Assembly (NCBI GenBank): GCA_027007025.1 | Contig: JALTFL010000005.1 | Span: 44,911 to 108,910 of the forward strand | Length of the DNA stretch: 64,000 bases | DNA from: Nanobdellati archaeon | GTDB lineage: Archaea > Nanobdellota > Nanobdellia > CSSed11-243R1 | Direction of reading: 5' to 3' | In this document: positions 1-64,000 of the stretch, one piece after another | Position numbering within the stretch: the first letter of the stretch is position 1 | Layout of the letters: each line of letters begins with the position of its first letter | Notes under the pieces: generated by a model | What the model saw: the letters and a program-made list of their open reading frames with translations, nothing else | Databases searched by the model: none | What the model was told of the DNA's origin: nothing | Program-made: the position numbers and the translations under genes

Positions 1-1
1 C

Positions 2-481
2 CACCTTTCTCCAAGCGGTGCAATCGAAAGAGTGATGTACTCTCTTCTTGAGAAGGCGTGGCTTGACGAGCAACAAGGTAAAGCAGGTATGCTTCCCGTG
101 TGGCTGTCGCCTGAGCAAGTAAGGCTGCTTCCTATTGCAGATAGGCATTTGGAATTTGTTGAGAAAATAGCAAAACAACTTGAGGATAAAGGAATTAGGG
201 TATCTGTTGATGACAGAAGTCTTAGCGTTTCCAAGAAAGTATTCCAAGCTAAGCAGGCGTGGACGCCATACATTATTGTTATAGGCGACAAGGAAATGGA
301 ATCAAACAAACTTCCTGTTGTAGTTCGGGAGAAAAGTGAAGTCAAAAAGGATACGATAGATAACTTAACAATTGATGAGTTGATAGAGATAATACTTGAG
401 GATATAAAAGGGATGCCTATATGGCCGCTTCCAGTTCCTAAATATATTTCTAAACAGCCCATATTTTATGCGAGGAAGTGA
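2..481 (+). CDS. thrS: threonyl-tRNA synthetase, C-terminal part (5' end lies outside the window)
   Basis: The frame is open from the window edge. It shows a class II motif-3-like GAIERV, then PVWLSPEQVRLLPI and an anticodon-binding pattern DDRS..SKKV..AWTPYIIVIGDKE..VVVRE typical of ThrRS. A ThrRS editing-domain gene lies 380 nt downstream. Confidence 0.7.
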   Translation, partial: HLSPSGAIERVMYSLLEKAWLDEQQGKAGMLPVWLSPEQVRLLPIADRHLEFVEKIAKQLEDKGIRVSVDDRSLSVSKKVFQAKQAWTPYIIVIGDKEMESNKLPVVVREKSEVKKDTIDNLTIDELIEIILEDIKGMPIWPLPVPKYISKQPIFYARK

Positions 482-783
482 TGAGGTTGTTTGCAGGATT
501 ATTAGCAGTTGTGTTCTTTTTAATCGCGTGGATAATTTTAACGCTGATAGTCATAAAAAATGGGCGCAACAACGGCGATATTTTTGTTAATCTTTTCTTT
601 TTGCTGGGAGTGATTTCATTTACGATTTATAGTGTTCAAGTAGGAGAAATATTGTTTATCTTATTAAATGGAATCGCGTCAATCCTAGCGTTCATCAATT
701 TTTATTATATCCCCAATAAGTTCAAAAAGATGAAGAAAGAAATCAAATCTATTGAGATGGAGATATCGGATAATAAGGAGTGA
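478..783 (+). CDS. small integral membrane protein (about 3 TM helices), unknown function
   Basis: 101-aa ORF overlapping the thrS stop (ATGA). It has three hydrophobic segments and a charged C-terminal tail. Confidence 0.5.
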   Translation: MMRLFAGLLAVVFFLIAWIILTLIVIKNGRNNGDIFVNLFFLLGVISFTIYSVQVGEILFILLNGIASILAFINFYYIPNKFKKMKKEIKSIEMEISDNKE

Positions 784-789
784 TACATC

Positions 790-864
790 ATGAAATTACT
801 TCAGTGGCATAAGCCTTTTCTTCAAAAGAAAAGCCTTAAGGGAAAAGAAGGGGGTATTTTATGA
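790..864 (+). CDS. possible 24-aa upstream ORF (MKLLQWHKPFLQKKSLKGKEGGIL)
   Basis: It starts at the first repeat copy behind a strong SD. Its TGA overlaps the ATG of the downstream gene (ATGA). Coding status is unproven. Confidence 0.25.
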   Translation: MKLLQWHKPFLQKKSLKGKEGGIL

Positions 865-881
865 AATTACTTCAGTGGCAT
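790..881 (+). repeat. 21-nt direct repeat ATGAAATTACTTCAGTGGCAT (790-810 and 861-881)
   Basis: Exact duplication of the first 7 codons of the ThrRS-ED gene, 71 nt upstream. Each copy is preceded by an SD-like element (GGAGTGAT and GGGGGT). A hairpin cttttctt-caa-aagaaaag lies between the copies. Confidence 0.8.
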
Positions 882-1268
882 TGCGATTATTTTAAGTATA
901 GGGTAACAAAACCAGCGATGAAAACCCTCCCTGAAAACAGGGACGGCGAGGAAAAGGAATTCCGAAATGTTGTTGTCGCTTTGGTTTCCGTTGAAAAAGG
1001 CGACGACCCAGAGACAGCCCGCAATGCAATTGTTGCCATAAAAAAACAAATGGATGAAGTCAAGGCAGACTCAATTTTGATTTACCCCTATGCTCATCTC
1101 TCAAATGACTTGGCTACACCATCTATAGCAATAACAATATTGAAAGAGATGGAGGCTTTTGCTAAGGAAAAAGACGTTGAAGTTTTTAGGGCGCCGTTTG
1201 GGTACTACAAGGAATTTGAAACGAAGGTGAAGGGGCATCCATTAGCAGAATTATCAAAAAGATTATGA
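861..1268 (+). CDS. free-standing archaeal ThrRS editing domain (tRNA-Thr-ED, DTD-like fold)
   Basis: 135 aa. YPYAHLSNDLATPSIA and APFGYYKEFETKVKGHPLAELSK match the N-terminal editing domain of archaeal ThrRS (recalled Pyrococcus sequence: [39 protein letters not shown]). The ORF ends where that domain ends. Confidence 0.85.
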   Translation: MKLLQWHCDYFKYRVTKPAMKTLPENRDGEEKEFRNVVVALVSVEKGDDPETARNAIVAIKKQMDEVKADSILIYPYAHLSNDLATPSIAITILKEMEAFAKEKDVEVFRAPFGYYKEFETKVKGHPLAELSKRL

Positions 1269-1796
1269 AGAGAGCGCTGAAACGATTATAATTCCTGCGG
1301 CTGCGTTAAGCAATAGCGCTTTTACGAATGGCGTGGTGGATATTAAGAATGCAAATATGGATGCAATAATAAATATAGCTTGATATTTTCCGATTTCTTT
1401 GAATACGCTACTTTTCTTTGATATATATCCAAGTAGTGTGGAATTGAGTATAATCGGGATTGTGATTAACGCACCAAGGAAATAACTTGCCTGCGCATTT
1501 AGTGCGAACATTGTTCCTATAGCAATTCCAATGGTAGTATATTTCACTAAATTTATCTTTTTAATTTTAAGTAGTGGTATTGCGAGTCCAAGAAAGATAA
1601 CTGCGATTGTCCATTTGTAAATTGTTATTAAGAATAATGATAAAATGATTAGTAGAATTTTTTCAGATAGGTTAATCCATTTCTTGTAAATTTTTATTTC
1701 GCTTTTTGTGTATAGTGAGATTATGCCACCTGCAGTTGTCGAGAAAGAAACCACAATTGAAAGTATCAATATGTCTATCATGTACTTAAACATCAT
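1263..1796 (-). CDS. polytopic membrane protein, unknown function
   Basis: 177-aa ORF, hydrophobic throughout (about 6 TM segments). Confidence 0.5.
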   Translation of the reverse strand: MMFKYMIDILILSIVVSFSTTAGGIISLYTKSEIKIYKKWINLSEKILLIILSLFLITIYKWTIAVIFLGLAIPLLKIKKINLVKYTTIGIAIGTMFALNAQASYFLGALITIPIILNSTLLGYISKKSSVFKEIGKYQAIFIIASIFAFLISTTPFVKALLLNAAAGIIIVSALSS

Positions 1797-1829
1797 TTGA
1801 TATTAATAAACATTAGCAAGAATTTGTTT

Positions 1830-2032
1830 TGGGCTCGATGGAGATGTTTTTTTGCTTGACGCACTTTGACCGAAGCCAGGTCCAAGCCAAGCAATCTGCA
1901 CCTCACGTGCTCACACAACTTAGTCCGCAGCGTTTGCTTGGAATTCTGAGACCCAATTCCTTAACAAACGTGGACCTTTTCAGCGAACAATTGGCTGAAT
2001 GAACGACGTGCGTGTAGCCATCGAAATGCCCA
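1830..2032 (-). ncRNA. structured GC-rich RNA, candidate reduced RNase P RNA (identity tentative)
   Basis: 100 of 200 nt are G+C by hand count, in an AT-rich intergenic gap. Nested perfect helices are 1830-1841/2018-2032, 1859-1864/2008-2013, 1979-1984/1994-1999, 1878-1884/1971-1977, 1931-1936/1965-1970 and 1940-1945/1955-1960. On the minus strand the helix order is P1-P2-P3-P4...P4'-P2'-P1', with GAAAAGGUCC and GGCUU motifs. Confidence 0.45.
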
Positions 2033-2055
2033 TATACCCCAATATATAGTAGCAT

Positions 2056-2385
2056 CTACGCATATAAATTATTTTCGGTTTCAAAAGAAAGGCATTGTGA
2101 CTTTTCCATAGCTAAATTTAATGATTCATCTTTCAATACTACAAGCTGTGCCAAAGAATTTGCTATATACTCATCTGTGATTTCAGATTTTGTTTTGTGT
2201 TCGTTTCTAAAAAATTCAACTCTATCAAAAAGAGTATGAGCGTACTGAATGCGATTGTATACATCTATTCGTTTGCTTAAAGACATTTCTTCAAATGGTT
2301 CTTCTTTTTTTACTTGATCTATTAATTCTCTTGAGTATTCGATGAATTCTTTCAGTGCATTTTGATATAATCTTTTTATACTCAT
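2056..2385 (-). CDS. hypothetical protein
   Basis: 109-aa ORF with a GGTGA-like SD upstream (gtggtgaagatATG). No motif recognised. Confidence 0.45.
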   Translation of the reverse strand: MSIKRLYQNALKEFIEYSRELIDQVKKEEPFEEMSLSKRIDVYNRIQYAHTLFDRVEFFRNEHKTKSEITDEYIANSLAQLVVLKDESLNLAMEKSQCLSFETENNLYA

Positions 2386-2434
2386 ATCTTCACCACTTAT
2401 AAATAGTAACCTTTGGTATATAAAACTTTCTAAA

Positions 2435-2809
2435 TTACCAATATCGTCTTGTGAGAGCCTTTATTCTTTTCTCTTTTTCTTCTTCATTAATGCTCATCTT
2501 TTTTATCTCTTCAACATGAGATAGAAATATTTCTAAATCCTCTTCTATTCGCTTTATTAAATTTCTTCTCTTTTGCTGATTGCTTGCCAGTTCATTTTCC
2601 AATTCCATGACTTTGTCAGAGTTTTTACTCTTTCTTGCGTCCTCCAAGTGTTCGTTTATTTTTTTTGCATCATTTGATAATTTTTCCAATTCGTGTAGTA
2701 AATGTATCTCATCTTTTGGAATTCCTTCTAATTTTTTTGCTATACTCCTCATCTTTTTCTCTAAAAATTCTTCATATCTCTTATCTTCATCTGGAAAACG
2801 CATAACCAT
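2435..2809 (-). CDS. hypothetical coiled-coil protein (K/E-rich)
   Basis: 124-aa ORF. The antisense ORF 2580-2873 is low-complexity and probably spurious. Confidence 0.5.
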   Translation of the reverse strand: MVMRFPDEDKRYEEFLEKKMRSIAKKLEGIPKDEIHLLHELEKLSNDAKKINEHLEDARKSKNSDKVMELENELASNQQKRRNLIKRIEEDLEIFLSHVEEIKKMSINEEEKEKRIKALTRRYW

Positions 2810-2881
2810 ATTCTATAATATATTCTTGTCACATTTAAGCTTTTGGATAACCTTTTTAATTGTAGATGGCTAATTGAAAAT

Positions 2882-3409
2882 ATGGTTTATTTGCCGCGCG
2901 AGGACTCATACATGCTCAAGAAGTGGGTTGAAAAGCTGGTTAAAGGCGACATTTTAGATATGGGCACGGGAACGGGAATTCAGGCGTTCGCCGCCGCGCC
3001 AAAGGCAAAAAAAGTAATCGCCGTGGACAAAAACCCCGAGGCTGTGGAGTACTGTAAAAATGCGTTTCACATATTCAAAAATTTGGAATTTAGGGTAAGC
3101 GACTTGTTTTCAAATGTTCCTGAAAAATTTGATTTCATAATATTCAACCCTCCTTATCTTCCAGAGTCCAAGTATGATAAGGAAATCGACACGACTGGTG
3201 GCAAGGAAGGATGGGAAACTATTGAAAAATTTTTGAAGGAATCAAAAAAGCACCTGAATAAAAATGGAAAAATTTTGATGGTATTCTCCTCATTCACAAA
3301 TCCCAAGAAAGTTTTGGAAATCGCAAAAAAACTCAAGTACAAGGAAAAAATGCTCGAAAAGAAACACTTCAACTTCGAGGACATTTTTGTTTACGAGTTT
3401 TCTATCTAA
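2882..3409 (+). CDS. HemK/Mtq2-family N5-glutamine (release factor) methyltransferase-like protein
   Basis: VYLPREDSYML at the N-terminus, SAM motif DMGTGTGIQ, catalytic NPPY (FNPPYLP). Start moved to the ATG at 2882; the track start is a TTG. Confidence 0.75.
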   Translation: MVYLPREDSYMLKKWVEKLVKGDILDMGTGTGIQAFAAAPKAKKVIAVDKNPEAVEYCKNAFHIFKNLEFRVSDLFSNVPEKFDFIIFNPPYLPESKYDKEIDTTGGKEGWETIEKFLKESKKHLNKNGKILMVFSSFTNPKKVLEIAKKLKYKEKMLEKKHFNFEDIFVYEFSI

Positions 3410-3789
3410 ATCCAAAGCACTCTGTACCTGGAGCCGAGCTCAAGCTGATGTATGTATTCGCCGTATGAGCGCACATATCCTTTTGTTCTAACTTCTTTGC
3501 CTGGGAATTTTTTCTTTAGTATTTTCTCAATTGGTTCTGGATCATATATGCGCAGAATTTCTATTTTGTTTTGTGAAACTTCTCCTATTTCGCCGACTAT
3601 GACTGCTTCGTTACCTAAGATTTGATAAAGAATAGAATCCTCATCTACGCTCTTTTTGAATGCGTGCATTTTGAATTCTTCTATTGGAAAATCTCTTCGT
3701 TCAAAAGTTTCCCACTTCCCAACCTTTTCATTAAAATATCCACCGTATGAAAAGTGGCTCGGTTTGGCAATTTCTGTTTCTCTTAACAT
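3406..3789 (-). CDS. hypothetical protein
   Basis: The track ORF begins at a TTG (3819). The first ATG is at 3789 (MLRETEIAK). No motif recognised. Confidence 0.5.
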   Translation of the reverse strand: MLRETEIAKPSHFSYGGYFNEKVGKWETFERRDFPIEEFKMHAFKKSVDEDSILYQILGNEAVIVGEIGEVSQNKIEILRIYDPEPIEKILKKKFPGKEVRTKGYVRSYGEYIHQLELGSRYRVLWI

Positions 3790-3793
3790 TTTT

Positions 3794-3937
3794 TCAATAG
3801 TGTTGCTCGTTATATCCAATCTCTTTTCTATTCATTGCTTCAATGGTAACATAATTTTCGCCGAAGTCAACTACTCTTCCTACAATTTGTAGTGATTCAG
3901 CATGCGCCCGATATGCGATTAAATCAACAGATGTCAT
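3794..3937 (-). CDS. possible 47-aa protein (MTSVDLIAYRAHAESLQIVGRVVDFGENYVTIEAMNRKEIGYNEQHY)
   Basis: Hand-translated ORF. It exactly fills the gap between the stop of the 3940-4758 gene and the ATG at 3789. It is below the track cutoff. Confidence 0.3.
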   Translation of the reverse strand: MTSVDLIAYRAHAESLQIVGRVVDFGENYVTIEAMNRKEIGYNEQHY

Positions 3938-3939
3938 GG

Positions 3940-4758
3940 TTATACCTCCAGTTTCACTCTTTTGTAACTTATTCCATCATCATTTATATCTAACATTGTG
4001 ATACAACCGTCGAGATAAGGTCCCGCATTTACTGCGAGTTTATTTACTTTTTCACCTTCTTTAACTTCTCTTTTAGTTGGTATCTCTTGGGCTGAAGGAC
4101 CAAGTTGGTAGTTCTCGTGTATGTGCCCAAATGTTGCAGCAATGTTGTATTCTGACATCAATTCTTCAACTAAAAATGCAAGGCTTTCATTACCTACATG
4201 AGCTTTTTGAGCATACGTTTTTATTTGTTGGTATTGTGGATGATTCTTAAATGCTGTCAGTGGTGCTACACTTCCATTTTTCATTGTAATAAACTGTGCT
4301 ATATCACCATAACCTTTTGGTGGCTCATGCATTTGAAGAATAACCGTTTTTGGCTTTGGTTTTTGGGTTTCAACCCTTGCGGTTATTTCAGATATATCCA
4401 AAGGTGGGTTGTTAGTATATGCATCTATCCCTTTTGGTGTCCATGTCGCCCCTCCATATGGGACAAGAAGAACTTCACCACTTAATTGAATCGTTTTCTT
4501 TTTATGTGCATTCACTATATTGCTATATTCTCTTTCTGCTTTTTCCATAATTGCGTTGTAGCTATTCTTATTTTCGTGGCTTCCCGGAATAACATATGTA
4601 GGAATTTCTCCGCCGAGTTCAAGAATGCTTTCTAAGTTGGCGTCATAACTTTGGAAGTCTCCATTTACCAAAATTGTATCGACTCTCTCATCTCCAAAAA
4701 ACTCCTTTGCTGGCGCAAGCGATTTTCCGTGTGAGTCCACAATAAATCCAATCTTCAT
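3940..4758 (-). CDS. calcineurin-like metallophosphoesterase
   Basis: Motifs VDSHG, VNGDF, GSHEN, MHEPP and GHIHE occur in the canonical order. Confidence 0.75.
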   Translation of the reverse strand: MKIGFIVDSHGKSLAPAKEFFGDERVDTILVNGDFQSYDANLESILELGGEIPTYVIPGSHENKNSYNAIMEKAEREYSNIVNAHKKKTIQLSGEVLLVPYGGATWTPKGIDAYTNNPPLDISEITARVETQKPKPKTVILQMHEPPKGYGDIAQFITMKNGSVAPLTAFKNHPQYQQIKTYAQKAHVGNESLAFLVEELMSEYNIAATFGHIHENYQLGPSAQEIPTKREVKEGEKVNKLAVNAGPYLDGCITMLDINDDGISYKRVKLEV

Positions 4759-4830
4759 TATACCACCTCAAATATAATCACTAATAAGTAGTTAATTTAT
4801 ATTTATAAATGTTGCTTTTATGGAAAAATT

Positions 4831-5802
4831 ATGAAATCATTGAATATTGGTATTTTTGGGAACAATTTGGAATTGATGCAGAAAGTAGCGAAGGCATTTG
4901 GAAAAGAAGGCACAAAAAGCGACATAACTCTTTATAACACTAAAAGCGGAGAATTGGTGACAACTGCAATTCTTCCCCATTCATATCCTGAAAAAATTCA
5001 AACTCTCTTTTACACAATTTATCTTTGTGACTTTCCTGTTTTGGTTGTGGATGAAATCAATAATGAACTTGGTGAGGTTTTGCTTTCCCTTGATGCTGCG
5101 AAGTTTGAGAAAGGATTCATTTTCGCAAAAGATTATGTGATTGAGCAGCTGAATGAATTAATTAAAGGAACTTCATTGGAAAATTATGAAAAATTCAATT
5201 ATGTTGATGATACTTCCATTAATGAGCTTAGGCTTAAAATTTTTGAAATGAGTATTGAAAGGAAAGACGAAGGCAAGCCATACATGTTTGTGGACCATTC
5301 CTTTGTTGTCAAAGGTGTGGGGACAGTTGTTCTAAGCATATTAAAAGGCGGCAGCATAAAAGTTTATGACAAACTTTTAGTTCTTCCAGTGGAGAAGGAA
5401 ACAACAATTAAGTCAATTCAAAAGCATGACGAAAACTACAAGGAAGCGTTTCCGGGAGATAGAGTCGGATTAAATCTCAAAGATTTAAGAATTGATGATG
5501 TCCCGCGTGGCGCTTTGCTAAGCAATTTTGGACGAAAAGCTAAGAAGGCGCGAATCAAGCTGAGTGCGAGCAAGTTCTTGAAGGAGTCAGTAAAAGATGG
5601 ACAAATCCTTTCGGTTGTTGTTGGCATGAATTATGTGACTTTTAAGGTTGAAGTTGGGGATGTTCATCCTGCAGAGGAAAAGTGGATTGTCTGTGATTTT
5701 GAGAAGCCAGTTGCATTTATGGAAGGGATGACTGTTTTTGTTGTTAATCCAAACAAGAAGATGAGATTTGTCGGCTTCGGCGAAATTCAGGATTTAGACT
5801 AG
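4831..5802 (+). CDS. EF-Tu/SelB-like protein with degenerate G domain and EF-Tu domain II
   Basis: VVKGVGTVVLSILKGGSIKVYDKL...GDRVGLNLK is a typical domain II beta-barrel. The N-terminal IGIFGNNLELMQKVAKAFGKEGTKSD replaces the GxxxxGKS/T P-loop. Confidence 0.6.
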   Translation: MKSLNIGIFGNNLELMQKVAKAFGKEGTKSDITLYNTKSGELVTTAILPHSYPEKIQTLFYTIYLCDFPVLVVDEINNELGEVLLSLDAAKFEKGFIFAKDYVIEQLNELIKGTSLENYEKFNYVDDTSINELRLKIFEMSIERKDEGKPYMFVDHSFVVKGVGTVVLSILKGGSIKVYDKLLVLPVEKETTIKSIQKHDENYKEAFPGDRVGLNLKDLRIDDVPRGALLSNFGRKAKKARIKLSASKFLKESVKDGQILSVVVGMNYVTFKVEVGDVHPAEEKWIVCDFEKPVAFMEGMTVFVVNPNKKMRFVGFGEIQDLD

Positions 5803-5838
5803 CGATAGATTTAAATACCACTATTTAGTAGTTATATT

Positions 5839-7296
5839 ATGTTCGAAGGATTAAATAGCATTTACTCTACACTCCCATATTTTACAGAGGAAAATTTTGA
5901 AAATTATGAGGGTTATTTAGATCCATCTGTTATAAACATACTCAAAGATGAAGACATTTCTCAATATGGTTCTGTTAAATTTAGCTGGGAGGAATTTAAA
6001 GAATTACCCGATCAAATACAAGCTTTTATGAAAATATATGGAAGAGTTGTTTATAACAAAGAACCCTCTCTTTTGGAGGATTACACCAATCTTAATAAAT
6101 TAGATAAAAAACCTGAAAATTTTGATATATTCTCAAGAGGGAAGATTTACTACTTTTTGGATTATCCTAAAAATGAAAAGGGAGAGATTGCATATAACGC
6201 GCAAGATTTCGAATACGACATATTTTACTTGTCTAGCTTATTGGATGATGTTAAAAAAATGGAATTTAGCAGTAATAAACTCAAAAAGAAAGTCGAATTG
6301 TCAATAGCGGACCATATCCTGAATTTAGGTGTTTGGTTGCCCTATATAACACTGAATGCAATGGCATTTTCAAGGCACAAAAAAGAGAGAGGTATTACAG
6401 ATCCTTCTTTAAAAGTATTTACTGAAAATGAGAATATCATTGATAATGAATCTGTTAAATTCGAAGGAGATTTAACGAATGCAATAAAGTTTGGTGAAGA
6501 AGCATCTGATATTTTTGTTTCAATTGTTCGTGGAGAGGGTTATAATACATCTTCTTTATCAGATAACCTTAACAACATTGACTTAGAGGGGATTTTGAAA
6601 ACATATCCAAAGTATAGGATTAGGGAAGGTGATAACCCGCTTGAGAATTACATGCATTCTGTTAATGTGGTAAAACAATTAGATTCTTCTGATCCTCATC
6701 CAATATTTGATAAAGTTGCTAGTATATTGTGGAGCGGCGCGACTGTTGGGAGCATACTTACAAGTTTACTAAATAAAGAAGGATATGATGTTGATTGGAG
6801 TCTTGTGAAGTATTCTTCGCATGAACCATATTTGATTAAAAATTTGGGTAAATCTCTAAATGAGGATTTGGGTAGTTTAGTAAGAATCATGTATAATCCA
6901 AATGAAGCTGATTCTTCTTTTGAAAAACAAATAAAAGCTCTTGAGAGATTTTATGTTAATGAATTCAAAAACAGTAGTGGAGTGATATTAGCGGATGATG
7001 TGTTAGGAACTGGAAGGACATTATATCTATCCAATAAGTTGATAGAACTATGTGGCGTTTCTAGAATATATCCAACTGTTGTTGAATTGAGCCCACACGC
7101 ATTGGATAATCCTGGCTCTGTTGAATTTATCAATCAAAAGGGAAATGCACAGATAATGGAATCTTATTTTGGGACGAATTCATTGTATTTTCCACCTTCA
7201 TTTAAACATATTTCTAACAAAAAGAAGAGTATACTTTTCAAAAAGGTAAGAAAGCAAGAAATTAATATTGGGGACATAGAAAATTTGTTGGATTAA
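5839..7296 (+). CDS. hypothetical protein with C-terminal phosphoribosyltransferase-like motif
   Basis: 485 aa. VILADDVLGTGRTL matches the type I PRTase PRPP-binding loop. The N-terminal ~380 aa were not recognised. Confidence 0.55.
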   Translation: MFEGLNSIYSTLPYFTEENFENYEGYLDPSVINILKDEDISQYGSVKFSWEEFKELPDQIQAFMKIYGRVVYNKEPSLLEDYTNLNKLDKKPENFDIFSRGKIYYFLDYPKNEKGEIAYNAQDFEYDIFYLSSLLDDVKKMEFSSNKLKKKVELSIADHILNLGVWLPYITLNAMAFSRHKKERGITDPSLKVFTENENIIDNESVKFEGDLTNAIKFGEEASDIFVSIVRGEGYNTSSLSDNLNNIDLEGILKTYPKYRIREGDNPLENYMHSVNVVKQLDSSDPHPIFDKVASILWSGATVGSILTSLLNKEGYDVDWSLVKYSSHEPYLIKNLGKSLNEDLGSLVRIMYNPNEADSSFEKQIKALERFYVNEFKNSSGVILADDVLGTGRTLYLSNKLIELCGVSRIYPTVVELSPHALDNPGSVEFINQKGNAQIMESYFGTNSLYFPPSFKHISNKKKSILFKKVRKQEINIGDIENLLD

Positions 7297-7877
7297 ATAT
7301 ATCTTCTGCATCTTGGGCAGTAATACCTTTGATATTGTGGGACATATTGTAATGGTGTCCCGCAATAAGGGCACACTTTCTGCTGAACTTGAGGCTGCTG
7401 TGCGGGAGGTTGCGTTGGATTAATTGGTGTTTTTTCTTCAGGCATATTAAACTCTTCACCTTTTTCTTCAGGCATTTTAAATTCTTCTTCTCCACCACCT
7501 ATCTTTTCGTTTCCAAAGTCCATCTTTTCTTCTTTCCCCATTCCTTTTCCGAAACCTTCTCCACTTCCTTTGAATTTTCTAATTAGCTTAACGACTAAAG
7601 CAATTCCAAGTATTATTACGACTGCTGTTATCCCTCCGCTAAGTCCTTCAAGAAATCCTACAATTACAAATGAAATACCAACTAATCGAATTACCCATCT
7701 AAATCCTGCGAAAATTGAAATTAGCGCGAAAAGCAGGACAATTCCAAGGGATATTTCTTTTGCGTAAGGAATAGGAAACAATGGATTTAGAAATTGAGAT
7801 GGAATGATACCACCTAAAATGGAAACTAAAACTTCTCGTGGGATTTCGAATATTTGGAAAATAAAATCCAACGCCAT
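7293..7877 (-). CDS. membrane protein with C-terminal zinc ribbon
   Basis: Three to four TM segments, a short repeat (FKMPEEKGEEFNMPEEK), a Q/P-rich linker, then CPYCG...CPRC. Confidence 0.55.
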   Translation of the reverse strand: MALDFIFQIFEIPREVLVSILGGIIPSQFLNPLFPIPYAKEISLGIVLLFALISIFAGFRWVIRLVGISFVIVGFLEGLSGGITAVVIILGIALVVKLIRKFKGSGEGFGKGMGKEEKMDFGNEKIGGGEEEFKMPEEKGEEFNMPEEKTPINPTQPPAQQPQVQQKVCPYCGTPLQYVPQYQRYYCPRCRRYI

Positions 7878-7932
7878 AAAAAATAAATTTATTTGTTAGT
7901 TATAAAAGTAAGGATTACGTTTTAAATCTTGA

Positions 7933-9114
7933 CTAGCGCCTTGTAATTATTTTGATTATATCCCCGTGCTTCAATTTAGTTTCCTTACCTATTTTCCTTT
8001 TTGTTTTGCAGTCAATCGCACCTATAAATTTGTCGCCAATGTCACTATGAATCTTATATGCTAAATCAAGGGCTGTCGCGCCTCTTGGAAGCAAATACGC
8101 GTCCGGTAAAACTCTTCCCTTTCCATCAGTGAGTTTATTTTCGTCTTCAACCGGAAAAACCACAATGTATCCCAATTTGTTTAGCACGGTTTCGTTTATC
8201 GCCTGCTGAACGCCGGTATTGCCAAGAACTTTTAGGACTTTCTCTTTGACAAATTTAAGCGCCCTTTCTTGCTTTTCATCTGGGTTTCCAGTTATCTCAA
8301 ATTTGGATTCACCTGGGATATAATTTATTATTTTCTTTTCGTTAGCTTCCCTAAGAACAAGCTCGGATTCCGCGGATGCGGGAACAATAGAATAATCTGC
8401 CATCTCCTTTTTTAGGACTTCGGCGTTCTCTCTTGCCTTTGGTATGTCGCACTTGTTTGCCACTATTATAATGGGTTTTGATTTCGCGCGCAGGGCGATT
8501 GCGAATTCAAGAAACTGCTTGTCGCTCCATTCCCTGATTTTTGCCAAGTCATAATTCAGCTCTGCCGTCGCCTTTAGAATTTGTTCTTTTGTTATCTTCA
8601 TCCCCGAAAGCTTTTCCGCTATTTCATTGGCGCTGATTTTTTGGTTGTGCCTTGTTCTGAAATGCTTGATTAGGATGTTTTGTATCCAAAAATCAATTTC
8701 CTCATTTAGAAATATTATGTCATCCTTTGGGTTTCTTGTCCCGACTGGGACTTGATTCCCCTTTTCATCTGTAGCTCCCGAAGCGTCTACAACGTGTATC
8801 AACGCGTCCGCCTGCCTTAAATCATCAAGGAACTGATTTCCAAGTCCAAGTCCTTCGTGAGCGCCTGGAATCAATCCCGCGACATCAATAACCTCAAATG
8901 GGACAAATCTGAATCCCCCGGCGCATGGGGAATTTCCAGGATGACATTTTAATCCTCTCTCGCACGCAGGGCACTTTATTTTGACATATGCCATTGCCCT
9001 GTTTGGCTTTATCGTTACGAATGGGTAGGGTCCAATTTCTGCCGGTGCTAGAGTCGCAGCTCTAAAAAAGGTCGATTTTCCAACATTTGCCTTTCCAACT
9101 ATGCCGATTAACAT
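7933..9114 (-). CDS. Obg/YchF-like GTPase with C-terminal TGS domain
   Basis: G1 GKANVGKST, G3 DVAGL, G4 NKCD, and a C-terminal TGS-like HGDIIKI. The Cys-rich insert (CPAC..C..C) matches my recollection of the Pyrococcus homologue. Confidence 0.85.
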   Translation of the reverse strand: MLIGIVGKANVGKSTFFRAATLAPAEIGPYPFVTIKPNRAMAYVKIKCPACERGLKCHPGNSPCAGGFRFVPFEVIDVAGLIPGAHEGLGLGNQFLDDLRQADALIHVVDASGATDEKGNQVPVGTRNPKDDIIFLNEEIDFWIQNILIKHFRTRHNQKISANEIAEKLSGMKITKEQILKATAELNYDLAKIREWSDKQFLEFAIALRAKSKPIIIVANKCDIPKARENAEVLKKEMADYSIVPASAESELVLREANEKKIINYIPGESKFEITGNPDEKQERALKFVKEKVLKVLGNTGVQQAINETVLNKLGYIVVFPVEDENKLTDGKGRVLPDAYLLPRGATALDLAYKIHSDIGDKFIGAIDCKTKRKIGKETKLKHGDIIKIITRR

Positions 9115-9191
9115 ACATCCTTCATAGATATATTAGTTTATTAAAATTTACAATAGAAACATTTATATACCACTATAAAGTAGTAAATAAC

Positions 9192-10223
9192 ATGGAAACT
9201 TTAAGTGAATTGGAAAAAACCCTTATGTCTGAATCATCTGCTCATGAAAGGGACAGAATTGTTACTGATTTTTATATTGCTCATGAAGATGAGATTTTGA
9301 AAGATCCAGAAGTATTAATTAAATTTTCCAATTATCCTTTTGAAACATTGTCATATGATGAAGAACGTAAATTAAAGAGGAATATGATAATGTCTTATTT
9401 TGAGAATAATAACCCATCTTTAGATGATGCTCTTTTTGTTTTGAGGGGAGGAGAAGAAAGCGTTGGATTGAGTGATGGGGACGATGCATATTATGAATTT
9501 CCTATTCTTAAGTTGCTTTCAGACGATGATTTGGATTACATTCTTGAAAGAGTTAAAGGTGGGAATAAAATTGTAGGTAAAATTTTGGATTCATTTGATG
9601 CTAAAGACTTGGAGGAATATCCAAATGTTATAAAATTTTCTTATCTTAACTCTAACGATAATGAATTTTTAAGTTACTTAAAAACTATTGCGGATTTTGC
9701 AGAAAGAGATGAAACTATAAGGATAAATTATCTTGCTAATATAAGAGGTGTCAAAAATGTCAGCAGGCTTGTTGAGGATCATGGTAGAGATGTGGTTATG
9801 TATTCTTTGTTAAATAATATTGATGTTGAAGAAGTTATTCCTGAACTGGCGGAATTGTTGCTTGTAGAACCAAAATTAAAAATTGCATATATGCAGGCAC
9901 AGGAATATGGTAAAATGTTTGAGGATGTTAGAATAGATATAGCAACAATATTAGATGATTTGAAAAATTTAAAATCCGATTTCGGGGTAAATGATAAAGA
10001 TGGATATTTTGAACTTTTAGAGGATGACGCAGAAATAATTTTTAGAAAAAAATATGGCGACAATCCCGCTATTGTGTTAAATCCAAGCTATAAAAAGCAA
10101 GAGAGAGATGGAATAGATGCATACCAACATAAAATGGAAGCATTGCAAATGACATATTCATCTTACAAAAAATTTATAGATAAAATTCGTGTTTTTACGA
10201 ACTTGTCTAGTTATGATAAGTAA
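9192..10223 (+). CDS. hypothetical acidic protein
   Basis: Start moved to the first ATG (METLSELEK). The upstream extension overlaps the GTPase gene. No motif recognised. Confidence 0.5.
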   Translation: METLSELEKTLMSESSAHERDRIVTDFYIAHEDEILKDPEVLIKFSNYPFETLSYDEERKLKRNMIMSYFENNNPSLDDALFVLRGGEESVGLSDGDDAYYEFPILKLLSDDDLDYILERVKGGNKIVGKILDSFDAKDLEEYPNVIKFSYLNSNDNEFLSYLKTIADFAERDETIRINYLANIRGVKNVSRLVEDHGRDVVMYSLLNNIDVEEVIPELAELLLVEPKLKIAYMQAQEYGKMFEDVRIDIATILDDLKNLKSDFGVNDKDGYFELLEDDAEIIFRKKYGDNPAIVLNPSYKKQERDGIDAYQHKMEALQMTYSSYKKFIDKIRVFTNLSSYDK

Positions 10224-10255
10224 TGCTTAAAAAGTGTGCTCTTTCTTTCATTATT

Positions 10256-12022
10256 ATGAAAATAGCAGTTATAGACAAAGACAAATGTATCGCGCCGGAT
10301 TGTGGTTATCCATGCATAAAATCATGTCCTCTAAACAGAGCTGGCAAGGAGTGTATGTCTATCGGCGAAGACAAGAAGCCAATAATAGATGAAAATATGT
10401 GTATTGCGTGTGGCATTTGCGTAAAGAGATGTCCAGTAGGTGCAATTCACATAATAAATCTACCGGAGGAACTGAAATCTCAGGCTCTTCACAGGTATTC
10501 CAAAAATGGATTCAAACTTTTCAGGACAATTATCCCTCACTTTGGTAAGGTTGTTGGGGTTTTGGGACCCAACGGTATTGGTAAGACGACTGCGATTTCT
10601 ATACTTGCTGGAATAATTTATCCCAATCTTGGAAATCCCGGAGAAAAGCCGGACAAAAAAGAAATTTTGAAATTTTTCAGGGGAACAGAGGCGCAGGTAT
10701 ATTTTGAGAAGCTGTTTAACAATGAAATTAAGCTTGCAGTCAAGCCGCAGTATGTTGACGCGATTCCAAAAGAGTTTGATGGAAAAGTTAGAGAGCTTTT
10801 GGAAAAAATAAATTCGACGGGGAAAATGGAAGAAGTCGCGAAAGAGCTTGGAATTGATAAGATTCTTGACAGGGATATTAAGAACATTTCTGGCGGGGAG
10901 CTCCAGAGGGTTGCAATTGCCGCGACAATATTGAAGGGCGCGAACGTGATGTTTTTCGACGAGCCGTCATCATATCTTGACATAAAGCAGCGGCTGAATG
11001 TCGCCGAGTTGATTTACGGCTTGGCCGACGAGAACACGAGCATTAATGTCATTGAGCACGACTTAATTGTTTTGGACTACATTTCAGATTTGACACATAT
11101 AATGTATGGCAAGCGCGGGGTGTATGGTGTAGTCTCGCATCCCATGTCCGCGAAAAACGGAATCAACACATATCTTGGCGGGTTTTTGAAGGACGAAAAC
11201 GTCAGGTTTAGGGATTATCCAATCAAGTTTGAAGTTCATCCCCCGCAGGTAAGCCAGAACTTTCAGGTGCTTGCAAAGTGGGAAGAGATGAAAAAGAAAC
11301 TTGGTGACTTTCAGCTTGATGTTTCTCCCGGAGAAATAAATGTGAATGAAATTGTCGGCGTTTTGGGGGAAAATGGAACTGGAAAAACCACGTTTGCGAG
11401 GATTTTGGCGGGAGAAATAAAACCGGACGATGGGAAAATTGACAAGAATATGAAAATTTCATACAAGCCGCAGTATATAAAACCCGAGTCCGAGCTAACG
11501 GTTGCCGAAACATTAAAGGCAGTAACAAAAGAGTTCGGAACGGATACTTATAGGTTGCAAATTATCAAACCTCTTCAGTTGGATTATCTGCTTAATAAAA
11601 AAGTTAATCAGCTTAGCGGCGGGGAGCTCCAGAGGGTTGCAGTCGCCACATGCCTTTCGCGGGAGGCAGACATTTATCTTTTGGACGAGCCGTCGGCGCA
11701 CCTGGACGTGGAGCAGAGGCTTTTGATTGCCAAGGCAATAAAGGATTTAGTAAAAAAGAGAAAATCTTCCGCAATAGTCATTGACCATGACATTTTGTTC
11801 CTTGATTATATCTCTGATAAATTGATGGTTTTCAAGGGCGAACCGTCAAAGAGAGGCGAGACTATCGGTCCGCTTTCAATGAAAGACGGAATGAACACCT
11901 TCCTTAAGGAGGTAAACATAACTATGCGCCGCGACGGGCAGACAAAGCGCCCTAGGATTAACAAGCTTGATTCTGTGTTGGACAGGGAGCAAAAACAAAA
12001 AGGAGAATATTATTACTCTTAA
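10256..12022 (+). CDS. abcE1: ABCE1 / RNase L inhibitor (ribosome recycling ATPase)
   Basis: An N-terminal 4Fe-4S ferredoxin-like Cys pattern (CIACGICVKRCP) is followed by two ABC cassettes (GPNGIGKTT, GENGTGKTT) and two LSGGELQRVA signatures. Confidence 0.95.
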   Translation: MKIAVIDKDKCIAPDCGYPCIKSCPLNRAGKECMSIGEDKKPIIDENMCIACGICVKRCPVGAIHIINLPEELKSQALHRYSKNGFKLFRTIIPHFGKVVGVLGPNGIGKTTAISILAGIIYPNLGNPGEKPDKKEILKFFRGTEAQVYFEKLFNNEIKLAVKPQYVDAIPKEFDGKVRELLEKINSTGKMEEVAKELGIDKILDRDIKNISGGELQRVAIAATILKGANVMFFDEPSSYLDIKQRLNVAELIYGLADENTSINVIEHDLIVLDYISDLTHIMYGKRGVYGVVSHPMSAKNGINTYLGGFLKDENVRFRDYPIKFEVHPPQVSQNFQVLAKWEEMKKKLGDFQLDVSPGEINVNEIVGVLGENGTGKTTFARILAGEIKPDDGKIDKNMKISYKPQYIKPESELTVAETLKAVTKEFGTDTYRLQIIKPLQLDYLLNKKVNQLSGGELQRVAVATCLSREADIYLLDEPSAHLDVEQRLLIAKAIKDLVKKRKSSAIVIDHDILFLDYISDKLMVFKGEPSKRGETIGPLSMKDGMNTFLKEVNITMRRDGQTKRPRINKLDSVLDREQKQKGEYYYS

Positions 12023-12336
12023 AGATAATCGTCAATTTTCTTTTGTTTGTAACGTTCATTTTGGGAAATGTACTCTTGGATTGCAGTTGATAAGATATCA
12101 TTGGGTTTCTCATCATTTCTTTCTGCCAATTCCTCAATCCCTTTCATAGCCTCGTTTGAGATATCAATTGTGATTCTGGTATATCCTTCAGGAACTTCAA
12201 TATATCTCATATAAAACTCGAGAGCTTCTCTTACATTTTTTGAAAAATCACCGTGTCGTTCGCCTCTATAAAATTGTATGAGATAATCAGGTAATCTAAA
12301 TGTTACTCTTTCTTTTGTTTCTTTGTTAGTTGCCAT
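12019..12336 (-). CDS. tandem ribbon-helix-helix (CopG-like) protein
   Basis: Two beta-alpha-alpha units: VTFRLPDYLIQFY..VREALEFY and ITIDISNEAMKGIEELA..ILSTAIQEYI. Confidence 0.5.
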   Translation of the reverse strand: MATNKETKERVTFRLPDYLIQFYRGERHGDFSKNVREALEFYMRYIEVPEGYTRITIDISNEAMKGIEELAERNDEKPNDILSTAIQEYISQNERYKQKKIDDYL

Positions 12337-12374
12337 AACTTAATAGTTGTAACAGATATTTATAAATGTTTTGA

Positions 12375-14261
12375 CTATCCCTTCTCGCCGTAAATGTGGA
12401 CATACGTCCAGAATAATTTTTTCTGTCGCCATACTTTTACCTTAAAACCATGTCTTTCAAAAAGCTGGTGTAATTCTACTTTGTCCTCAATTATTGGCTT
12501 GTCAAGGAAGTGCCCGGGATAATCATAATCCACGAAGTATATCTTGCCGTTCTTACGCATCCTCTTCTTTATTTCATTGAGTATAAAATCAAGTCTGTCT
12601 ATGTAACCAAGCACGCCCACGCCAACAACAGCGTCGAGCTTTCTAAGTTTTTTGTCCACCTTTTTGTTCTTGCTCAAGTTGTAGAAGTTTTCCCTTATGA
12701 ATTCCACGTTTTTGATGTCCATCTTCTTTGAAATTGTTTTTGCTATGTTTAACGTTCTTTTGGAAAAATCAACGCCGTATACAATCCCAGATGTAGGTAT
12801 AACTTCCTTTGCTATCTTGTTGGTTATAACTCCGACACCGCATCCCAAGTCAAGAACCCTTTCGATTGTCACATCACTCAAATAATTTAAAATGTGATTC
12901 GAGATGTCTTTGTCAATGAACAATTTGTCAAACCAATAGCTAATACCAGCGAATACATCTGAAAACATTTTGATTATTCTCTCATGATAACCAAGGGTTG
13001 CTATGAAATAAAAGTCGATTCCAAGTAGGATGAAGATAGAACCTATAAGAATATTCTCGAATGTTGTTGAAATAATCATAACGCCGATAAGCAGTGCTGC
13101 AAGCCCAAAGGATATAATTCTTGGAAAGGGGAGTTTGAATTCTCTTTTTAGGTGTGGATGAGTCTTTCTTAGTTTAGGCACACTTAAAATAGTAATTACG
13201 TACATCATTATTGCTAAAGGCAGCGCTATCCCAAGTAGTAGCTTGTAAGAGCCGGACAAAATAACAAGTATGGTAATTATTGCTTGTAATATTATAGCTA
13301 TATATGGAGTTTTGTATTTTTTGTGTACTCTTCCAAAGCTGGCAGGTAGGACTTTATCTTTTGACATAGCGTATATCAAACGAGGAGTTGTTATTATCCA
13401 TGATGCTGCGCTCCCCATTATCGTTACTACAGTGAGTAAGGCTATAAACTCAACAATCTGTGGGGAAAAAAACTTAGATGCCACGAGTAAAAGAGGATAA
13501 CTTGACGCCCCAAGTTCTTTAGCAGGTACAGATGTTAAGGAAACAAAAATCAGAAACATGACGAATGCGGAGATGATAATTGTTCCAATAAGTAATGCTT
13601 TTGGTATATTCTTCCTTGGGTTTTTTGTTTCTTCTGATAAATAGGTTACAGACTCCCACCCAAAAAAAGTTTCAATTGCGTAAAAGGTTGCAATGATAAT
13701 GGGCATTGTTGCAGCCCATCCAATTCTCCCAATATCTTTAATATTGTTTAGATTGATGGCGGTGCTTCCTGAAAATGAGATTAATGAGAGGACAGTTATA
13801 GTAACCATTGAAAAGCCGACAAGCATCTTTCCGCTTATGCTTATTCCCCTAAGACTGACATAGTTAATGATAAGAATATAAGATATTGCGATAATCATTT
13901 TTAAGGTATAAGATACAGGAAAGATTATACTTAGATAATCTATGCTTCCAACTATTAACATCGCAATGACTATATTTGCTACAATCCATGACATCCAGCC
14001 GACTGTGAATCCAGTTGTTTTCCCAAACGCCTTTTTTGTGTACTCATATACACCTCCTGCTTTTGGATACATACTGGATAATTCTGAAAATACAGATGCA
14101 ATTAATATGGATATAACAATAGCGAGCATCCATGAGATTATTGAGTCCGAGCCAGCAATTGACGCTGCGATTCCTGGTGCAAAAAATATTCCCGTGCCTA
14201 TAAGTGCGTTAATCGTTAAAAAAATCAGCATGCGGAATGATAAACTTCTCTTTAATGCCAT
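12375..14261 (-). CDS. APC-family amino acid/polyamine permease fused to a C-terminal class I SAM-dependent methyltransferase domain
   Basis: The N-terminal ~440 aa are polytopic with an APC signature (NALIGTGIFFAPG..SELSSMYPKAGGVYEY). The C-terminal ~180 aa carry VLDLGCGVG, GVDFS and DAVVGVGVLGYI. Confidence 0.8.
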   Translation of the reverse strand: MALKRSLSFRMLIFLTINALIGTGIFFAPGIAASIAGSDSIISWMLAIVISILIASVFSELSSMYPKAGGVYEYTKKAFGKTTGFTVGWMSWIVANIVIAMLIVGSIDYLSIIFPVSYTLKMIIAISYILIINYVSLRGISISGKMLVGFSMVTITVLSLISFSGSTAINLNNIKDIGRIGWAATMPIIIATFYAIETFFGWESVTYLSEETKNPRKNIPKALLIGTIIISAFVMFLIFVSLTSVPAKELGASSYPLLLVASKFFSPQIVEFIALLTVVTIMGSAASWIITTPRLIYAMSKDKVLPASFGRVHKKYKTPYIAIILQAIITILVILSGSYKLLLGIALPLAIMMYVITILSVPKLRKTHPHLKREFKLPFPRIISFGLAALLIGVMIISTTFENILIGSIFILLGIDFYFIATLGYHERIIKMFSDVFAGISYWFDKLFIDKDISNHILNYLSDVTIERVLDLGCGVGVITNKIAKEVIPTSGIVYGVDFSKRTLNIAKTISKKMDIKNVEFIRENFYNLSKNKKVDKKLRKLDAVVGVGVLGYIDRLDFILNEIKKRMRKNGKIYFVDYDYPGHFLDKPIIEDKVELHQLFERHGFKVKVWRQKKLFWTYVHIYGEKG

Positions 14262-14291
14262 ACTTTCTCAACAAGAATATTGTTTAAATAA

Positions 14292-14639
14292 TTATTTGAA
14301 GGAATCTTTAAGTGTTATACATAATACAATTACAGTTATTTCTACTAACATACTTATCAAAGCTAAAGTAGAAAATAGACTTGGCAAGACTAAAATTGCT
14401 AGTATCAACATCAACATAGTCATTATTATTGTTGTCCACCATCCCCACATCTTTTTCTTGAAAATGCCAACAAGAGCTGCTGCAAGAATTGTAGTTATTA
14501 TAATAGAAATTACAGCACTATGAGATGCTCCCAATATAGTAAATCCAATCGTGTCTAACACCTTTACGATAACCAAAAAAACCATTAACACTAACAATGC
14601 TGTGAATTCTACAGATTGGATTTTTTGTTTTTTTGCCAC
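14292..14639 (-). CDS. small membrane protein
   Basis: 115 aa, four hydrophobic segments. Confidence 0.5.
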   Translation of the reverse strand: MAKKQKIQSVEFTALLVLMVFLVIVKVLDTIGFTILGASHSAVISIIITTILAAALVGIFKKKMWGWWTTIIMTMLMLILAILVLPSLFSTLALISMLVEITVIVLCITLKDSFK

Positions 14640-14663
14640 ATGTAGTTCAAACTTTGTGGATAT

Positions 14664-15209
14664 TTAAGGTTTACTGACAAATTTGTTGTCTTTAATGTAA
14701 AATCTCCATTCATATTCTATTCCCTTGGAGATACCAACTCTCTTTGATTTTTTTATTTTAACTTTTTTTCCGATGTCATAGATATGAATCTCATCTCCTA
14801 CACTCTTATTATGCTGTTTCATTGTTATCCCAAATGCCTGGCATAATTTTCCAGGTCCATTGCATAATTCTGTTATATCTTCTTTGTTTCTTCTTTTTTT
14901 CATTGCTGCAATTCCTTTTGTGGGCTCAACCGCGCGTATTAACACCCCGCCAGCTTCATTTTCGTCGCACGTGAAATTTAGAAGGTAGTACATACCATAA
15001 TTGAGATATATATATATCGTTCCATATTCTTCTATAAGCGGCATAGAACGGGGAGTAGGTTTATAGGCATGGCTTGCAGGATCATCCTTGTACGCCTCTG
15101 TTTCTACGATTATCCCTTCACACCCTTTAAATTTTAATTTTTTCCCAAGCAGTGCTTTAGCTACCCATACGGCGTCTTTTTTGAAGAAATTTTTCTTAAT
15201 TTCCCTCAT
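14664..15209 (-). CDS. mpg: DNA-3-methyladenine glycosylase, AAG/MPG family
   Basis: VAKALLGKKL...GIIVETEAY..DPASHAY...YGMYYLLNF...GGVLIRAVEP is the family signature. Confidence 0.9.
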   Translation of the reverse strand: MREIKKNFFKKDAVWVAKALLGKKLKFKGCEGIIVETEAYKDDPASHAYKPTPRSMPLIEEYGTIYIYLNYGMYYLLNFTCDENEAGGVLIRAVEPTKGIAAMKKRRNKEDITELCNGPGKLCQAFGITMKQHNKSVGDEIHIYDIGKKVKIKKSKRVGISKGIEYEWRFYIKDNKFVSKP

Positions 15210-15258
15210 ATTGCCAAGAAATCTAAAGTATTATATATACTCTTTGCATCGCTTAAAT

Positions 15259-15981
15259 ATGGGTGAGGTAAATTTTAAACAAATAGCCCCTCTTCTTTTA
15301 ATTTTGCTGATAATTGGGGTAACTTTAGCAATTGTTGGACCTGTAGTGAATAATTCCTTTGAAGGGGTATACTCTTTTTTATCTACAATTGATGTCAATA
15401 GTGTTCGTCAATTTATTTATTCTTTCGGCATTGTTGCCCCTTTAATATTTTTGATTTTGCAGGTTGTGCAGGCGGTTATTGCTCCAATACCCGGGTTTGT
15501 ATTCACAATCGCAGGAGGGCTTATATTTCATCCTTTGATTGGGATTCTGCTCTCAATTGTCGGAAGCATGATAGGAGCAGCTATATGCTTTTTGATTTCC
15601 AAGAAATATGGGCGCCCTTTTATAATCAAAATTTCCAAAAAAGAGGATTTGGGGTATTTAGATGAGCTATTTGAGGAAAACGGAGCTCTTGTGACTGCCA
15701 TTTTTAGGGCAATCCCTGTTATGTCATTCGGGCTTGCTAGCTATTTAATAGCCTTGACAAAAATTGACTTTAAGGAGTACATGTGGGGCACTTTCATTGG
15801 GTTGATACCCACAACTTTTTTTTATACTTATCTTGGGTATTACCTTTTGGATAACCCATTACTTTCCGCATTTGTTGGACTTTTGCTTTTGGCATTCTTC
15901 ATAGCTATGCCGTTGATATTCCCTTTCATTAAGGGATATATAAAAAGAAAAAAGGAAAAAAGAAATAAGGTTATATTTTGA
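15259..15981 (+). CDS. TVP38/TMEM64 (DedA-related, SNARE-associated) membrane protein
   Basis: VQAVIAPIPGFVFTIAGGLIF...GSMIGAAICFLISKKYGRPF. Start moved to the ATG at 15259; the track extension overlaps the mpg gene. Confidence 0.75.
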   Translation: MGEVNFKQIAPLLLILLIIGVTLAIVGPVVNNSFEGVYSFLSTIDVNSVRQFIYSFGIVAPLIFLILQVVQAVIAPIPGFVFTIAGGLIFHPLIGILLSIVGSMIGAAICFLISKKYGRPFIIKISKKEDLGYLDELFEENGALVTAIFRAIPVMSFGLASYLIALTKIDFKEYMWGTFIGLIPTTFFYTYLGYYLLDNPLLSAFVGLLLLAFFIAMPLIFPFIKGYIKRKKEKRNKVIF

Positions 15982-16264
15982 AGTTTTCTATGACTAAATA
16001 CAACGCTCCAATGAAGCCGAATAGCCATGCCAATGTTCCACCTACCCACTGTCCAATCAACAATATTGTGTTGCTGTATGTTTGTCCTGCAAGCACGTTA
16101 GCAAACACTTGGAAAGCGTGGTAGAACAAAAGCCATGCTGCTCCTATGCCAACAAACTTCAATCCGTTCTTTGATTTAAAGCCCGATTGCTTCCACAACC
16201 AAACAAAGATTAGCCACGCGATGGCTATCAATGGAAGCAAAAGTGCTTGTGTCACTTCTACCAT
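15971..16264 (-). CDS. small membrane protein
   Basis: 97 aa, three hydrophobic segments, W-rich. Confidence 0.45.
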   Translation of the reverse strand: MVEVTQALLLPLIAIAWLIFVWLWKQSGFKSKNGLKFVGIGAAWLLFYHAFQVFANVLAGQTYSNTILLIGQWVGGTLAWLFGFIGALYLVIENFKI

Positions 16265-16369
16265 GCTTTTCTAAAGCAAATTGAGGTTTAAAAATATTTA
16301 TAATTGAATTGTGTCAATTTGTCATTTTTAAGTTAAAATTAAAAAAAAGAGAGGAGGGAAGAATAAAAA

Positions 16370-16492
16370 TTAAGAGAAAGAGCGTGATTTTACTCTACCT
16401 AACCACCACTTTGCACCTTCCGATGTTGATTCTCTCCTACGCTTTTCAACAGCTTCAAGCCAAAAATCCACATTGTAAAAATATCCTTGCAT
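16370..16492 (-). CDS. possible 40-aa protein (MQGYFYNVDFWLEAVEKRRRESTSEGAKWWLGRVKSRSFS)
   Basis: Hand-translated. A perfect SD GGAGGTGAT lies 4 nt upstream of the ATG. It sits in an otherwise empty 340-nt intergenic gap. Confidence 0.3.
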   Translation of the reverse strand: MQGYFYNVDFWLEAVEKRRRESTSEGAKWWLGRVKSRSFS

Positions 16493-16607
16493 GATTATCA
16501 CCTCCGACGATAACCCAAAAGGGTAGGTGAAGGATTACTTCACCCGGCTAATAATCTGTAGTAGATGAAGGTATTAATATTTTGCAGGGGGTTGTCCAGT
16601 AATTCCA

Positions 16608-17099
16608 CTACTCGCTTGGAGAAGGAGTGATTCTCATTAAAATTTCGATTAATATATAATAAATTGGGAAGAAAACTAGTGCAGATATTAGCGTGTCTAA
16701 ACTTATTGGAATAATTCCGTAAAATATTGGCGTGAGAAATATAATAACGTATGTGACTTCTCTCACACGTCCTATATATCTTGCTACATCTTTACCTCTT
16801 ATCCCCTCTATCAAAACAGTCAGTCCATACATTATTAGAAAACCTATCATTGCTATTTTGAATGGGGTTTCACTGCTTAACACAAAGTTTTGGGTGATTT
16901 GTCTTCCCCAGTCCAGTCCTACCCATAGTGCTACGAAACCATTTGATATGGCATTCCCTATATGTGTTCCTTTATGTTCTTGATATATATCGCCGATTAT
17001 CCAATTGATATAAACAGGAATTAACACCCATAGTAATTCTGGGTGAGTTATTGGAGATGAGATAACAATTACGAATACACTCACAAAATTGGGTAACAT
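16608..17099 (-). CDS. polytopic membrane protein
   Basis: 163 aa, five hydrophobic segments. Confidence 0.5.
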   Translation of the reverse strand: MLPNFVSVFVIVISSPITHPELLWVLIPVYINWIIGDIYQEHKGTHIGNAISNGFVALWVGLDWGRQITQNFVLSSETPFKIAMIGFLIMYGLTVLIEGIRGKDVARYIGRVREVTYVIIFLTPIFYGIIPISLDTLISALVFFPIYYILIEILMRITPSPSE

Positions 17100-17159
17100 A
17101 ATTAAGGAATATTTTTGTGTTTTAAAAACATTTTTAATTCCTGGTTAGGTTTTTAATAT

Positions 17160-17474
17160 ATGCTTGATATGAGGAAGTTTTTTGGCATAGAACCTAATGA
17201 CATCCAAAGAAGGATATCCATATCCTCCCTTGTTTTTGGTGGGACGTTTATATTAGATATCATCCTTATTGTTTCAATTGGATTTTTGTCTAAAGGTATT
17301 GAAATATTTAAGGTATTTGTAAAATATTACCCACCATTTTCCTTTGAAAGAGTCGTAACTTCCATTTTAATCCTTTCTGTTGGTGTTTTTGTTTCATTAG
17401 TATATTACATCTTGCTCCCAATGGGGCCTCCACCAAGAATCAACACTACTCCAGAAATAGATTTTAGGTTTTGA
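17160..17474 (+). CDS. small membrane protein
   Basis: 104 aa, two to three hydrophobic segments. Confidence 0.4.
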   Translation: MLDMRKFFGIEPNDIQRRISISSLVFGGTFILDIILIVSIGFLSKGIEIFKVFVKYYPPFSFERVVTSILILSVGVFVSLVYYILLPMGPPPRINTTPEIDFRF

Positions 17475-17508
17475 AAAGTTTTTTAACATTTGAACTTCTT
17501 TTCTTTCC

Positions 17509-18285
17509 ATGGAAATTGACAATGAGATTAAAAAGCTGCTAAAAGATAAAAAATTAGTGTCAATATATGAAATGCTGTCGAATGATGCTGAGGTTAAGGC
17601 GCTTGTGAGATATACAAATATCGTTTCTATAAAGCGACTTGGTTACAATGACCATGGAGAAACCCACTCAAAGATAACCACGCGAAACGCCCTTCACTTG
17701 CTCAATTTGCTTTCTAAAACTATAAATCCGAATATTGTTAAGGAGAAATTGGGGGATTATAACGATGCGAAGCTTGCAGTTATGCTTTCAGCGTACCTTC
17801 ATGATATTGGGATTTCTGTCAATAGGCAGAACCACGAGGAATTCTCCGTTGTTTTGGCGCAACCGATTTTGAGGAGGTTTCTTTATGATTATTATGGAGA
17901 TAATGAAAAAAAGATATCCACCATCTTGCCTATAATACTTGAGGGTATAATATGCCACATGGCCCATTACAAGCCGTCATCTGTAGAAGGAGGTATAATT
18001 TCCGTCGCGGATGGATGTGATATGACAAAAGGTAGGGCAAGAATTCCGTTCCATATAGGAGAGAGGGACATACACGAGTACTCCGCGATGGCGATTGATG
18101 AAGTCAGCATAAAACGCGGAAAGAATAAGCCGGTAAAGATTACGGTAAAGATGAGCAGTGCTGCAGGTGTTTTTCAGGTTGAGGATATACTTTTAACCAA
18201 ACTAAGGAACTCTGGATTAAGTAAGTATATCAAAGTTGAGTCTATTGTGAGTGAAAGGGGAAACATTTACAAGGACACGTATTAG
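17509..18285 (+). CDS. HD-domain phosphohydrolase
   Basis: GETHS...YLHDIG metal-binding pattern. Confidence 0.7.
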   Translation: MEIDNEIKKLLKDKKLVSIYEMLSNDAEVKALVRYTNIVSIKRLGYNDHGETHSKITTRNALHLLNLLSKTINPNIVKEKLGDYNDAKLAVMLSAYLHDIGISVNRQNHEEFSVVLAQPILRRFLYDYYGDNEKKISTILPIILEGIICHMAHYKPSSVEGGIISVADGCDMTKGRARIPFHIGERDIHEYSAMAIDEVSIKRGKNKPVKITVKMSSAAGVFQVEDILLTKLRNSGLSKYIKVESIVSERGNIYKDTY

Positions 18286-19013
18286 AAGGGGAGCTTCCTA
18301 AGGAACACAAGGTAAGAATTTCTTTTTATTTTGACTCTGAATTTTATTTCTGATGTGGCGTCCTTCAGTATTATTTTTGCTATTTTTATTGTTTTGAGGC
18401 TTGTTTCTTTTGCGGCGTCCAAAAGCTCTTCGACTTGGCTTATATTGGGCAAGTAGCACACAAGAAACCCTCCAACTTTCAGCGCCTTTTCTGCGTGCTT
18501 CAACGAGTTCCAGGGGTCGGGCATGTCCAATATAACAACATCAACATTTTTCTCGCGGATTCCGTCATGGGTGCTTTTGTTTTTGAATTTTACGTATTTT
18601 GAAAGCCCGAACATCTTCACGTTTTCTTTTGCGATTTTCAGAAAGTCTTCCCTCTTCTCGTATGAGTACACCTTCCCTTCTGGCTTGACAATGTTAGCGA
18701 GGTATGATGTCAGCGCCCCGCTGCCGCTTCCAGCCTCGACTACTTTTGTTCCGGAGGATATTCCAGTGTATGCCGCTATAAATGCTGCATCTTTTAGGGT
18801 TATTATCTGCGGGCCTCTCTTGATATTCTCAAACTTATCGACAAAATCCGCCTCGAGCACAATTATTTTTTTGCCGGCGCTCGTTGTGATTACGTCGCCG
18901 TGCTTCGCCTTCTTGATTTTTTTTGTTTCTATTACTCCAAGATAAGTATTTACTTGGTCTTTTGATAAATCAATATTTAATTTTTTGCCATTTTCATCAA
19001 AGAGGATTTTCAT
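18282..19013 (-). CDS. trmI: tRNA (adenine-N1)-methyltransferase TrmI/Gcd14 family
   Basis: GPQIITLKDAAFI, SAM motif VVEAGSGSGALT and DVVILDMPDPW. Start moved to the ATG at 19013 (MKILFDENG). Confidence 0.85.
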   Translation of the reverse strand: MKILFDENGKKLNIDLSKDQVNTYLGVIETKKIKKAKHGDVITTSAGKKIIVLEADFVDKFENIKRGPQIITLKDAAFIAAYTGISSGTKVVEAGSGSGALTSYLANIVKPEGKVYSYEKREDFLKIAKENVKMFGLSKYVKFKNKSTHDGIREKNVDVVILDMPDPWNSLKHAEKALKVGGFLVCYLPNISQVEELLDAAKETSLKTIKIAKIILKDATSEIKFRVKIKRNSYLVFLRKLPF

Positions 19014-19047
19014 AAGTCTTTTAAACCTTCTTTCTTTTTTATTCTTA

Positions 19048-19728
19048 ATGGAAACAGTTTTTGTGCCCGTGGAATACAAGAAACCTCTTAGTGATGAGTT
19101 TATGGAGAAAGTCGCTGAGATTTCATGCAACAAAGTTGGAATTTTTACCACAATTCAATATTTGAATCAGCTTAGTCAGCTTGAAGAGTTTTTGAAGAGC
19201 AAAGGAAAAGAAGTGTTCATAGGGAATCCCACCTATAGAGCAGTTAAAAAAGGGCAGGTTCTCGGTTGCGATGTAACATCTCCGCTTTCTGTTTCAAAAT
19301 ATGTTGATTGTTATATTTACCTTGGAAGTGGTTATTTCCACTCCATATCTCTCTCGCTTGAGTTGGACAAGCCAATCTTTCAGGCAAATCCAGTGACGGA
19401 GATTGTGAATCCAGTGAATCAAAGCGAGGTTGAGAGATACAAAAAATTAAGGAAAGAAACGATTTCAAAGGCAAAAAAAGCAAAGGTTTATGGGATTCTT
19501 GTGTGTACAAAGCCAGGGCAATATGCTCTTGGACTTGCAAAAGAATTAAAGAAAAAAATAGAAGCGAAAGGAAAGAAAGCGTATATATTCATGTTTGAAA
19601 CGTTGTCGCCTGAATCTCTTTTGGACTTCCCAAACATTGAAGCATGGGTCAACACAGCATGCCCAAGAATAGCAATTGACGACATCGAAAGGTTTGACAG
19701 ACCTGTAATAAATCCTGGTGATTTGTGA
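19048..19728 (+). CDS. dph2: diphthamide synthesis protein Dph2, N-terminally short form
   Basis: GQVLGCD and NTACPRIAIDD match the second and third Fe-S cysteine regions of archaeal Dph2. The protein starts at a position equivalent to about residue 90 of Pyrococcus Dph2. Confidence 0.8.
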   Translation: METVFVPVEYKKPLSDEFMEKVAEISCNKVGIFTTIQYLNQLSQLEEFLKSKGKEVFIGNPTYRAVKKGQVLGCDVTSPLSVSKYVDCYIYLGSGYFHSISLSLELDKPIFQANPVTEIVNPVNQSEVERYKKLRKETISKAKKAKVYGILVCTKPGQYALGLAKELKKKIEAKGKKAYIFMFETLSPESLLDFPNIEAWVNTACPRIAIDDIERFDRPVINPGDL

Positions 19729-20456
19729 TGATAGGTTCGATTTTGCTTATTTTGATGTATATGTTGCTTGTGATTATTGGACTAATTAGCGTTGATGTGA
19801 TTAACAGAAAATTTGTGCACAGAGAAATAAGGCACAAAAAGTCAATCGCAATGGGAATTTTTTTAGCTGCTTATACTCTTCTTGTGTTTTCGCTTTATTA
19901 TTCCCTTTCTTTTGATGGCGTTCTCTGGGGAAGCCCTCACTTTTGGGTATTTGCTCTTTTCGCATTTATAGGCTTGCCAGTTTCAGTAGCTTTGACTGTC
20001 GGAGCATATTTACTTTACTTTAAAAATTTCTCCGTAAAATCTATAGTTGTTTTAATTGTTTCCATGTTTTTGTTTTCTTTTGCGGCGTCGAATTTTCATG
20101 ATTTTGTTTGGTGTGCTCATGCGACAAATTTTTACACACATGCGAAGGCAGGTAGCTACGACTTGGAAGTTTGGAGATATGTACTTGGTATGCCAAATGA
20201 TTACCGAATATTTGGTGGGTTCATGACTTTGCTTATGTCGATTTGGATGTTTTTGGGATTTAAATTTGCAAACAGCTTTTTGAGAGATATAAATAAAAAG
20301 TTTGTTTTTGCTGGGGTACTTTTATTGGGTTCCTTCCTCTATTTTGTTGATATGGCTCCTTTTTACGGACGAATTGTTGTAATCCTCTCAACGGCAACGC
20401 TGCTTCCCCTTTCAATTTATTCTTTTATAAAATCGTTTGAGAAAGTAAAATGGTAA
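19725..20456 (+). CDS. polytopic membrane protein
   Basis: 243 aa, about 7 hydrophobic segments. Its start overlaps the dph2 stop. Confidence 0.5.
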   Translation: MMIGSILLILMYMLLVIIGLISVDVINRKFVHREIRHKKSIAMGIFLAAYTLLVFSLYYSLSFDGVLWGSPHFWVFALFAFIGLPVSVALTVGAYLLYFKNFSVKSIVVLIVSMFLFSFAASNFHDFVWCAHATNFYTHAKAGSYDLEVWRYVLGMPNDYRIFGGFMTLLMSIWMFLGFKFANSFLRDINKKFVFAGVLLLGSFLYFVDMAPFYGRIVVILSTATLLPLSIYSFIKSFEKVKW

Positions 20457-21235
20457 AATTTGGACAGCACTTTATAAAAAGCGAAAGCCTGCTAAAGGAA
20501 ATAGCAGATTATGCGCATATTTCTAAAAATGATGTTGTTGTTGAGATAGGTGCCGCTGACGGCAGGTTGACAAAGTACTTGACGGGCGCCAGGAAAGTTT
20601 ATGCTGTTGAAATAGACAAAAAATTAATCCCAAAACTTGAAGCGCGTAAGTTTGAAAATGTTGAAATAATAAATAAAGATGTGCTTGAATTTGAGTTTCC
20701 AAAAAATGTAAATAAGATAATTGGGAATTTGCCGTATGAAATTTCATCACCCATTACAGAAAAAATCTTGCTGTTCCTTAACTCACAATTGCATTCTGGC
20801 GTCAAAAATTTGCTTGCAATTCTCATGTATCAGCGGGAGTTTGCTGAGAGGATGACTGCATTTCCAGGGATAAAGGACTACTCCCGCCTTTCGGTGCTGG
20901 TTAATTATTACGCAGACTGCGAGATTATCAAAAGCATTTCAAAGGGTGTTTTTCGCCCGCTTCCAAAGGTTGATTCATCCTTGGTTAAGTTGATTCCTAA
21001 AGATGTAAAAAGAGATGACAGTCTTTTTGAAGTAGTGAGAATGCTTTTCACACACAAGAACAAGAAGGTAATTAATGCGCTGATAGACTCGAGACAATTT
21101 TTGAAAATTAAGGATAAAAGCAGGCTAAGAACAGAACTTCCAAAACTGCTCGGCAAGCTTGGAGAAATAAAAGTTTTTTATTTAGAGATTGATGATATAA
21201 TTGAGATAAAAGAAAGGATAAAAGATTTTATTTAA
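20450..21235 (+). CDS. ksgA: 16S rRNA dimethyladenosine transferase KsgA/Dim1
   Basis: FGQHFI, VVEIGAADGRLT and NLPYEISSPI. Confidence 0.9.
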   Translation: MVKFGQHFIKSESLLKEIADYAHISKNDVVVEIGAADGRLTKYLTGARKVYAVEIDKKLIPKLEARKFENVEIINKDVLEFEFPKNVNKIIGNLPYEISSPITEKILLFLNSQLHSGVKNLLAILMYQREFAERMTAFPGIKDYSRLSVLVNYYADCEIIKSISKGVFRPLPKVDSSLVKLIPKDVKRDDSLFEVVRMLFTHKNKKVINALIDSRQFLKIKDKSRLRTELPKLLGKLGEIKVFYLEIDDIIEIKERIKDFI

Positions 21236-21244
21236 GGTGATTAA

Positions 21245-21691
21245 ATGTCAAAATTCCCAATACATTCCCCAATACATTCAATACATGGAGAAACCTTTTG
21301 CCACGAAAGCGAAGACATTGAGAAAGTCAAAAAGGCGTTTGAGTTGTTTTTTAGTAAGAAGGACATAAAGCAGAAATCTCGGGACGGCGCATATGGCACT
21401 AAAGTGAAGATATTATCCGCAGATGTAAAAGGTAAAAAAGCACAAAAAACACTGGACTTTATTGTCTCATCTCTTTCAAGAAAGGACAAAGAAACATTGT
21501 CAGGTGAAATACGCAAACGTATAGATGATGATGGCAAGTTTTATATGCGCTTTGACAAGCAGCAGGCGTTCAAGAATGAAAAAATTGTTTTGTGCAATTG
21601 CGAGGATGCTGTACAAATTATAATCTCGCTGGAGGGTTACCCAGCTAAGATTGGGAATTTTGTCGAATCTGCCCGCAAGATTTTTTCATAA
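21245..21691 (+). CDS. small RNA-binding protein of the 'predicted exosome subunit' (COG1325-like) type
   Basis: The HGETFCHESEDIEKV motif and the ~148-aa size resemble that family. It sits next to ksgA, as in the archaeal superoperon. Recognition is from memory only. Confidence 0.45.
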   Translation: MSKFPIHSPIHSIHGETFCHESEDIEKVKKAFELFFSKKDIKQKSRDGAYGTKVKILSADVKGKKAQKTLDFIVSSLSRKDKETLSGEIRKRIDDDGKFYMRFDKQQAFKNEKIVLCNCEDAVQIIISLEGYPAKIGNFVESARKIFS

Positions 21692-21733
21692 TGTTTTTAA
21701 GTTAGGGTTTTATTCTATTTATTGGTGAACAAA

Positions 21734-22582
21734 ATGGTTTTTGATAAACAAACTATTGTTGAAAAGTATGAAAATCAATTCAAAGTTAAAGACATGAAAA
21801 ATAAGCATATTTTTCATGATATTTATACAAGAGTTGGAGACCCAGAGGAGCTTAGGGGGTTCATAGTTGAACTTCTGCAGGATTCTGACTGGAAAACTTC
21901 AATCAATGAGCTGACGAAATTCGAAGATGAGGAGATGGAACCCATTTTTCGCGGAGGCAGGTTGAAACCAATTCGAAGCATAATCAAAGCATTCAAGCAG
22001 ATAAAAAAAGGTCCTAAATATCCATGGGTTTGGAAATTGTTTTTCCTTATCGGTGCGGGTTTTCTTGGATTATATTTGTATGCGTTAATGGTGCCAAACA
22101 ACTGGAATATGAATTTGATTCTTGAGGTGACACCTGTATGGTTCATACTTGCATTGATTGTATACAGCATCAAAGAGACAGTTTCCCTCGCGATGTGGGT
22201 AAAAATATCAGGTGTTTATGACATTAATGACGGCAATGCAGATGTGAGAATCGTCCTCGCGGCTGATGCTGACAAGAAAGATAAGGAAGCGTTTGACAAG
22301 TTGGAAGAAGATATGTCTGAGATTTACAGCGTTTTGAACAGAAAATATGTTCCAAGAAAGAAGCCAACAAAAACGGAAATTGTAAAAGTTTTAAAGCCGA
22401 AGAAAAAGCAGCCTGAATTATCATTGATGAAGACTATGAAGGATATTGACCAACAGATTGCGACATTGAACAAGAGATTTATCAATAAAGAGATATCAGA
22501 AGAGACGTATAAGGAACTCAAGAACGAGCTGGAAAAGAGAAAAACAAAGGCAGAAACAGTTTTGGACTTGCTTTCAATTTGA
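21734..22582 (+). CDS. membrane protein with C-terminal SHOCT-like helix
   Basis: Two central TM segments. The C-terminus RFINKEISEETYKELKNEL resembles the SHOCT motif. Confidence 0.5.
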   Translation: MVFDKQTIVEKYENQFKVKDMKNKHIFHDIYTRVGDPEELRGFIVELLQDSDWKTSINELTKFEDEEMEPIFRGGRLKPIRSIIKAFKQIKKGPKYPWVWKLFFLIGAGFLGLYLYALMVPNNWNMNLILEVTPVWFILALIVYSIKETVSLAMWVKISGVYDINDGNADVRIVLAADADKKDKEAFDKLEEDMSEIYSVLNRKYVPRKKPTKTEIVKVLKPKKKQPELSLMKTMKDIDQQIATLNKRFINKEISEETYKELKNELEKRKTKAETVLDLLSI

Positions 22583-22599
22583 TTTTTAATTTTTTCTTT

Positions 22600-23160
22600 T
22601 TATCCCACAAACAATCTATACTTATCTTTGTTCTGAAGTTCTTCAAGAATTCTTTTGATTATGCTTTGCTTTGGGTCCGGAATTAGTTTTATCCTGTTTT
22701 TTATATCCTCATACGACTCAAACGGCTTTTCTTTTCTTGCGTCTATAATATCCCACATATGTTTCTTTCCAATCCCAGGTATAATCTCGAGAGTGTGGAG
22801 TCTGGTTGATATTGGACCACACTTGTTGAAGAATTCCACGAATTTTTTCTCTTTTTCCTCAACCATTTTTTCAATTAAATTCTTCAGCTCGCCTTCGGCG
22901 GTTTTACTTAATGTTTCATAATCTATTCTTCCTGCTACATGATGAATTCTGTCTCTCTTGTCCGGGCCAATATACACTCTTTCACCAGGCTTTAGAAATA
23001 CACCTTTTTTTGGGACAACTTCTAACAAAACGAGGTGGTTCTCACCGAGAACTTGCGCTAAAGGAATCCTCCGAGCTGAGTTCGCGTGCCCGTGAGGAAG
23101 AAAATCCAATACTATACCATAATCTTCTCTTGGTGTTGCTCGTCTTTCCATATACTTCAC
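22600..23160 (-). CDS. DUF655/COG1491 nucleic-acid-binding protein (OB-like domain plus HhH)
   Basis: EDYGIVLDFLPHGH...PISTRLHTLEIIPGIGKKHMWDIIDAR. It follows rpoF and L21e in the conserved order. Confidence 0.75.
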   Translation of the reverse strand: MKYMERRATPREDYGIVLDFLPHGHANSARRIPLAQVLGENHLVLLEVVPKKGVFLKPGERVYIGPDKRDRIHHVAGRIDYETLSKTAEGELKNLIEKMVEEKEKKFVEFFNKCGPISTRLHTLEIIPGIGKKHMWDIIDARKEKPFESYEDIKNRIKLIPDPKQSIIKRILEELQNKDKYRLFVG

Positions 23161-23501
23161 TTTTCATATTTTTTCACTATTTCTATGATTTTTTGCATTT
23201 CTTCTTCGTTAAACTGCATTTTTGATTTTGCAAGTATGACTTTTAAATCGTCAATATCCTTTGGCAAGATATCCACAATTTTTATAATTTGGTCATCTTT
23301 GAGCTTTCTCATTTCGAGAGATGAAAGCTCCTTAACCAGCTTTTCCGCCTTTTTGGCGTCAAGTTTTGAAAACTTTTTGGCATGTTCATAAGCCAATTTT
23401 TGCTCGTATCCTTTTTCTTCTATCTTTTCAAGTATTTCTTTCACTTTTGAGATAGGTATGAATGTTTCTTTTACTTCTTCATAATCAACCAAAATAATCA
23501 C
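23157..23501 (-). CDS. rpoF: DNA-directed RNA polymerase subunit Rpo4 (RpoF)
   Basis: 114 aa, helical. It lies between L21e and DUF655. The pattern EQKLAYEHAKKFSKL...IVDILPK fits. Confidence 0.8.
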   Translation of the reverse strand: MIILVDYEEVKETFIPISKVKEILEKIEEKGYEQKLAYEHAKKFSKLDAKKAEKLVKELSSLEMRKLKDDQIIKIVDILPKDIDDLKVILAKSKMQFNEEEMQKIIEIVKKYEK

Positions 23502-23502
23502 C

Positions 23503-23793
23503 CTACACTTTCTTTAAGTGGGTTGGCGCGCAAATAACTTTCTTATATTTGTTGCCTTCCTTAATTTCAATAATATAAGACTTTCCTTTCTTTTCAAGGA
23601 CTTTCCCATGCTTTCCAATGAATCTCTTGTGAGGCATACCCTTGTGGTATGATGAATCAATATCAACTATAACTCTCTCATCTACTTTGAACTCTTGTAA
23701 GTGGGAGCTTAACCTGAGTTTTCCTCTTTCCCTTGGCTTTTTTCTAAGTTTTCTACGTGTTCCTACCCTAAATCCATGTGAACGTGTTACCAT
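23503..23793 (-). CDS. rpl21e: 50S ribosomal protein L21e
   Basis: MVTRSHGFRVGTRRKL...HKGMPHKRFIGKHGKV. Confidence 0.9.
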   Translation of the reverse strand: MVTRSHGFRVGTRRKLRKKPRERGKLRLSSHLQEFKVDERVIVDIDSSYHKGMPHKRFIGKHGKVLEKKGKSYIIEIKEGNKYKKVICAPTHLKKV

Positions 23794-23995
23794 AGGAAAA
23801 ACAAATAACAATGGGTTTTTAAATCTTTAGATAGTAGAATTTCATTTGTAACTTTTAGTTAGTAGTAACATATAGTAAAGTTTATAAATATTAATGGTGT
23901 AATAAATTATGATTTGGAGGCTTATTACTAAGTCTCTTAATTGTGGCTTACCTCCGACTCACCAGCCTCCAAATCGACTTTTTGTTTTTTTAGAA

Positions 23996-25198
23996 ATGGT
24001 TATATACCTATTTTTTCTTTCATTTTTTATGATAAATATATTTTTATTCCTTGCATTTGTGTTCGCTGCTACTTTTATTATTGGAAGGATAATTGAAAAG
24101 TTTCGTGTGCCATGGATATTTGGGGCACTTTTGGTTGGTTTTTTACTTGCTATCAAAAATCCATTTTCAGCTATAACTTCTTCAAATACATTTAGTTTTC
24201 TTGCTGATTTAGGGTTGTATTTTCTTCTTTTTGTGATTGGTTTTGAAATAGATTTGAAAGAAATGCTAAAAGAAGGTAAATTTATTGTTAAATCAACCAT
24301 TGTAATTACATTGTCGGGTGCGTTGTTTGGGGCGTTGATTATTCACTTCTTTTTTGGATATAATTGGATTCTCTCATCTATTGTTGGTTTGTCTTTTGCC
24401 ACAGTTGGGGAGGCTATTTTAATACCTATTTTAGAAGAATTTAGCCTTGTTAATACTAATTTGGGTAGAGGTATACTTGGTGTTGGTGTTTTAGATGATG
24501 TTTTCGAAATCTTGGCTTTAATTCTTGTTGTTCTAGTTATTGGAGTTGGCGCTAGTAATTTTAATGTTATAACTGTAGTGGGCTCATTATTTATACTACT
24601 TTTACTTACCTTTACTTTTCAATTATTCCGTAAAGAAAAATTACGCTTTAAATTTCCAGATATAGAAGTGTTATTTTTCTTTTCGCTAGCTGTTTTATTT
24701 GTATTCATAGGTATTGGTGAATACGCCGATGCAGCTTCTATCGGTGCACTATTTGCAGGTATCAGCTTGGCGACATATCTTCCAAAGAGTAGATATACAT
24801 CTATAAAAGAGATAGTTAAATCTATTTGTTATGGATTCTTTGCTCCAATATTTTTCTTATATGTTGGATTGCTTACTAATATGTCTTATTTGCTTTCTGC
24901 TCCAGTATTAATCGCGGTTGTTGTAATAGGTACATCTCTTGCAAAAATAGGCGCAAGTTATATCATGGCGTATAAAAAATTTGGATTTAAAGATTCAACC
25001 CTTTTAGGTATTGGGCTTTCAGTTAGATTTAGTACAAGTATGATTGTTATAACATTATTACTTAAAGCAAAGCTGATTTCCAATGAAATTTTCTCAGTTA
25101 TTGTTGCATCTAGCGCTATATTAACATTTGTAATCCCAATTATTTTCTCATATACTATTGTTAAGTGGGGGCTTGCCAAGAAAAAGACATCATCATAG
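23996..25198 (+). CDS. cation:proton antiporter (CPA2/Kef-type)
   Basis: About 11 TM segments. LADLGLYFLLFVIGFEIDL and GVGVLDDV are family-typical. Start choice (ATG 23996 or 24029) is uncertain. Confidence 0.75.
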   Translation: MVIYLFFLSFFMINIFLFLAFVFAATFIIGRIIEKFRVPWIFGALLVGFLLAIKNPFSAITSSNTFSFLADLGLYFLLFVIGFEIDLKEMLKEGKFIVKSTIVITLSGALFGALIIHFFFGYNWILSSIVGLSFATVGEAILIPILEEFSLVNTNLGRGILGVGVLDDVFEILALILVVLVIGVGASNFNVITVVGSLFILLLLTFTFQLFRKEKLRFKFPDIEVLFFFSLAVLFVFIGIGEYADAASIGALFAGISLATYLPKSRYTSIKEIVKSICYGFFAPIFFLYVGLLTNMSYLLSAPVLIAVVVIGTSLAKIGASYIMAYKKFGFKDSTLLGIGLSVRFSTSMIVITLLLKAKLISNEIFSVIVASSAILTFVIPIIFSYTIVKWGLAKKKTSS

Positions 25199-25465
25199 AG
25201 ATGAGTTGTTTTTTGAAATTAGTTCTGCTTCTAAGCCGCTTAGAATGGAATTTTTTACTGCACTGGCGATTGGTGTTAGCGGAACATCAACATCATCTTC
25301 GAATTTTCTTGCGAAATAATCGCCGCCATGCCTCCCATTGAGCTTCGGCGCCATTATATCTTTTAGGTAAGAATAGGACACATATCCTACGCACGCCGTT
25401 TCGACTGTCGCATACACGCCCGCGGCGATTACTGCCATAGTTGAGATTGTGTTGATTAAATCCAT
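25193..25465 (-). CDS. hypothetical small protein
   Basis: Trimmed to MDLINT. The upstream part of the track ORF overlaps the histone-fold-like gene in another frame. Confidence 0.35.
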   Translation of the reverse strand: MDLINTISTMAVIAAGVYATVETACVGYVSYSYLKDIMAPKLNGRHGGDYFARKFEDDVDVPLTPIASAVKNSILSGLEAELISKNNSSL

Positions 25466-25550
25466 AAGAGTAACCACTATATTGTGGTATTTAAATTTTG
25501 TGATTGTGATAATCACATCACTTTTAGAAAAAGAAAAAATGAAGAGAGGA

Positions 25551-25718
25551 TTACAAGTCCTCTGGGCGCATTGTTTTCCTGCCGTTTGCCTTTGTTCTTT
25601 CTGCAGCCTCGTCAAGAATTTTTTCTACTTTCTTGCTGAGCGCGTCTCCTAAATCACCTGATGAATTTAATCCTTTTCCTTTGATGTATTCTTTTACCTT
25701 TGAACTAACTACTAACAT
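25551..25718 (-). CDS. 55-aa histone-fold-like protein (DUF1931-like)
   Basis: Hand-translated: MLVVSSKVKEYIKGKGLNSSGDLGDALSKKVEKILDEAAERTKANGRKTMRPEDL. SD GAGGTGAT is upstream. A..AGRKT...ED(L/I) matches the alpha2-L2 region of archaeal histones. Confidence 0.6.
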   Translation of the reverse strand: MLVVSSKVKEYIKGKGLNSSGDLGDALSKKVEKILDEAAERTKANGRKTMRPEDL

Positions 25719-25757
25719 CTTATCACCTCTTTATACTTAAATCAACTCTTACCCTAT

Positions 25758-26264
25758 TTAAATGTCTTTCTGGAGCAATTTATCAATGTCTTCTTGGTAA
25801 AGTTGATTTCCGCAGTATTCGCATTCATACACTACTGGCTCTTCACTTACCAATTTGAATCTCTGCCTTTGGCCCGCGTGGTAATCATGGGAAGTCACGC
25901 AATTTGGGTTTGTGCACTGCAGTATGCTGCTTAATTCCTCTGGCAGTTCAGGGTGATATTTCTCAACAACCTCATAGTTAACTATGCGGTTTATTGTAAT
26001 TTCTTTCTCTCCCGTCAGCGCGATTTTGTTTTCAAGTGTTGTGTCAATTATGTCATCTTCTATTTTGAAAACCCACTTTTTGCCATATTCTTTGCCGTCT
26101 CCTAATTTTTGGCTCGGTATGTTTGTTCTTATGTTTGCTGTAATCCCATTTGTTATGTATGGCAGCACAATCAGATACACCAATGGTCCCCTGTCTGTTG
26201 GCACGTGGTCAATGACTACTCCATTTTCAATCATAGGCATTTTTTCCCACGGTTTTTCTTTCAT
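25758..26264 (-). CDS. pyrI: aspartate carbamoyltransferase regulatory subunit
   Basis: NGVVIDHVP in the N-domain and a C-terminal Zn motif CTNPNC...CEYCG. Its start overlaps the pyrB stop. Confidence 0.85.
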   Translation of the reverse strand: MKEKPWEKMPMIENGVVIDHVPTDRGPLVYLIVLPYITNGITANIRTNIPSQKLGDGKEYGKKWVFKIEDDIIDTTLENKIALTGEKEITINRIVNYEVVEKYHPELPEELSSILQCTNPNCVTSHDYHAGQRQRFKLVSEEPVVYECEYCGNQLYQEDIDKLLQKDI

Positions 26265-27160
26265 TCTTTCACCCCCAGCAAGTCTTGAAGCAGAGCCGCT
26301 CTAACAAACCACCCATTTTGCGACTGTTCGAAATATTTTGCCTGAGGGAGATTATCCACATTCAGGTCTATTTCATTGACTCTTGGAAGAGGATGCATTA
26401 TTATGGCGCCTTCTTTCATTCTCTTTGCCATATTATAATCCATTTTGTATATTCCTGCGACTTTTTGGTATTCCTCAATTGATTCAAACCTTTCTTTTTG
26501 TATTCTTGTCATATAAATTACATCTGCGACTTCAACTATATCCTCCAGCTTTTCGAGTTGCACTATTTGTTTGTTGAATGTTTTTTCATATTCGCTTACA
26601 TACTCTGGTGGCATCTTAAGCTGTTCTGGAGAAACCAAGTAAACATCCGCCCCAAAAATTCCAAGTCCATATGTTAATGAATGTGGTGTTCTTCCATATT
26701 TCAAGTCGCCGACTATGGCAACTTTTTTTTCGGTTATGTCTCCAAATTGCCTGTGCATCGTGTACAAGTCCAAAAGCGTCTGTGTTGGATGTTCATGCTT
26801 TCCGTCACCGCCGTTGATTATTGACACTCCGTAATCTTCCGCATAGTTTGCTGCTTCCCTTGCCGCACCTTCGAGTTTGTGTCTCATCACTATCACTGAA
26901 ACGCCGTATCCGCAAATGTTCCTTATGGTGTCTGCTATTGTTTCTCCTTTCTTTGTGCTGCTGCCTTCTGCGGTAAATCCTCCAAGAATTCTTCCTCCCT
27001 GGTGCATCATCGCCGCTTCAAAGCTCATTCTAGTCCTTGTGGATGGCTCCCAAAATAGTGTAGCCATTATTTTCCCTTTTAGTTTTTTTCTGTATTCATC
27101 ATCGAGCTGATGCTCGTGTTCAATCCAGTGGCTTCTAATTTCGTCAGCCAAGTCAAACAA
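26261..27160 (-). CDS. pyrB: aspartate carbamoyltransferase catalytic subunit
   Basis: FWEPSTRTR, HPTQ and HPLPR. 27160 is a TTG. Conserved N-terminal sequence (KHILSVKDFSKEKFVYL) continues in frame upstream to an ATA at 27209-27211 with no ATG, GTG or TTG. Confidence 0.9.
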   Translation of the reverse strand: MFDLADEIRSHWIEHEHQLDDEYRKKLKGKIMATLFWEPSTRTRMSFEAAMMHQGGRILGGFTAEGSSTKKGETIADTIRNICGYGVSVIVMRHKLEGAAREAANYAEDYGVSIINGGDGKHEHPTQTLLDLYTMHRQFGDITEKKVAIVGDLKYGRTPHSLTYGLGIFGADVYLVSPEQLKMPPEYVSEYEKTFNKQIVQLEKLEDIVEVADVIYMTRIQKERFESIEEYQKVAGIYKMDYNMAKRMKEGAIIMHPLPRVNEIDLNVDNLPQAKYFEQSQNGWFVRAALLQDLLGVKE

Positions 27161-27300
27161 ATAAACAAATTTTTCTTTTGAGAAATCTTTTACGCTTAAG
27201 ATATGTTTTATTTCGATAGTAACCCATCACTACAAAGTGTATTTCTTTTATATAAACTTTTTGAAAATAAGAAAAAGAAAAAAGAAGTTCTAAAATTTGT

Positions 27301-27477
27301 TTACAAATCAGTAGGTCTAAGCGTTTTTCTCTTGTTTGCTTTTGCTCTTGCTACCGCCTTTTTGACAATTGCTTCGACTTCTTTTGAGAGACCTTTCAAG
27401 AAGTCACCTGACATATTCATTTTACTTTTCTTTACTACAGCTCTTACTTTTGAGCCGACAACTAACATTTCAGCCAT
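27301..27477 (-). CDS. 58-aa histone-fold-like protein (DUF1931-like), paralog of 25551-25718
   Basis: Hand-translated: MAEMLVVGSKVRAVVKKSKMNMSGDFLKGLSKEVEAIVKKAVARAKANKRKTLRPTDL. SD GGGGGT is upstream. The plus-strand track ORF 27203-27505 is its antisense artefact. Confidence 0.6.
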   Translation of the reverse strand: MAEMLVVGSKVRAVVKKSKMNMSGDFLKGLSKEVEAIVKKAVARAKANKRKTLRPTDL

Positions 27478-27555
27478 TTTTGCTTACCCCCTTTTTATTT
27501 GCTGAATTCAAAGAATAATCCCAATTTTATAAACTTTATGTAGAATGATTTGCAT

Positions 27556-27912
27556 TTATGCAAATCCCATTAAATATCCCTGCAGAGGGTCGCCTCTTCC
27601 AATTCTGGCGTTTGCAATTTGTGCAAGATGAGTTGCCCATTTCTTTCGTATATCTTCACTGACAAGAAATCCTCTTTCTTCCATTTTCTTGGCTATATCT
27701 ATTAAATCTTTTTCAGTTATTGCCTTGTTTTTGTAATAATCTCTTACAACATTCTCGAATATTTTTACTGCAGTTTCACCACCGCCATAATTGCTAAGAT
27801 AACTTATAGCCGCGGAATATGCGCATGACGCATTTAGAATCTCATCAGAAGTTGGATTAAATCTACCTGCCTCTTGGGCTTCTTGAAAATTGTGATATGG
27901 TTTGAGGGACAT
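27556..27912 (-). CDS. hypothetical protein
   Basis: 118 aa with a strong SD (GGGGGAGGAG) upstream. No motif recognised. Confidence 0.5.
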   Translation of the reverse strand: MSLKPYHNFQEAQEAGRFNPTSDEILNASCAYSAAISYLSNYGGGETAVKIFENVVRDYYKNKAITEKDLIDIAKKMEERGFLVSEDIRKKWATHLAQIANARIGRGDPLQGYLMGFA

Positions 27913-27942
27913 TAATTTTTCTCCTCCCCCATCCTTTAACCC

Positions 27943-28089
27943 CTAAATGTATGTTAATACTCTTCCTACTATCTCGCTTTGGTGTGTCTTTTGATATTTC
28001 TTGAGTGCGACTAGTAATAATCCCCATCCAATAAGTACAAGTGGAGACATTCTATAAACCGCATTGATTATATTTTCTACGCTATCCAT
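27943..28089 (-). CDS. possible 48-aa single-TM protein
   Basis: Hand-translated: MDSVENIINAVYRMSPLVLIGWGLLLVALKKYQKTHQSEIVGRVLTYI. A TTTATATA box about 27 nt upstream lies within the palindrome tataaacc-ttat-ggtttata. Confidence 0.3.
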   Translation of the reverse strand: MDSVENIINAVYRMSPLVLIGWGLLLVALKKYQKTHQSEIVGRVLTYI

Positions 28090-28200
28090 ATTTGGGCTAT
28101 TGATAATAGAGTATATAAACCTTATGGTTTATAAGAGACATATTTACCACTAAAAGATAATTAAATTGTCAAAATAAGGATAAAATGGGCTTATTTTTCC

Positions 28201-29544
28201 CTAAAAAGGAAATTTCATGCCTCCTTTTCCGAACCTTTTTGCCATTTTTTGGATGTCTTTTCCCTTGAGGCCTTTCATGAGCTTTTTAATCTGATTGTAT
28301 TGCTTTAAAAGTTCCCTCACCTCGCTTGGCTCCCTTCCGCTTCCTCTTGCGATTCTTTCAATCCTGCTCGATTTTATTATGTCTGGATTTTCGAGTTCTT
28401 CCTGCGTCATGGAGTCCATCATTATCTTGAAAATCTTGAGTTTCTCCTGCTGTACATTGAGCATATCTTTTGGAATTCCCGCCATGCCCATTCCAGGAAT
28501 CATATCTATGACTTTTGAAAGCGGACCCATTTTTGACATGGCTTCTAACTGCGCCTTGAAGTCAAGAAGATTAAACTTTCCGGACATCAGTCTTTTTTCC
28601 ATTTCCTTGTCCGGCGCTTTTTCCTTGGCAATTTCCTTAGCCTTCTCAAGGAGGGTTTCTATGTCACCCATTCCCAACAGGCGCGAGACAAATCGTTTTG
28701 GCTCGAATTCCTCCAAGTCATCTATCCTCTCGCCTACACCTATGAACTTTATTGGCGCCCCCGCTATGGCACAAGCGGTTATGGCTCCGCCACCTTTCGC
28801 GGTTCCGTCCATTTTTGTAAGTATAACTCCGCTTATGTTCAGGGCTTTTTTGAACGCTGTCGCCTGTTCTTTTGCGCCTTGTCCAATGTCCGCCCCCTGC
28901 ACAAGGAGAATTTCGTCAGGTTTTAATTTATCTCTTACAGCTGTTATTTCTTCAATCATGTCTTCCTTGAGGGCGTCCCTTCCTGAAGAATCTGCGATTA
29001 TGACATCATATTTTTTTATTTCGTTTTCGAATTCTTTTATCACATCTACGGGATTTTTTTTGCTCTTGTCACCGAAGACTGGAACGCTTATCTGTTTCCC
29101 AAGCTGGGTAAGCTGCTCGTATGCCGCCGGGCGGAATGTGTCCAGCGCAAGTAAACATACCTTGTTTCCTCTTTTCTTAAAAAATTTGGCAATTTTTGCG
29201 GCGGTTGTCGTCTTTCCGTTTCCGAACAAACCTATAAGCAGAATCTTGAAGGGTTTTTTAGTAATCTCAATTTTGTAGCCTTCTTCGCCGAGAATTTTTA
29301 CTAATTCTTCATATACTATTTTGACAATGTATTCTTTTGCGACTTCCCCCTTACCAATTTCTTCATGGGCTCTTTTCTTTATGTTTTCGCTTATTTTAAA
29401 CACCAAATCTACTGACACGTCTGACTGCAGAAGCGCCCTTTGGATTTCATTAACGAACTGGTTAAGGGTTTTTTCATCTAAGAATATTGAAGATATGAAT
29501 TTCTTCATGCTGCTTTTTAACGCATTAGAGAGTTTGTCTAACAT
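28201..29544 (-). CDS. srp54: signal recognition particle protein SRP54
   Basis: N domain, G domain (GLFGNGKTTT, DTFRPAA, TKMDG) and a Met-rich M domain. Confidence 0.95.
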   Translation of the reverse strand: MLDKLSNALKSSMKKFISSIFLDEKTLNQFVNEIQRALLQSDVSVDLVFKISENIKKRAHEEIGKGEVAKEYIVKIVYEELVKILGEEGYKIEITKKPFKILLIGLFGNGKTTTAAKIAKFFKKRGNKVCLLALDTFRPAAYEQLTQLGKQISVPVFGDKSKKNPVDVIKEFENEIKKYDVIIADSSGRDALKEDMIEEITAVRDKLKPDEILLVQGADIGQGAKEQATAFKKALNISGVILTKMDGTAKGGGAITACAIAGAPIKFIGVGERIDDLEEFEPKRFVSRLLGMGDIETLLEKAKEIAKEKAPDKEMEKRLMSGKFNLLDFKAQLEAMSKMGPLSKVIDMIPGMGMAGIPKDMLNVQQEKLKIFKIMMDSMTQEELENPDIIKSSRIERIARGSGREPSEVRELLKQYNQIKKLMKGLKGKDIQKMAKRFGKGGMKFPF

Positions 29545-29624
29545 AATATTTCATTACATTGTATTCTTTAAAAAGGCTTTTCTGATATAGAAAAGTTTAA
29601 ATTGTCTCATCTTGTAGTGGTATC

Positions 29625-29960
29625 ATGGGGCATTTAGATGATTTGTTAAATATAAAAAATAAATATAACTTGAAAGAGATTGCTGTTTTTTCTCAGAGCG
29701 GACAGGTGTTGGACACAACACAAGATACTGACTTTAAAGTTTTTGATGTTCTCTATGGCGTTCTTGGTGGTGCAGCGGAGCAAATATCTGTTGCTCATAA
29801 GGAAGATATATTTGGGCTTACCCTGACGTTAGAAAACACTGAATTTTTTATATACCCTACGGGAAATCATGTTATAGCATTAGAATATGAATCCAACATG
29901 TTGAACAGAGAAATGTTGAAAAGCATTGTTGAGAGTATAAAAGAATTATATAATCCTTGA
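29625..29960 (+). CDS. small protein, possibly Roadblock/LC7 (MglB-like) fold
   Basis: 111 aa. The pattern IAVFSQSGQVL....GGAAEQIS....LTLENTEFFIYPTGNHVIALEY resembles Roadblock domains. This is a weak call. Confidence 0.4.
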   Translation: MGHLDDLLNIKNKYNLKEIAVFSQSGQVLDTTQDTDFKVFDVLYGVLGGAAEQISVAHKEDIFGLTLTLENTEFFIYPTGNHVIALEYESNMLNREMLKSIVESIKELYNP

Positions 29961-31295
29961 TATCAATTTCTTTTTGTCGAATGGCTCCAAGTCTTTGTAT
30001 CCCTGCCCGACTCCCAAAAATATAATTGGTTTTCTAGATATATAAGAAACTGATAGGATTGCTCCTCCTTTCTGGTCAACGTCAGCCTTTCCAAGTATTA
30101 TTGCGTCAAACCCTATTTTGCCGAATTCTTTCGCCTGCTCGACGGCGTCGTTTCCTGTTAAAGCATCTGCTACGAATATTGTGAAGTCGGGCTTTGCTAC
30201 TCTTTTTATCTTGGCGAGCTCGTCCATTAAATTAGTGTTTGAATGCTGTCTTCCAGCCGAGTCAATCAAAACAACGTCTATGTGGTGTGCCTTTGCGTAT
30301 TCAATTGCGTCAAACGCGACTGCCGCAGGGTCCGCACCATACTGGTGTTTGATTACTTTTACACCAAGATTTTTGGCGTGGATTTCCAGCTGTTCTATTG
30401 ATGCCGCCCTGAAAGTGTCGCTTGCGGAGATTACTGATGTATATCCTTTTTCTTGAAGCCAATAACACATCTTAGCAAGTGTTGTTGTTTTGCCGACTCC
30501 ATTAACTCCGAGGAAAAGAATTTTTGTAGGTTTGTCATTTTTCTTGTTTTCATCTATTTTTTTGATTAATTCGTTTGGGTTCATCTCGAGAAGGATTTCC
30601 TCAAATATTTCTTTTATGGTGTCTACTATTTTGTCTTCGACTTTTCCTCTCTTGACGGGATTATCTACAAGCTCTTTTTTCAGCCTTTCTTTGATTAATG
30701 TTATAACCTCATAAGCTATATTTGCTTCTAAGAATGAGATTTCAAGATTTCTGAAGAATTTTTCAAATTCTTCTTCGGAAAGCTTTTTTTCAAATAAAGG
30801 TAGGATATGCTTTTTTTCAGATTTTTTTGTTTTCGTTTCTTTTTTTCCTTCAGTCTTTTTCTTTCCGAAAATTTTTGAGAACAGCCCTTCCTTTTTTTCT
30901 TTTGGGGTTTCCTCTTCAGTCTTTTCTTCAGCTTCTTCTTGTTTTTCTTCAGGGGATTTCTCTTCAATTTCTTTTTCTTCTTCCTTCAGTTCTTCTTCAA
31001 CTTCTTCAAGGACTTCTTCTTCGATTTTCTTTATTTTTTCTTCTTTTTTGGTTTCAGCGGGTTTTTCTTCAAGCTTCTTTTCTATTTCTTCTACTTCTTC
31101 AACTTCCTTTTTAGTCTCTTCTTTTTGTTCTTCCTCTTTTTGTTGTGGCTGTTCCTCTTTGGGTGCTTCAATTTTCTGTTCTTCTTTTAGCTCCTTTGGT
31201 TTTTCCTCAATTTCTTCCTCTTTTTGAGGTTCATTGAATACTTTTTTTATTCCCTCAACGGATTCCTTTATTTTCTTCTTTAAAAAATCAAACAT
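29946..31295 (-). CDS. ftsY: SRP receptor FtsY with long E/K-rich N-terminal region
   Basis: NG domain (GVNGVGKTTT, DTFRAASIEQL, GKADVDQKGG). The first ~160 aa are an E/K low-complexity stretch. Confidence 0.95.
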   Translation of the reverse strand: MFDFLKKKIKESVEGIKKVFNEPQKEEEIEEKPKELKEEQKIEAPKEEQPQQKEEEQKEETKKEVEEVEEIEKKLEEKPAETKKEEKIKKIEEEVLEEVEEELKEEEKEIEEKSPEEKQEEAEEKTEEETPKEKKEGLFSKIFGKKKTEGKKETKTKKSEKKHILPLFEKKLSEEEFEKFFRNLEISFLEANIAYEVITLIKERLKKELVDNPVKRGKVEDKIVDTIKEIFEEILLEMNPNELIKKIDENKKNDKPTKILFLGVNGVGKTTTLAKMCYWLQEKGYTSVISASDTFRAASIEQLEIHAKNLGVKVIKHQYGADPAAVAFDAIEYAKAHHIDVVLIDSAGRQHSNTNLMDELAKIKRVAKPDFTIFVADALTGNDAVEQAKEFGKIGFDAIILGKADVDQKGGAILSVSYISRKPIIFLGVGQGYKDLEPFDKKKLISRII

Positions 31296-31333
31296 AAGAA
31301 TTCACAAAATCTGTTGTTTTTTAAGGGTTTTGA

Positions 31334-31699
31334 TTAGAATATGGAATATTTTTGTATTTCTTTGTCAATTAATTTCTTAACCGCTTCAAGTTCTTTTATC
31401 TGCGCATCGATTATTTCTTTTGCTTCGTCAATTGTTTTTTCAACAATCACGTTTGAGCCTATATTCACAAGAACTTTCTTGTCGTCTAAAATCTTTCCTT
31501 TCACAAGAACGCCTGTGCCGAATGGAAGAAGCATATCTTTGCCTTTTTGACCCTTTAGATTTTCAAGTCCGTCCTTGATGTATTCCAACTCTGCTCTTTT
31601 GGACTCTATTTCAGAAAGCTGTTTTTCAAGCTCGTTCATGTGCGCCTTGAGTATTTCATTCTCAAACATCGCACGTTTTTCATCTTCATCATTGCTCAT
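31334..31699 (-). CDS. pfdA: prefoldin alpha subunit
   Basis: Coiled coil, beta-hairpin region (LLPFGTGVLVKGKI..VLVNIG), coiled coil. It lies between LX and ftsY, the conserved position. Confidence 0.8.
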   Translation of the reverse strand: MSNDEDEKRAMFENEILKAHMNELEKQLSEIESKRAELEYIKDGLENLKGQKGKDMLLPFGTGVLVKGKILDDKKVLVNIGSNVIVEKTIDEAKEIIDAQIKELEAVKKLIDKEIQKYSIF

Positions 31700-31880
31700 T
31701 TTTGATTTCCTCTACGCTTTCAACTTTGACAAGGTTTTCCTTGCACCTGTAGTTTGAGCCTAGAATTGCTTTCACTTTTGCTATTGCCGCATTTTTTGTG
31801 CTGGCAGAAACAGTTTTACTAAACTTTTGGTATTTGTCCTTTTTTTTGAATTGTCCATTAACTAAAAATTCCATAATCAT
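31689..31880 (-). CDS. rplX: 50S ribosomal protein LX (L18Ae/eL20)
   Basis: FLVNGQFKKKDKYQKFSKTV...KVKAILGSNYRCKENLVKVESVEEI fits the LX pattern and cluster position. Confidence 0.75.
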   Translation of the reverse strand: MIMEFLVNGQFKKKDKYQKFSKTVSASTKNAAIAKVKAILGSNYRCKENLVKVESVEEIKNEQ

Positions 31881-32272
31881 TCACTTTTATTCTCTTCTTT
31901 TGGCTTTTCTTTTGTTTCTTTTTCTTCCTCTTTCTCTTTTTCTGCTGGCGCCTTTTCTTCTTTTTTGGGTTCTTCTTTCTTTACTTCTTTTTTCTTCTTA
32001 GGCGCGTCAGACAAATTAACATAAACTATATTCTCTTCTTTTGTGGCGAGTACGTTGACTTTTGACGGCACTCTTTTTCCGCCTCTTTCCCATATCAACT
32101 CGTTTAATTCCTTGCCTATCTTGACTATTTCTGCTTTCATGTGTCTCTTCATGAAAGAGCGTATTGTAGAAATCGACTTCTTAGCTCTTCTCCATCTTGC
32201 CGTTTTTATAACTGCTTTCCTAAGCGGAACAACATAATTTCTTTCTGATGTTTCATTTTTTTTAGTAGCCAT
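31877..32272 (-). CDS. rpl31e: 50S ribosomal protein L31e with K/E-rich C-terminal extension
   Basis: ERNYVVPLRKA...RWRRAKKSI...ELNELIWERGGKRVPSKVNV, followed by a ~45-aa KKKKEVKKEEPKKEEK tail. Confidence 0.9.
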   Translation of the reverse strand: MATKKNETSERNYVVPLRKAVIKTARWRRAKKSISTIRSFMKRHMKAEIVKIGKELNELIWERGGKRVPSKVNVLATKEENIVYVNLSDAPKKKKEVKKEEPKKEEKAPAEKEKEEEKETKEKPKEENKSE

Positions 32273-32281
32273 AGTTTACAC

Positions 32282-32455
32282 CTATATCTTTAACTTGTTT
32301 CTGCGCCAGTGTCTTCTCTTGTGTGGATTCAATCTCCACCTGTACACCTTTCGCTTTCCAAATTTTTTTAGGATAGCCCAAAATGGTGCTGCCACTGCGC
32401 TTTTTGTCGCCTTGATAAGCTTTAGTTTCCTTGAAATGTGTTTTGTTCTTGCCAT
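32282..32455 (-). CDS. rpl39e: 50S ribosomal protein L39e
   Basis: Hand-translated: MARTKHISRKLKLIKATKSAVAAPFWAILKKFGKRKVYRWRLNPHKRRHWRRNKLKI. Below the track cutoff. Confidence 0.9.
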   Translation of the reverse strand: MARTKHISRKLKLIKATKSAVAAPFWAILKKFGKRKVYRWRLNPHKRRHWRRNKLKI

Positions 32456-32459
32456 TTTG

Positions 32460-32738
32460 TTATCTCCTCAATATCTTGAATTTTTTCTTTTCGCTTATTT
32501 CATTGAGTATACCTATTATTTGGGATTCTGTTATCACTCCGCTTACTTGCCCCATCTGAATTGCTTGAAGCAGAGCATTTTCAACTTTTTCAGCTATTTC
32601 TGGTTTTACTAGCTTGACGCGATTGAGTCTTTCTCTTGCTCTTTTTGTCATGAATTTTAGCATAGCAGCTTTTTTTAGTGCTTCCGTTTGCTGGCGTTCA
32701 ATTTCCTTTTTGTATTCTTCGACATTCACTCTATTCAC
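32460..32738 (-). CDS. PDCD5/TFAR19-like dsDNA-binding protein
   Basis: LKFMTKRARERLNRVKLVKPEIAEKVENALL. It lies between S19e and L39e, the conserved position. Confidence 0.8.
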   Translation of the reverse strand: MNRVNVEEYKKEIERQQTEALKKAAMLKFMTKRARERLNRVKLVKPEIAEKVENALLQAIQMGQVSGVITESQIIGILNEISEKKKFKILRR

Positions 32739-33166
32739 CCTTTATTTATTTGGGTGGCGAGCTTGTCAATCATACTTTTTCCCTTACTTGTTATCATTCT
32801 TCCTTTTTGATTATTAACTGTGACTTTTTTAATCAGTCCTGAAGCTTCAAGTTGCTGAAGGATATTTCTTATTATCTTTCCGCCACCTCTTACGAAGTGT
32901 TTCGGCTTGCTTTTCCTTTTTTTCTTTCCACCGTATTTTACTCTTAGCCTTTGGACTCCTAATGGACGTCCCTGGACATATAACTGCCTCAAAATTGAGG
33001 CTGCGCGAATATACCAGAAATCATCCTGCTCAGGTGGTTTGTTTTTGAAGCTTCCTGTCTTCGTGAATTTTGACCATTCCGGAGCTTTTATCCCATCTAT
33101 CTTTTTGAGTTCATCTTTTAATTTTCCAATAAGTTCATGTGGACTAACATCAAATACTGTTGCCAT
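32735..33166 (-). CDS. rps19e: 30S ribosomal protein S19e
   Basis: MATVFDVSPHELI...PEQDDFWYIRAASILRQLY...GGGKIIRNILQQLE. Start moved to the ATG at 33166. Confidence 0.9.
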   Translation of the reverse strand: MATVFDVSPHELIGKLKDELKKIDGIKAPEWSKFTKTGSFKNKPPEQDDFWYIRAASILRQLYVQGRPLGVQRLRVKYGGKKKRKSKPKHFVRGGGKIIRNILQQLEASGLIKKVTVNNQKGRMITSKGKSMIDKLATQINKG

Positions 33167-33176
33167 AGTAATCTCA

Positions 33177-33491
33177 CTAATTCTTACCCTTTTTAAGCTT
33201 TTCTCTTGTATATGGATATTTTTGGACGTTTCCACAAACAAGACAAGTATATGTTACCCTTAAGTCTTTTTTTTGATACCTTACTCTTGATGTCTTTGAG
33301 GTAAAATATACATTACACTTTTTACAGAATTTTCTTTTATAATCCCTTAAGGATAAATTAAATTTCATAGCGATTTTTCTTGCGAGCTGCACATATCTTC
33401 TGCTTCTATCCAAATTGTCTTTTATGGCTTCCTCGCGAGCCATATCGAAAAGTTTTTTTATCCTCTCTTTGGCAATCTTTCTTTCATTCAT
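33177..33491 (-). CDS. rnp4: RNase P protein component 4 (Rpp21/Rnp4)
   Basis: An N-terminal helical region (RIKKLFDMA...YVQLARKIAMKFN) is followed by a zinc ribbon FCKKC...CLVCG. Confidence 0.8.
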   Translation of the reverse strand: MNERKIAKERIKKLFDMAREEAIKDNLDRSRRYVQLARKIAMKFNLSLRDYKRKFCKKCNVYFTSKTSRVRYQKKDLRVTYTCLVCGNVQKYPYTREKLKKGKN

Positions 33492-33568
33492 AAGATTGGG
33501 TATATACTTATGATTAATAAATATAGCATACAGAAAAATTTATAACTTGAAAATATTATAAATTAAGT

Positions 33569-34138
33569 ATGATATTACCATCTAATAGTAGTACATATAT
33601 AATTGATTTTTTTGATGAAGATATGGCAAGACGAGTATTTGCTGTGCCGAAAGAATATATCCTAAACAAAGAGGGTGTCTTTGATAGCGAAGACAAAAGA
33701 TTTTTGTGGGATATTGTTAATAATATCTTCTCAGATATACCTTCTTGGGCGTTTAAAGTTTCTTCTTTAGAAACACTCAATGATGTTGAAGCGTATTTGA
33801 AAAATATCGGAGATTATATACCTTTTTCAATGTATAACATCGAAAGCGGAGGATTTTCTTTTCCGCGGACGGTTGAAGATTTCTTGGAATACACCGGGTT
33901 AAAGAATCATTACTTGAAACCGTTAGCTGAAGATGACCCTCGTGTAGAGTTTGAAAACTTAACTGGAGAAATTGAGGGGCTTCCACACAGGTTAGAAACA
34001 ATAAGGGATTTTTATTCCGGATTTACAAAGAAGATTAGTGGGGTATATCACATCACTAAACTTCCGCTAATCATAACGTTGGATGAAAGAGAATTTATTC
34101 CCGGTTTTATCGAAATTAATGATCAACTTAAAATATGA
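33569..34138 (+). CDS. hypothetical protein
   Basis: 189-aa ORF. No motif recognised. Confidence 0.45.
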   Translation: MILPSNSSTYIIDFFDEDMARRVFAVPKEYILNKEGVFDSEDKRFLWDIVNNIFSDIPSWAFKVSSLETLNDVEAYLKNIGDYIPFSMYNIESGGFSFPRTVEDFLEYTGLKNHYLKPLAEDDPRVEFENLTGEIEGLPHRLETIRDFYSGFTKKISGVYHITKLPLIITLDEREFIPGFIEINDQLKI

Positions 34139-34139
34139 G

Positions 34140-34256
34140 TGCCCGCAGCTATGCTGCCTTCCCTGCCAAGGGCAAGTACAAACAGCACCGCGAAAGGGCT
34201 TAACTTCTGGGTTCGAAATGGGACCAGGTGTTTCCCCTTTCCTATGACCGCGAGCA
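34140..34256 (-). rRNA. rrf: 5S ribosomal RNA
   Basis: The minus strand reads ...CACCUGGUCCCAUUUCGAACCCAGAAGUUAAGCC..., the conserved 5S loop B/helix III core. The termini UGCUCGCGG and CUGCGGGCA pair (9 bp including G-U). It is a local GC-rich island. Confidence 0.9.
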
Positions 34257-34312
34257 ATTTAATTATCTTCAAAGGCATTTATAAAGTTTATGATTTTATT
34301 GTATAAAACTTT

Positions 34313-35239
34313 TTATACCACATAAGCATAAAGCAAAGGTAGCAAAATTGTCGCGTCGCCCGGTATAGTTACCTGCTTCGCGTCTTCTCGGACTTTTCCC
34401 CATGAGATTGCCTCGCGCACTCTTGCACCTGACAAGCTGCCGTCCCACTCAACTGCGGTTGTTATCTGCACAGCATAATCTAGTCCTTCCCTGAATTGGT
34501 TCCACCAGATAACATGGTGCTTCGAGATTCCTCCGCCAAGCATGAGGGCGCCCGTCTTTTTTGCAGAATAAACTATATCTGATAATGCATGTTCATCTTC
34601 AAGTAAATTTATTTTAAGGTCTTTATGCATCTGCCAGAAAAGCCATATTTGACTTCCAAAGGCGCCGTCTGTTATCCCGGGAACAAAAACAGGTATTTGG
34701 TTTTTCCACGCCCAATATAAGATAGATTCTTCTGCCTTCGGCTCGTCTTTAATTGCTTCTCCGAATGCCCAAATCAAGTCGCGGGTGTTCCACTCTTTCC
34801 TTTGCTCGTAAAGTTTTTGCAGAATAGGTTGCATTTTTTCTTCAAGTATTATACCATATGATTCGTTTGGGACAAAAACATTTCCGAGGCGGTTTACGCC
34901 CTCTTTGTGCAGTTCCCTGTCGTCGGCGAAGAAAGTTCCTTTGTAATAATCTTTCCAAATTCTCGCCAAATCATGGTCAAGCGTTCCACAAGTTGTTATG
35001 ATAACATCAACCATCCTATCTTTTACCATATCTTTTACTACACCACGCATCCCTGTGGCGATTGTGCATGCGGGAAATGAAAAGAATTTTACACAATCCT
35101 TGTCGTCCTGCATCTCTTTAAATATCTTTACTCCGTCAGCAAACATTTTGGCTGAAAATCCACCGCTTTCTTCAAATTGATTTATTAAATCTTTCACAGT
35201 TTGATTTTTGGTTATTTTTATATCTTTTATTGGTTGCAT
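34313..35239 (-). CDS. dys: deoxyhypusine synthase
   Basis: Family-typical TCGTLDHD, GGGISKHH and EAISWGK. Confidence 0.9.
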   Translation of the reverse strand: MQPIKDIKITKNQTVKDLINQFEESGGFSAKMFADGVKIFKEMQDDKDCVKFFSFPACTIATGMRGVVKDMVKDRMVDVIITTCGTLDHDLARIWKDYYKGTFFADDRELHKEGVNRLGNVFVPNESYGIILEEKMQPILQKLYEQRKEWNTRDLIWAFGEAIKDEPKAEESILYWAWKNQIPVFVPGITDGAFGSQIWLFWQMHKDLKINLLEDEHALSDIVYSAKKTGALMLGGGISKHHVIWWNQFREGLDYAVQITTAVEWDGSLSGARVREAISWGKVREDAKQVTIPGDATILLPLLYAYVV

Positions 35240-35241
35240 TT

Positions 35242-35874
35242 CTACCCCTCCAATTTCATTATAATATCTTTTATATCTTTTAAGTTCTTTGCTATGTAAT
35301 CCGCGCTTGACATTAATTTTGTTTTATGTATCTTTGTGTTTAATATAATATCTATTTTTGCTTTTTTGCAGGCAAGAATATCATAATCACTGTCTCCGAC
35401 ATAAATCATTTCTTTTGGCTTGACTTTCGCCCTTTTCATGAATATTTTGAGCATGTCACTATTCGGCTTCGGTTTCGCATCATCAATCCCAACTACGATG
35501 TCAAAATATTTCTTAATCTTAAAATATTTTAAAAAATGTTTTAGTTCTATTCGAGAGTTATTGGTTATCATTCCCACAATCAATCCTTTTTGTTTTAGCG
35601 TTCTTAAAAGCTCCCGCGCATGAGGTAATACCTTTGCAAGATTCATATATTTTTTTACTATTTTTCGTTTGTATAACGCAATCTTAGAAATCATTTTTTC
35701 ATTCATCGTTGGAAAATTTAATTTTAGGAGTTCCTCTGTGGTGGCTCCTCTAATCCATTTAATTCTCTTTTTTTTATACCCAAATTTGTTTAAGGCTTCG
35801 ATTATTGCAGCATGGTGCATTTTTTTACCATCTATTAATGTATCATCTAAATCAAATCCAATTGCTTTTAGCAT
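35242..35874 (-). CDS. HAD-superfamily hydrolase (phosphatase-like)
   Basis: Motif I FDLDDTL, motif II ITNN, motif IV GDSDYD. Confidence 0.8.
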   Translation of the reverse strand: MLKAIGFDLDDTLIDGKKMHHAAIIEALNKFGYKKKRIKWIRGATTEELLKLNFPTMNEKMISKIALYKRKIVKKYMNLAKVLPHARELLRTLKQKGLIVGMITNNSRIELKHFLKYFKIKKYFDIVVGIDDAKPKPNSDMLKIFMKRAKVKPKEMIYVGDSDYDILACKKAKIDIILNTKIHKTKLMSSADYIAKNLKDIKDIIMKLEG

Positions 35875-35925
35875 ACGTACTGGAAATCATAAAAGTTTAT
35901 TAAATTTGACTATATATCTTAATTT

Positions 35926-36342
35926 ATGATAAGATGGGTCGAAGGAGTACTTTACAGAGATGGTTATGTTCTAATAGGACAACTTAGGCGTGCGAATCCA
36001 TTAATTCCAAGAATTATATGGACCTTCCCATTTGAAGAGATGGTTGATGGAGAATCCCCGCGCAAGATTATAAAAAATTTATTTGAGAAAGAATTAGGTA
36101 TAAAAGTGAATGTTGGAAAACTTCTTGTAAAATACAACCCTTCAGAAAATCCGAGCGTAGAGCAATATTTTTATGAGCTTAAATATGCTTCTGGAAATCC
36201 AATCTCCTCAAAGAAGTATGCTCATTTAATGTGGATTAAACCAACCCAAGTGCTTAAATATTTCTCCACTTCAATGAGCAAGGATTTGATGGATTATCTA
36301 AGGTTTTTAGAAAAGAGCGGAAAAGGTATTATCATTGATTAA
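35926..36342 (+). CDS. Nudix-fold protein with degenerate Nudix box
   Basis: DGESPRKIIKNLFEKELGI aligns to GX5EX7REUXEEXGU, but R15, E16 and E19 are replaced by N, L and K. Confidence 0.45.
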   Translation: MIRWVEGVLYRDGYVLIGQLRRANPLIPRIIWTFPFEEMVDGESPRKIIKNLFEKELGIKVNVGKLLVKYNPSENPSVEQYFYELKYASGNPISSKKYAHLMWIKPTQVLKYFSTSMSKDLMDYLRFLEKSGKGIIID

Positions 36343-36560
36343 TCCTCTTCGGTGTAGTCTTCATTGGGGTATGCGTCATATTCTCCGTCAGGATGCTCTT
36401 CTTCATCAGTGCCTTCTTCAAGGTATTCCTTTGTTAACAATTCTGTTTCATCTATGTCATCATTACTTTCTTCAGAAGGTATTATTGTAATCTCCTCTTC
36501 CTCTTTATCATGTAATTTTTTCTTCTTTTTTTTAGTCTTTTTCATAGACATAGGCATCAC
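36339..36560 (-). CDS. small highly acidic protein
   Basis: 73 aa with a K-rich N-terminus and a D/E-rich remainder. Its start overlaps the stop of the PAC2-like gene. Confidence 0.35.
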   Translation of the reverse strand: MMPMSMKKTKKKKKKLHDKEEEEITIIPSEESNDDIDETELLTKEYLEEGTDEEEHPDGEYDAYPNEDYTEED

Positions 36561-37285
36561 CCTATGTATGTTTCATTTGGAGTTTTGGCTTCTTTAAGCT
36601 GCTGGGCTTTCTTGATAATTGTCCAAACTTTCTCTTCGAAGCGTTTTGACTCTTTTTCCAATGGGGATGTATTGATATTTAACCCATATATTTTGTTTAT
36701 AGATTTAATTATACTCGCTGCTGCGATTCCATCTGGAAAATTTGCATGTGCTTCTGACATTAATACGGCTGCGGGAACTTTTTTTGTTTTTGATTGTATC
36801 AGCAAGGCTGCCGAAACACCTATTACTATTCCGCTGTTTAGAAGTTTTACAGACTTCATCCTCTTTTCAAACTTGCTTCTGTTATTGCTAATCCAATAAA
36901 CTTTAGCCTCAAGTGGTATTTTTGGAACGGCAAGTCCTTCGAAAGATATTATCTCCTTTACTTTGTTTTTCTTTGCGAACTCTGATATTGCTCTTGCGAT
37001 AGGATTAACAAGGTTTTGTGGTATTGGTAGTTCGGATTCAAAAACTAGAAAGTTGTTTTTGCCTTTTTTGAAATGATGTATTCTAATTGGTAACCTAATC
37101 TTTCCGTTTGCCAAAATGGCAATTGGTGGGAGTTGCGGAACATCCATATATCCTACTACATCTGCTTTTTCCTGGTCCACAATATACTGCGCTGCCAGTG
37201 TGCCAACAAGCCCCACTCCTTGAAATCCCTCTAGAATTATTGAATTTTTAGGAATTGGTTTTTCAACTATTATTTGAATATCCAT
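36557..37285 (-). CDS. PAC2-family (proteasome assembly chaperone-like) protein
   Basis: ILEGFQGVGLVGTLAAQYIV is the family N-terminal signature. Confidence 0.7.
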   Translation of the reverse strand: MDIQIIVEKPIPKNSIILEGFQGVGLVGTLAAQYIVDQEKADVVGYMDVPQLPPIAILANGKIRLPIRIHHFKKGKNNFLVFESELPIPQNLVNPIARAISEFAKKNKVKEIISFEGLAVPKIPLEAKVYWISNNRSKFEKRMKSVKLLNSGIVIGVSAALLIQSKTKKVPAAVLMSEAHANFPDGIAAASIIKSINKIYGLNINTSPLEKESKRFEEKVWTIIKKAQQLKEAKTPNETYIG

Positions 37286-37339
37286 CTTGCTTACCCCCTA
37301 TTAATTATTTATTATCATGAACTTTTTAATAGTTTTTGA

Positions 37340-38452
37340 TTATGCAAAAATTCGTATTGTTTGGTAAATTATCCCAAAAACAAAGACCGCTATTGAAAAG
37401 TATATCAAAAAGTTTCCTCCTGGTACAACATATTTTGGTTTTAGCTCGCTTTTCTTTCTTGCTTCTTTTACCATGAGTGCGCTTATTACTCCCGCGAGCC
37501 CGCCTGAATAAGTGCCTGTTAATAAAATTGCGGTTATAAAACTCGGAGAAAATGAAATGAAAATAAGCATAGGGATTAGAATAACTAATCCCCAAGATAG
37601 TTTTGGGTTTATTCTTAAGTCAAGATGGTAAACATCCTTTAACACTATTCCGAGCGCTAGAAATCCCGTCGCCATAGCTAAAATTGCAACTATTGTTCCC
37701 AAATCCCCGAGTGTGCCTTTTAAGGAGTTAGTGGCAATTTCAGAAACATTTTCTCCAAAAGTGCCAATCATAGAAACTGAGAATAGGGCATAAATTGACA
37801 AACAGCTAATCATAGCGACGGCTATTGCGGACATTATCTTTTTTTCATTTCTCTTTAGAATCATTGTTACCTCAGGTATAATTGGATATCCAAGAGTTGC
37901 GAATAAAATTACACCATATGGATAAAGCGCTCTTTTCGGATTGTTATACGATATGTTTTGGAATTTCAAATGTGGTAGTAATGATATACTTATGATTATA
38001 AAAATTGCTACTAAAAAAGCAGAAAGCCCAAATTCCACTTTTGTTACTGTTTTCAAGCCAAAATAGATTAGAGGAGTGGCAAGTACAAAAAAGATTATTG
38101 AGTATATAATGGGGTTCCCACCAAGTAGATGCGTAATTGATTCGCCAATGCCCACTAAATATGCAGTTAAAGCGCCGTAGATACCGATAGCCATGGAAAA
38201 AAACATCGTCCACTTTCCCCATTTTCCTAAGTATTTTTCAGCCAGTGCGGTGAATTGCATTTTTCCTTTTGTTCTAAGAACTATTTCACCCATGAATAAT
38301 GTCATTGATAAGACAATAAATCCGACGAAGATTAGGTTTAAAATTCCAAATAAGATTCCTGATTGCGACATGGAGTAAGGTATTCCAAAAACTCCTGCTC
38401 CGATTACTGCACCAATAATGAGCATTACTGCGGTTTGGTAGTTTGTTGGCAT
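37340..38452 (-). CDS. amino acid transporter (Aa_trans / aromatic amino acid permease-like)
   Basis: 370 aa, about 11 TM segments, N-terminus IIGAVIGAGVFGIPYSMSQSG. Confidence 0.65.
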   Translation of the reverse strand: MPTNYQTAVMLIIGAVIGAGVFGIPYSMSQSGILFGILNLIFVGFIVLSMTLFMGEIVLRTKGKMQFTALAEKYLGKWGKWTMFFSMAIGIYGALTAYLVGIGESITHLLGGNPIIYSIIFFVLATPLIYFGLKTVTKVEFGLSAFLVAIFIIISISLLPHLKFQNISYNNPKRALYPYGVILFATLGYPIIPEVTMILKRNEKKIMSAIAVAMISCLSIYALFSVSMIGTFGENVSEIATNSLKGTLGDLGTIVAILAMATGFLALGIVLKDVYHLDLRINPKLSWGLVILIPMLIFISFSPSFITAILLTGTYSGGLAGVISALMVKEARKKSELKPKYVVPGGNFLIYFSIAVFVFGIIYQTIRIFA

Positions 38453-38513
38453 AAAATATTGAATAACATAACATATTTAAATTTCATTTGCATAGTAGTT
38501 GTCCAGTGATATT

Positions 38514-39551
38514 ATGAGTTTGTTTGATATTGAAAAGAATACCAGTGTAATAAAAAATGAAGACGTTTTAAATTATGATTATGTGCCAAAAACAATCCCA
38601 TACCGTGAGAATCAGATACAAGAAATTGCAGATTCAATAAAACCCATGCTTTACGAAAGGAGCGGAAGGAATTTGTTTATATACGGCGCTCCAGGAATAG
38701 GCAAGACAGCATCAATTAAATGGGTACTTCGCGAACTTTCGGAATCGACTGATGAGATAATTCCAATTTATGTTAATTGTTGGAACTTAAAGACGAAGTA
38801 TTTTATATTCTCTGAAATGGCTAATCAACTTAAATTATCATTTACAGCCGGGAAAAGTGCCGAGCATGTATTACAGCAGATAGTATACAAATTAAAAAAC
38901 AAGCGGGCGGTTTTTGTCTTTGATGAAATAGACAAAATTGACGATTCAGACTTTCTTTATCAAATTGTTTCAATGTTCCCAACTTCATCCATCCATCTCA
39001 TCAGCAATAACTTTGAGTATATAACAAAAATAGACTCCCGAATAAGGTCGAGAATAATCCTAAAGCATATAGAATTTAGGCCGTATAATTTGGATGAAGT
39101 TTATGGCATTATCAAAGAGAGGGCTAAGATTGCTCTTAGAAAAGATGCTATTGACACATCATTACTAAAGCAAATTGCAAACATAACTTTTAACAAGAGA
39201 GATATACGCGTGGGCATTTATCTTCTGAGAGAATCCGCAAAAATAGCAGAACAAGATGGTAAGAGAAAAATTACGAAGGAACATGTAAAGAAGGCGATGG
39301 AGAATGTGCTTGATAAAACTCTTGAAGAGGAGAAGTTAAACAAGGATGAACTTTTGATAATAAATATCACAAAAGAACATAATGGCGACGTTTCAGGAAA
39401 ACTATTTGATTTTTATAAGAAGAAAGGTGGTAAACTTTCTTATAAGAGCTTTAAGAGATATGCTAAAAATTTGGAAAAACTTGGGATTCTAAAATTGGAA
39501 TTGACATCCGGTGGGTTTAAGGGTAAATCAACAAGAATTTTTTTGAATTAA
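38514..39551 (+). CDS. cdc6: Orc1/Cdc6 replication initiator
   Basis: YVPKTIPYRENQ, Walker A GAPGIGKT, Walker B VFVFDEID, and a C-terminal winged helix. Start moved to the ATG at 38514. Confidence 0.9.
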   Translation: MSLFDIEKNTSVIKNEDVLNYDYVPKTIPYRENQIQEIADSIKPMLYERSGRNLFIYGAPGIGKTASIKWVLRELSESTDEIIPIYVNCWNLKTKYFIFSEMANQLKLSFTAGKSAEHVLQQIVYKLKNKRAVFVFDEIDKIDDSDFLYQIVSMFPTSSIHLISNNFEYITKIDSRIRSRIILKHIEFRPYNLDEVYGIIKERAKIALRKDAIDTSLLKQIANITFNKRDIRVGIYLLRESAKIAEQDGKRKITKEHVKKAMENVLDKTLEEEKLNKDELLIINITKEHNGDVSGKLFDFYKKKGGKLSYKSFKRYAKNLEKLGILKLELTSGGFKGKSTRIFLN

Positions 39552-39554
39552 ACA

Positions 39555-40286
39555 TTATACCCCCATAAGCAACCTTAATGTATCTCTTAAGGCAGGTGCA
39601 AGACCAATAGCGAATACAGCAAGTAATAAGAATTTTCTTAAATTTTCATCTTCAGAATACTTGTTGATTACATAAACTGTTGGGAGGATAACTAATAATT
39701 TTAGTATGAACATTGCAGAAGGCCCGAATAAGTTTATAAGAAATGTAGGTAAGACATGCTGTTCTCCATAGCCATAAAATGTTAGAGCTGTGAATGTCGC
39801 CGATGCATCGAACATGTGTGTCCAAACAGCTGAAAGGGAAAAAATATCTATTTTAACATACTTGTTGATAGCGTAAATAATCACAGCTATAATCCCTGCA
39901 ATAGTAATTATTATTAGTGCACCTATAACATTACTTAGCTTAATGAAAGGAAGATGAATCAATATTCCGATTGCGGCGGTCAGCGTCAATGTTTTCCAGA
40001 GCTCAAATTTTTTGTTTTTTTCAATCCAAATTCCTAGATATGTAATAGGTACGAACAAAGCAGCAAACAAAATTAGTATACCTGGTGAAACTGTGAAAAA
40101 TGTTTTAGGATAAATCCCTACATCTTCAAAAACCCTAACAATCGCTGAAAGAAAAACCCATGAAGATAGTCCAATTAGAAGGTATTTATCAATTTTTATT
40201 TTATATCTTTTGAAAAATAAGTAAGTAAAATAAACTAATAAAACTAACACAACTCCTAGTAAAAGCGTCGTGTATATAGTATACAT
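39555..40286 (-). CDS. archaeal polytopic membrane protein (DUF63-like)
   Basis: 243 aa, 7 TM segments. HMFDASATF...YGEQHVLP resembles DUF63. Recognition is from memory only. Confidence 0.5.
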   Translation of the reverse strand: MYTIYTTLLLGVVLVLLVYFTYLFFKRYKIKIDKYLLIGLSSWVFLSAIVRVFEDVGIYPKTFFTVSPGILILFAALFVPITYLGIWIEKNKKFELWKTLTLTAAIGILIHLPFIKLSNVIGALIIITIAGIIAVIIYAINKYVKIDIFSLSAVWTHMFDASATFTALTFYGYGEQHVLPTFLINLFGPSAMFILKLLVILPTVYVINKYSEDENLRKFLLLAVFAIGLAPALRDTLRLLMGV

Positions 40287-40290
40287 CCCT

Positions 40291-40710
40291 TCACCGTTTC
40301 AGTAAATACCTCTCGATGTAATCTAATTTTTCGTTTATTCTATCTATGCTTGATTTAAGTGTGTCTATCTTTGAGGCAAGTACGTCAATCCTGCTGTTTA
40401 GAATCTGATTGTTGTTTGTTTGTTGTGTTTGTTGTTGCGGCTGCCCAAAATTTATTGATGTTGGTGACATTGGCGGCGCTTGAGTTGGAATTGGTGGCGG
40501 TGCTGATGGAGGTATAGGTGGCTCCTGCATTCCAAAGACAGGCTGACGCCCAGGTTGTTGCATAGTATTTCCTGGCGGCATATTCATTTGAGGATTCATT
40601 GGTGCATTCATATTTGCTGCTTGAGTTCCAAAATCATTTGCTCCTAAATCTCCACCACCTAAGTCTCCCAAGTCATCGTCTTTCTTTTTGAACAAATCAA
40701 ATAATCCCAT
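40291..40710 (-). CDS. low-complexity Q/P/M/N-rich protein with FG motifs and C-terminal coiled coil
   Basis: Starts MGLFDLFKKKDDD. About 85 aa of disordered sequence contain DFGTQ, VFGMQ and NFGQP. It ends ILNSRIDVLASKIDTLKSSIDRINEKLDYIERYL. Start moved to the ATG at 40710. Confidence 0.55.
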   Translation of the reverse strand: MGLFDLFKKKDDDLGDLGGGDLGANDFGTQAANMNAPMNPQMNMPPGNTMQQPGRQPVFGMQEPPIPPSAPPPIPTQAPPMSPTSINFGQPQQQTQQTNNNQILNSRIDVLASKIDTLKSSIDRINEKLDYIERYLLKR

Positions 40711-40789
40711 AAGTTTAATTAAAATTATTTTAGTTATTAAGTTTTCTATAAAGGACAATTTTATATATGTCCAATTATTACCTTTAATC

Positions 40790-42289
40790 ATGGCGGCAGA
40801 TGACTCAAGGGAAAAAATTAAAGCAATACTGACGCGCTCTTTTGTGAACAAATACGAAATGATTATCCAAAGCTTTACTCACAGCATTGAGCAGTATTAC
40901 TTTTGGCTAATTAATTTTGTGAGTAAATTAGGTTATAAAATTGAGAAAGACAAGGAGCAGATGGCAGCGAGCGTGGTTTCGCAGTTCTTCGGGGAAATGT
41001 CCGTGAGAAGGCAACATCTAGAAAGAAGAGGCATGGAAATCCTTGCCACAATTAATACAGTTATAAAATCAATTGTGAACCTGCTTTATGACTTGCGTGA
41101 ATTTGACAGGCGTCTTGAAGTTTACAAAGACTTACATAGCAATGACCCAAAAAAGAGAGAAGCGGCAAGGTTGACTCTCAAGAGGATATGGATGGATGAA
41201 GTTGATGTAAGGAAAGGCGGCGCTTCAATAAATGCCATGACTGCTCAAAGAGGACTCGAGTTTACAACTCTTAGAGATTCTTTCATGGTTGTAAATAGTT
41301 TGGACGCTATCGCCAAGATGGACTTAAATGATAGGGTAAAACGGATTCTAAAAGGAAGACTCGAAGAGTACTTGAAGTGGGAGAAAGAAAGCGAAAAAGA
41401 ATTGACGCAGCGTAGGAAAATTGAGCTCGCTTATCTTAAGTCACAAGTTGAGGCATTGCGTTTGTATTCTATATGGGCTAAGCCATATCTGAAAGCCGCT
41501 CAGATGCTTAGTTTTAAGGAGCCTAAAGTTAACGACCCTTTTTTGATACAGGCGTTTGATCAAAGCGTTATAGAAATAGTTATTCGAGGGATAAAGAAAT
41601 ATAATCTGCATAATTTCAAAATGCCTGGGGGGTTGCCTGTGAAATATTCGCCTCCACTGATAAAGAAGCCGTTGGTGCCGCTTTTAAGCGAGCCAAAAGT
41701 TTATACCTCTAAAGAGCAAAGCGAAATGAAAGAAAAAAGAGGCGGGCCTCATGCATATTCTATAATTGAATTAAGATTCTTATGGCGGACAAAGCCTGCT
41801 CTTGTTTCACAGTCTCAAACAGGAGGAGCATATAGGCAGTTGGGAATGCTGGACATTAAGTTTATTGGATATGCAATGACTGAAGAGGAATTTAAATCCC
41901 TTAAAAAGCAGGAAGAACATGAAGCCATGAAATTTATAGAAGGTATGACAACGGAGAGCTTGGAAGCCATGCGTGAGGAACTCGAAAAATATCTCGACGA
42001 GGCGGACATGATTGAGAAGAAGGAAAAGAAAAATTCATTTGTTCCGTTGTTGGATAGAATCTCCAGAAAGCCCGGCTCAAAAGGAGGGCTTTTTGACTCA
42101 ATGTTTTCCACTAACAAAATTTTGGAGAGGAAGGTTAAGGAATTGACTATGAAAGAAACGGCGAATGCTTTATTTACTGTATATGACATCTTCAAGAAAG
42201 CATTTAGGTTCAAATCATTTCCGTATCCGCCGGAGATTAAACCTACTGAAAAATCGGTAATCAAACCGCCTGATCCAGTCGAGTTTTGA
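40790..42289 (+). CDS. large hypothetical protein (499 aa), mostly helical N-terminal half
   Basis: Starts MAADDSREK, divergent from 40291-40710 across a 79-nt AT-rich spacer with TATA-like boxes. No P-loop, TM segment or other known motif was seen. Confidence 0.6.
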   Translation: MAADDSREKIKAILTRSFVNKYEMIIQSFTHSIEQYYFWLINFVSKLGYKIEKDKEQMAASVVSQFFGEMSVRRQHLERRGMEILATINTVIKSIVNLLYDLREFDRRLEVYKDLHSNDPKKREAARLTLKRIWMDEVDVRKGGASINAMTAQRGLEFTTLRDSFMVVNSLDAIAKMDLNDRVKRILKGRLEEYLKWEKESEKELTQRRKIELAYLKSQVEALRLYSIWAKPYLKAAQMLSFKEPKVNDPFLIQAFDQSVIEIVIRGIKKYNLHNFKMPGGLPVKYSPPLIKKPLVPLLSEPKVYTSKEQSEMKEKRGGPHAYSIIELRFLWRTKPALVSQSQTGGAYRQLGMLDIKFIGYAMTEEEFKSLKKQEEHEAMKFIEGMTTESLEAMREELEKYLDEADMIEKKEKKNSFVPLLDRISRKPGSKGGLFDSMFSTNKILERKVKELTMKETANALFTVYDIFKKAFRFKSFPYPPEIKPTEKSVIKPPDPVEF

Positions 42290-42324
42290 ACAATTTTAAA
42301 AGAGATAATTGTTTAGTATATCAT

Positions 42325-42960
42325 ATGGCATTAGAGCTAAAGCTCATAATTGAGGAGCTTAACAAGATAGAAACAAAAAAAGGTAAATTAAAATATTTAG
42401 AGGGCATAATCTTCAAGACAAAGGACAAAAAAATCAAAGAGCAACTAATTAAATTTTTAGAAATGATACAAAAAAACGGGAAAAGGCTTTCTTTTGAAGA
42501 AATCCACAATGGCGAGCAGAAAAAACCGACAAAATCTCTTGAGGAAGTAATACAACACAATACAGAAAAATTTGATGAATCAAAAATCGAGCTTAAAGAT
42601 TATTTGAATGAGTTACCAAGCGAAGATGCGCTAACTTCTCCTGACTTTGTAGAAGGAGAATTAAAAGATAAAACATACATCCAATTGGAAACATACAAAC
42701 AAACTGACAAGGAAGATTATACCCCCAAATTGGATTCGGAGTATGAGCGAAGAGATGCTTTAGAAAACATTGATGAAACTGAAGAGTTTTTATCATCGCG
42801 CGGCTTGGAAACTGAACCCTCTGTCTCAAGGGAAAAGCGCCCATTTGTCGAGGCTACAATGGGAGAATATAAAAGTAAAGAGATTATTACTAAATCTATA
42901 AATGAAATGCACAAGAAAGAAGAAGAATACAAGCGAAAGCTTGAAAAAGGCATTATTTAG
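42325..42960 (+). CDS. hypothetical acidic, probably disordered protein
   Basis: Follows the 499-aa gene directly. Alternative TTG start at 42286 overlaps its stop. E/K/D-rich. Confidence 0.5.
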   Translation: MALELKLIIEELNKIETKKGKLKYLEGIIFKTKDKKIKEQLIKFLEMIQKNGKRLSFEEIHNGEQKKPTKSLEEVIQHNTEKFDESKIELKDYLNELPSEDALTSPDFVEGELKDKTYIQLETYKQTDKEDYTPKLDSEYERRDALENIDETEEFLSSRGLETEPSVSREKRPFVEATMGEYKSKEIITKSINEMHKKEEEYKRKLEKGII

Positions 42961-42969
42961 GCGGTAAAA

Positions 42970-44652
42970 ATGTATGACAATATGAGGTTTGAATATGCAC
43001 ATTTTAATGCTATGGATTTTGGTAGCTACGGCCTTGGGGCTAGTGTTTCTCCTATGGGCTCTCAGCTGATGACAACAAACACTGCAATTAACTGGGGGCT
43101 TCAAAATTTAGAAGTTAATCTTGGTACACAGATGAACTACCAACAAACGGGGCATCTTGCGCAGCTTGGAAAAATAGAAAGGGATGAACTTATACGACTC
43201 GCGAAATTAAATAGAGTGAATCTCTCTGTTCACGCGCCCCTTTTAAGCCCGGAAGGATTGCAGGGAAATCAAATTAGCGAAACTGCGCGCATTAAAAATG
43301 TGAAGGAATTTGAACAAACTCTAGATTTTGTGGATCAGATAGGAAAGAAAACGGGAAGGAAGCATATTCCAGTTACATTTCATTCCAGTGGGGCGCCTAT
43401 AGGTAATCCCATGCCAAAAGAGATGATATATGCAGTTAATCAAGAAAATGGGCAGGTAATTCCATTGGAAAAGAAAGAAGTCGCATATCCAAAGGAATAC
43501 TTTGATAGATACGGATTAAAAGAAGGAGTGGATTACGCGCCAGTGGAGGGCAAGCAAGGTTACTACTACATGTATCCTCAGGCAGAACTTAAAATTTATG
43601 GAAAATCACAGCTTCAGAAATTAAAGTATGAAGAAGCCCACGCGGATTACTGGCTGAGGCATTACAAGGAACAGATGAAGCAATTTGTTCAGGGAACTTC
43701 TGCTGTAGGGGATGTTGACAAAAATCCTGTGGCGGTTGCCGAACGGCTTAAGAGCATTGGCGGGCAAGCCGCGGAAGTAGCTCATAACTATGAAGCATTA
43801 CTTGACCAAAAAAGAACCCTCGAAGCTGAAGCCCAAAATCTGAGAAAGAAATATGAAAGAAACGGACAGCTTAATGCTCTTGTTCCGAGCGAAGAATATG
43901 TGAAGGAAAAAATGAAAAAAACTTTTGTGGAACTTGGCTTGAAAGCATATGACAAGCCGTCAAAGCCCATGATAGTGATTGAAAACTTTTATCCTGAATT
44001 CACTTTGAGCGACCCGACAAAGCTTGCCAAGACGATTGATGAAATAAGAGGCGAACTGGCAAACAAGCTCGTCAAGGAGAAAGGAATTTCAAAAAACAGA
44101 GCCATGCAGGAGGCGCAGCAGCTTGTCGGCATGAATGTTGATGTCGGGCATTTAAACTTGTGGAAAAAATACACAAACCCAAAAACAGGAAAACCCTACA
44201 CCGATAAAGAGATAATTGATTGGGTAAAGAAAGTTTATCCATACATAAAACACGTTCACATAACCGACAATTTTGGAGACTACGATGCGCATATGCCTGT
44301 TGGGTGGGGAAATGCCCCAGTTAACCAGATGATTGATGTTCTCAGGAAAAAAGGTTGGAAAGGAAGAGCAATTCTTGAGACTTTTGGTGCCACTCAATAC
44401 GGCGGGCAAGGATTTGGAGTCGCGCAGTCAATGTATCAAATGGGCATGCCGCTTGTTCCTGGAGGACCGGGATGGGAGATGGCAGAAGGCACGTATTTCC
44501 AGGCCGGATACTCATTTACTACGGGCCCAATTCTGCCTGATGTTAACTTTTCAACTTATGGAGTCGGATTTTCAGGACTGCCGTATGCGACGGGAGCGCA
44601 GATAGGCGGGCAAAAGCCCGGGCAGAAATTCTCCGGAACTCCAATGAGTTAA
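42970..44652 (+). CDS. endonuclease IV-like (xylose isomerase-like TIM barrel) protein with large insertion and G/P/Y/F-rich tails
   Basis: Ordered metal-ligand motifs VHAP, TFHSSG, VIENF, DVGH, HVHITDN, DAHMPVGWG and AILET resemble the Nfo trinuclear site. About 215 aa are inserted between FHSSG and IENF. Confidence 0.65.
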   Translation: MYDNMRFEYAHFNAMDFGSYGLGASVSPMGSQLMTTNTAINWGLQNLEVNLGTQMNYQQTGHLAQLGKIERDELIRLAKLNRVNLSVHAPLLSPEGLQGNQISETARIKNVKEFEQTLDFVDQIGKKTGRKHIPVTFHSSGAPIGNPMPKEMIYAVNQENGQVIPLEKKEVAYPKEYFDRYGLKEGVDYAPVEGKQGYYYMYPQAELKIYGKSQLQKLKYEEAHADYWLRHYKEQMKQFVQGTSAVGDVDKNPVAVAERLKSIGGQAAEVAHNYEALLDQKRTLEAEAQNLRKKYERNGQLNALVPSEEYVKEKMKKTFVELGLKAYDKPSKPMIVIENFYPEFTLSDPTKLAKTIDEIRGELANKLVKEKGISKNRAMQEAQQLVGMNVDVGHLNLWKKYTNPKTGKPYTDKEIIDWVKKVYPYIKHVHITDNFGDYDAHMPVGWGNAPVNQMIDVLRKKGWKGRAILETFGATQYGGQGFGVAQSMYQMGMPLVPGGPGWEMAEGTYFQAGYSFTTGPILPDVNFSTYGVGFSGLPYATGAQIGGQKPGQKFSGTPMS

Positions 44653-44694
44653 TTTAATAATTGAATGTTTATTTAGAAATTAAGGTGAGGTGTG

Positions 44695-45501
44695 ATGGAT
44701 AGACCAAGAAAATTGACACATAAAGAAAAAGAAAGATTATTAGGCGAATCTTATAGAGTCGGTTACAGTTTTGCCAAAAACGTTTTTGAGCTTTTTCCAG
44801 GACTTATAAAATCAGTTGTGCTGTTCGGCTCGATTGCGAAAGCAACGCCGACGAAAGGCAGTGACATTGATATTCTCGTAGTTGTTGATGATACTTCAAT
44901 CACACCTGACAGAAAATTCATTGACTGGTACAACATCGAGCTTGCGAATTTGATAAGGAAAAGCGACCCGCGCCTTCATGTGACTACGGTCACGCTGACA
45001 ACATTTTGGGAAAATATTCTTATTGGAGAACCTGTTGTAATAAACGTGCTTCGCTATGGTGTCGCGCTTATAGACACAGGTTATTTTGAACCGTTGCAGT
45101 TTCTTCTCGCTGCGGGCAGAATCCGTCCGACAAAGGAAGCAATTTACAATGCCCTGACAAGAGCTCCATGGCACTTTACAAGAGCAAATTCAAGAATACT
45201 TGCTGGCATAGTCGATTTATATTGGGTCATGATAGACTCCGCGCATGCGGCGCTCATGGCATACGGAAAAGTGCCCCCATCTCCGGAGCACATAGAAAGG
45301 ATGCTTATGGATACTTTTGTTTCCAGAAAGATGCTCAAGAAGAAATACGTGAATTATTATAGAGAGATATGGCAAACTTCAAAAGCCGTTGTTCATGGGG
45401 AAATTCTCCGCGGTAATGGGGTTGACTTTGATAGATATAGAGAAATGGCAGAAGATTTCGAAAGCAAAATGAAGGATTTGGTAAAAAGAAAAGAAAAGTA
45501 A
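44695..45501 (+). CDS. KNTase-like nucleotidyltransferase (Pol-beta NTase domain plus helical C-domain)
   Basis: LFGSIAKATPTKGSDIDILVVVDD is followed by a helical domain (FWENILIGEPVVINVLRYGVALIDTG...). Confidence 0.7.
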   Translation: MDRPRKLTHKEKERLLGESYRVGYSFAKNVFELFPGLIKSVVLFGSIAKATPTKGSDIDILVVVDDTSITPDRKFIDWYNIELANLIRKSDPRLHVTTVTLTTFWENILIGEPVVINVLRYGVALIDTGYFEPLQFLLAAGRIRPTKEAIYNALTRAPWHFTRANSRILAGIVDLYWVMIDSAHAALMAYGKVPPSPEHIERMLMDTFVSRKMLKKKYVNYYREIWQTSKAVVHGEILRGNGVDFDRYREMAEDFESKMKDLVKRKEK

Positions 45502-45509
45502 AATTAGGA

Positions 45510-46307
45510 TTAAATATCCTCGATGCTCATTCCGTGCTTTTGTAATTCATTTGATATACCTTTGTAAGTTTTTAATGTGTTAACTGCGTAATCCATCAAC
45601 ATTTTGTAGGTATTATATTCTTTTGCTTTTCCACTTTCGCTTAATACTTTAGACACATCATTGGCATACCCCATGATATTGTCTTTATTCTTTTCCAGCC
45701 ATGGTTTTACTTTTAACTTACCATACATTACTCTGTAGTTTGTAATTTTAGTATTGTCCCATGCGTCGTCGGACCATACTTCAGTGTAAAGCTCAACCAA
45801 CGCATCAATTTCCTCTTTATCCATATTGTTTGCTTCAAGGGCTTTTCTGAGGTATTTGTTTGCGTACTCGGATGCTATGTTTTTGGCAGCATCGCTTTCC
45901 AAATTACCCTCACCTATGGCTTTGATTGTTTTAGAATGCTCGTCTTCAAGAACGCTTGAAACACCAGCATAATCCCCAATCTCTGTAAGTTTCTTGAATG
46001 ACATCTCATATGCCAATATAGGGTCTACTTTGATAAATGACTCATATGCGGTTTCGGCAATTTTTGGCAGATTTTTATTTAAGTGTATACCACCTAAAAT
46101 TCCTGCCAGCTTTCTGGAAACATCCGCTATATTTGCATTGCTAGGAAGGGCACCAACTTCCCCTGATAATCCATACATATGAATATATTTCATAAGAGCT
46201 TTCTTTGCATTTTCTTTGTTTTCAGGATCTTTAGACTGGAGTTGTTTTAGAAATTCATCTATTTTCATAGGAGTTTCAATTTCAGATAATATATCTTCCA
46301 ACACCAT
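45510..46307 (-). CDS. hypothetical helical protein
   Basis: 265-aa ORF between the two NTase paralogs, on the opposite strand. No motif recognised. Confidence 0.5.
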   Translation of the reverse strand: MVLEDILSEIETPMKIDEFLKQLQSKDPENKENAKKALMKYIHMYGLSGEVGALPSNANIADVSRKLAGILGGIHLNKNLPKIAETAYESFIKVDPILAYEMSFKKLTEIGDYAGVSSVLEDEHSKTIKAIGEGNLESDAAKNIASEYANKYLRKALEANNMDKEEIDALVELYTEVWSDDAWDNTKITNYRVMYGKLKVKPWLEKNKDNIMGYANDVSKVLSESGKAKEYNTYKMLMDYAVNTLKTYKGISNELQKHGMSIEDI

Positions 46308-46418
46308 TTTATTACCACCTCACAGTAATAAATAGAACAATCAGTATTTATAAATGTTTCGATTTAGTTATGGATAACATTATAAATAAAGACAAAATTA
46401 ATTAAGCTGGTGAAAAAA

Positions 46419-47561
46419 ATGGCCAAAAAAATCAAGAAAGTTAAATCTAATAAAAAACAAACTAAAGGGAAGGAAGAACTTCTGAAAAAAGCCAAAGAGC
46501 AAATAGTTGAAAGGCTAATAAAAGAGAAAGGTATCTCAAAGGAAGAGGCCGAAAAGGTTGCCGGCAAGCTTATTGCTCAAAAGTTATCAACGGGTGATAC
46601 TCCTGTATTACAAGTTCTAAAGCAGTTTTTAAATGACAAAGACGCGAAAGCAGTCGACCAATATGTGGCGTCTGTAGTTGGAAAGTTTGGAAAGTATATC
46701 AAATCTGTGGTTCTATGGGGCAGTACAAAAACAAAGAAGACATTAGCCAAAAAGAAGAAAGTTCATGACATTGATATAGCAATCATTGTTGATGACACTG
46801 ATGTAAGAAGGATGACAAGGGGAGAATTAAAGGACAAATTATTCCAGAGACTTCTTGAAATGGGATATCCCATATCAAAAAAAATACATCCTCAACCTTA
46901 TTTGCTAACTGAATTTTGGCAGTATGTTCTTGAAGGAAACCCTGTTCTCTACAACGTGCTTAGAGATGGCGTGATAATGTATGATACGGGATTCTTTTTG
47001 CCCGTCCAGATGCTTATGAAGATGGGTAACATAAAGCCGAGCAAGGAATCAATTGACAAGCATATATATATTGCAAATGAGCTTTTGAAGTTGTCCAAAA
47101 ATACAATGCTTACAAAAATGTCATATGATTTAGAACAGGCAGTAGTTTCGAGCGCGCAGGCAGTTTTAATGGAATTAGGATATCGCCCGCCAACACCAAG
47201 CGAGACTCCAAAATTCGTTCTTGACAAATTGGTTAAAGAGGCAAAAGTTGTTCCAGAAAAATACGCAAAAATCGCGGAAACAATAGTCAAAAATTATAAA
47301 GATATTGAGCATAAAGACAAAAAAACGTATACTGGCAAGGAATGGGACAAACACCTTGCGATGACGGAAGACTTTGTCAAGAAGATGACGGATGTCCTCA
47401 AGAAAATCAGGGAAAAGAAAGGAGAAACATTCCTCTATGAAGCAGTCGAGAAAAAGAAAAACCTAAAGGTTAAGCGTCCTACGGACATCGAGCTTGACAG
47501 AGGAGAAAAATCTCTTGAGAAGTCAGATGAAATAATCAAAAAGGAGCTCGGACAGCGCTAA
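46419..47561 (+). CDS. KNTase-like nucleotidyltransferase, paralog of 44695-45501, with K-rich N-terminal extension
   Basis: LWGSTKTKK...VHDIDIAIIVDD, and FWQYVLEGNPVLYNVLRDGVIMYDTG parallel to the paralog. A GTG at 46410 is an alternative start. Confidence 0.7.
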   Translation: MAKKIKKVKSNKKQTKGKEELLKKAKEQIVERLIKEKGISKEEAEKVAGKLIAQKLSTGDTPVLQVLKQFLNDKDAKAVDQYVASVVGKFGKYIKSVVLWGSTKTKKTLAKKKKVHDIDIAIIVDDTDVRRMTRGELKDKLFQRLLEMGYPISKKIHPQPYLLTEFWQYVLEGNPVLYNVLRDGVIMYDTGFFLPVQMLMKMGNIKPSKESIDKHIYIANELLKLSKNTMLTKMSYDLEQAVVSSAQAVLMELGYRPPTPSETPKFVLDKLVKEAKVVPEKYAKIAETIVKNYKDIEHKDKKTYTGKEWDKHLAMTEDFVKKMTDVLKKIREKKGETFLYEAVEKKKNLKVKRPTDIELDRGEKSLEKSDEIIKKELGQR

Positions 47562-47616
47562 TTTGTTTTTTATTTTTCCAAAACCTTTTTAAATAAACAA
47601 ACTTTCGGTTGATGTT

Positions 47617-47874
47617 ATGGAAGCAATTATAACAAGCTACAAAAGAGGAAGACACAAGCAGTACCCAAATCAGATATTAATTAAAGCAGATGGGATAGGG
47701 TTTGTCAAAGCGCACGGATTCCTTGGAAAAAAAGTTGAAGTTACAGTATCGAAGAAAAAAAAGATGATTGGTAAGATAATTGCTGTGCATGGAAAAAAAG
47801 GTGTTATGAGGGCTAAGTTTTCAAAAGGGCTTCCAGGGCAAATAGTAGGAAAAAAATGCAAAGTTTTAGCCTAA
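47617..47874 (+). CDS. rpl35ae: 50S ribosomal protein L35Ae (eL33)
   Basis: YKRGRHKQYPNQILIK...FLGKKVEV...GKIIAVHGKKGVMRAKFSKGLPGQ. Confidence 0.8.
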   Translation: MEAIITSYKRGRHKQYPNQILIKADGIGFVKAHGFLGKKVEVTVSKKKKMIGKIIAVHGKKGVMRAKFSKGLPGQIVGKKCKVLA

Positions 47875-48183
47875 ATATTTTCTTGCTTCTATGTTAAGCT
47901 CATACGGTGTTTCATTCAATAGATTTACTATTTCTTTTTGGGAATATCCGCTAAATCCAATCGTTATTTCTCCTTTATGTCGCTCTTTTAATTCTTCTAA
48001 AATTTTTGGCAAACCTTCTTCTTTTAAGGTGCCTTCAACAACAACCCAGAAACCAGACGCTTTTCTTGCTTTTAAGTCGTCCAACTCATTTTCCAAAATA
48101 CCTCTTATCTCTTCAAGTTCACCTTTTTTGAAATAACCAAAGTTGTGGTATTTTATTTCTACTTTTTTTCTCCCATTTTTCAA
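47866..48183 (-). CDS. hypothetical protein (no ATG in the frame; TTG start assumed)
   Basis: The track ORF (to 48264) overlaps corA by 73 nt and also begins with TTG. An in-frame TTG at 48183 lies 8 nt after the corA stop. Confidence 0.35.
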   Translation of the reverse strand: MKNGRKKVEIKYHNFGYFKKGELEEIRGILENELDDLKARKASGFWVVVEGTLKEEGLPKILEELKERHKGEITIGFSGYSQKEIVNLLNETPYELNIEARKYLG

Positions 48184-48191
48184 TCCCTTTA

Positions 48192-49133
48192 CTAAAACAA
48201 TTTCTTTTTTAGATAAATATAAAACAAAATCCAAATTACGCCAATGGTACCAAGGATGTACCAAAAAACATTCGGATTATGCTGTAATGGTAGTAAAATA
48301 TTCATGCCATAAATACCTGAAATAGCTGCGGGTATGCTTATAAAAATCGTAACTATAGTCAGGATTGTAAGAATTCTGTTAAGCTTATTTGAAAGCAAAA
48401 TCATATAGTGGTCGCGAATGTTGGAAATTGTCTTAAGCGAGGATTTACACAAGTTGAATCCCTCGTTTGCTTCTACAACTAAATCCTCAATTATTTCTTT
48501 GTCCTTTTCGTAGAATTTTATCTTTTTCAGCATTCTATTGTATAAAATTAGCATGTGATAGTAATAATAAATAAAATTGTTAAGAATCTCCTCATATTCC
48601 AACAGCATCGTTACGTCTTTGTCTCTTAAACGCCTTATATTCTTTCTCCGCAGGCGGACGTCCCTTACAATCTCAAGAGTTTCTTTCTCGAAGGATTTGT
48701 TCATTTGCGAAAGTATTTTTATCAGGCTTTTCAGCTTTTGAGTAGTATAAATTTTTATTTTATTGTCAATTATCTTTCTGAGAACCCTTGTTTCGTTTTT
48801 GGATAGTGTTAATACAAAATCATTACTCACTATAATGAGAATGGTTTCAAGTTCTTTATCTGAGGCTATATCTTTGACAAAGAGATATATTTTTTTATCA
48901 ACAATGTCTATCCTCGGGGTTTCATTTATATCCAACCCCGCGATTAAGTTTTGTTTGTCTAGTTTAAATTTTTCGACTAAGAACTCCATTTCATCTTTTG
49001 TAGGAGAAGTAACATTTATCCAGCAACCGACGCTAAACTTATCTAACTCATTAAGTGATTTATCTTTAATTGTCCTTTTAAAATAAGTAATCATAGAAAT
49101 AAAATGGGGTGATACATTTAAAAAAGTTGCCAA
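48192..49133 (-). CDS. corA: CorA-family magnesium/cobalt transporter
   Basis: Two C-terminal TM helices with the GIYGMN signature. Confidence 0.9.
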   Translation of the reverse strand: MATFLNVSPHFISMITYFKRTIKDKSLNELDKFSVGCWINVTSPTKDEMEFLVEKFKLDKQNLIAGLDINETPRIDIVDKKIYLFVKDIASDKELETILIIVSNDFVLTLSKNETRVLRKIIDNKIKIYTTQKLKSLIKILSQMNKSFEKETLEIVRDVRLRRKNIRRLRDKDVTMLLEYEEILNNFIYYYYHMLILYNRMLKKIKFYEKDKEIIEDLVVEANEGFNLCKSSLKTISNIRDHYMILLSNKLNRILTILTIVTIFISIPAAISGIYGMNILLPLQHNPNVFWYILGTIGVIWILFYIYLKKKLF

Positions 49134-49155
49134 ATTATATGAATATGGTGATAAA

Positions 49156-49440
49156 ATGATGTCTAAAATACCAATTAATCTGGAAAAAATAAAGAAGGAA
49201 AAAATTGACGAGGAAATTCTCCGCGTTGGAATAATTGCTGAGTTAGATGCTATAAATCTTTATGAACAGCTGGCGGCGATGGCGCAAAGCGAAGACATAA
49301 AAAAAGTTTTGCTTGATATTGCTAAGGAAGAAAAAACACATGTTGGAGAATTTCAAACCCTCTTGCTGAAAACAGACAAAGAGCAGGTAAAAGAGCTTGA
49401 GGCAGGCAAGGAAGAAGTTGAAGAGGAGTTGTCAAAATGA
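49156..49440 (+). CDS. small ferritin-like (rubrerythrin/EncFtn-type) protein
   Basis: 94 aa. [11 protein letters not shown]...[12 protein letters not shown] gives the E..Y / ExxH di-iron pattern of encapsulated-ferritin-like proteins. Confidence 0.6.
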
Positions 49441-49817
49441 CTAAAAAACTTCAAATCTACAAGTGTGAAGTTTGTGGAAATATAATTGAGGTTGTAAATG
49501 AGGGAGGAGGAGAGTTAGTTTGCTGCGGAAAACCAATGAAACTCCTTGAGGAAAAAACAAATGATGTTGGCAATGAGAAGCACGTTCCCATAATTGAAAA
49601 AACAGAAAATGGGATTAAGGTAAAAGTTGGAGAAGTCCCACATCCAATGGAAGAGAATCATTACATACAATGGATTGAGATAATTACAGATGACAAAATT
49701 TACAAAAAAGAATTGCATCCACATGAGAAACCAGAAGCAGAATTTGATGTTAATCCAGACAAAATAGAAGTTAGGATTTACTGCAACCTCCATGGGCTTT
49801 GGAAGAATTCACTTTAG
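49437..49817 (+). CDS. dfx: desulfoferrodoxin (2Fe superoxide reductase)
   Basis: N-terminal YKCEVCGN...CCG (desulforedoxin-like centre), then EKHVP, HPME..HYIQWIE and CNLHGLW (centre II). Confidence 0.9.
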
Positions 49818-50228
49818 TTTTTCAGATAAAATTGCGGGACAAACTTTTTTTACCCCTTTTATTTTTCTTATCATTCTGTTAAAATCATTGAGTTTTTTTC
49901 TGTCTCTAAACCAACATTCCATCATTATCATATGGTCGCCACGTGAAGAATAAAGTTTCATGACTTCTTTCATCTTCTTGGTTTTTTCTAATACTGAAAG
50001 ATAATCTTCTGGAGAAGTGTCAATCCCTATTATAGCTACATATATCCCGGCGTTGCGTGGATTTATTTCCAATGAATACCCCTTTATTATATCATCTTCT
50101 TCTAGCTTTTTTATTCTCTTTCTAATTGCAGTTTCACTCACGCCAAGTTTTTTTGCAATCTTTGAGTATGACATTCTTGCGTTCTGTTTCAAAAGCTCCA
50201 AAATACTGAAGTTTGAAATTCGAACCAT
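49809..50228 (-). CDS. lrp: Lrp/AsnC-family transcriptional regulator
   Basis: N-terminal HTH ([33 protein letters not shown]) plus a RAM-like C-domain. Confidence 0.85.
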
Positions 50229-50310
50229 AATGTTTATATATCACACCTTACTTATAAACCTTATCACTGGAGGTGAGAGCTTGGAAGAAACAATAAATGG
50301 ATGTTATGGT

Positions 50311-50943
50311 ATGCCGACAATAGGGGAAAAATTTCCAAAACTAATTGTGCAAACAACAGCTGGAAGACTAAAATTACCAGAACATTTTAAGGGGAAATGG
50401 TTTGTTCTTTTCAGCCATCCGGCAGATTTTACACCTGTATGTACAACAGAATTTGTCGCATTTCAAAAAAGATACAAAGATTTCAAAAAGTTAAACTGTG
50501 AGCTGATAGGATTAAGTATTGACCAGGTATTCAGCCATATAAAATGGAAAGAATGGATAAAAGACAATTTGAAGGTTAAGATTGAGTTTCCAATTATAGC
50601 AGATGACATGGGAGATGTCGCCTGCGAGCTTGGGATGATACATCCTGAAAAGGGAAACAACACAGTGAGAGCAGTTTTTGTAGTTGACCCAAAAGGGATA
50701 ATAAGAGCAATAATTTATTATCCGCAAGAAGTCGGGAGAAACATGGACGAGATTTTGAGGTTAGTTAAAGCACTCCAGACAGCAGACAAGGGCTACGCAA
50801 CACCTGCAAACTGGCCAAACAATGAACTTGTAAAAGATGAAGTGATTATTCCACCGGCATCAGACGAAAAGACAGCAGCCAAGCGACCAAAGGAATATGA
50901 CTGCTTTGACTGGTGGCTGTGCCACAAGAAATTGAAGAAGTGA
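50311..50943 (+). CDS. prx: peroxiredoxin (archaeal Prx6-like)
   Basis: [14 protein letters not shown] peroxidatic motif and C-terminal CFDWWLC. An alternative TTG start at 50281 sits 4 nt after GGAGGTGA. Confidence 0.9.
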
Positions 50944-50955
50944 TTTTTTCTTTTT

Positions 50956-51549
50956 TTATTTCAAAATTTTTCCTGTTTCTAAATACCAAAGGTATAAATC
51001 AAGCTCTGCAAGCGTGAGATTTAGTTTTTTAGCAAGCTTTCGAAGAATTTCTTCAATTTCAAGGTAACGCTTCCGCGTCAGTGTATTTGGTTTTTCAATC
51101 AAGCCATTTTTAACGAGTATGTCAATTATATGAAAATCAATTATGGCATAATCATCAAAACCTATATTACGTAGAAAGTGGCTTGCTTCCTTCATCCCAA
51201 TTCCCTTTATGTTTTTGACAAGCCAATCCCTATTCAATTCCAAATCATTAAGTTTCTTTCGAGCCTCAACAATATATCCCGCACGCGCATTTGGAAAGCG
51301 GTGCCCTAATTCCCTCAACTTTTTAGCCAACTGTTTTTCCGACAATGTCAAAAAACCATTTCCAATTTCCTTTTGAATTTTTATGCCTCCCGCGGCGCTG
51401 TAATTTGCAGTTAGGATACAAAAACATAATTCTTTGAATATCTCTTTTTTGGATTTTTTCCCAAGCTCTTTAAATTCTTTAATTTTATCATTGACAGTTT
51501 TTCCAACTTTACTTTTCTTAAGTGAATTAATTTTATTTATGAGTTTCAT
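50956..51549 (-). CDS. ogg: 8-oxoguanine DNA glycosylase/lyase, archaeal Ogg2 type (HhH-GPD)
   Basis: FCILTANYSA and GIGMKEASHFLRNIGFDDYAIIDFHI. Confidence 0.8.
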   Translation of the reverse strand: MKLINKINSLKKSKVGKTVNDKIKEFKELGKKSKKEIFKELCFCILTANYSAAGGIKIQKEIGNGFLTLSEKQLAKKLRELGHRFPNARAGYIVEARKKLNDLELNRDWLVKNIKGIGMKEASHFLRNIGFDDYAIIDFHIIDILVKNGLIEKPNTLTRKRYLEIEEILRKLAKKLNLTLAELDLYLWYLETGKILK

Positions 51550-51599
51550 AGATACTCAAACTTTAGAAGATTTATAAAACTAAACATATTTGAAATGTT

Positions 51600-52196
51600 A
51601 TGTTTGAACAAATATCTGAGAGATACCACAAATTCATGAAAGAAGAAACTAAAGAAAACAGCGCCCTTAGATTTACAACATTAATCCTCATTGTGGTAGT
51701 ATATGGAGTATATGCTATGCACAAATATGGTACTTCAAATGGTTTATTTATAACTGCATTAAGCTGGAGTTTCTTCATATTTTGTACTCCTATTGCAGAT
51801 GCGGGATTTTTGGTCGCATTTCCAACTCGGATTTTATTTAAGATTAGAATGATTTACACCCAGCTTGCTGCGTATTTAGTTGCAATAATCTTTGTAGCTG
51901 TCGCATTTGTGAGATACACAAAATTATTCTCAAAAACTATATTGCTAAAGCTATTTTATGCAATATTAACCACCCCATACTACTGGATAATTTTAATTCT
52001 ATCATTTGTGGGAACAATCCTTTCTATATACTTTGGAGATGAGCTTCTTGATGTCGCAAAATTCAGCCAGGCAAAGAAGTTTCAAAAACATGTATCTAAA
52101 TACAACCTTCTGGCTACCGCAACAATCATACTGTTAACTATAATCATTTATGATTTTCTTATAAAAAGTATGGGAATAAACATACCTCTATTTTGA
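51600..52196 (+). CDS. polytopic membrane protein
   Basis: 198 aa, 5 hydrophobic segments. Confidence 0.45.
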   Translation: MFEQISERYHKFMKEETKENSALRFTTLILIVVVYGVYAMHKYGTSNGLFITALSWSFFIFCTPIADAGFLVAFPTRILFKIRMIYTQLAAYLVAIIFVAVAFVRYTKLFSKTILLKLFYAILTTPYYWIILILSFVGTILSIYFGDELLDVAKFSQAKKFQKHVSKYNLLATATIILLTIIIYDFLIKSMGINIPLF

Positions 52197-52667
52197 GATT
52201 TTCAAAGAAACTTCTGCTCCCATTTTTTTAAAACAGTTCATAAAATAAAGGGAAATCACTTGTAATATTACAGTGAACACAACAATGTATGTTCCATACT
52301 TTTCAAAGAATCCAAGTGCTACACTCGGAAGCAATGCGGAAAATATACCAATTCCTATTGTAGCGCCACAAACTGGAGCGCCGACACCACAAACCTCAAG
52401 AGCTGCAAGTCCGATAGCAACTGCAATAATACTTACAATCGAACCACCATATGTCTTGGCAAGCACCACTTTTTCCTTGATATTCCTCACTATACACATT
52501 ATAACCAATGCAAAAACAGTCATAAATGAAATCCCAAGAATGGTATACCATCCATAGAAAATTTTTTCGGGAACTAAAAAGTAGCTTGCTATAAATGCGA
52601 TGGTAAAAATGAGTACGCAATAGTAGCTTTTCAATGTATTAAAAAGATATGTTTCGCTAAGCTTCAT
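52188..52667 (-). CDS. polytopic membrane protein
   Basis: 159 aa, 4 to 5 hydrophobic segments, includes CGVGAPVCG. Confidence 0.45.
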   Translation of the reverse strand: MKLSETYLFNTLKSYYCVLIFTIAFIASYFLVPEKIFYGWYTILGISFMTVFALVIMCIVRNIKEKVVLAKTYGGSIVSIIAVAIGLAALEVCGVGAPVCGATIGIGIFSALLPSVALGFFEKYGTYIVVFTVILQVISLYFMNCFKKMGAEVSLKISK

Positions 52668-52718
52668 AAGATTGACTATAACCTAATTTTTTAAAAATGT
52701 TGCCAAACTAACAACATC

Positions 52719-53789
52719 ATGACAAAATATGAGATTATAAATGAAGGAAAAACAAAATTTTATGCTCCGTTGGGGAAAATTTCAAAGAAACTCCCTGTTT
52801 TTTACAATCCGGCGAAGGAATTTGATAGGGATATTTCAATTCTTTTCTTAAGAGCAACTGGCAAAGAGAAAGTTCTTGACTTGCTTGCAGCAAGCGGTGC
52901 AAGAGGGCTCCGCTTGGCAAAAGAAGCGAAAGCTAAAGTGTGGTTCAATGATATAAACAAAGAAGCTGTGAAGTTAATCAAAAAAAATGCAAAACTCAAC
53001 AAAATTACTCCAATTAAAATCTCAAACAATCGCGCCAATGAACTGATGGCGACAATGAAGGAAAAATTTGATTTCATTGATATCGACCCGTTTGGTTCAC
53101 CAATTAATTTCATAAGCCAGGCAATTCCAAGATTAGCAAAAGACGGTATCCTCGCAGTCACAGCGACGGACACAGCCCCACTTTTTGGAGTTTACCCATG
53201 GACATGCTTTAGAAAATATGGGAGTTTTTCACTGAAAACCAAGTTTTCACACGAAATTGGGATTAGAATCCTTGCGAAAGCGGTAATTGAGCTCGGCGCA
53301 AAACAAAATATTTCTTTAAAACCAATTTTTGCCCATGCAACTCAACACTATTATAGAATTTATTTTCAGTCAAAAAGAAGCCATGTAAAAGAAATTCTCC
53401 AAGATATTGGATTTATATATTACTGTCCGAAATGCAAGAGACGATTTGCGACAAAATTTGAAATGCACGAAAAATGTAAGTGTGGAAACAAGCTTTCTTT
53501 TGCTGGACCACTATATATTGGAAATTTGTGGGACTCAAAATTGATTAAAACGATGATTTCGCTTGAAAATCCAAAATATATAAAGCAAATGACAAAAAAA
53601 CACGAAAAATTCCTCAACCGCCTGCTCGAAGAGTCTAAGATAAATGTTCCCTACTTTTATGAAGTTGGGGAGCTTGGATGGGAAGATAAAAAACTTGACG
53701 AGGTAGTTAAGGAATTAAAGAAAGAAGGATTTAAAGCCTCGCGCACTCATTTTAGTGGTAAGGGAATTAGGACAAACTACTCTTTTTAG
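52719..53789 (+). CDS. trm1: tRNA (guanine26-N2)-dimethyltransferase Trm1
   Basis: FYNPAKEFDRDISI, LDLLAASGARGLR, DIDPFGSP, and the Zn motif CPKC...CKCG. Confidence 0.9.
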   Translation: MTKYEIINEGKTKFYAPLGKISKKLPVFYNPAKEFDRDISILFLRATGKEKVLDLLAASGARGLRLAKEAKAKVWFNDINKEAVKLIKKNAKLNKITPIKISNNRANELMATMKEKFDFIDIDPFGSPINFISQAIPRLAKDGILAVTATDTAPLFGVYPWTCFRKYGSFSLKTKFSHEIGIRILAKAVIELGAKQNISLKPIFAHATQHYYRIYFQSKRSHVKEILQDIGFIYYCPKCKRRFATKFEMHEKCKCGNKLSFAGPLYIGNLWDSKLIKTMISLENPKYIKQMTKKHEKFLNRLLEESKINVPYFYEVGELGWEDKKLDEVVKELKKEGFKASRTHFSGKGIRTNYSF

Positions 53790-53796
53790 TGAGATT

Positions 53797-54165
53797 ATGT
53801 ATATAAGAAAAGAAGAATTAGTTGAACTAATTAAAGAACACCTCGGTGGTAAAGCATTTGAGGGGGATTCGGAGAGCATCGCGACTTACTTGCTAAACAT
53901 ATTTGGATTTCATAAGGGGATAGTAGATACGATGCTAACTAGCGAAGATAGAGTACTGTTTAACTATCTTTACGACATCGGAATTTTAAAAATAAGAAAT
54001 GTTTCTTTAGGCGAAAGTCATATGGTACGCATGGTTGGACGTTATTATTTCATAAATGAACTTTCATATTGGTTTTTGGAGCCCAAAGAAACAAAAAATG
54101 AAAAACAAACAGAAAACCAAAACATTTACAACTCCCTGTCGGATGATGTTTGGGAAAGAAACTAA
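53797..54165 (+). CDS. hypothetical protein
   Basis: Start moved to the ATG at 53797, after the trm1 stop. No motif recognised. Confidence 0.4.
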   Translation: MYIRKEELVELIKEHLGGKAFEGDSESIATYLLNIFGFHKGIVDTMLTSEDRVLFNYLYDIGILKIRNVSLGESHMVRMVGRYYFINELSYWFLEPKETKNEKQTENQNIYNSLSDDVWERN

Positions 54166-54210
54166 TCACCAATTATTTACGAAGTTTTTCTTTATCTCTC
54201 ATTGGGATAA

Positions 54211-54639
54211 TTAATCACCCAACTTCTTTTCCAATTCGTTTAACTCCCACATTATTTCATCTGTTTCCTTTGCTATCTTCTTCTTTCTATATCTGTTATA
54301 CAAAATATCTGCTGCACCCATCGTAGATATCATTGCAATACCAGAGCTTCCACTAGGATGAGATCCAATAATATCATTGAGGATATAATAAATTGGATAC
54401 AAAAAAGTAGCTGACCATCTAAGATACTCTGAAAAACCATCAATTCTTATAATGGGTGATAAAATATCATCCATTATACGATCAGCTGTATTTAGTAAAA
54501 CAGTTTGGTTATCATCTGGAGATTTTTCTTCTGACTTATGACGAAGTCCACCCCATTTCTTTGTTAATTTGTAAACATTAGAAGGATAATCCCGTGGAGG
54601 ATTATCCTCGCCTTTATTTTTTCTTTTGTAGAACACCAC
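54211..54639 (-). CDS. hypothetical protein, last gene of the five-gene operon
   Basis: 142 aa. It starts 4 nt after the stop of the upstream gene. Confidence 0.45.
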   Translation of the reverse strand: MVFYKRKNKGEDNPPRDYPSNVYKLTKKWGGLRHKSEEKSPDDNQTVLLNTADRIMDDILSPIIRIDGFSEYLRWSATFLYPIYYILNDIIGSHPSGSSGIAMISTMGAADILYNRYRKKKIAKETDEIMWELNELEKKLGD

Positions 54640-54642
54640 TCA

Positions 54643-56052
54643 TCACCCATTAATCACTCTCGACAAATCCGGCTCGAACATTTCTGCTATCTCTGGGTAT
54701 TCCTTCAAGTCAAAAACTTCTATGCGATTGCCACGAAGACTATGCACATCACCATAACTATACTTTGATTCATCAACGTAAACAGCCCCAATTGCTGTAG
54801 AGATATCCTCACTTTTATCAATAATTTCTGCACCTGCAAGAGGTTCTGTTTTTCCCATAGCAACTTCAACGGCATTTCTCACATATCCGAGATGTCCATC
54901 TGTCCAGCCGTACTGAAGTACTTCCGGCTCTCCTTCGGGAGACACATAAACCGTAAAGAAATTTCCGTATGTCTGCGAAATTATTTTGCTTCCATCTTTG
55001 AGTTTCAATTCTTCCATACGTGCTTCTATTCCATCATCAAATCCATATGCGCCATGTATATCACCTGGCGACAATTCGACACCTTTCTCTCTCGCATATT
55101 CTGCCACCGCTTCCTTAATTTCTGGAGTTAGCATTTCTTCAAGCTTGCTTCTGTGCGGCTCTGGAATTCCAAGATGTGTCGCCACTAATTTTCCACTAAT
55201 ACTAAAATCATCACCACGATATAACCCCAGATTAACATCTGCGTAAGAGTCATTATTCATTCTATTAAACTCTGTCGTCAATTCTCCATCCGGCGTTACA
55301 TAAATTATCTTGCCATCTTTAAGAAGCCCCAATGTGTATAAATTTCCACTTGGAGACACCATATTATACAATCTATTTTCAATACTATTCTCAATACCAT
55401 AGGATGCCTTAATTGTTTGTAAGAGTTTGAATATATCATGCGATAACTTATCTTCAAATGCTCCGCCGAAGTCGCGGAGTATATTTCTACCTGTCTTTTT
55501 CATTTTGTCGATTACCGAGCCGCCTCTAAAGTAGTAGAATTCTTCAAGTTTTAATCCGTTTTTCTTTATGAAATCTAAGCTAACTCTTTTGGTATCCATA
55601 TAAGATTCCACTGCGTTTACCATTGGTGTAATTCCTTTAGAGTCCATATCTAATATGGTCGAGCCAATACCTCCATCTACAGTCATATTGCCAATATATG
55701 AGTCAAGAAATACCTTGCGTGGTGCTAATGCGAACGGCTTTTCACAAGAATAAACACTTCCTTTTTTTCCTACTTCTGCCCATACGCTGCTGTTTTCTAG
55801 ATGATGTGGTGTGTTTGTTGAGTCAAAAACAAGATTTGCATCCCTAAAATGTGGTAATACTTTGTTTGATTTTCCAACAACTAATTCTGCTTCTGGAAAA
55901 ATGTCTTTAACCCCGTCGAGTTTTTTCTTGTCTACATCAACTATCCCAATAACATCTATTGGGTAATCTTCTTTATCTCGCAAATGAGCGAGTTTATCCA
56001 AATTCTTTTTACCTTGTTGTCCAACTCCAAGTTGAACGACTTTAGTTACCAT
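54643..56052 (-). CDS. Gfo/Idh/MocA-like NAD(P)-dependent oxidoreductase with extended C-terminal domain
   Basis: N-terminal Rossmann VVQLGVGQQG, the CEKPFA (EKP) motif, and GGAFEDKLSHDIFKLL (D..H motif). Confidence 0.6.
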   Translation of the reverse strand: MVTKVVQLGVGQQGKKNLDKLAHLRDKEDYPIDVIGIVDVDKKKLDGVKDIFPEAELVVGKSNKVLPHFRDANLVFDSTNTPHHLENSSVWAEVGKKGSVYSCEKPFALAPRKVFLDSYIGNMTVDGGIGSTILDMDSKGITPMVNAVESYMDTKRVSLDFIKKNGLKLEEFYYFRGGSVIDKMKKTGRNILRDFGGAFEDKLSHDIFKLLQTIKASYGIENSIENRLYNMVSPSGNLYTLGLLKDGKIIYVTPDGELTTEFNRMNNDSYADVNLGLYRGDDFSISGKLVATHLGIPEPHRSKLEEMLTPEIKEAVAEYAREKGVELSPGDIHGAYGFDDGIEARMEELKLKDGSKIISQTYGNFFTVYVSPEGEPEVLQYGWTDGHLGYVRNAVEVAMGKTEPLAGAEIIDKSEDISTAIGAVYVDESKYSYGDVHSLRGNRIEVFDLKEYPEIAEMFEPDLSRVING

Positions 56053-56053
56053 T

Positions 56054-56836
56054 TTATTTCACCCCCAAGTTATTTTGTTTTTCAATCTTTTGATATTGTG
56101 CGAGTCCGAGCCCGCCGGAAACTTCATAGACGGCGCCTGTCACAAAACCGAAATAGTCGCTGGCGAGAGCTGCAGCAACATGGGCTACATCTTCCGGCTC
56201 GCCTATTCTTCCAAGAGGAGTCGCAGAAACAATTGTGTTTCTTATATCTTCTTTGTGTACTTCTTCTATCGTCTGCGGCGTGCGAACATATCCAGGAGCC
56301 ACTGCATTTATGCGAATCCCTTTTTCCCCAAGATCCAAAGATGCCGTTCTAACATACTGTATGAGTGCGGCCTTCGTCATATCATACGCTTCCATAGAAT
56401 GCTCGCTCCTGTATCCATTAATGCTGCTTACAACTATTATGGATGATGGATGATGTTCCTTACGAGCAAGAATGTCAACGCTACTCATAAAAGGAAGTAC
56501 ATTTAACTCAAACAATTTCCTGTATATTCTCTGATTGTCTTCTCCAACAGGTGTGGGCTCTCCAACGCCCGCCGAATACGCAAAAACATCAAAATCGCCT
56601 TTTTCCAGAAAATTAAGGTATTCTTCTTTTGTAACATCCAATTGATTGTAGTGGATTTTATCAGCGTCAATTTCTATGCCAAATTCACTCCACACGTTCA
56701 CCAGTTCCTCAAGCGGTTTTTTATCAACCACTGTAACATCCATATCATTTTTCCAAAGCTCACTGGCTATTGCTCCGCCGATACCGCCGACGCCAACAAC
56801 AAGTGCATTTTTACCTTCTAAATCTTCAAATACCAT
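56054..56836 (-). CDS. short-chain dehydrogenase/reductase (SDR)
   Basis: VVGVGGIGGAI cofactor motif, the catalytic pattern SS...YDMTKAA, and PGYVRTP. Confidence 0.85.
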   Translation of the reverse strand: MVFEDLEGKNALVVGVGGIGGAIASELWKNDMDVTVVDKKPLEELVNVWSEFGIEIDADKIHYNQLDVTKEEYLNFLEKGDFDVFAYSAGVGEPTPVGEDNQRIYRKLFELNVLPFMSSVDILARKEHHPSSIIVVSSINGYRSEHSMEAYDMTKAALIQYVRTASLDLGEKGIRINAVAPGYVRTPQTIEEVHKEDIRNTIVSATPLGRIGEPEDVAHVAAALASDYFGFVTGAVYEVSGGLGLAQYQKIEKQNNLGVK

Positions 56837-56837
56837 T

Positions 56838-57941
56838 TTATTTACCCCCTTTAGCTAAATAGCTTGTGATTGTAAGCAGATAATCTACCGCGCTTATAAT
56901 CGGAACGTGGGGGATGTTATTTTCTTCGCAATATTTATGTGCTGGAGTACCATATTGTGCAAAAAATATTGTGTTTCTTCCTTTGAAAACATCTCCCGGC
57001 TTGTCTCCGATATGAGTTATGGCAAAGTCTTCATCGCCAAAAATTTCATTCCCCAAAATGTTCGCGGTTGTTTCCTTTGTTGGAGATTTTCCGTCCCCAA
57101 TATATATGATGTCTGCATTGTAATCTGGATTCACATCTATCTTCCAGCTTTCGGGCACGCTTTCCTCAAAGAAATTAACCATATCATCAAGAGTGAAGCT
57201 TTTATTTTCTTTATCATCCCTCTTAAAGTATAATTTACCATTTTCTTCTCTCAACCTGATTGACTGGAGAGGATATTCTTTTCTCATAACTTCATCAAGC
57301 AAAGCAATACCTTCAGGTTCAAATTCAACATATTCTCCATCAAATCCAAAAAGGTTATTGTTATCCCTTTCTTTGATTGCATTATAAATGTCTCTTGTAG
57401 GAACATTGCTTCCCTTGACAAGAAAATGATTTCGTATATCTCCTCTTTCTGGAGCGTCGCCCTCGATGTATATACATCCGACTCTTTTAGAGAAATTTCC
57501 TTGAAACGCTATTTTCAGATTTTCCTCCGCCGCATTTTCGATAACATTCCTTATCATACCATAATAAATATCTTCCGCAATTGGATTTACCTCATTAACC
57601 TTGTTATCCTTCAGATATACTGCACCGTCTTCGCCAATTAGATTAATCGAATTATCCCCTAACCGCTTATCTCTAAAGTTTATAAGCGTGGACAAGTCCC
57701 ATCCCGAATTTATTGCAATGGGTATATATTCCTGAACGCGACTCTCAAGAAAATGAAGAGATGTTGCAACACCCCACCACGGAAAGAAACCCGCATCTAT
57801 CAGTCTTGTAAGAGGTCCCTGAACATCCATGGATATCATTAAATTTTTTGCGCCTATTGATTTTAATTGTCTCTCAAACTGTTCTCTCTTTTCATCAATG
57901 TACCAGGAGGTATAACCAAGGGCTTCTATTATTTTATCCAT
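56838..57941 (-). CDS. hypothetical protein, possibly divergent HAD-IIB-like
   Basis: MISMDVQGPLT resembles motif I (DxDGT) with Q in place of the second Asp. HIGDKPGD resembles motif IV. This is a weak call. Confidence 0.45.
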   Translation of the reverse strand: MDKIIEALGYTSWYIDEKREQFERQLKSIGAKNLMISMDVQGPLTRLIDAGFFPWWGVATSLHFLESRVQEYIPIAINSGWDLSTLINFRDKRLGDNSINLIGEDGAVYLKDNKVNEVNPIAEDIYYGMIRNVIENAAEENLKIAFQGNFSKRVGCIYIEGDAPERGDIRNHFLVKGSNVPTRDIYNAIKERDNNNLFGFDGEYVEFEPEGIALLDEVMRKEYPLQSIRLREENGKLYFKRDDKENKSFTLDDMVNFFEESVPESWKIDVNPDYNADIIYIGDGKSPTKETTANILGNEIFGDEDFAITHIGDKPGDVFKGRNTIFFAQYGTPAHKYCEENNIPHVPIISAVDYLLTITSYLAKGGK

Positions 57942-59559
57942 TTATATCACCTATATCTGAAACCAAATGTGGTACTTTTTCGATATCAGAAAGATTTCTG
58001 ACTAGAAATCCACGAGTCCCACATTCCTGAACTGCTGGATTTAAATCTCTCTCGTAAGAATCTCCTACAACCAAAACTTCTTCTGGCTTTAGCCCTAGCT
58101 TTTCAATTGCCAAATCAAAGAACTTTCTTGATGGTTTCATGCTGCCAACATCGTCAGAGGTTACAACAACCTCAAAATATCTTTTCCAATTCGGAATGGC
58201 TCTTCCAAGTTTCATTTCAAGAATATCTCTATATTCGTCGCTTGAAATTGCTAGCTTGTACCCATCTTTTTTTAGTTTTTCAACTACATCACTTAAATTA
58301 TAATGAAATTCGAGACTGTTTAACAGATTATCCCAAAAAATTTGGGTTCCTTTGGAAACAACTTCCTCAGGGACAACATCTAAAAACTCTTGCAATGTAT
58401 CACTAAGAACATTTTCAATGCGTCTTGCATTTAAGTCTTTATACTGCTTATGTGCATTATAATTTTTAATCCATGCTGGAATTAACTTTTTCTTAGGAAC
58501 TCCAACTTCCCCTTCTATGTAATTAAGCATCGCAGTGTATGCCCATTCTTTATTATGCTCATAAAGAGTATGGTCTGCATCAAAAATGATTCCTTTTACT
58601 TTATTTCCATAAACTAAGTCAAGAATCTTCTTGACTACCTTTGAAGAATCGTACTCTATCCCACCACTATCTTTTAGTAAATCCGCACTGATAAATTTTT
58701 CAGGCAAATTTTTACTGAATGGAACAATCTCTCTAACAAGAGGTTCCTCATGCATATAGGATTGTATTCTGCTTTCATCAGGGAGTGTATTATTATATAG
58801 AATATATAGTTCACTGCCAATATACTTTTCAACTTCATCTGCAAAATCTTCCACAGTGAATCCGTTTGTTTCCCCAAATTTAGTCATAGCTGGGCATATA
58901 AAAATCTTCTTTGCCTTTGACTTCTTAATTGCCTCTGCGATTCCATCATGTAAAAAATTCGGTAGAATGGATGAATATAAATCCCCAGGTCCTATTAGTA
59001 TAACATCTGCATCTTTAATTTCTTTTATTACTGAAGGGTATGCTTTTGATTGAGGATTTACAAAAATTCTACTTATCTTTAAGTTTCCATCATGTTTTTT
59101 TGGAACATCAATTTCATCCTCACCTTTGATTATTTCCCCATTTTCAAGCTCAGCATAAAGCATTGTTTTGCTTATCGTTGCGGGTAAGCATTTTCCTCTA
59201 ACTTCCATAAAATTATGAAGAAATGAGAGCACATCTTTATAGTCATCTGTTGTTTTTTCAAGCCCAGCAATTAGTATATTCGCAAAATTATGTCCTTTAT
59301 GCCCCCCTTCAAAAACAAGATAATTTGCAAATCTAAATTTCCATAGCTTTTTCTTCCACTCTTCCGCATCCGATAATGCAAATATGTGCCTTTTAATATC
59401 TCCAGGGGGTAAAATATCCAATTCTCTCCTTAGAGCGCCAGTGCTTCCCCCATTATCAACCATAGATGTAACACTCACTATATCAACGCCATAATTTTTC
59501 AATTCGCTTAATACAACGTTTGGCATTGCGTTTCCACCACCAAAACACACGAACTTCAT
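57934..59559 (-). CDS. CofD/YvcK-family (UPF0052) domain fused to C-terminal HAD hydrolase domain
   Basis: N-terminus FGGGNAMPNVVL...VTSMVDNGGSTGALRRE. C-terminus IIFDADHTLYEH ... MKPSRKFF ... VGDSYERD. Confidence 0.75.
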   Translation of the reverse strand: MKFVCFGGGNAMPNVVLSELKNYGVDIVSVTSMVDNGGSTGALRRELDILPPGDIKRHIFALSDAEEWKKKLWKFRFANYLVFEGGHKGHNFANILIAGLEKTTDDYKDVLSFLHNFMEVRGKCLPATISKTMLYAELENGEIIKGEDEIDVPKKHDGNLKISRIFVNPQSKAYPSVIKEIKDADVILIGPGDLYSSILPNFLHDGIAEAIKKSKAKKIFICPAMTKFGETNGFTVEDFADEVEKYIGSELYILYNNTLPDESRIQSYMHEEPLVREIVPFSKNLPEKFISADLLKDSGGIEYDSSKVVKKILDLVYGNKVKGIIFDADHTLYEHNKEWAYTAMLNYIEGEVGVPKKKLIPAWIKNYNAHKQYKDLNARRIENVLSDTLQEFLDVVPEEVVSKGTQIFWDNLLNSLEFHYNLSDVVEKLKKDGYKLAISSDEYRDILEMKLGRAIPNWKRYFEVVVTSDDVGSMKPSRKFFDLAIEKLGLKPEEVLVVGDSYERDLNPAVQECGTRGFLVRNLSDIEKVPHLVSDIGDING

Positions 59560-59648
59560 ATGATATCACCTTATTATACTACTTTGAAGTAATGATTAAT
59601 AACAACCAGTGATTTATATACCTTTTTGATAAATTTTTATTAAAATTA

Positions 59649-59667
59649 TTTTTATAATTTATAAAAA
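59649..59667. promoter_or_regulatory. perfect 9+1+9 palindrome TTTTTATAA-T-TTATAAAAA in a divergent promoter region
   Basis: It lies in the 140-nt AT-rich spacer between the five-gene operon and the wHTH regulator gene. It could be an operator, overlapping TATA boxes, or chance. Confidence 0.25.
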
Positions 59668-59699
59668 ACTTTATAAATAATCAGTAGCTAAGATAAAAT

Positions 59700-60602
59700 A
59701 TGAAATATATATATGATATCAAAAGTAAAATTGCAATACCTACAGAAGTTTTAAAGGATAAGAACGCCATAAAAGTGCTTACTCATCCTATACGTTGGAA
59801 AATACTTGAAATCCTGTCAGAAAAACCGATGTATCCCCTCAAAATTGCAAAATCTTTAAAATTACACGAGCAGAAGATATATTATCATCTACGTCTGTTA
59901 GAGAAAAATAACTTTGTAGAAAGAAAAAAAACGGATGAAGGTGTAATAACATATTATACTACAAAACCTGTTGCATATTCTATAATACCCAAATGGGTAA
60001 AAACAAAATTAAAGGAAATAACAATTAATGCTTTTTTACCCCCACCTCATATTCTTGATGGATTTATTGAAGATGGTAAAATTAATTGCAAGATTGTAGC
60101 TGGAAGTACAATTCCACACGGAAAGTTGAAAAGAATAAGTCGTTCTTCTTATATAGTTGGTGAAATTGCAGTGGCTCTTGGAAGATTTGGTTCAAGCGAG
60201 GAACAATTAGTTTATACAGATATGAACCTTGACACAAAAAAAGGCAACTTAATTGTCATTTCAGGAATGCATGTTAATACACTACAGGCTGAACTAAACA
60301 AATACTTACCAATTAAATTCGATAAATCAGGAAATAAAATAATATCAACAATTTCAAAAGAGGAGTATAGCGAACCAAATACTGGATTTATCTGTAGGAT
60401 AAAAAATCCTTTTGACAAAACAAAAAGTGTTATTGTGCTTGCGGGATTAGAATCCTCTGGAACAAAAGCAGCAGTTTATGCCTTCAAAAAGTATCTCCCA
60501 AAGATAAGTAAAGGAAATATGTATAATAGGAATGTAATGGCAAAAGTTGTGTACGGCGTCGAAAAGAACGGAAAAATAGAAAGTGTAGAATTCCTAGAGT
60601 AA
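59700..60602 (+). CDS. ArsR-like winged-helix regulator with large C-terminal domain
   Basis: VLTHPIRWKILEILSEKPMYPLKIAKSLKLHEQKIYYHLRLLEKNNFV. The C-terminal ~200 aa were not recognised. Confidence 0.6.
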   Translation: MKYIYDIKSKIAIPTEVLKDKNAIKVLTHPIRWKILEILSEKPMYPLKIAKSLKLHEQKIYYHLRLLEKNNFVERKKTDEGVITYYTTKPVAYSIIPKWVKTKLKEITINAFLPPPHILDGFIEDGKINCKIVAGSTIPHGKLKRISRSSYIVGEIAVALGRFGSSEEQLVYTDMNLDTKKGNLIVISGMHVNTLQAELNKYLPIKFDKSGNKIISTISKEEYSEPNTGFICRIKNPFDKTKSVIVLAGLESSGTKAAVYAFKKYLPKISKGNMYNRNVMAKVVYGVEKNGKIESVEFLE

Positions 60603-60630
60603 TTAAACTATAAATGAATAAAGAAAAAAA

Positions 60631-61551
60631 TTATGCCTTTTCGCGTATTTTTTTGATTTGGTCCTCAAGCTTCAGCTTTTCAAGGAGCTCTTTATACCTG
60701 TTTCTTATTGTAACCTCTGTGACTCCCGCCACGTCAGCTACATCCCTTTGGGTCTTTTTCTCTCCACAAAGCAAAGCGGCGACATAAAGTGCTGCTGCAG
60801 CTATCCCCATGGGACCCTTACCGCTTGTTATCTCAAGTTTATTTGCCTTTTTAATTATTTCAACTGCTCTTGAAACTGTTTTAGGCTTCAAATGCAGTTC
60901 AGAAGCGAATCTCTGCACATAATCCTGCGGGGAAGTTGGCAAAATCCTAATTCTTAATTCTCTGCATATGAATCTATATGTTTTTCCAATCTCCTTTTTG
61001 TCAAGAGGAAAAGCATTTGATATTTCATCAAGAGTTCTTGGAACACCATGCCTTCTGCATGATGCATAAAGAGCCCCCGCCACAACGGATTCCATGCTTC
61101 GTCCCCTAACTAGTCCTTTTTCTGCAGCCATTCTGTAAATCATAGCCGCATCTTCTTCTGCTATCTTTGGAACATCGAGAAAACTTGCGACTCTCTTTAA
61201 TTCTGCCAAAGCAAACTTCAAATTTCTTTCAATAGGTGTAGAAATCCTTGTCTGCCATTTTTTCATCCTATAATACATCCTTTTTTCAGATGGCGACATC
61301 TTTGACAAGTCCCCAGACTTGCCTATTTTAGTGGAAAGCCCCTTGTCATGTTTCGTATATGTCAAAGGCGAACCAACTCTCCTTTTTGATTCTCCTTGGT
61401 CAGAAAATTCTCTCCATTCCTGTGAAAAATCAATAACTTTATCTTCGATAACCAAACCACATTTTTTACAAATAACTTCCCCACGTTTTCTATCCCAATA
61501 CAAATCTTTAGAACCACAATTTGGACATTTGGTAATTTTACCAGATTTCAT
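60631..61551 (-). CDS. tfb: transcription initiation factor TFB
   Basis: N-terminal Zn ribbon CPNCGS...CKKCG, a B-finger region, and two cyclin repeats. Start moved to the ATG at 61551. Confidence 0.95.
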   Translation of the reverse strand: MKSGKITKCPNCGSKDLYWDRKRGEVICKKCGLVIEDKVIDFSQEWREFSDQGESKRRVGSPLTYTKHDKGLSTKIGKSGDLSKMSPSEKRMYYRMKKWQTRISTPIERNLKFALAELKRVASFLDVPKIAEEDAAMIYRMAAEKGLVRGRSMESVVAGALYASCRRHGVPRTLDEISNAFPLDKKEIGKTYRFICRELRIRILPTSPQDYVQRFASELHLKPKTVSRAVEIIKKANKLEITSGKGPMGIAAAALYVAALLCGEKKTQRDVADVAGVTEVTIRNRYKELLEKLKLEDQIKKIREKA

Positions 61552-61694
61552 AATACGCCCTCCCAAACGAAATATTTAAAAACTTTAGCCTAAATCGATT
61601 TATAAAGGTTTCTAATTTGATTAGTTATTTTAGAGGGGTAAAAATTTATATATCATCTCCTCTTTTTATCTTTGCAAAAAAAGGGGGCGAAAGC

Positions 61695-62588
61695 TTGAAA
61701 AATGAATTTCGTGAGATACAGGATCCATGTGTGAGGCCATATGCAACACTGGTTGGGAGTATATTTGGGGGCAAAATTGAAAACGCGATAAAAGACCCAA
61801 ATTCGGATAAAGAAATTGGAAGAATGTATAGCAAGATACATAAAGGTTTACTTAATGAAGGATATTCGCCAGAAAGGGCATCAGATATAGCAGATAAATT
61901 TGTCAACGCAACACAACATTATATCATAGAAAAAAACAACAATACCAAAAGGATAGAAGATTTCTTTGGAATCTCTAATGAAAGTGCGGCAATTATCTCA
62001 AATATGGGTTATACTACACCATATCACATTTTATATGACAAACCAAGCGGTATAAAAACAAAACTTGGAAGTATAGATGACAAAGAACTAAAAGTAATTC
62101 TTGCCAAAAGGGATAGTTACATTAAACACAAAGGGATAGAGATTAAAAAGAATGTTGAACAATTGGGTATGGCAAATTCAATTGAAGAATTTGTTGATTT
62201 ATACTCAACTTCGTTAGAAGAATTGTTGTACAATGACATGTTAAAAATATTTCCTGAAATAGGTGATGTAGTAAATTATTTTATGCAAGTTGCAGAGGAA
62301 GACAATTTGTACAAATTATCTCCAGTAACAGCGGTAGAAAGAGAAACCAGCATTAATAGAGATGTATTAGATGGATATATTGACAAAATGGATGAGATAG
62401 AATTTGAGATAAAAAAAGTCGCTGACGAAAATGAAATTCCAAAAGTTGACAGATTTATAGATTCGCTATTGACATATGCAAATTTAATAGCATATAAGTT
62501 TCCAACATGCTATGGTATAAAAAGAGAATTTAATAATATTCTAGATACATTATTAGACGCATTAGAAATTTATAGTGAAGGGAAATAA
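61695..62588 (+). CDS. hypothetical protein
   Basis: An in-frame TTG at 61695 is preceded by a GGGGG SD. The track start at 61617 is also a TTG. No motif recognised. Confidence 0.45.
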   Translation: MKNEFREIQDPCVRPYATLVGSIFGGKIENAIKDPNSDKEIGRMYSKIHKGLLNEGYSPERASDIADKFVNATQHYIIEKNNNTKRIEDFFGISNESAAIISNMGYTTPYHILYDKPSGIKTKLGSIDDKELKVILAKRDSYIKHKGIEIKKNVEQLGMANSIEEFVDLYSTSLEELLYNDMLKIFPEIGDVVNYFMQVAEEDNLYKLSPVTAVERETSINRDVLDGYIDKMDEIEFEIKKVADENEIPKVDRFIDSLLTYANLIAYKFPTCYGIKREFNNILDTLLDALEIYSEGK

Positions 62589-62601
62589 AAATTTTCTTTT
62601 A

Positions 62602-62766
62602 TTACTTTTTTTGCCAAGCATAACTCCTTAGCTTAGAGCTTTTTCCAAAACCACAATAGGAGCATACTTTTTTGGTAACGTGGTATGTGTGGTGACCACA
62701 TCTTCTACAAGTTATATGGGTCTTTCCCTTGCTGTGTTTTCCTCTAGATGGTGTTCCCTTACTCAT
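62602..62766 (-). CDS. rpl37e: 50S ribosomal protein L37e
   Basis: Hand-translated: [54 protein letters not shown]. Below the track cutoff. Confidence 0.9.
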
Positions 62767-62776
62767 TTTTGCTACC

Positions 62777-63004
62777 TCACTCTGATGGTGCGATTAAAAT
62801 AATTGTGTCTCCCCTTAGGAATAGCTTACCAATCTTTCTTTTCGTTTCTCCGTTTTCCATTTCGTCTGCGTCATCCAATACACAGTTGATATGTATATCA
62901 AATGCGAGCAACTTACCGATAAATCGCTTTCCATTTTTAAGTTCAATCATTACTCTCTTGTCTTTTGATGCATTCAATAAATCCAAAGGTCTTGTTATTT
63001 CCAT
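62777..63004 (-). CDS. Sm-like archaeal protein (SmAP/LSm)
   Basis: Sm1 ([26 protein letters not shown]) and Sm2 ([11 protein letters not shown]) motifs. It lies upstream of L37e, as in many archaea. Confidence 0.9.
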
Positions 63005-63128
63005 TTTTTAACCACTCCTAACTGTTAATAACAAACATAACACACTATTATTGCCTTTTAAACTTTTCTCTTTGCAAACTTGTCAAAAAGATTTAAATAT
63101 CCCAAAGTTATATTACTACTACTACTAT

Positions 63129-63554
63129 ATGGAAGCGACTGTTAAACAAATTAAGGAATATTCAAATGGAATATTAAGATATCCATGTCATTTGGTTGAA
63201 TTAGCACTAGATAATGTAGAAGATTCGGGTATTGATGAAGTTATAACCGAATTAACAAGAGGTGTGTTCAAAAAAGTTGACAAGATGGACACTGAAAGTG
63301 AAAAGATAATAGATATTTATGGAACAACATTCCCTCTTATAGGTACAGAATACACATTTAGGATAAGACAAAATATTCCAAATGGAAATGCAGAAGTGAT
63401 ACTAAAAGGCCCTGATGGAGTTGTCCATGAAGCGATGTCTACCATTGAACGATATGTTGAAGTAGATAATAAATTCAAAAATGCAATGGATAAATTGGCA
63501 TATAATTTCTACAACGAAGAAGAATTATTAATGTTGGGATATATGATTAATTAA
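63129..63554 (+). CDS. hypothetical protein
   Basis: Start moved to the ATG at 63129 (MEATVKQ). No motif recognised. Confidence 0.4.
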   Translation: MEATVKQIKEYSNGILRYPCHLVELALDNVEDSGIDEVITELTRGVFKKVDKMDTESEKIIDIYGTTFPLIGTEYTFRIRQNIPNGNAEVILKGPDGVVHEAMSTIERYVEVDNKFKNAMDKLAYNFYNEEELLMLGYMIN

Positions 63555-63603
63555 TATTTCCTATAGAGTAAAGTTTAAAAAGGGATTTCTTGTTGTGATA
63601 GGC

Positions 63604-63987
63604 ATGGTTATTTGGCACGCAGAAAGAAAAAGAAAAGTAAGTGGTAGCAAATATCAAAAGCTAAGGGATAAAAGAAAACGAGAACTCGGAAGAAATCCGG
63701 CGCACACGAAGCTTGACGAAAGAAGAAAAGTTGTAAAAGTGCGGACGCAAGGAGCCAATGAAAAAATAAAGCTTCTCAGAACAAATATAGCCAATGTTTT
63801 TAATCCAAAAGACAATAAATATCAAAAATTGAAAATAACAAAAATTCTTGAAAATAATGCAAACAGGCACTTCGCAAGAAGAGGTATAATAACAAAAGGG
63901 GCTATAATAGAAACAAAAGCAGGAAAAGCAAAAGTAACCAACAAGCCCGGACAAGAAGGCACAATTAATGCTGTTTTGATTTCTTAA
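63604..63987 (+). CDS. rps8e: 30S ribosomal protein S8e
   Basis: MVIWHAERKRKVSGSKY...NANRHFARRGIITKGAIIET. Confidence 0.9.
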   Translation: MVIWHAERKRKVSGSKYQKLRDKRKRELGRNPAHTKLDERRKVVKVRTQGANEKIKLLRTNIANVFNPKDNKYQKLKITKILENNANRHFARRGIITKGAIIETKAGKAKVTNKPGQEGTINAVLIS

Positions 63988-64000
63988 TATTCTACTTTGA

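Follow-up and report, generated by a model that had tools for sequence, protein, structure and literature searches.

MJ1311 of M. jannaschii is a protein of 293 aa whose structure (3wqo) was deposited as 'D-tagatose 3-epimerase-like protein'. The structure paper of Uechi et al. from 2014 reportedly found that its nine metal ligands are kept and that the DNA-binding groove is absent. Ketose 3-epimerases have four ligands and bind one metal; endonuclease IV (Nfo/Apn1) is a trinuclear-zinc AP endonuclease. MJ1311 has been listed as a predicted endonuclease IV homologue of M. jannaschii, and the endonuclease-IV-like protein PF1383 of P. furiosus lacks AP endonuclease activity (PMC2770678). Makarova, Wolf & Koonin (2019) described the 'MNT fused to HEPN' family (cls.004259), which is conserved across DPANN archaea in a housekeeping context and includes NEQ050. 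NEQ050 has 540 aa and is expressed in N. equitans. The atypical conservation of this family was remarked by the authors, and no link to a TIM barrel or to the protein termed B below is described there. The locus analyzed here is best explained as a housekeeping operon conserved among DPANN archaea (GTDB Nanoarchaeota / Nanobdellota), in which a barrel of the MJ1311/endonuclease-IV type is encoded next to a nucleotidyltransferase.

Gene content and organization of the locus

The window, i.e. the whole stretch of 64,000 nucleotides that was analyzed, harbors the following features (genes A to D defined as open reading frames):

40291-40710, minus strand: gene A, 139 aa, starting with MGLFDLFKKK
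40681-40710, minus strand: residues 1-10 of A, hydrophobic-basic peptide MGLFDLFKKK (from homologue N-termini)
40294-40422, minus strand: residues 97-139 of A, C-terminal coiled coil ending in SKIDTLKSSIDRINEKLDYIERYLLKR (from the A-family alignment)
40711-40789: divergent spacer between A and B, 79 nt, with TATA-like boxes (from sequence composition)
40790-42289, plus strand: gene B, 499 aa, basic (pI 9.45), orphan alpha/beta family
42038-42109, plus strand: residues ~417-440 of B, disordered K/E-rich loop with the hydrophobic motif GGLFDSMFSTNK (pLDDT <50)
42325-42960, plus strand: gene C, 211 aa counted from the ATG
42970-44652, plus strand: gene D, 560 aa, expanded xylose-isomerase-like TIM barrel of the MJ1311/endonuclease-IV type (also from Pfam and model)
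43387-43887, plus strand: residues ~140-306 of D, insertion of ~165 aa between strand β3 and helix α3 (from AF2 secondary structure)
44488-44649, plus strand: residues 507-560 of D, disordered tail with a conserved C-terminal peptide (pLDDT <50)
44692-45501, plus strand: gene E, 269 aa, minimal nucleotidyltransferase of the Pol-beta superfamily with a C-terminal HEPN-like helical domain
46410-47561, plus strand: gene G, 383 aa, longer paralogue of E (weak match to Pfam Polbeta)

A first-pass annotation of this DNA had reported four open reading frames, A to D, and a 79-nt AT-rich divergent spacer with TATA-like boxes, all of which were found in place. The spacer is 83.5% A+T and contains TTTTATATA ~24 nt upstream of the start codon of B, a position that would fit a leaderless archaeal transcript. 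A sigma-70 scan of the spacer is not informative for archaea. Gaps between the rightward genes in the window are 35 nt (B-C), 9 nt (C-D) and 39 nt (D-E). The rightward unit of B, C and D exists as annotated, but its end had been set too early, at 44652, as E continues 39 nt on; E is part of the unit despite lying beyond the originally reported coordinates. A sequence scan detected no P-loop motif in any of the proteins, and none has a stretch of 19 residues with the hydrophobicity of a typical transmembrane helix, which bears out what had been said of B. The proteins B, D and E are basic (pI 8.7-9.5), a property common among AT-rich genomes. Segments of disorder occur in several of the unit's proteins, as seen in the models of B and D and in the alignment of C.

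Conservation of the gene order

The gene cluster is genuine: hundreds of the tiny symbiotic archaea known as DPANN keep these genes together. Genomes of Woese-, Pace- and Nanoarchaeia retain the order B-(C)-D-E at B identities as low as 35%, and strand and order are the same where B is only 35-50% identical, though the flanking genes differ. In 55 of 65 loci the distance between B and D does not exceed 1.7 kb, and 26 of these 55 harbor a C-like open reading frame between the two genes; the start of C overlaps the stop of B in 14 loci. The most faithful partner of D is E, which follows it at a distance of up to 1 kb in 119 of 131 loci. A is found divergently upstream of B, at a distance of no more than 400 nt, in 27 of 67 loci. 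Parvarchaeales retain only D and E, which overlap there, and B and D are apart in some genomes (L034, L042, L080/L136, L167). B occurs in at least 503 and D in at least 546 GTDB species genomes.

Long stretches of conserved gene order are a general feature of small DPANN genomes, and close relatives also share the unrelated flanks DUF63/AliA, Cdc6 and L35Ae. DUF63/AliA, a lipoprotein-lipidation gene, is a direct neighbor in the window as well as in close relatives. Housekeeping genes in the context are L35Ae, ABCE1, SRP54 and Trm1. One B homologue sits after a MacB/FtsX ABC transporter. The locus had been proposed to be an uncharacterized module unlike any known archaeal system. This is supported, since the genes co-occur in order in distant relatives and neither B nor A could be placed in any characterized family.

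The TIM barrel protein D

Residues 386-475 of D, and only these, match Pfam AP_endonuc_2 (55 bits, cut-off 31.1), and NCBIfam gives no nfo call. The AF2 model (pLDDT 81.6, pTM 0.79) predicts D to be a TIM barrel. Its top Foldseek matches are MJ1311 (3wqo), which is the best (TM 0.71-0.73 on target), APN1/endonuclease IV (E ~1e-5 to 1e-6) and UlaE, and psicose/ribulose epimerases were also found. Compared with the PDB, the D family profile reached MJ1311 with E=1e-13 over the β5-β8 half. This was the only entry below E=1, and there was no significant sequence match to a proven Nfo. The aligned segments of MJ1311 and D share VHAP, DxGH and HxHxxDNxGxxDxHLxxGxGN. However, MJ1311 is without the insertion between β3 and α3, without disordered conserved termini and without known B, C or E partners.

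Seven residues (H88, H138, E338, D391, H394, H430 and E470) are invariant among the 64 sequences of the D family, and D439 and H441 are conserved in at least 90% of them. The local motifs match the E. coli Nfo ligands H69, H109, E145, D179, H182, H216, D229, H231 and E261. Judged by these motifs, which lie at equivalent strand ends, the positions in D correspond to all nine zinc ligands of the trinuclear-metal site of endonuclease IV. D is a predicted phosphoesterase because these nine positions are kept. The earlier term 'endonuclease-IV-like' is justified for the metal site, but the nearest solved relative is MJ1311 and not a proven Nfo.

D differs from endonuclease IV in being twice its size and in its insertion and tail. 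The insertion consists of five short strands and two long helices, mostly with pLDDT >90, and is found in every family member, Parvarchaeales included. Based on TIM-barrel topology, it would be positioned on the catalytic face, where it could block duplex DNA. The C-terminus, which had been taken for low complexity, is actually a linear motif, …YGxGFSxLPxELGGQxxGxxSRFSGTPM, conserved over 130 distinct homologues. Such position-specific conservation points to stoichiometric docking and not to multivalent sticker chemistry.

The nucleotidyltransferase E

E matches NTP_transf_2 (2e-10) and Polbeta (6e-8) in Pfam. Both models match all 46 aligned homologues, four of which also weakly match HEPN. 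The PDB profile matches are MNT and kanamycin nucleotidyltransferase, and the nucleotidyltransferase motif G-S…DxD is present. E is an MNT/HEPN-type enzyme and probably belongs to the signature family of DPANN archaea described by Makarova et al. (2019). E and G share with this family, by its description, a Pol-beta/MNT nucleotidyltransferase with a helical, weakly HEPN-like C-terminus, the housekeeping context and conservation across DPANN; NEQ050 is similar to the long forms of G.

The partner proteins B, C and A

B is large and resembles no known protein family or structure. Its family is confined to DPANN archaea (Woese-, Pace- and Nanoarchaeia). More than 940 homologues, every one unnamed, were found, with 847 representatives in clusters at 50% identity. 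No match to B was obtained in Pfam, NCBIfam, PHROG, PADLOC or PDB sequences, and a Foldseek search of PDB and BFVD gave none above TM ~0.2, although the model is of fair quality (pLDDT 82). The AF2 model shows five long beta strands packed on three helices of 50-59 residues, so that the earlier description 'mostly helical' does not hold. The motif in the disordered loop reads NPFxALFSFFK or GLFESLFGK in relatives (listed over 65 homologues) and resembles the N-terminus of A, as both are hydrophobic-basic.

C was previously regarded as acidic and probably disordered. It is only mildly acidic (pI 5.3; 49 acidic versus 41 basic residues), and in the alignment of 36 homologues, which also backs the start at ATG, a conserved N-terminal helical hairpin of ~55 aa is followed by a variable charged tail with a basic C-terminal end. 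The hairpin motif also occurs fused within B homologues.

A has no significant match in Pfam or NCBIfam, and 37 distinct homologues were found in related loci. In A, a conserved N-terminal peptide is joined to a conserved C-terminal coiled coil by a variable linker rich in P, Q and G. The N-terminus MGLFDLFKKK, the three FG dipeptides (residues 27, 59 and 88) and the P/Q/N/M-rich segment noted before are present in the window sequence. The N-terminus conforms to MG[LIFVM][FLWI] in 23 of the 37 homologues, with aromatic or aliphatic residues mostly paired with a K/R cluster, and is a candidate amphipathic membrane-targeting or docking peptide that may bind membranes. The coiled coil (LDxINxKLDxLNQRLAxLER) is the best-conserved stretch of the family, to which Pfam gives only weak coiled-coil-type matches.

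Known membrane tethers combine a short targeting peptide, a flexible linker and an interaction domain, as exemplified by the amphipathic helices of MinD and SepF and the P/Q linker of ZipA. A resembles these proteins in its hydrophobic-basic terminal peptide, flexible and often P/Q-rich linker and C-terminal interaction module, and the loop of B carries a similar peptide. However, A is not homologous to MinD, SepF or ZipA, and its interaction module is only a coiled coil of ~40 aa.

Possible functions of the unit

The catalytic core of the unit is the D-E pair; B, C and A are non-enzymatic partners, all three gained in Woese-, Pace- and Nanoarchaeia. We tentatively favor, as a possible rather than a probable reading, two enzymes, one acting on phosphoesters and the other transferring nucleotidyl groups, that are held by partners specific to the lineage and probably associated with the membrane. 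D would act at the end of a nucleic acid or at a lesion, removing or cleaving a group that contains phosphate (3'-phosphate, cyclic phosphate or abasic-type site), and E would next transfer a nucleotide onto the cleaned end or onto a partner. B might serve, with the help of C, as a structural hub gripping D via its conserved disordered C-terminal peptide, and the hydrophobic-basic peptides in A and in the loop of B, which are MinD-like, might put the assembly at the membrane. The putative contacts among A, B, C and D derive from the order of the genes, a single fusion pattern and the conservation of motifs. Scaffold, membrane accessory and DNA-repair complex had been suggested as roles, and parts of each fit the evidence.

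It is rather unlikely that D is simply the housekeeping AP endonuclease of the lineage, an endonuclease IV orthologue with an insertion acting in base-excision repair, and that A, B, C and E are unrelated neighbors resulting from slow rearrangement of small genomes. The conserved nine-ligand set, the Foldseek matches to endonuclease IV and APN1 and the unrelated flanks kept among close relatives agree with this, and since N. equitans has an abundant endonuclease IV of normal size (NEQ368, 293 aa), the function is expected in the phylum. However, deeper divergence changes the flanks, yet B-(C)-D-E stays overlapping or tightly spaced; the conserved disordered tail of D implies a dedicated partner, D is nearer to MJ1311 than to any proven Nfo, and the putative catalytic-face insertion is unlike known AP endonucleases.

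Still more doubtful is a role of D as a sugar(-phosphate) isomerase/epimerase or other small-molecule enzyme which, with E, acts in the synthesis or remodeling of an envelope or lipid head-group component, nucleotide-activated or phosphorylated, at the membrane where A and B are anchored. Sources label relatives 'sugar phosphate isomerase/epimerase', the best structural match was deposited under an epimerase-like name and is followed by UlaE and epimerases, and the membrane-targeting-like peptides of A and the B loop, the adjacent DUF63/AliA and the MacB/FtsX transporter would suit such a pathway. But D keeps five additional His/Asp residues of the trinuclear site, E belongs to the Pol-beta/MNT superfamily and not to a sugar-nucleotidyltransferase family, and the DUF63 neighborhood is kept in only ~8 of 85 loci.

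The idea of the first-pass annotation that FG-type or prion-like low-complexity regions of A and D unify the locus and drive a condensate or phase-separated scaffold is not supported and is improbable. In the window, the segment of A between residues 11 and 95 has a high content of P, Q, G, N and M and includes the FG dipeptides. Within the last 60 residues of D homologues, the share of G, P, Y, F, Q and M is 50%, versus 28% overall, and disorder recurs in several proteins. Yet FG is absent from 27 of the 37 distinct A homologues, the linker varies from P/Q-rich to acidic (P+Q content 0 to 0.53), and the D tail is a conserved linear peptide rather than a compositional repeat. An MNT-HEPN toxin-antitoxin or defense module of E (and G) in a defense island is most improbable: E matches models of the MntA antitoxin, CBASS cyclase and HalB weakly and also hits candidate MNT models of PADLOC, but A to D are without a PADLOC match, the distribution is near-universal and syntenic and not patchy, the context is housekeeping, B was not found in IMG/VR viral contigs, and Makarova et al. 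had also remarked the atypical conservation.

The profiles of E and G cross-match at ~1e-100. G, treated here as a nearby relative of E and not as a member of the unit, is followed by the gene for ribosomal protein L35Ae, and this order recurs in several loci.

Gene organization and conservation of the locus

The unit comprises a divergent small gene (A), a 499-aa orphan (B), a gene for a hairpin and tail protein (C), a TIM barrel gene (D) and a nucleotidyltransferase gene (E), which has a longer paralogue (G) nearby.

Genes of the unit and the paralogue of E (positions in the window)
40291-40710, minus strand: A, 139 aa, N-terminus MGLFDLFKKK (ORF list)
40790-42289, plus strand: B, 499 aa (ORF list)
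42325-42960, plus strand: C, 211 aa from the ATG backed by homologues
42970-44652, plus strand: D, 560 aa (ORF list)
44692-45501, plus strand: E, fifth gene, 39 nt past D
46410-47561, plus strand: G, longer paralogue of E

The four open reading frames A to D recognized by the first-pass annotation are present in the ORF list at the same positions. The 79-nt spacer between A and B is AT-rich (83.5% A+T) and holds, as had been described, a TATA-like box, TTTTATATA, which precedes the B start by about 24 nt; a sigma-70 promoter scan is not meaningful in an archaeon. The rightward unit, in contrast, does not end after three genes, but continues into the nucleotidyltransferase gene E, which had been missed. 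Neither a P-loop nor a transmembrane-like hydrophobic window occurs in any protein of the unit, in agreement with the earlier reading of B.

Conservation of the gene order was assessed in two sets of 80 loci each, one anchored on B and the other on D, taken from GTDB contigs with one genome per species, in which six-frame ORFs were called and searched with jackhmmer profiles seeded with the window proteins. Where at least 3 kb of sequence followed B (65 loci), D was located on the same strand within 1.7 kb in 55; where at least 1.2 kb followed D (131 loci), E was located on the same strand within 1 kb in 119. A C-like ORF of approximately 200 aa lies between B and D in 26 of the 55 loci with a close D, and the C start overlaps the B stop in 14 loci. 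Divergent A-like ORFs less than 400 nt from B were found in at least 27 of 67 loci; given the short length and partly low complexity of A, the true count may be higher. The order B-D-E is also kept, with changed flanks, in a complete Woesearchaeal genome whose B protein is 35% identical. Exceptions are one genome with B and D on separate contigs (L080/L136) and a few loci where D is several kb from B or absent nearby. The co-occurrence and synteny that the first-pass annotation had proposed to check thus hold even at this depth, and its view of an unexplained but real module is borne out by the conserved order and by the orphan status of B in all tested libraries. We regard it as very likely that the genes form a genuine operon.

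In the Parvarchaeales D and E overlap or abut in 26 loci, and A, B and C are absent within 6 kb of these pairs. Thus D-E represents the deepest unit, which B, C and A joined in the Woese/Pace/Nanoarchaeia branch. A pair of small ORFs upstream of the Parvarchaeales D was considered as a split B or C, but these encode membrane proteins that match neither profile. In one parvarchaeotal locus, about 3.5 kb downstream of D-E, genes for a KaiC-like ATPase, a Ras/Arf-family GTPase (414 aa) and a Roadblock/LC7 protein follow consecutively (L004:13213-15567), a row that constitutes an MglA/MglB-like polarity-type trio.

B was found in at least 503 species genomes and D in at least 546. The homologues are all from DPANN archaea labelled Nanoarchaeota, Woesearchaeota, Pacearchaeota or Parvarchaeota, except for a few records with bacterial labels, which probably derive from mis-binned contigs, as they share at least 56% identity with the window protein. 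The remainder of the window encodes housekeeping functions (Cdc6/Orc1, PAC2, DUF63 (AliA_AliB), ABCE1, SRP54, FtsY, Trm1, CorA, L35Ae and 5S rRNA). No relative of B was detected among IMG/VR viral contigs and no match of A to D to the PADLOC defence models. Together with the housekeeping context, this indicates a chromosomal, core-genome locus. DUF63, Cdc6 and L35Ae adjoin the unit in close relatives only and were therefore not counted as part of it.

The TIM barrel protein D

D matches the Pfam family AP_endonuc_2 with 55 bits (cut-off 31.1), but in the last third of the protein only. Its AF2 model (pLDDT 81.6, pTM 0.79) shows a complete (beta/alpha)8 TIM barrel with eight beta-alpha units, disordered termini (residues 1-19 and 507-560) and a well-predicted insertion between β3 and α3 (approximately 140-306) of five short strands and two long helices, which by TIM-barrel topology would sit on the catalytic face. 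Foldseek returned 52 PDB matches at E<=1e-3, and TIM barrels of the xylose-isomerase-like type make up nearly all of the 50 listed. MJ1311 of Methanocaldococcus jannaschii (3wqo) provides the top two, followed by Babesia APN1, UlaE, ketose epimerases, bacterial endonuclease IV (EndoIV) and xylose isomerases. In a comparison of the D family profile with the PDB, 3wqo (E=1e-13) was the sole TIM barrel among eleven weak matches below E=1. D thus falls into the MJ1311-like subfamily, to which it is closest by sequence and structure and with which it has active-site motifs in common. The structure of MJ1311 reportedly conserves nine ligands and has no DNA groove.

The nine metal ligands of E. coli Nfo (H69, H109, E145, D179, H182, H216, D229, H231 and E261) were compared with D. 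Seven candidate counterparts, H88, H138, E338, D391, H394, H430 and E470, are invariant in 64 homologues, and the remaining two, D439 and H441, reach at least 90% conservation in these sequences. They are located in motifs at the strand ends (VHAP, TFHS, VIEN, DVGH, HITDN, DAH and ILET) that correspond to HDSY, FHPG, IENT, DTCH, HLND, DRH and ILET of Nfo; the H216/D229/H231 block of this pairing was confirmed by HMM alignment, the other six positions by motif and strand position. A nine-ligand trinuclear EndoIV site therefore appears to be present, and the original description of the barrel as EndoIV-like applies to both its fold and its metal-site positions. Although D and Nfo/Apn1 are alike in these two respects, significant sequence similarity is not reached: no Nfo/Apn1 chain was matched at E<=1 by the single sequence or the family profile, and hhalign gave no significant alignment between the D profile and E. 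coli Nfo.

Ketose epimerases use four metal ligands, and the ketose 3-epimerase and sugar isomerase families have a one- or two-metal site that lacks the extra EndoIV histidine and aspartate residues. An assignment of D as ketose 3-epimerase or sugar isomerase (DTE, UlaE, xylose isomerase) was not supported, since five additional EndoIV-type ligands are kept and the curated epimerase/isomerase models of NCBIfam were unreached; the search yielded a weak FrlC match only (17.5 bits against a cut-off of 305). Kiyonari et al. (PMC2770678) listed MJ1311 as the predicted EndoIV homologue of M. jannaschii, and found an archaeal EndoIV with only 13.5% identity to Nfo to be active, and PF1383, another EndoIV-like protein, to be inactive. 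D is thus best called a predicted MJ1311/EndoIV-type metallo-phosphoesterase, and we consider metallo-phosphoesterase activity likely.

The C-terminus of D had been described as low complexity. It carries instead a conserved motif, as in 130 distinct homologues the last 30 residues follow the pattern (Y/F)G(A/S)GFSxLPxELGGQxxGxxSR(F/M)(S/A)G(T/R)P(M/N)x. A tail that is conserved yet disordered has the signature of a docking motif and not of a prion-like domain.

The nucleotidyltransferases E and G

E carries the hG[GS]…DhDh nucleotidyltransferase motif (FGSIAKATPTKGSDIDILVVVDD), in which G46, D58 and D60 are invariant among 46 aligned homologues. All 46 match NTP_transf_2 and Polbeta, and the PDB profile matches are MNT antitoxins and kanamycin nucleotidyltransferase. 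E is hence predicted, with good probability, to be an active nucleotidyltransferase. HEPN domains are four-helix folds with an R-x(4-6)-H motif. The C-terminal half of E gave weak HEPN Pfam matches in four of the 46 homologues, and its conserved R157 is followed by a histidine at +4 (RAPWH), a shorter distance than the canonical HEPN spacing.

Makarova et al. (2019) remarked on the unusual conservation of a DPANN-signature MNT-HEPN family and placed the protein among the priority 'dark matter' targets for DPANN; the TIM barrel and B were not connected with it. NEQ050, the member of that family detected in the N. equitans proteome, has 540 aa, and E and G very probably belong to the same family. 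D and E are thus unusual members of known superfamilies. The family of E had already been flagged as a DPANN signature; B is still unplaced. No paper joining all five genes was found in the literature on DPANN TIM barrels, nucleotidyltransferases and EndoIV in Nanoarchaeota.

The N-terminal segment of G, LIKEKGISKEEAEKVAGKL, resembles residues 364-384 of D, LVKEKGISKNRAMQEAQQL, and iteration of the G profile brings in D at about 1e-20, a resemblance that may reflect a shared helix-hairpin-helix-like element. E homologues of a single Woesearchaeal sub-lineage (L028:5236-7467, L060:9331-12318) have a coiled-coil tail of 450-700 aa with repeated (L/M)(E/D)FP(E/D/A)F motifs that ends in …LEFPDFK. 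This LEFPDF-type motif looks similar to the conserved C-terminal peptide of FtsZ (D-I-P-x-F-L-R-K).

The orphan protein B

A word-indexed search yielded more than 940 homologues of B, all of them uninformatively named and free of Pfam domains, and an exhaustive profile search gave 847 representatives at 50% identity, nearly all of 450-560 aa. The single sequence had no match in Pfam, NCBIfam, PHROGs or PADLOC, and none in the PDB by sequence or by profile. A Pfam search of all 65 aligned members at E<=0.5 gave no recurrent match, and that of ten unusually long homologues no informative fusion. The DPANN 'alpha-helical' signature family NEQ484 of Makarova et al. was dismissed as a relative, as NEQ484 has only 153 aa.

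The AF2 model of B, computed with an alignment, reached pLDDT 82 and pTM 0.65. It starts with two short beta-alpha units and contains helices at 65-115, 181-239 and 365-415, strands at 259-272, 321-342 and 345-364, and a disordered loop at 417-438. The characterization of B as mostly helical is therefore incomplete, since five long beta strands accompany the three helices of 50-59 residues. The structural search that had been suggested for B returned no convincing relative: no Foldseek match surpassed E=0.1 in the PDB or a TM of about 0.1 in BFVD, and the best matches, which include designed helical bundles, CapZ beta, BAR domains, ClyA and levivirus maturation proteins (TM about 0.1-0.2), were dismissed as noise. 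B is an orphan at every level searched (libraries, PDB and BFVD); as Foldseek covered PDB and BFVD and elongated multi-domain models align poorly, its null result is not proof of a new fold.

Residues 30-240 harbor many invariant polar residues (E34, D101, D139, D163, E193 and several R/K), which argues against a mere passive coiled coil. The disordered loop consists of a K/E-rich spacer followed by a hydrophobic motif, GGLFDSMFS in the window and NPFxALFSFFK, GLFESLFGK or FFEALFGK in relatives. One B homologue (L167:2836-8671) has a 100-aa N-terminal extension (MAVGIHKLIAAISPD…) and no D downstream; it lies 73 nt past genes for an ABC ATPase, a 293-aa unknown protein and two MacB_PCD/FtsX permeases.

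The small proteins A and C

A word-indexed search returned only two A proteins, and the family was recovered by jackhmmer on six-frame ORFs of related loci. The 37 distinct homologues share an N-terminal peptide of aromatic and aliphatic residues followed by a K/R cluster (MGLFDLFKKK, MGIFSFLKKNK, MGFFSWLFRRKKK) and a C-terminal coiled coil with the pattern LDxINxKLDxLNQRLAxLER. These two elements are joined by a linker of variable length and composition (P+Q 0 to 0.53, some acidic). The N-terminal peptide resembles the motif in the B loop, and we also take it to be similar to amphipathic membrane-targeting sequences such as those of MinD and SepF.

C has a conserved N-terminal helical hairpin of approximately 55 aa (…K-Φ-x-Y-L-x-x-Φ…D-x-x-Φ-K…), a variable charged tail and a basic end. 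It is acidic, as had been noted, but only mildly so (pI 5.3). In a search of about 350 proteins, the hairpin HMM finds its motif inside B homologues, at the N-terminus or within the disordered loop, with E-values between 5e-9 and 1e-3. Such apparent fusions are evidence for joint action of B and C, to be read with caution because of the K/E-rich composition. The chances that B, C and A are physical partners seem about even.

Possible function of the unit

In the combined function that we favor, D would act as phosphoesterase and E would subsequently transfer a nucleotide to the product or to a partner, by analogy to the healing-and-extension logic of DNA and RNA end repair. B, together with C, would form a structural hub that captures the C-terminal peptide of D, and A and the B loop would bring the assembly to the membrane. 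This proposal builds on the conserved operon, the ligand positions of D, the motif of E, the disordered peptides of D, B and A, and the C-B fusions; as a whole it is tentative. That the substrate is a nucleic acid is somewhat doubtful in itself.

Among the alternatives, D might be a plain AP endonuclease with unrelated neighbors. The nine ligand positions and the EndoIV and APN1 structures among the Foldseek matches fit this explanation, and the persistence of B-(C)-D-E where the flanks change, the conserved D tail and the closer relation to MJ1311 speak against it; we consider it unlikely. A small-molecule or envelope pathway at the membrane would suit the A peptide and the sugar-converting enzymes among the structural matches of D, and is less easily brought together with the EndoIV-type ligands; it is quite unlikely. 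It is decidedly improbable that B is a new-fold, membrane-associated hub specific to Nanoarchaeota-type DPANN archaea, to which docking peptides of A, C and D recruit a trinuclear-metal phosphodiesterase and a nucleotidyltransferase for processing host-derived nucleic acids, nucleotides or phospholipid head groups, the operon being part of the machinery of DPANN host dependence. The first-pass annotation had seen FG or prion-like regions as the organizing principle, and the A protein of the window does have three FG dipeptides and a P/Q/G/N/M-rich middle. However, FG dipeptides are absent from 27 of the 37 A homologues, this composition is not kept among A orthologues, and the D tail is a fixed motif without repeats, so that A and D were rejected as FG-repeat or prion-like proteins and a condensate is very improbable. 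A toxin-antitoxin or anti-phage defence module, suggested by the MNT antitoxin matches of E, is extremely improbable in view of the PADLOC result for A to D, the broad species spread, the conserved synteny and the housekeeping context.

As DPANN genomes are very small, genes whose order is preserved in hundreds of species probably matter to these archaea. B, a family of about 500 aa without detectable sequence or fold relatives, D, an unusual, double-size EndoIV-type metal enzyme, and E, the probable MNT-HEPN protein, merit follow-up, and the link between the three defines a set of proteins to express together. Action of the combined unit on nucleic-acid ends would close a gap in the DNA or RNA maintenance of these reduced organisms, and action at the membrane could be relevant to host dependence.

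Other features of the window

No tRNA genes were detected within the 64-kb window; a 5S rRNA gene is located at 34140-34255 (minus strand, 76 bits). The DUF63 membrane protein gene next to A (39555-40286, minus strand) occurs there in about 8 of 85 loci, all from close relatives; the family is now named AliA_AliB in Pfam, after archaeal lipoprotein-lipidation enzymes of Haloferax (PMC12462473). Between E and G lies, on the opposite strand, F (45510-46307, minus strand), a 265-aa orphan without family match that was present in only 3 of the first 85 loci and recurs in close relatives. For a DPANN genome of reduced size, the 541-aa fusion of CofD (2-phospho-L-lactate transferase family) and a HAD hydrolase (57934-59559, minus strand) is an unusual architecture. 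An amino-acid permease carrying a C-terminal SAM methyltransferase domain (628 aa in total; 12375-14261, minus strand) is conserved in a related Nanoarchaeia genome (L002:1-97).
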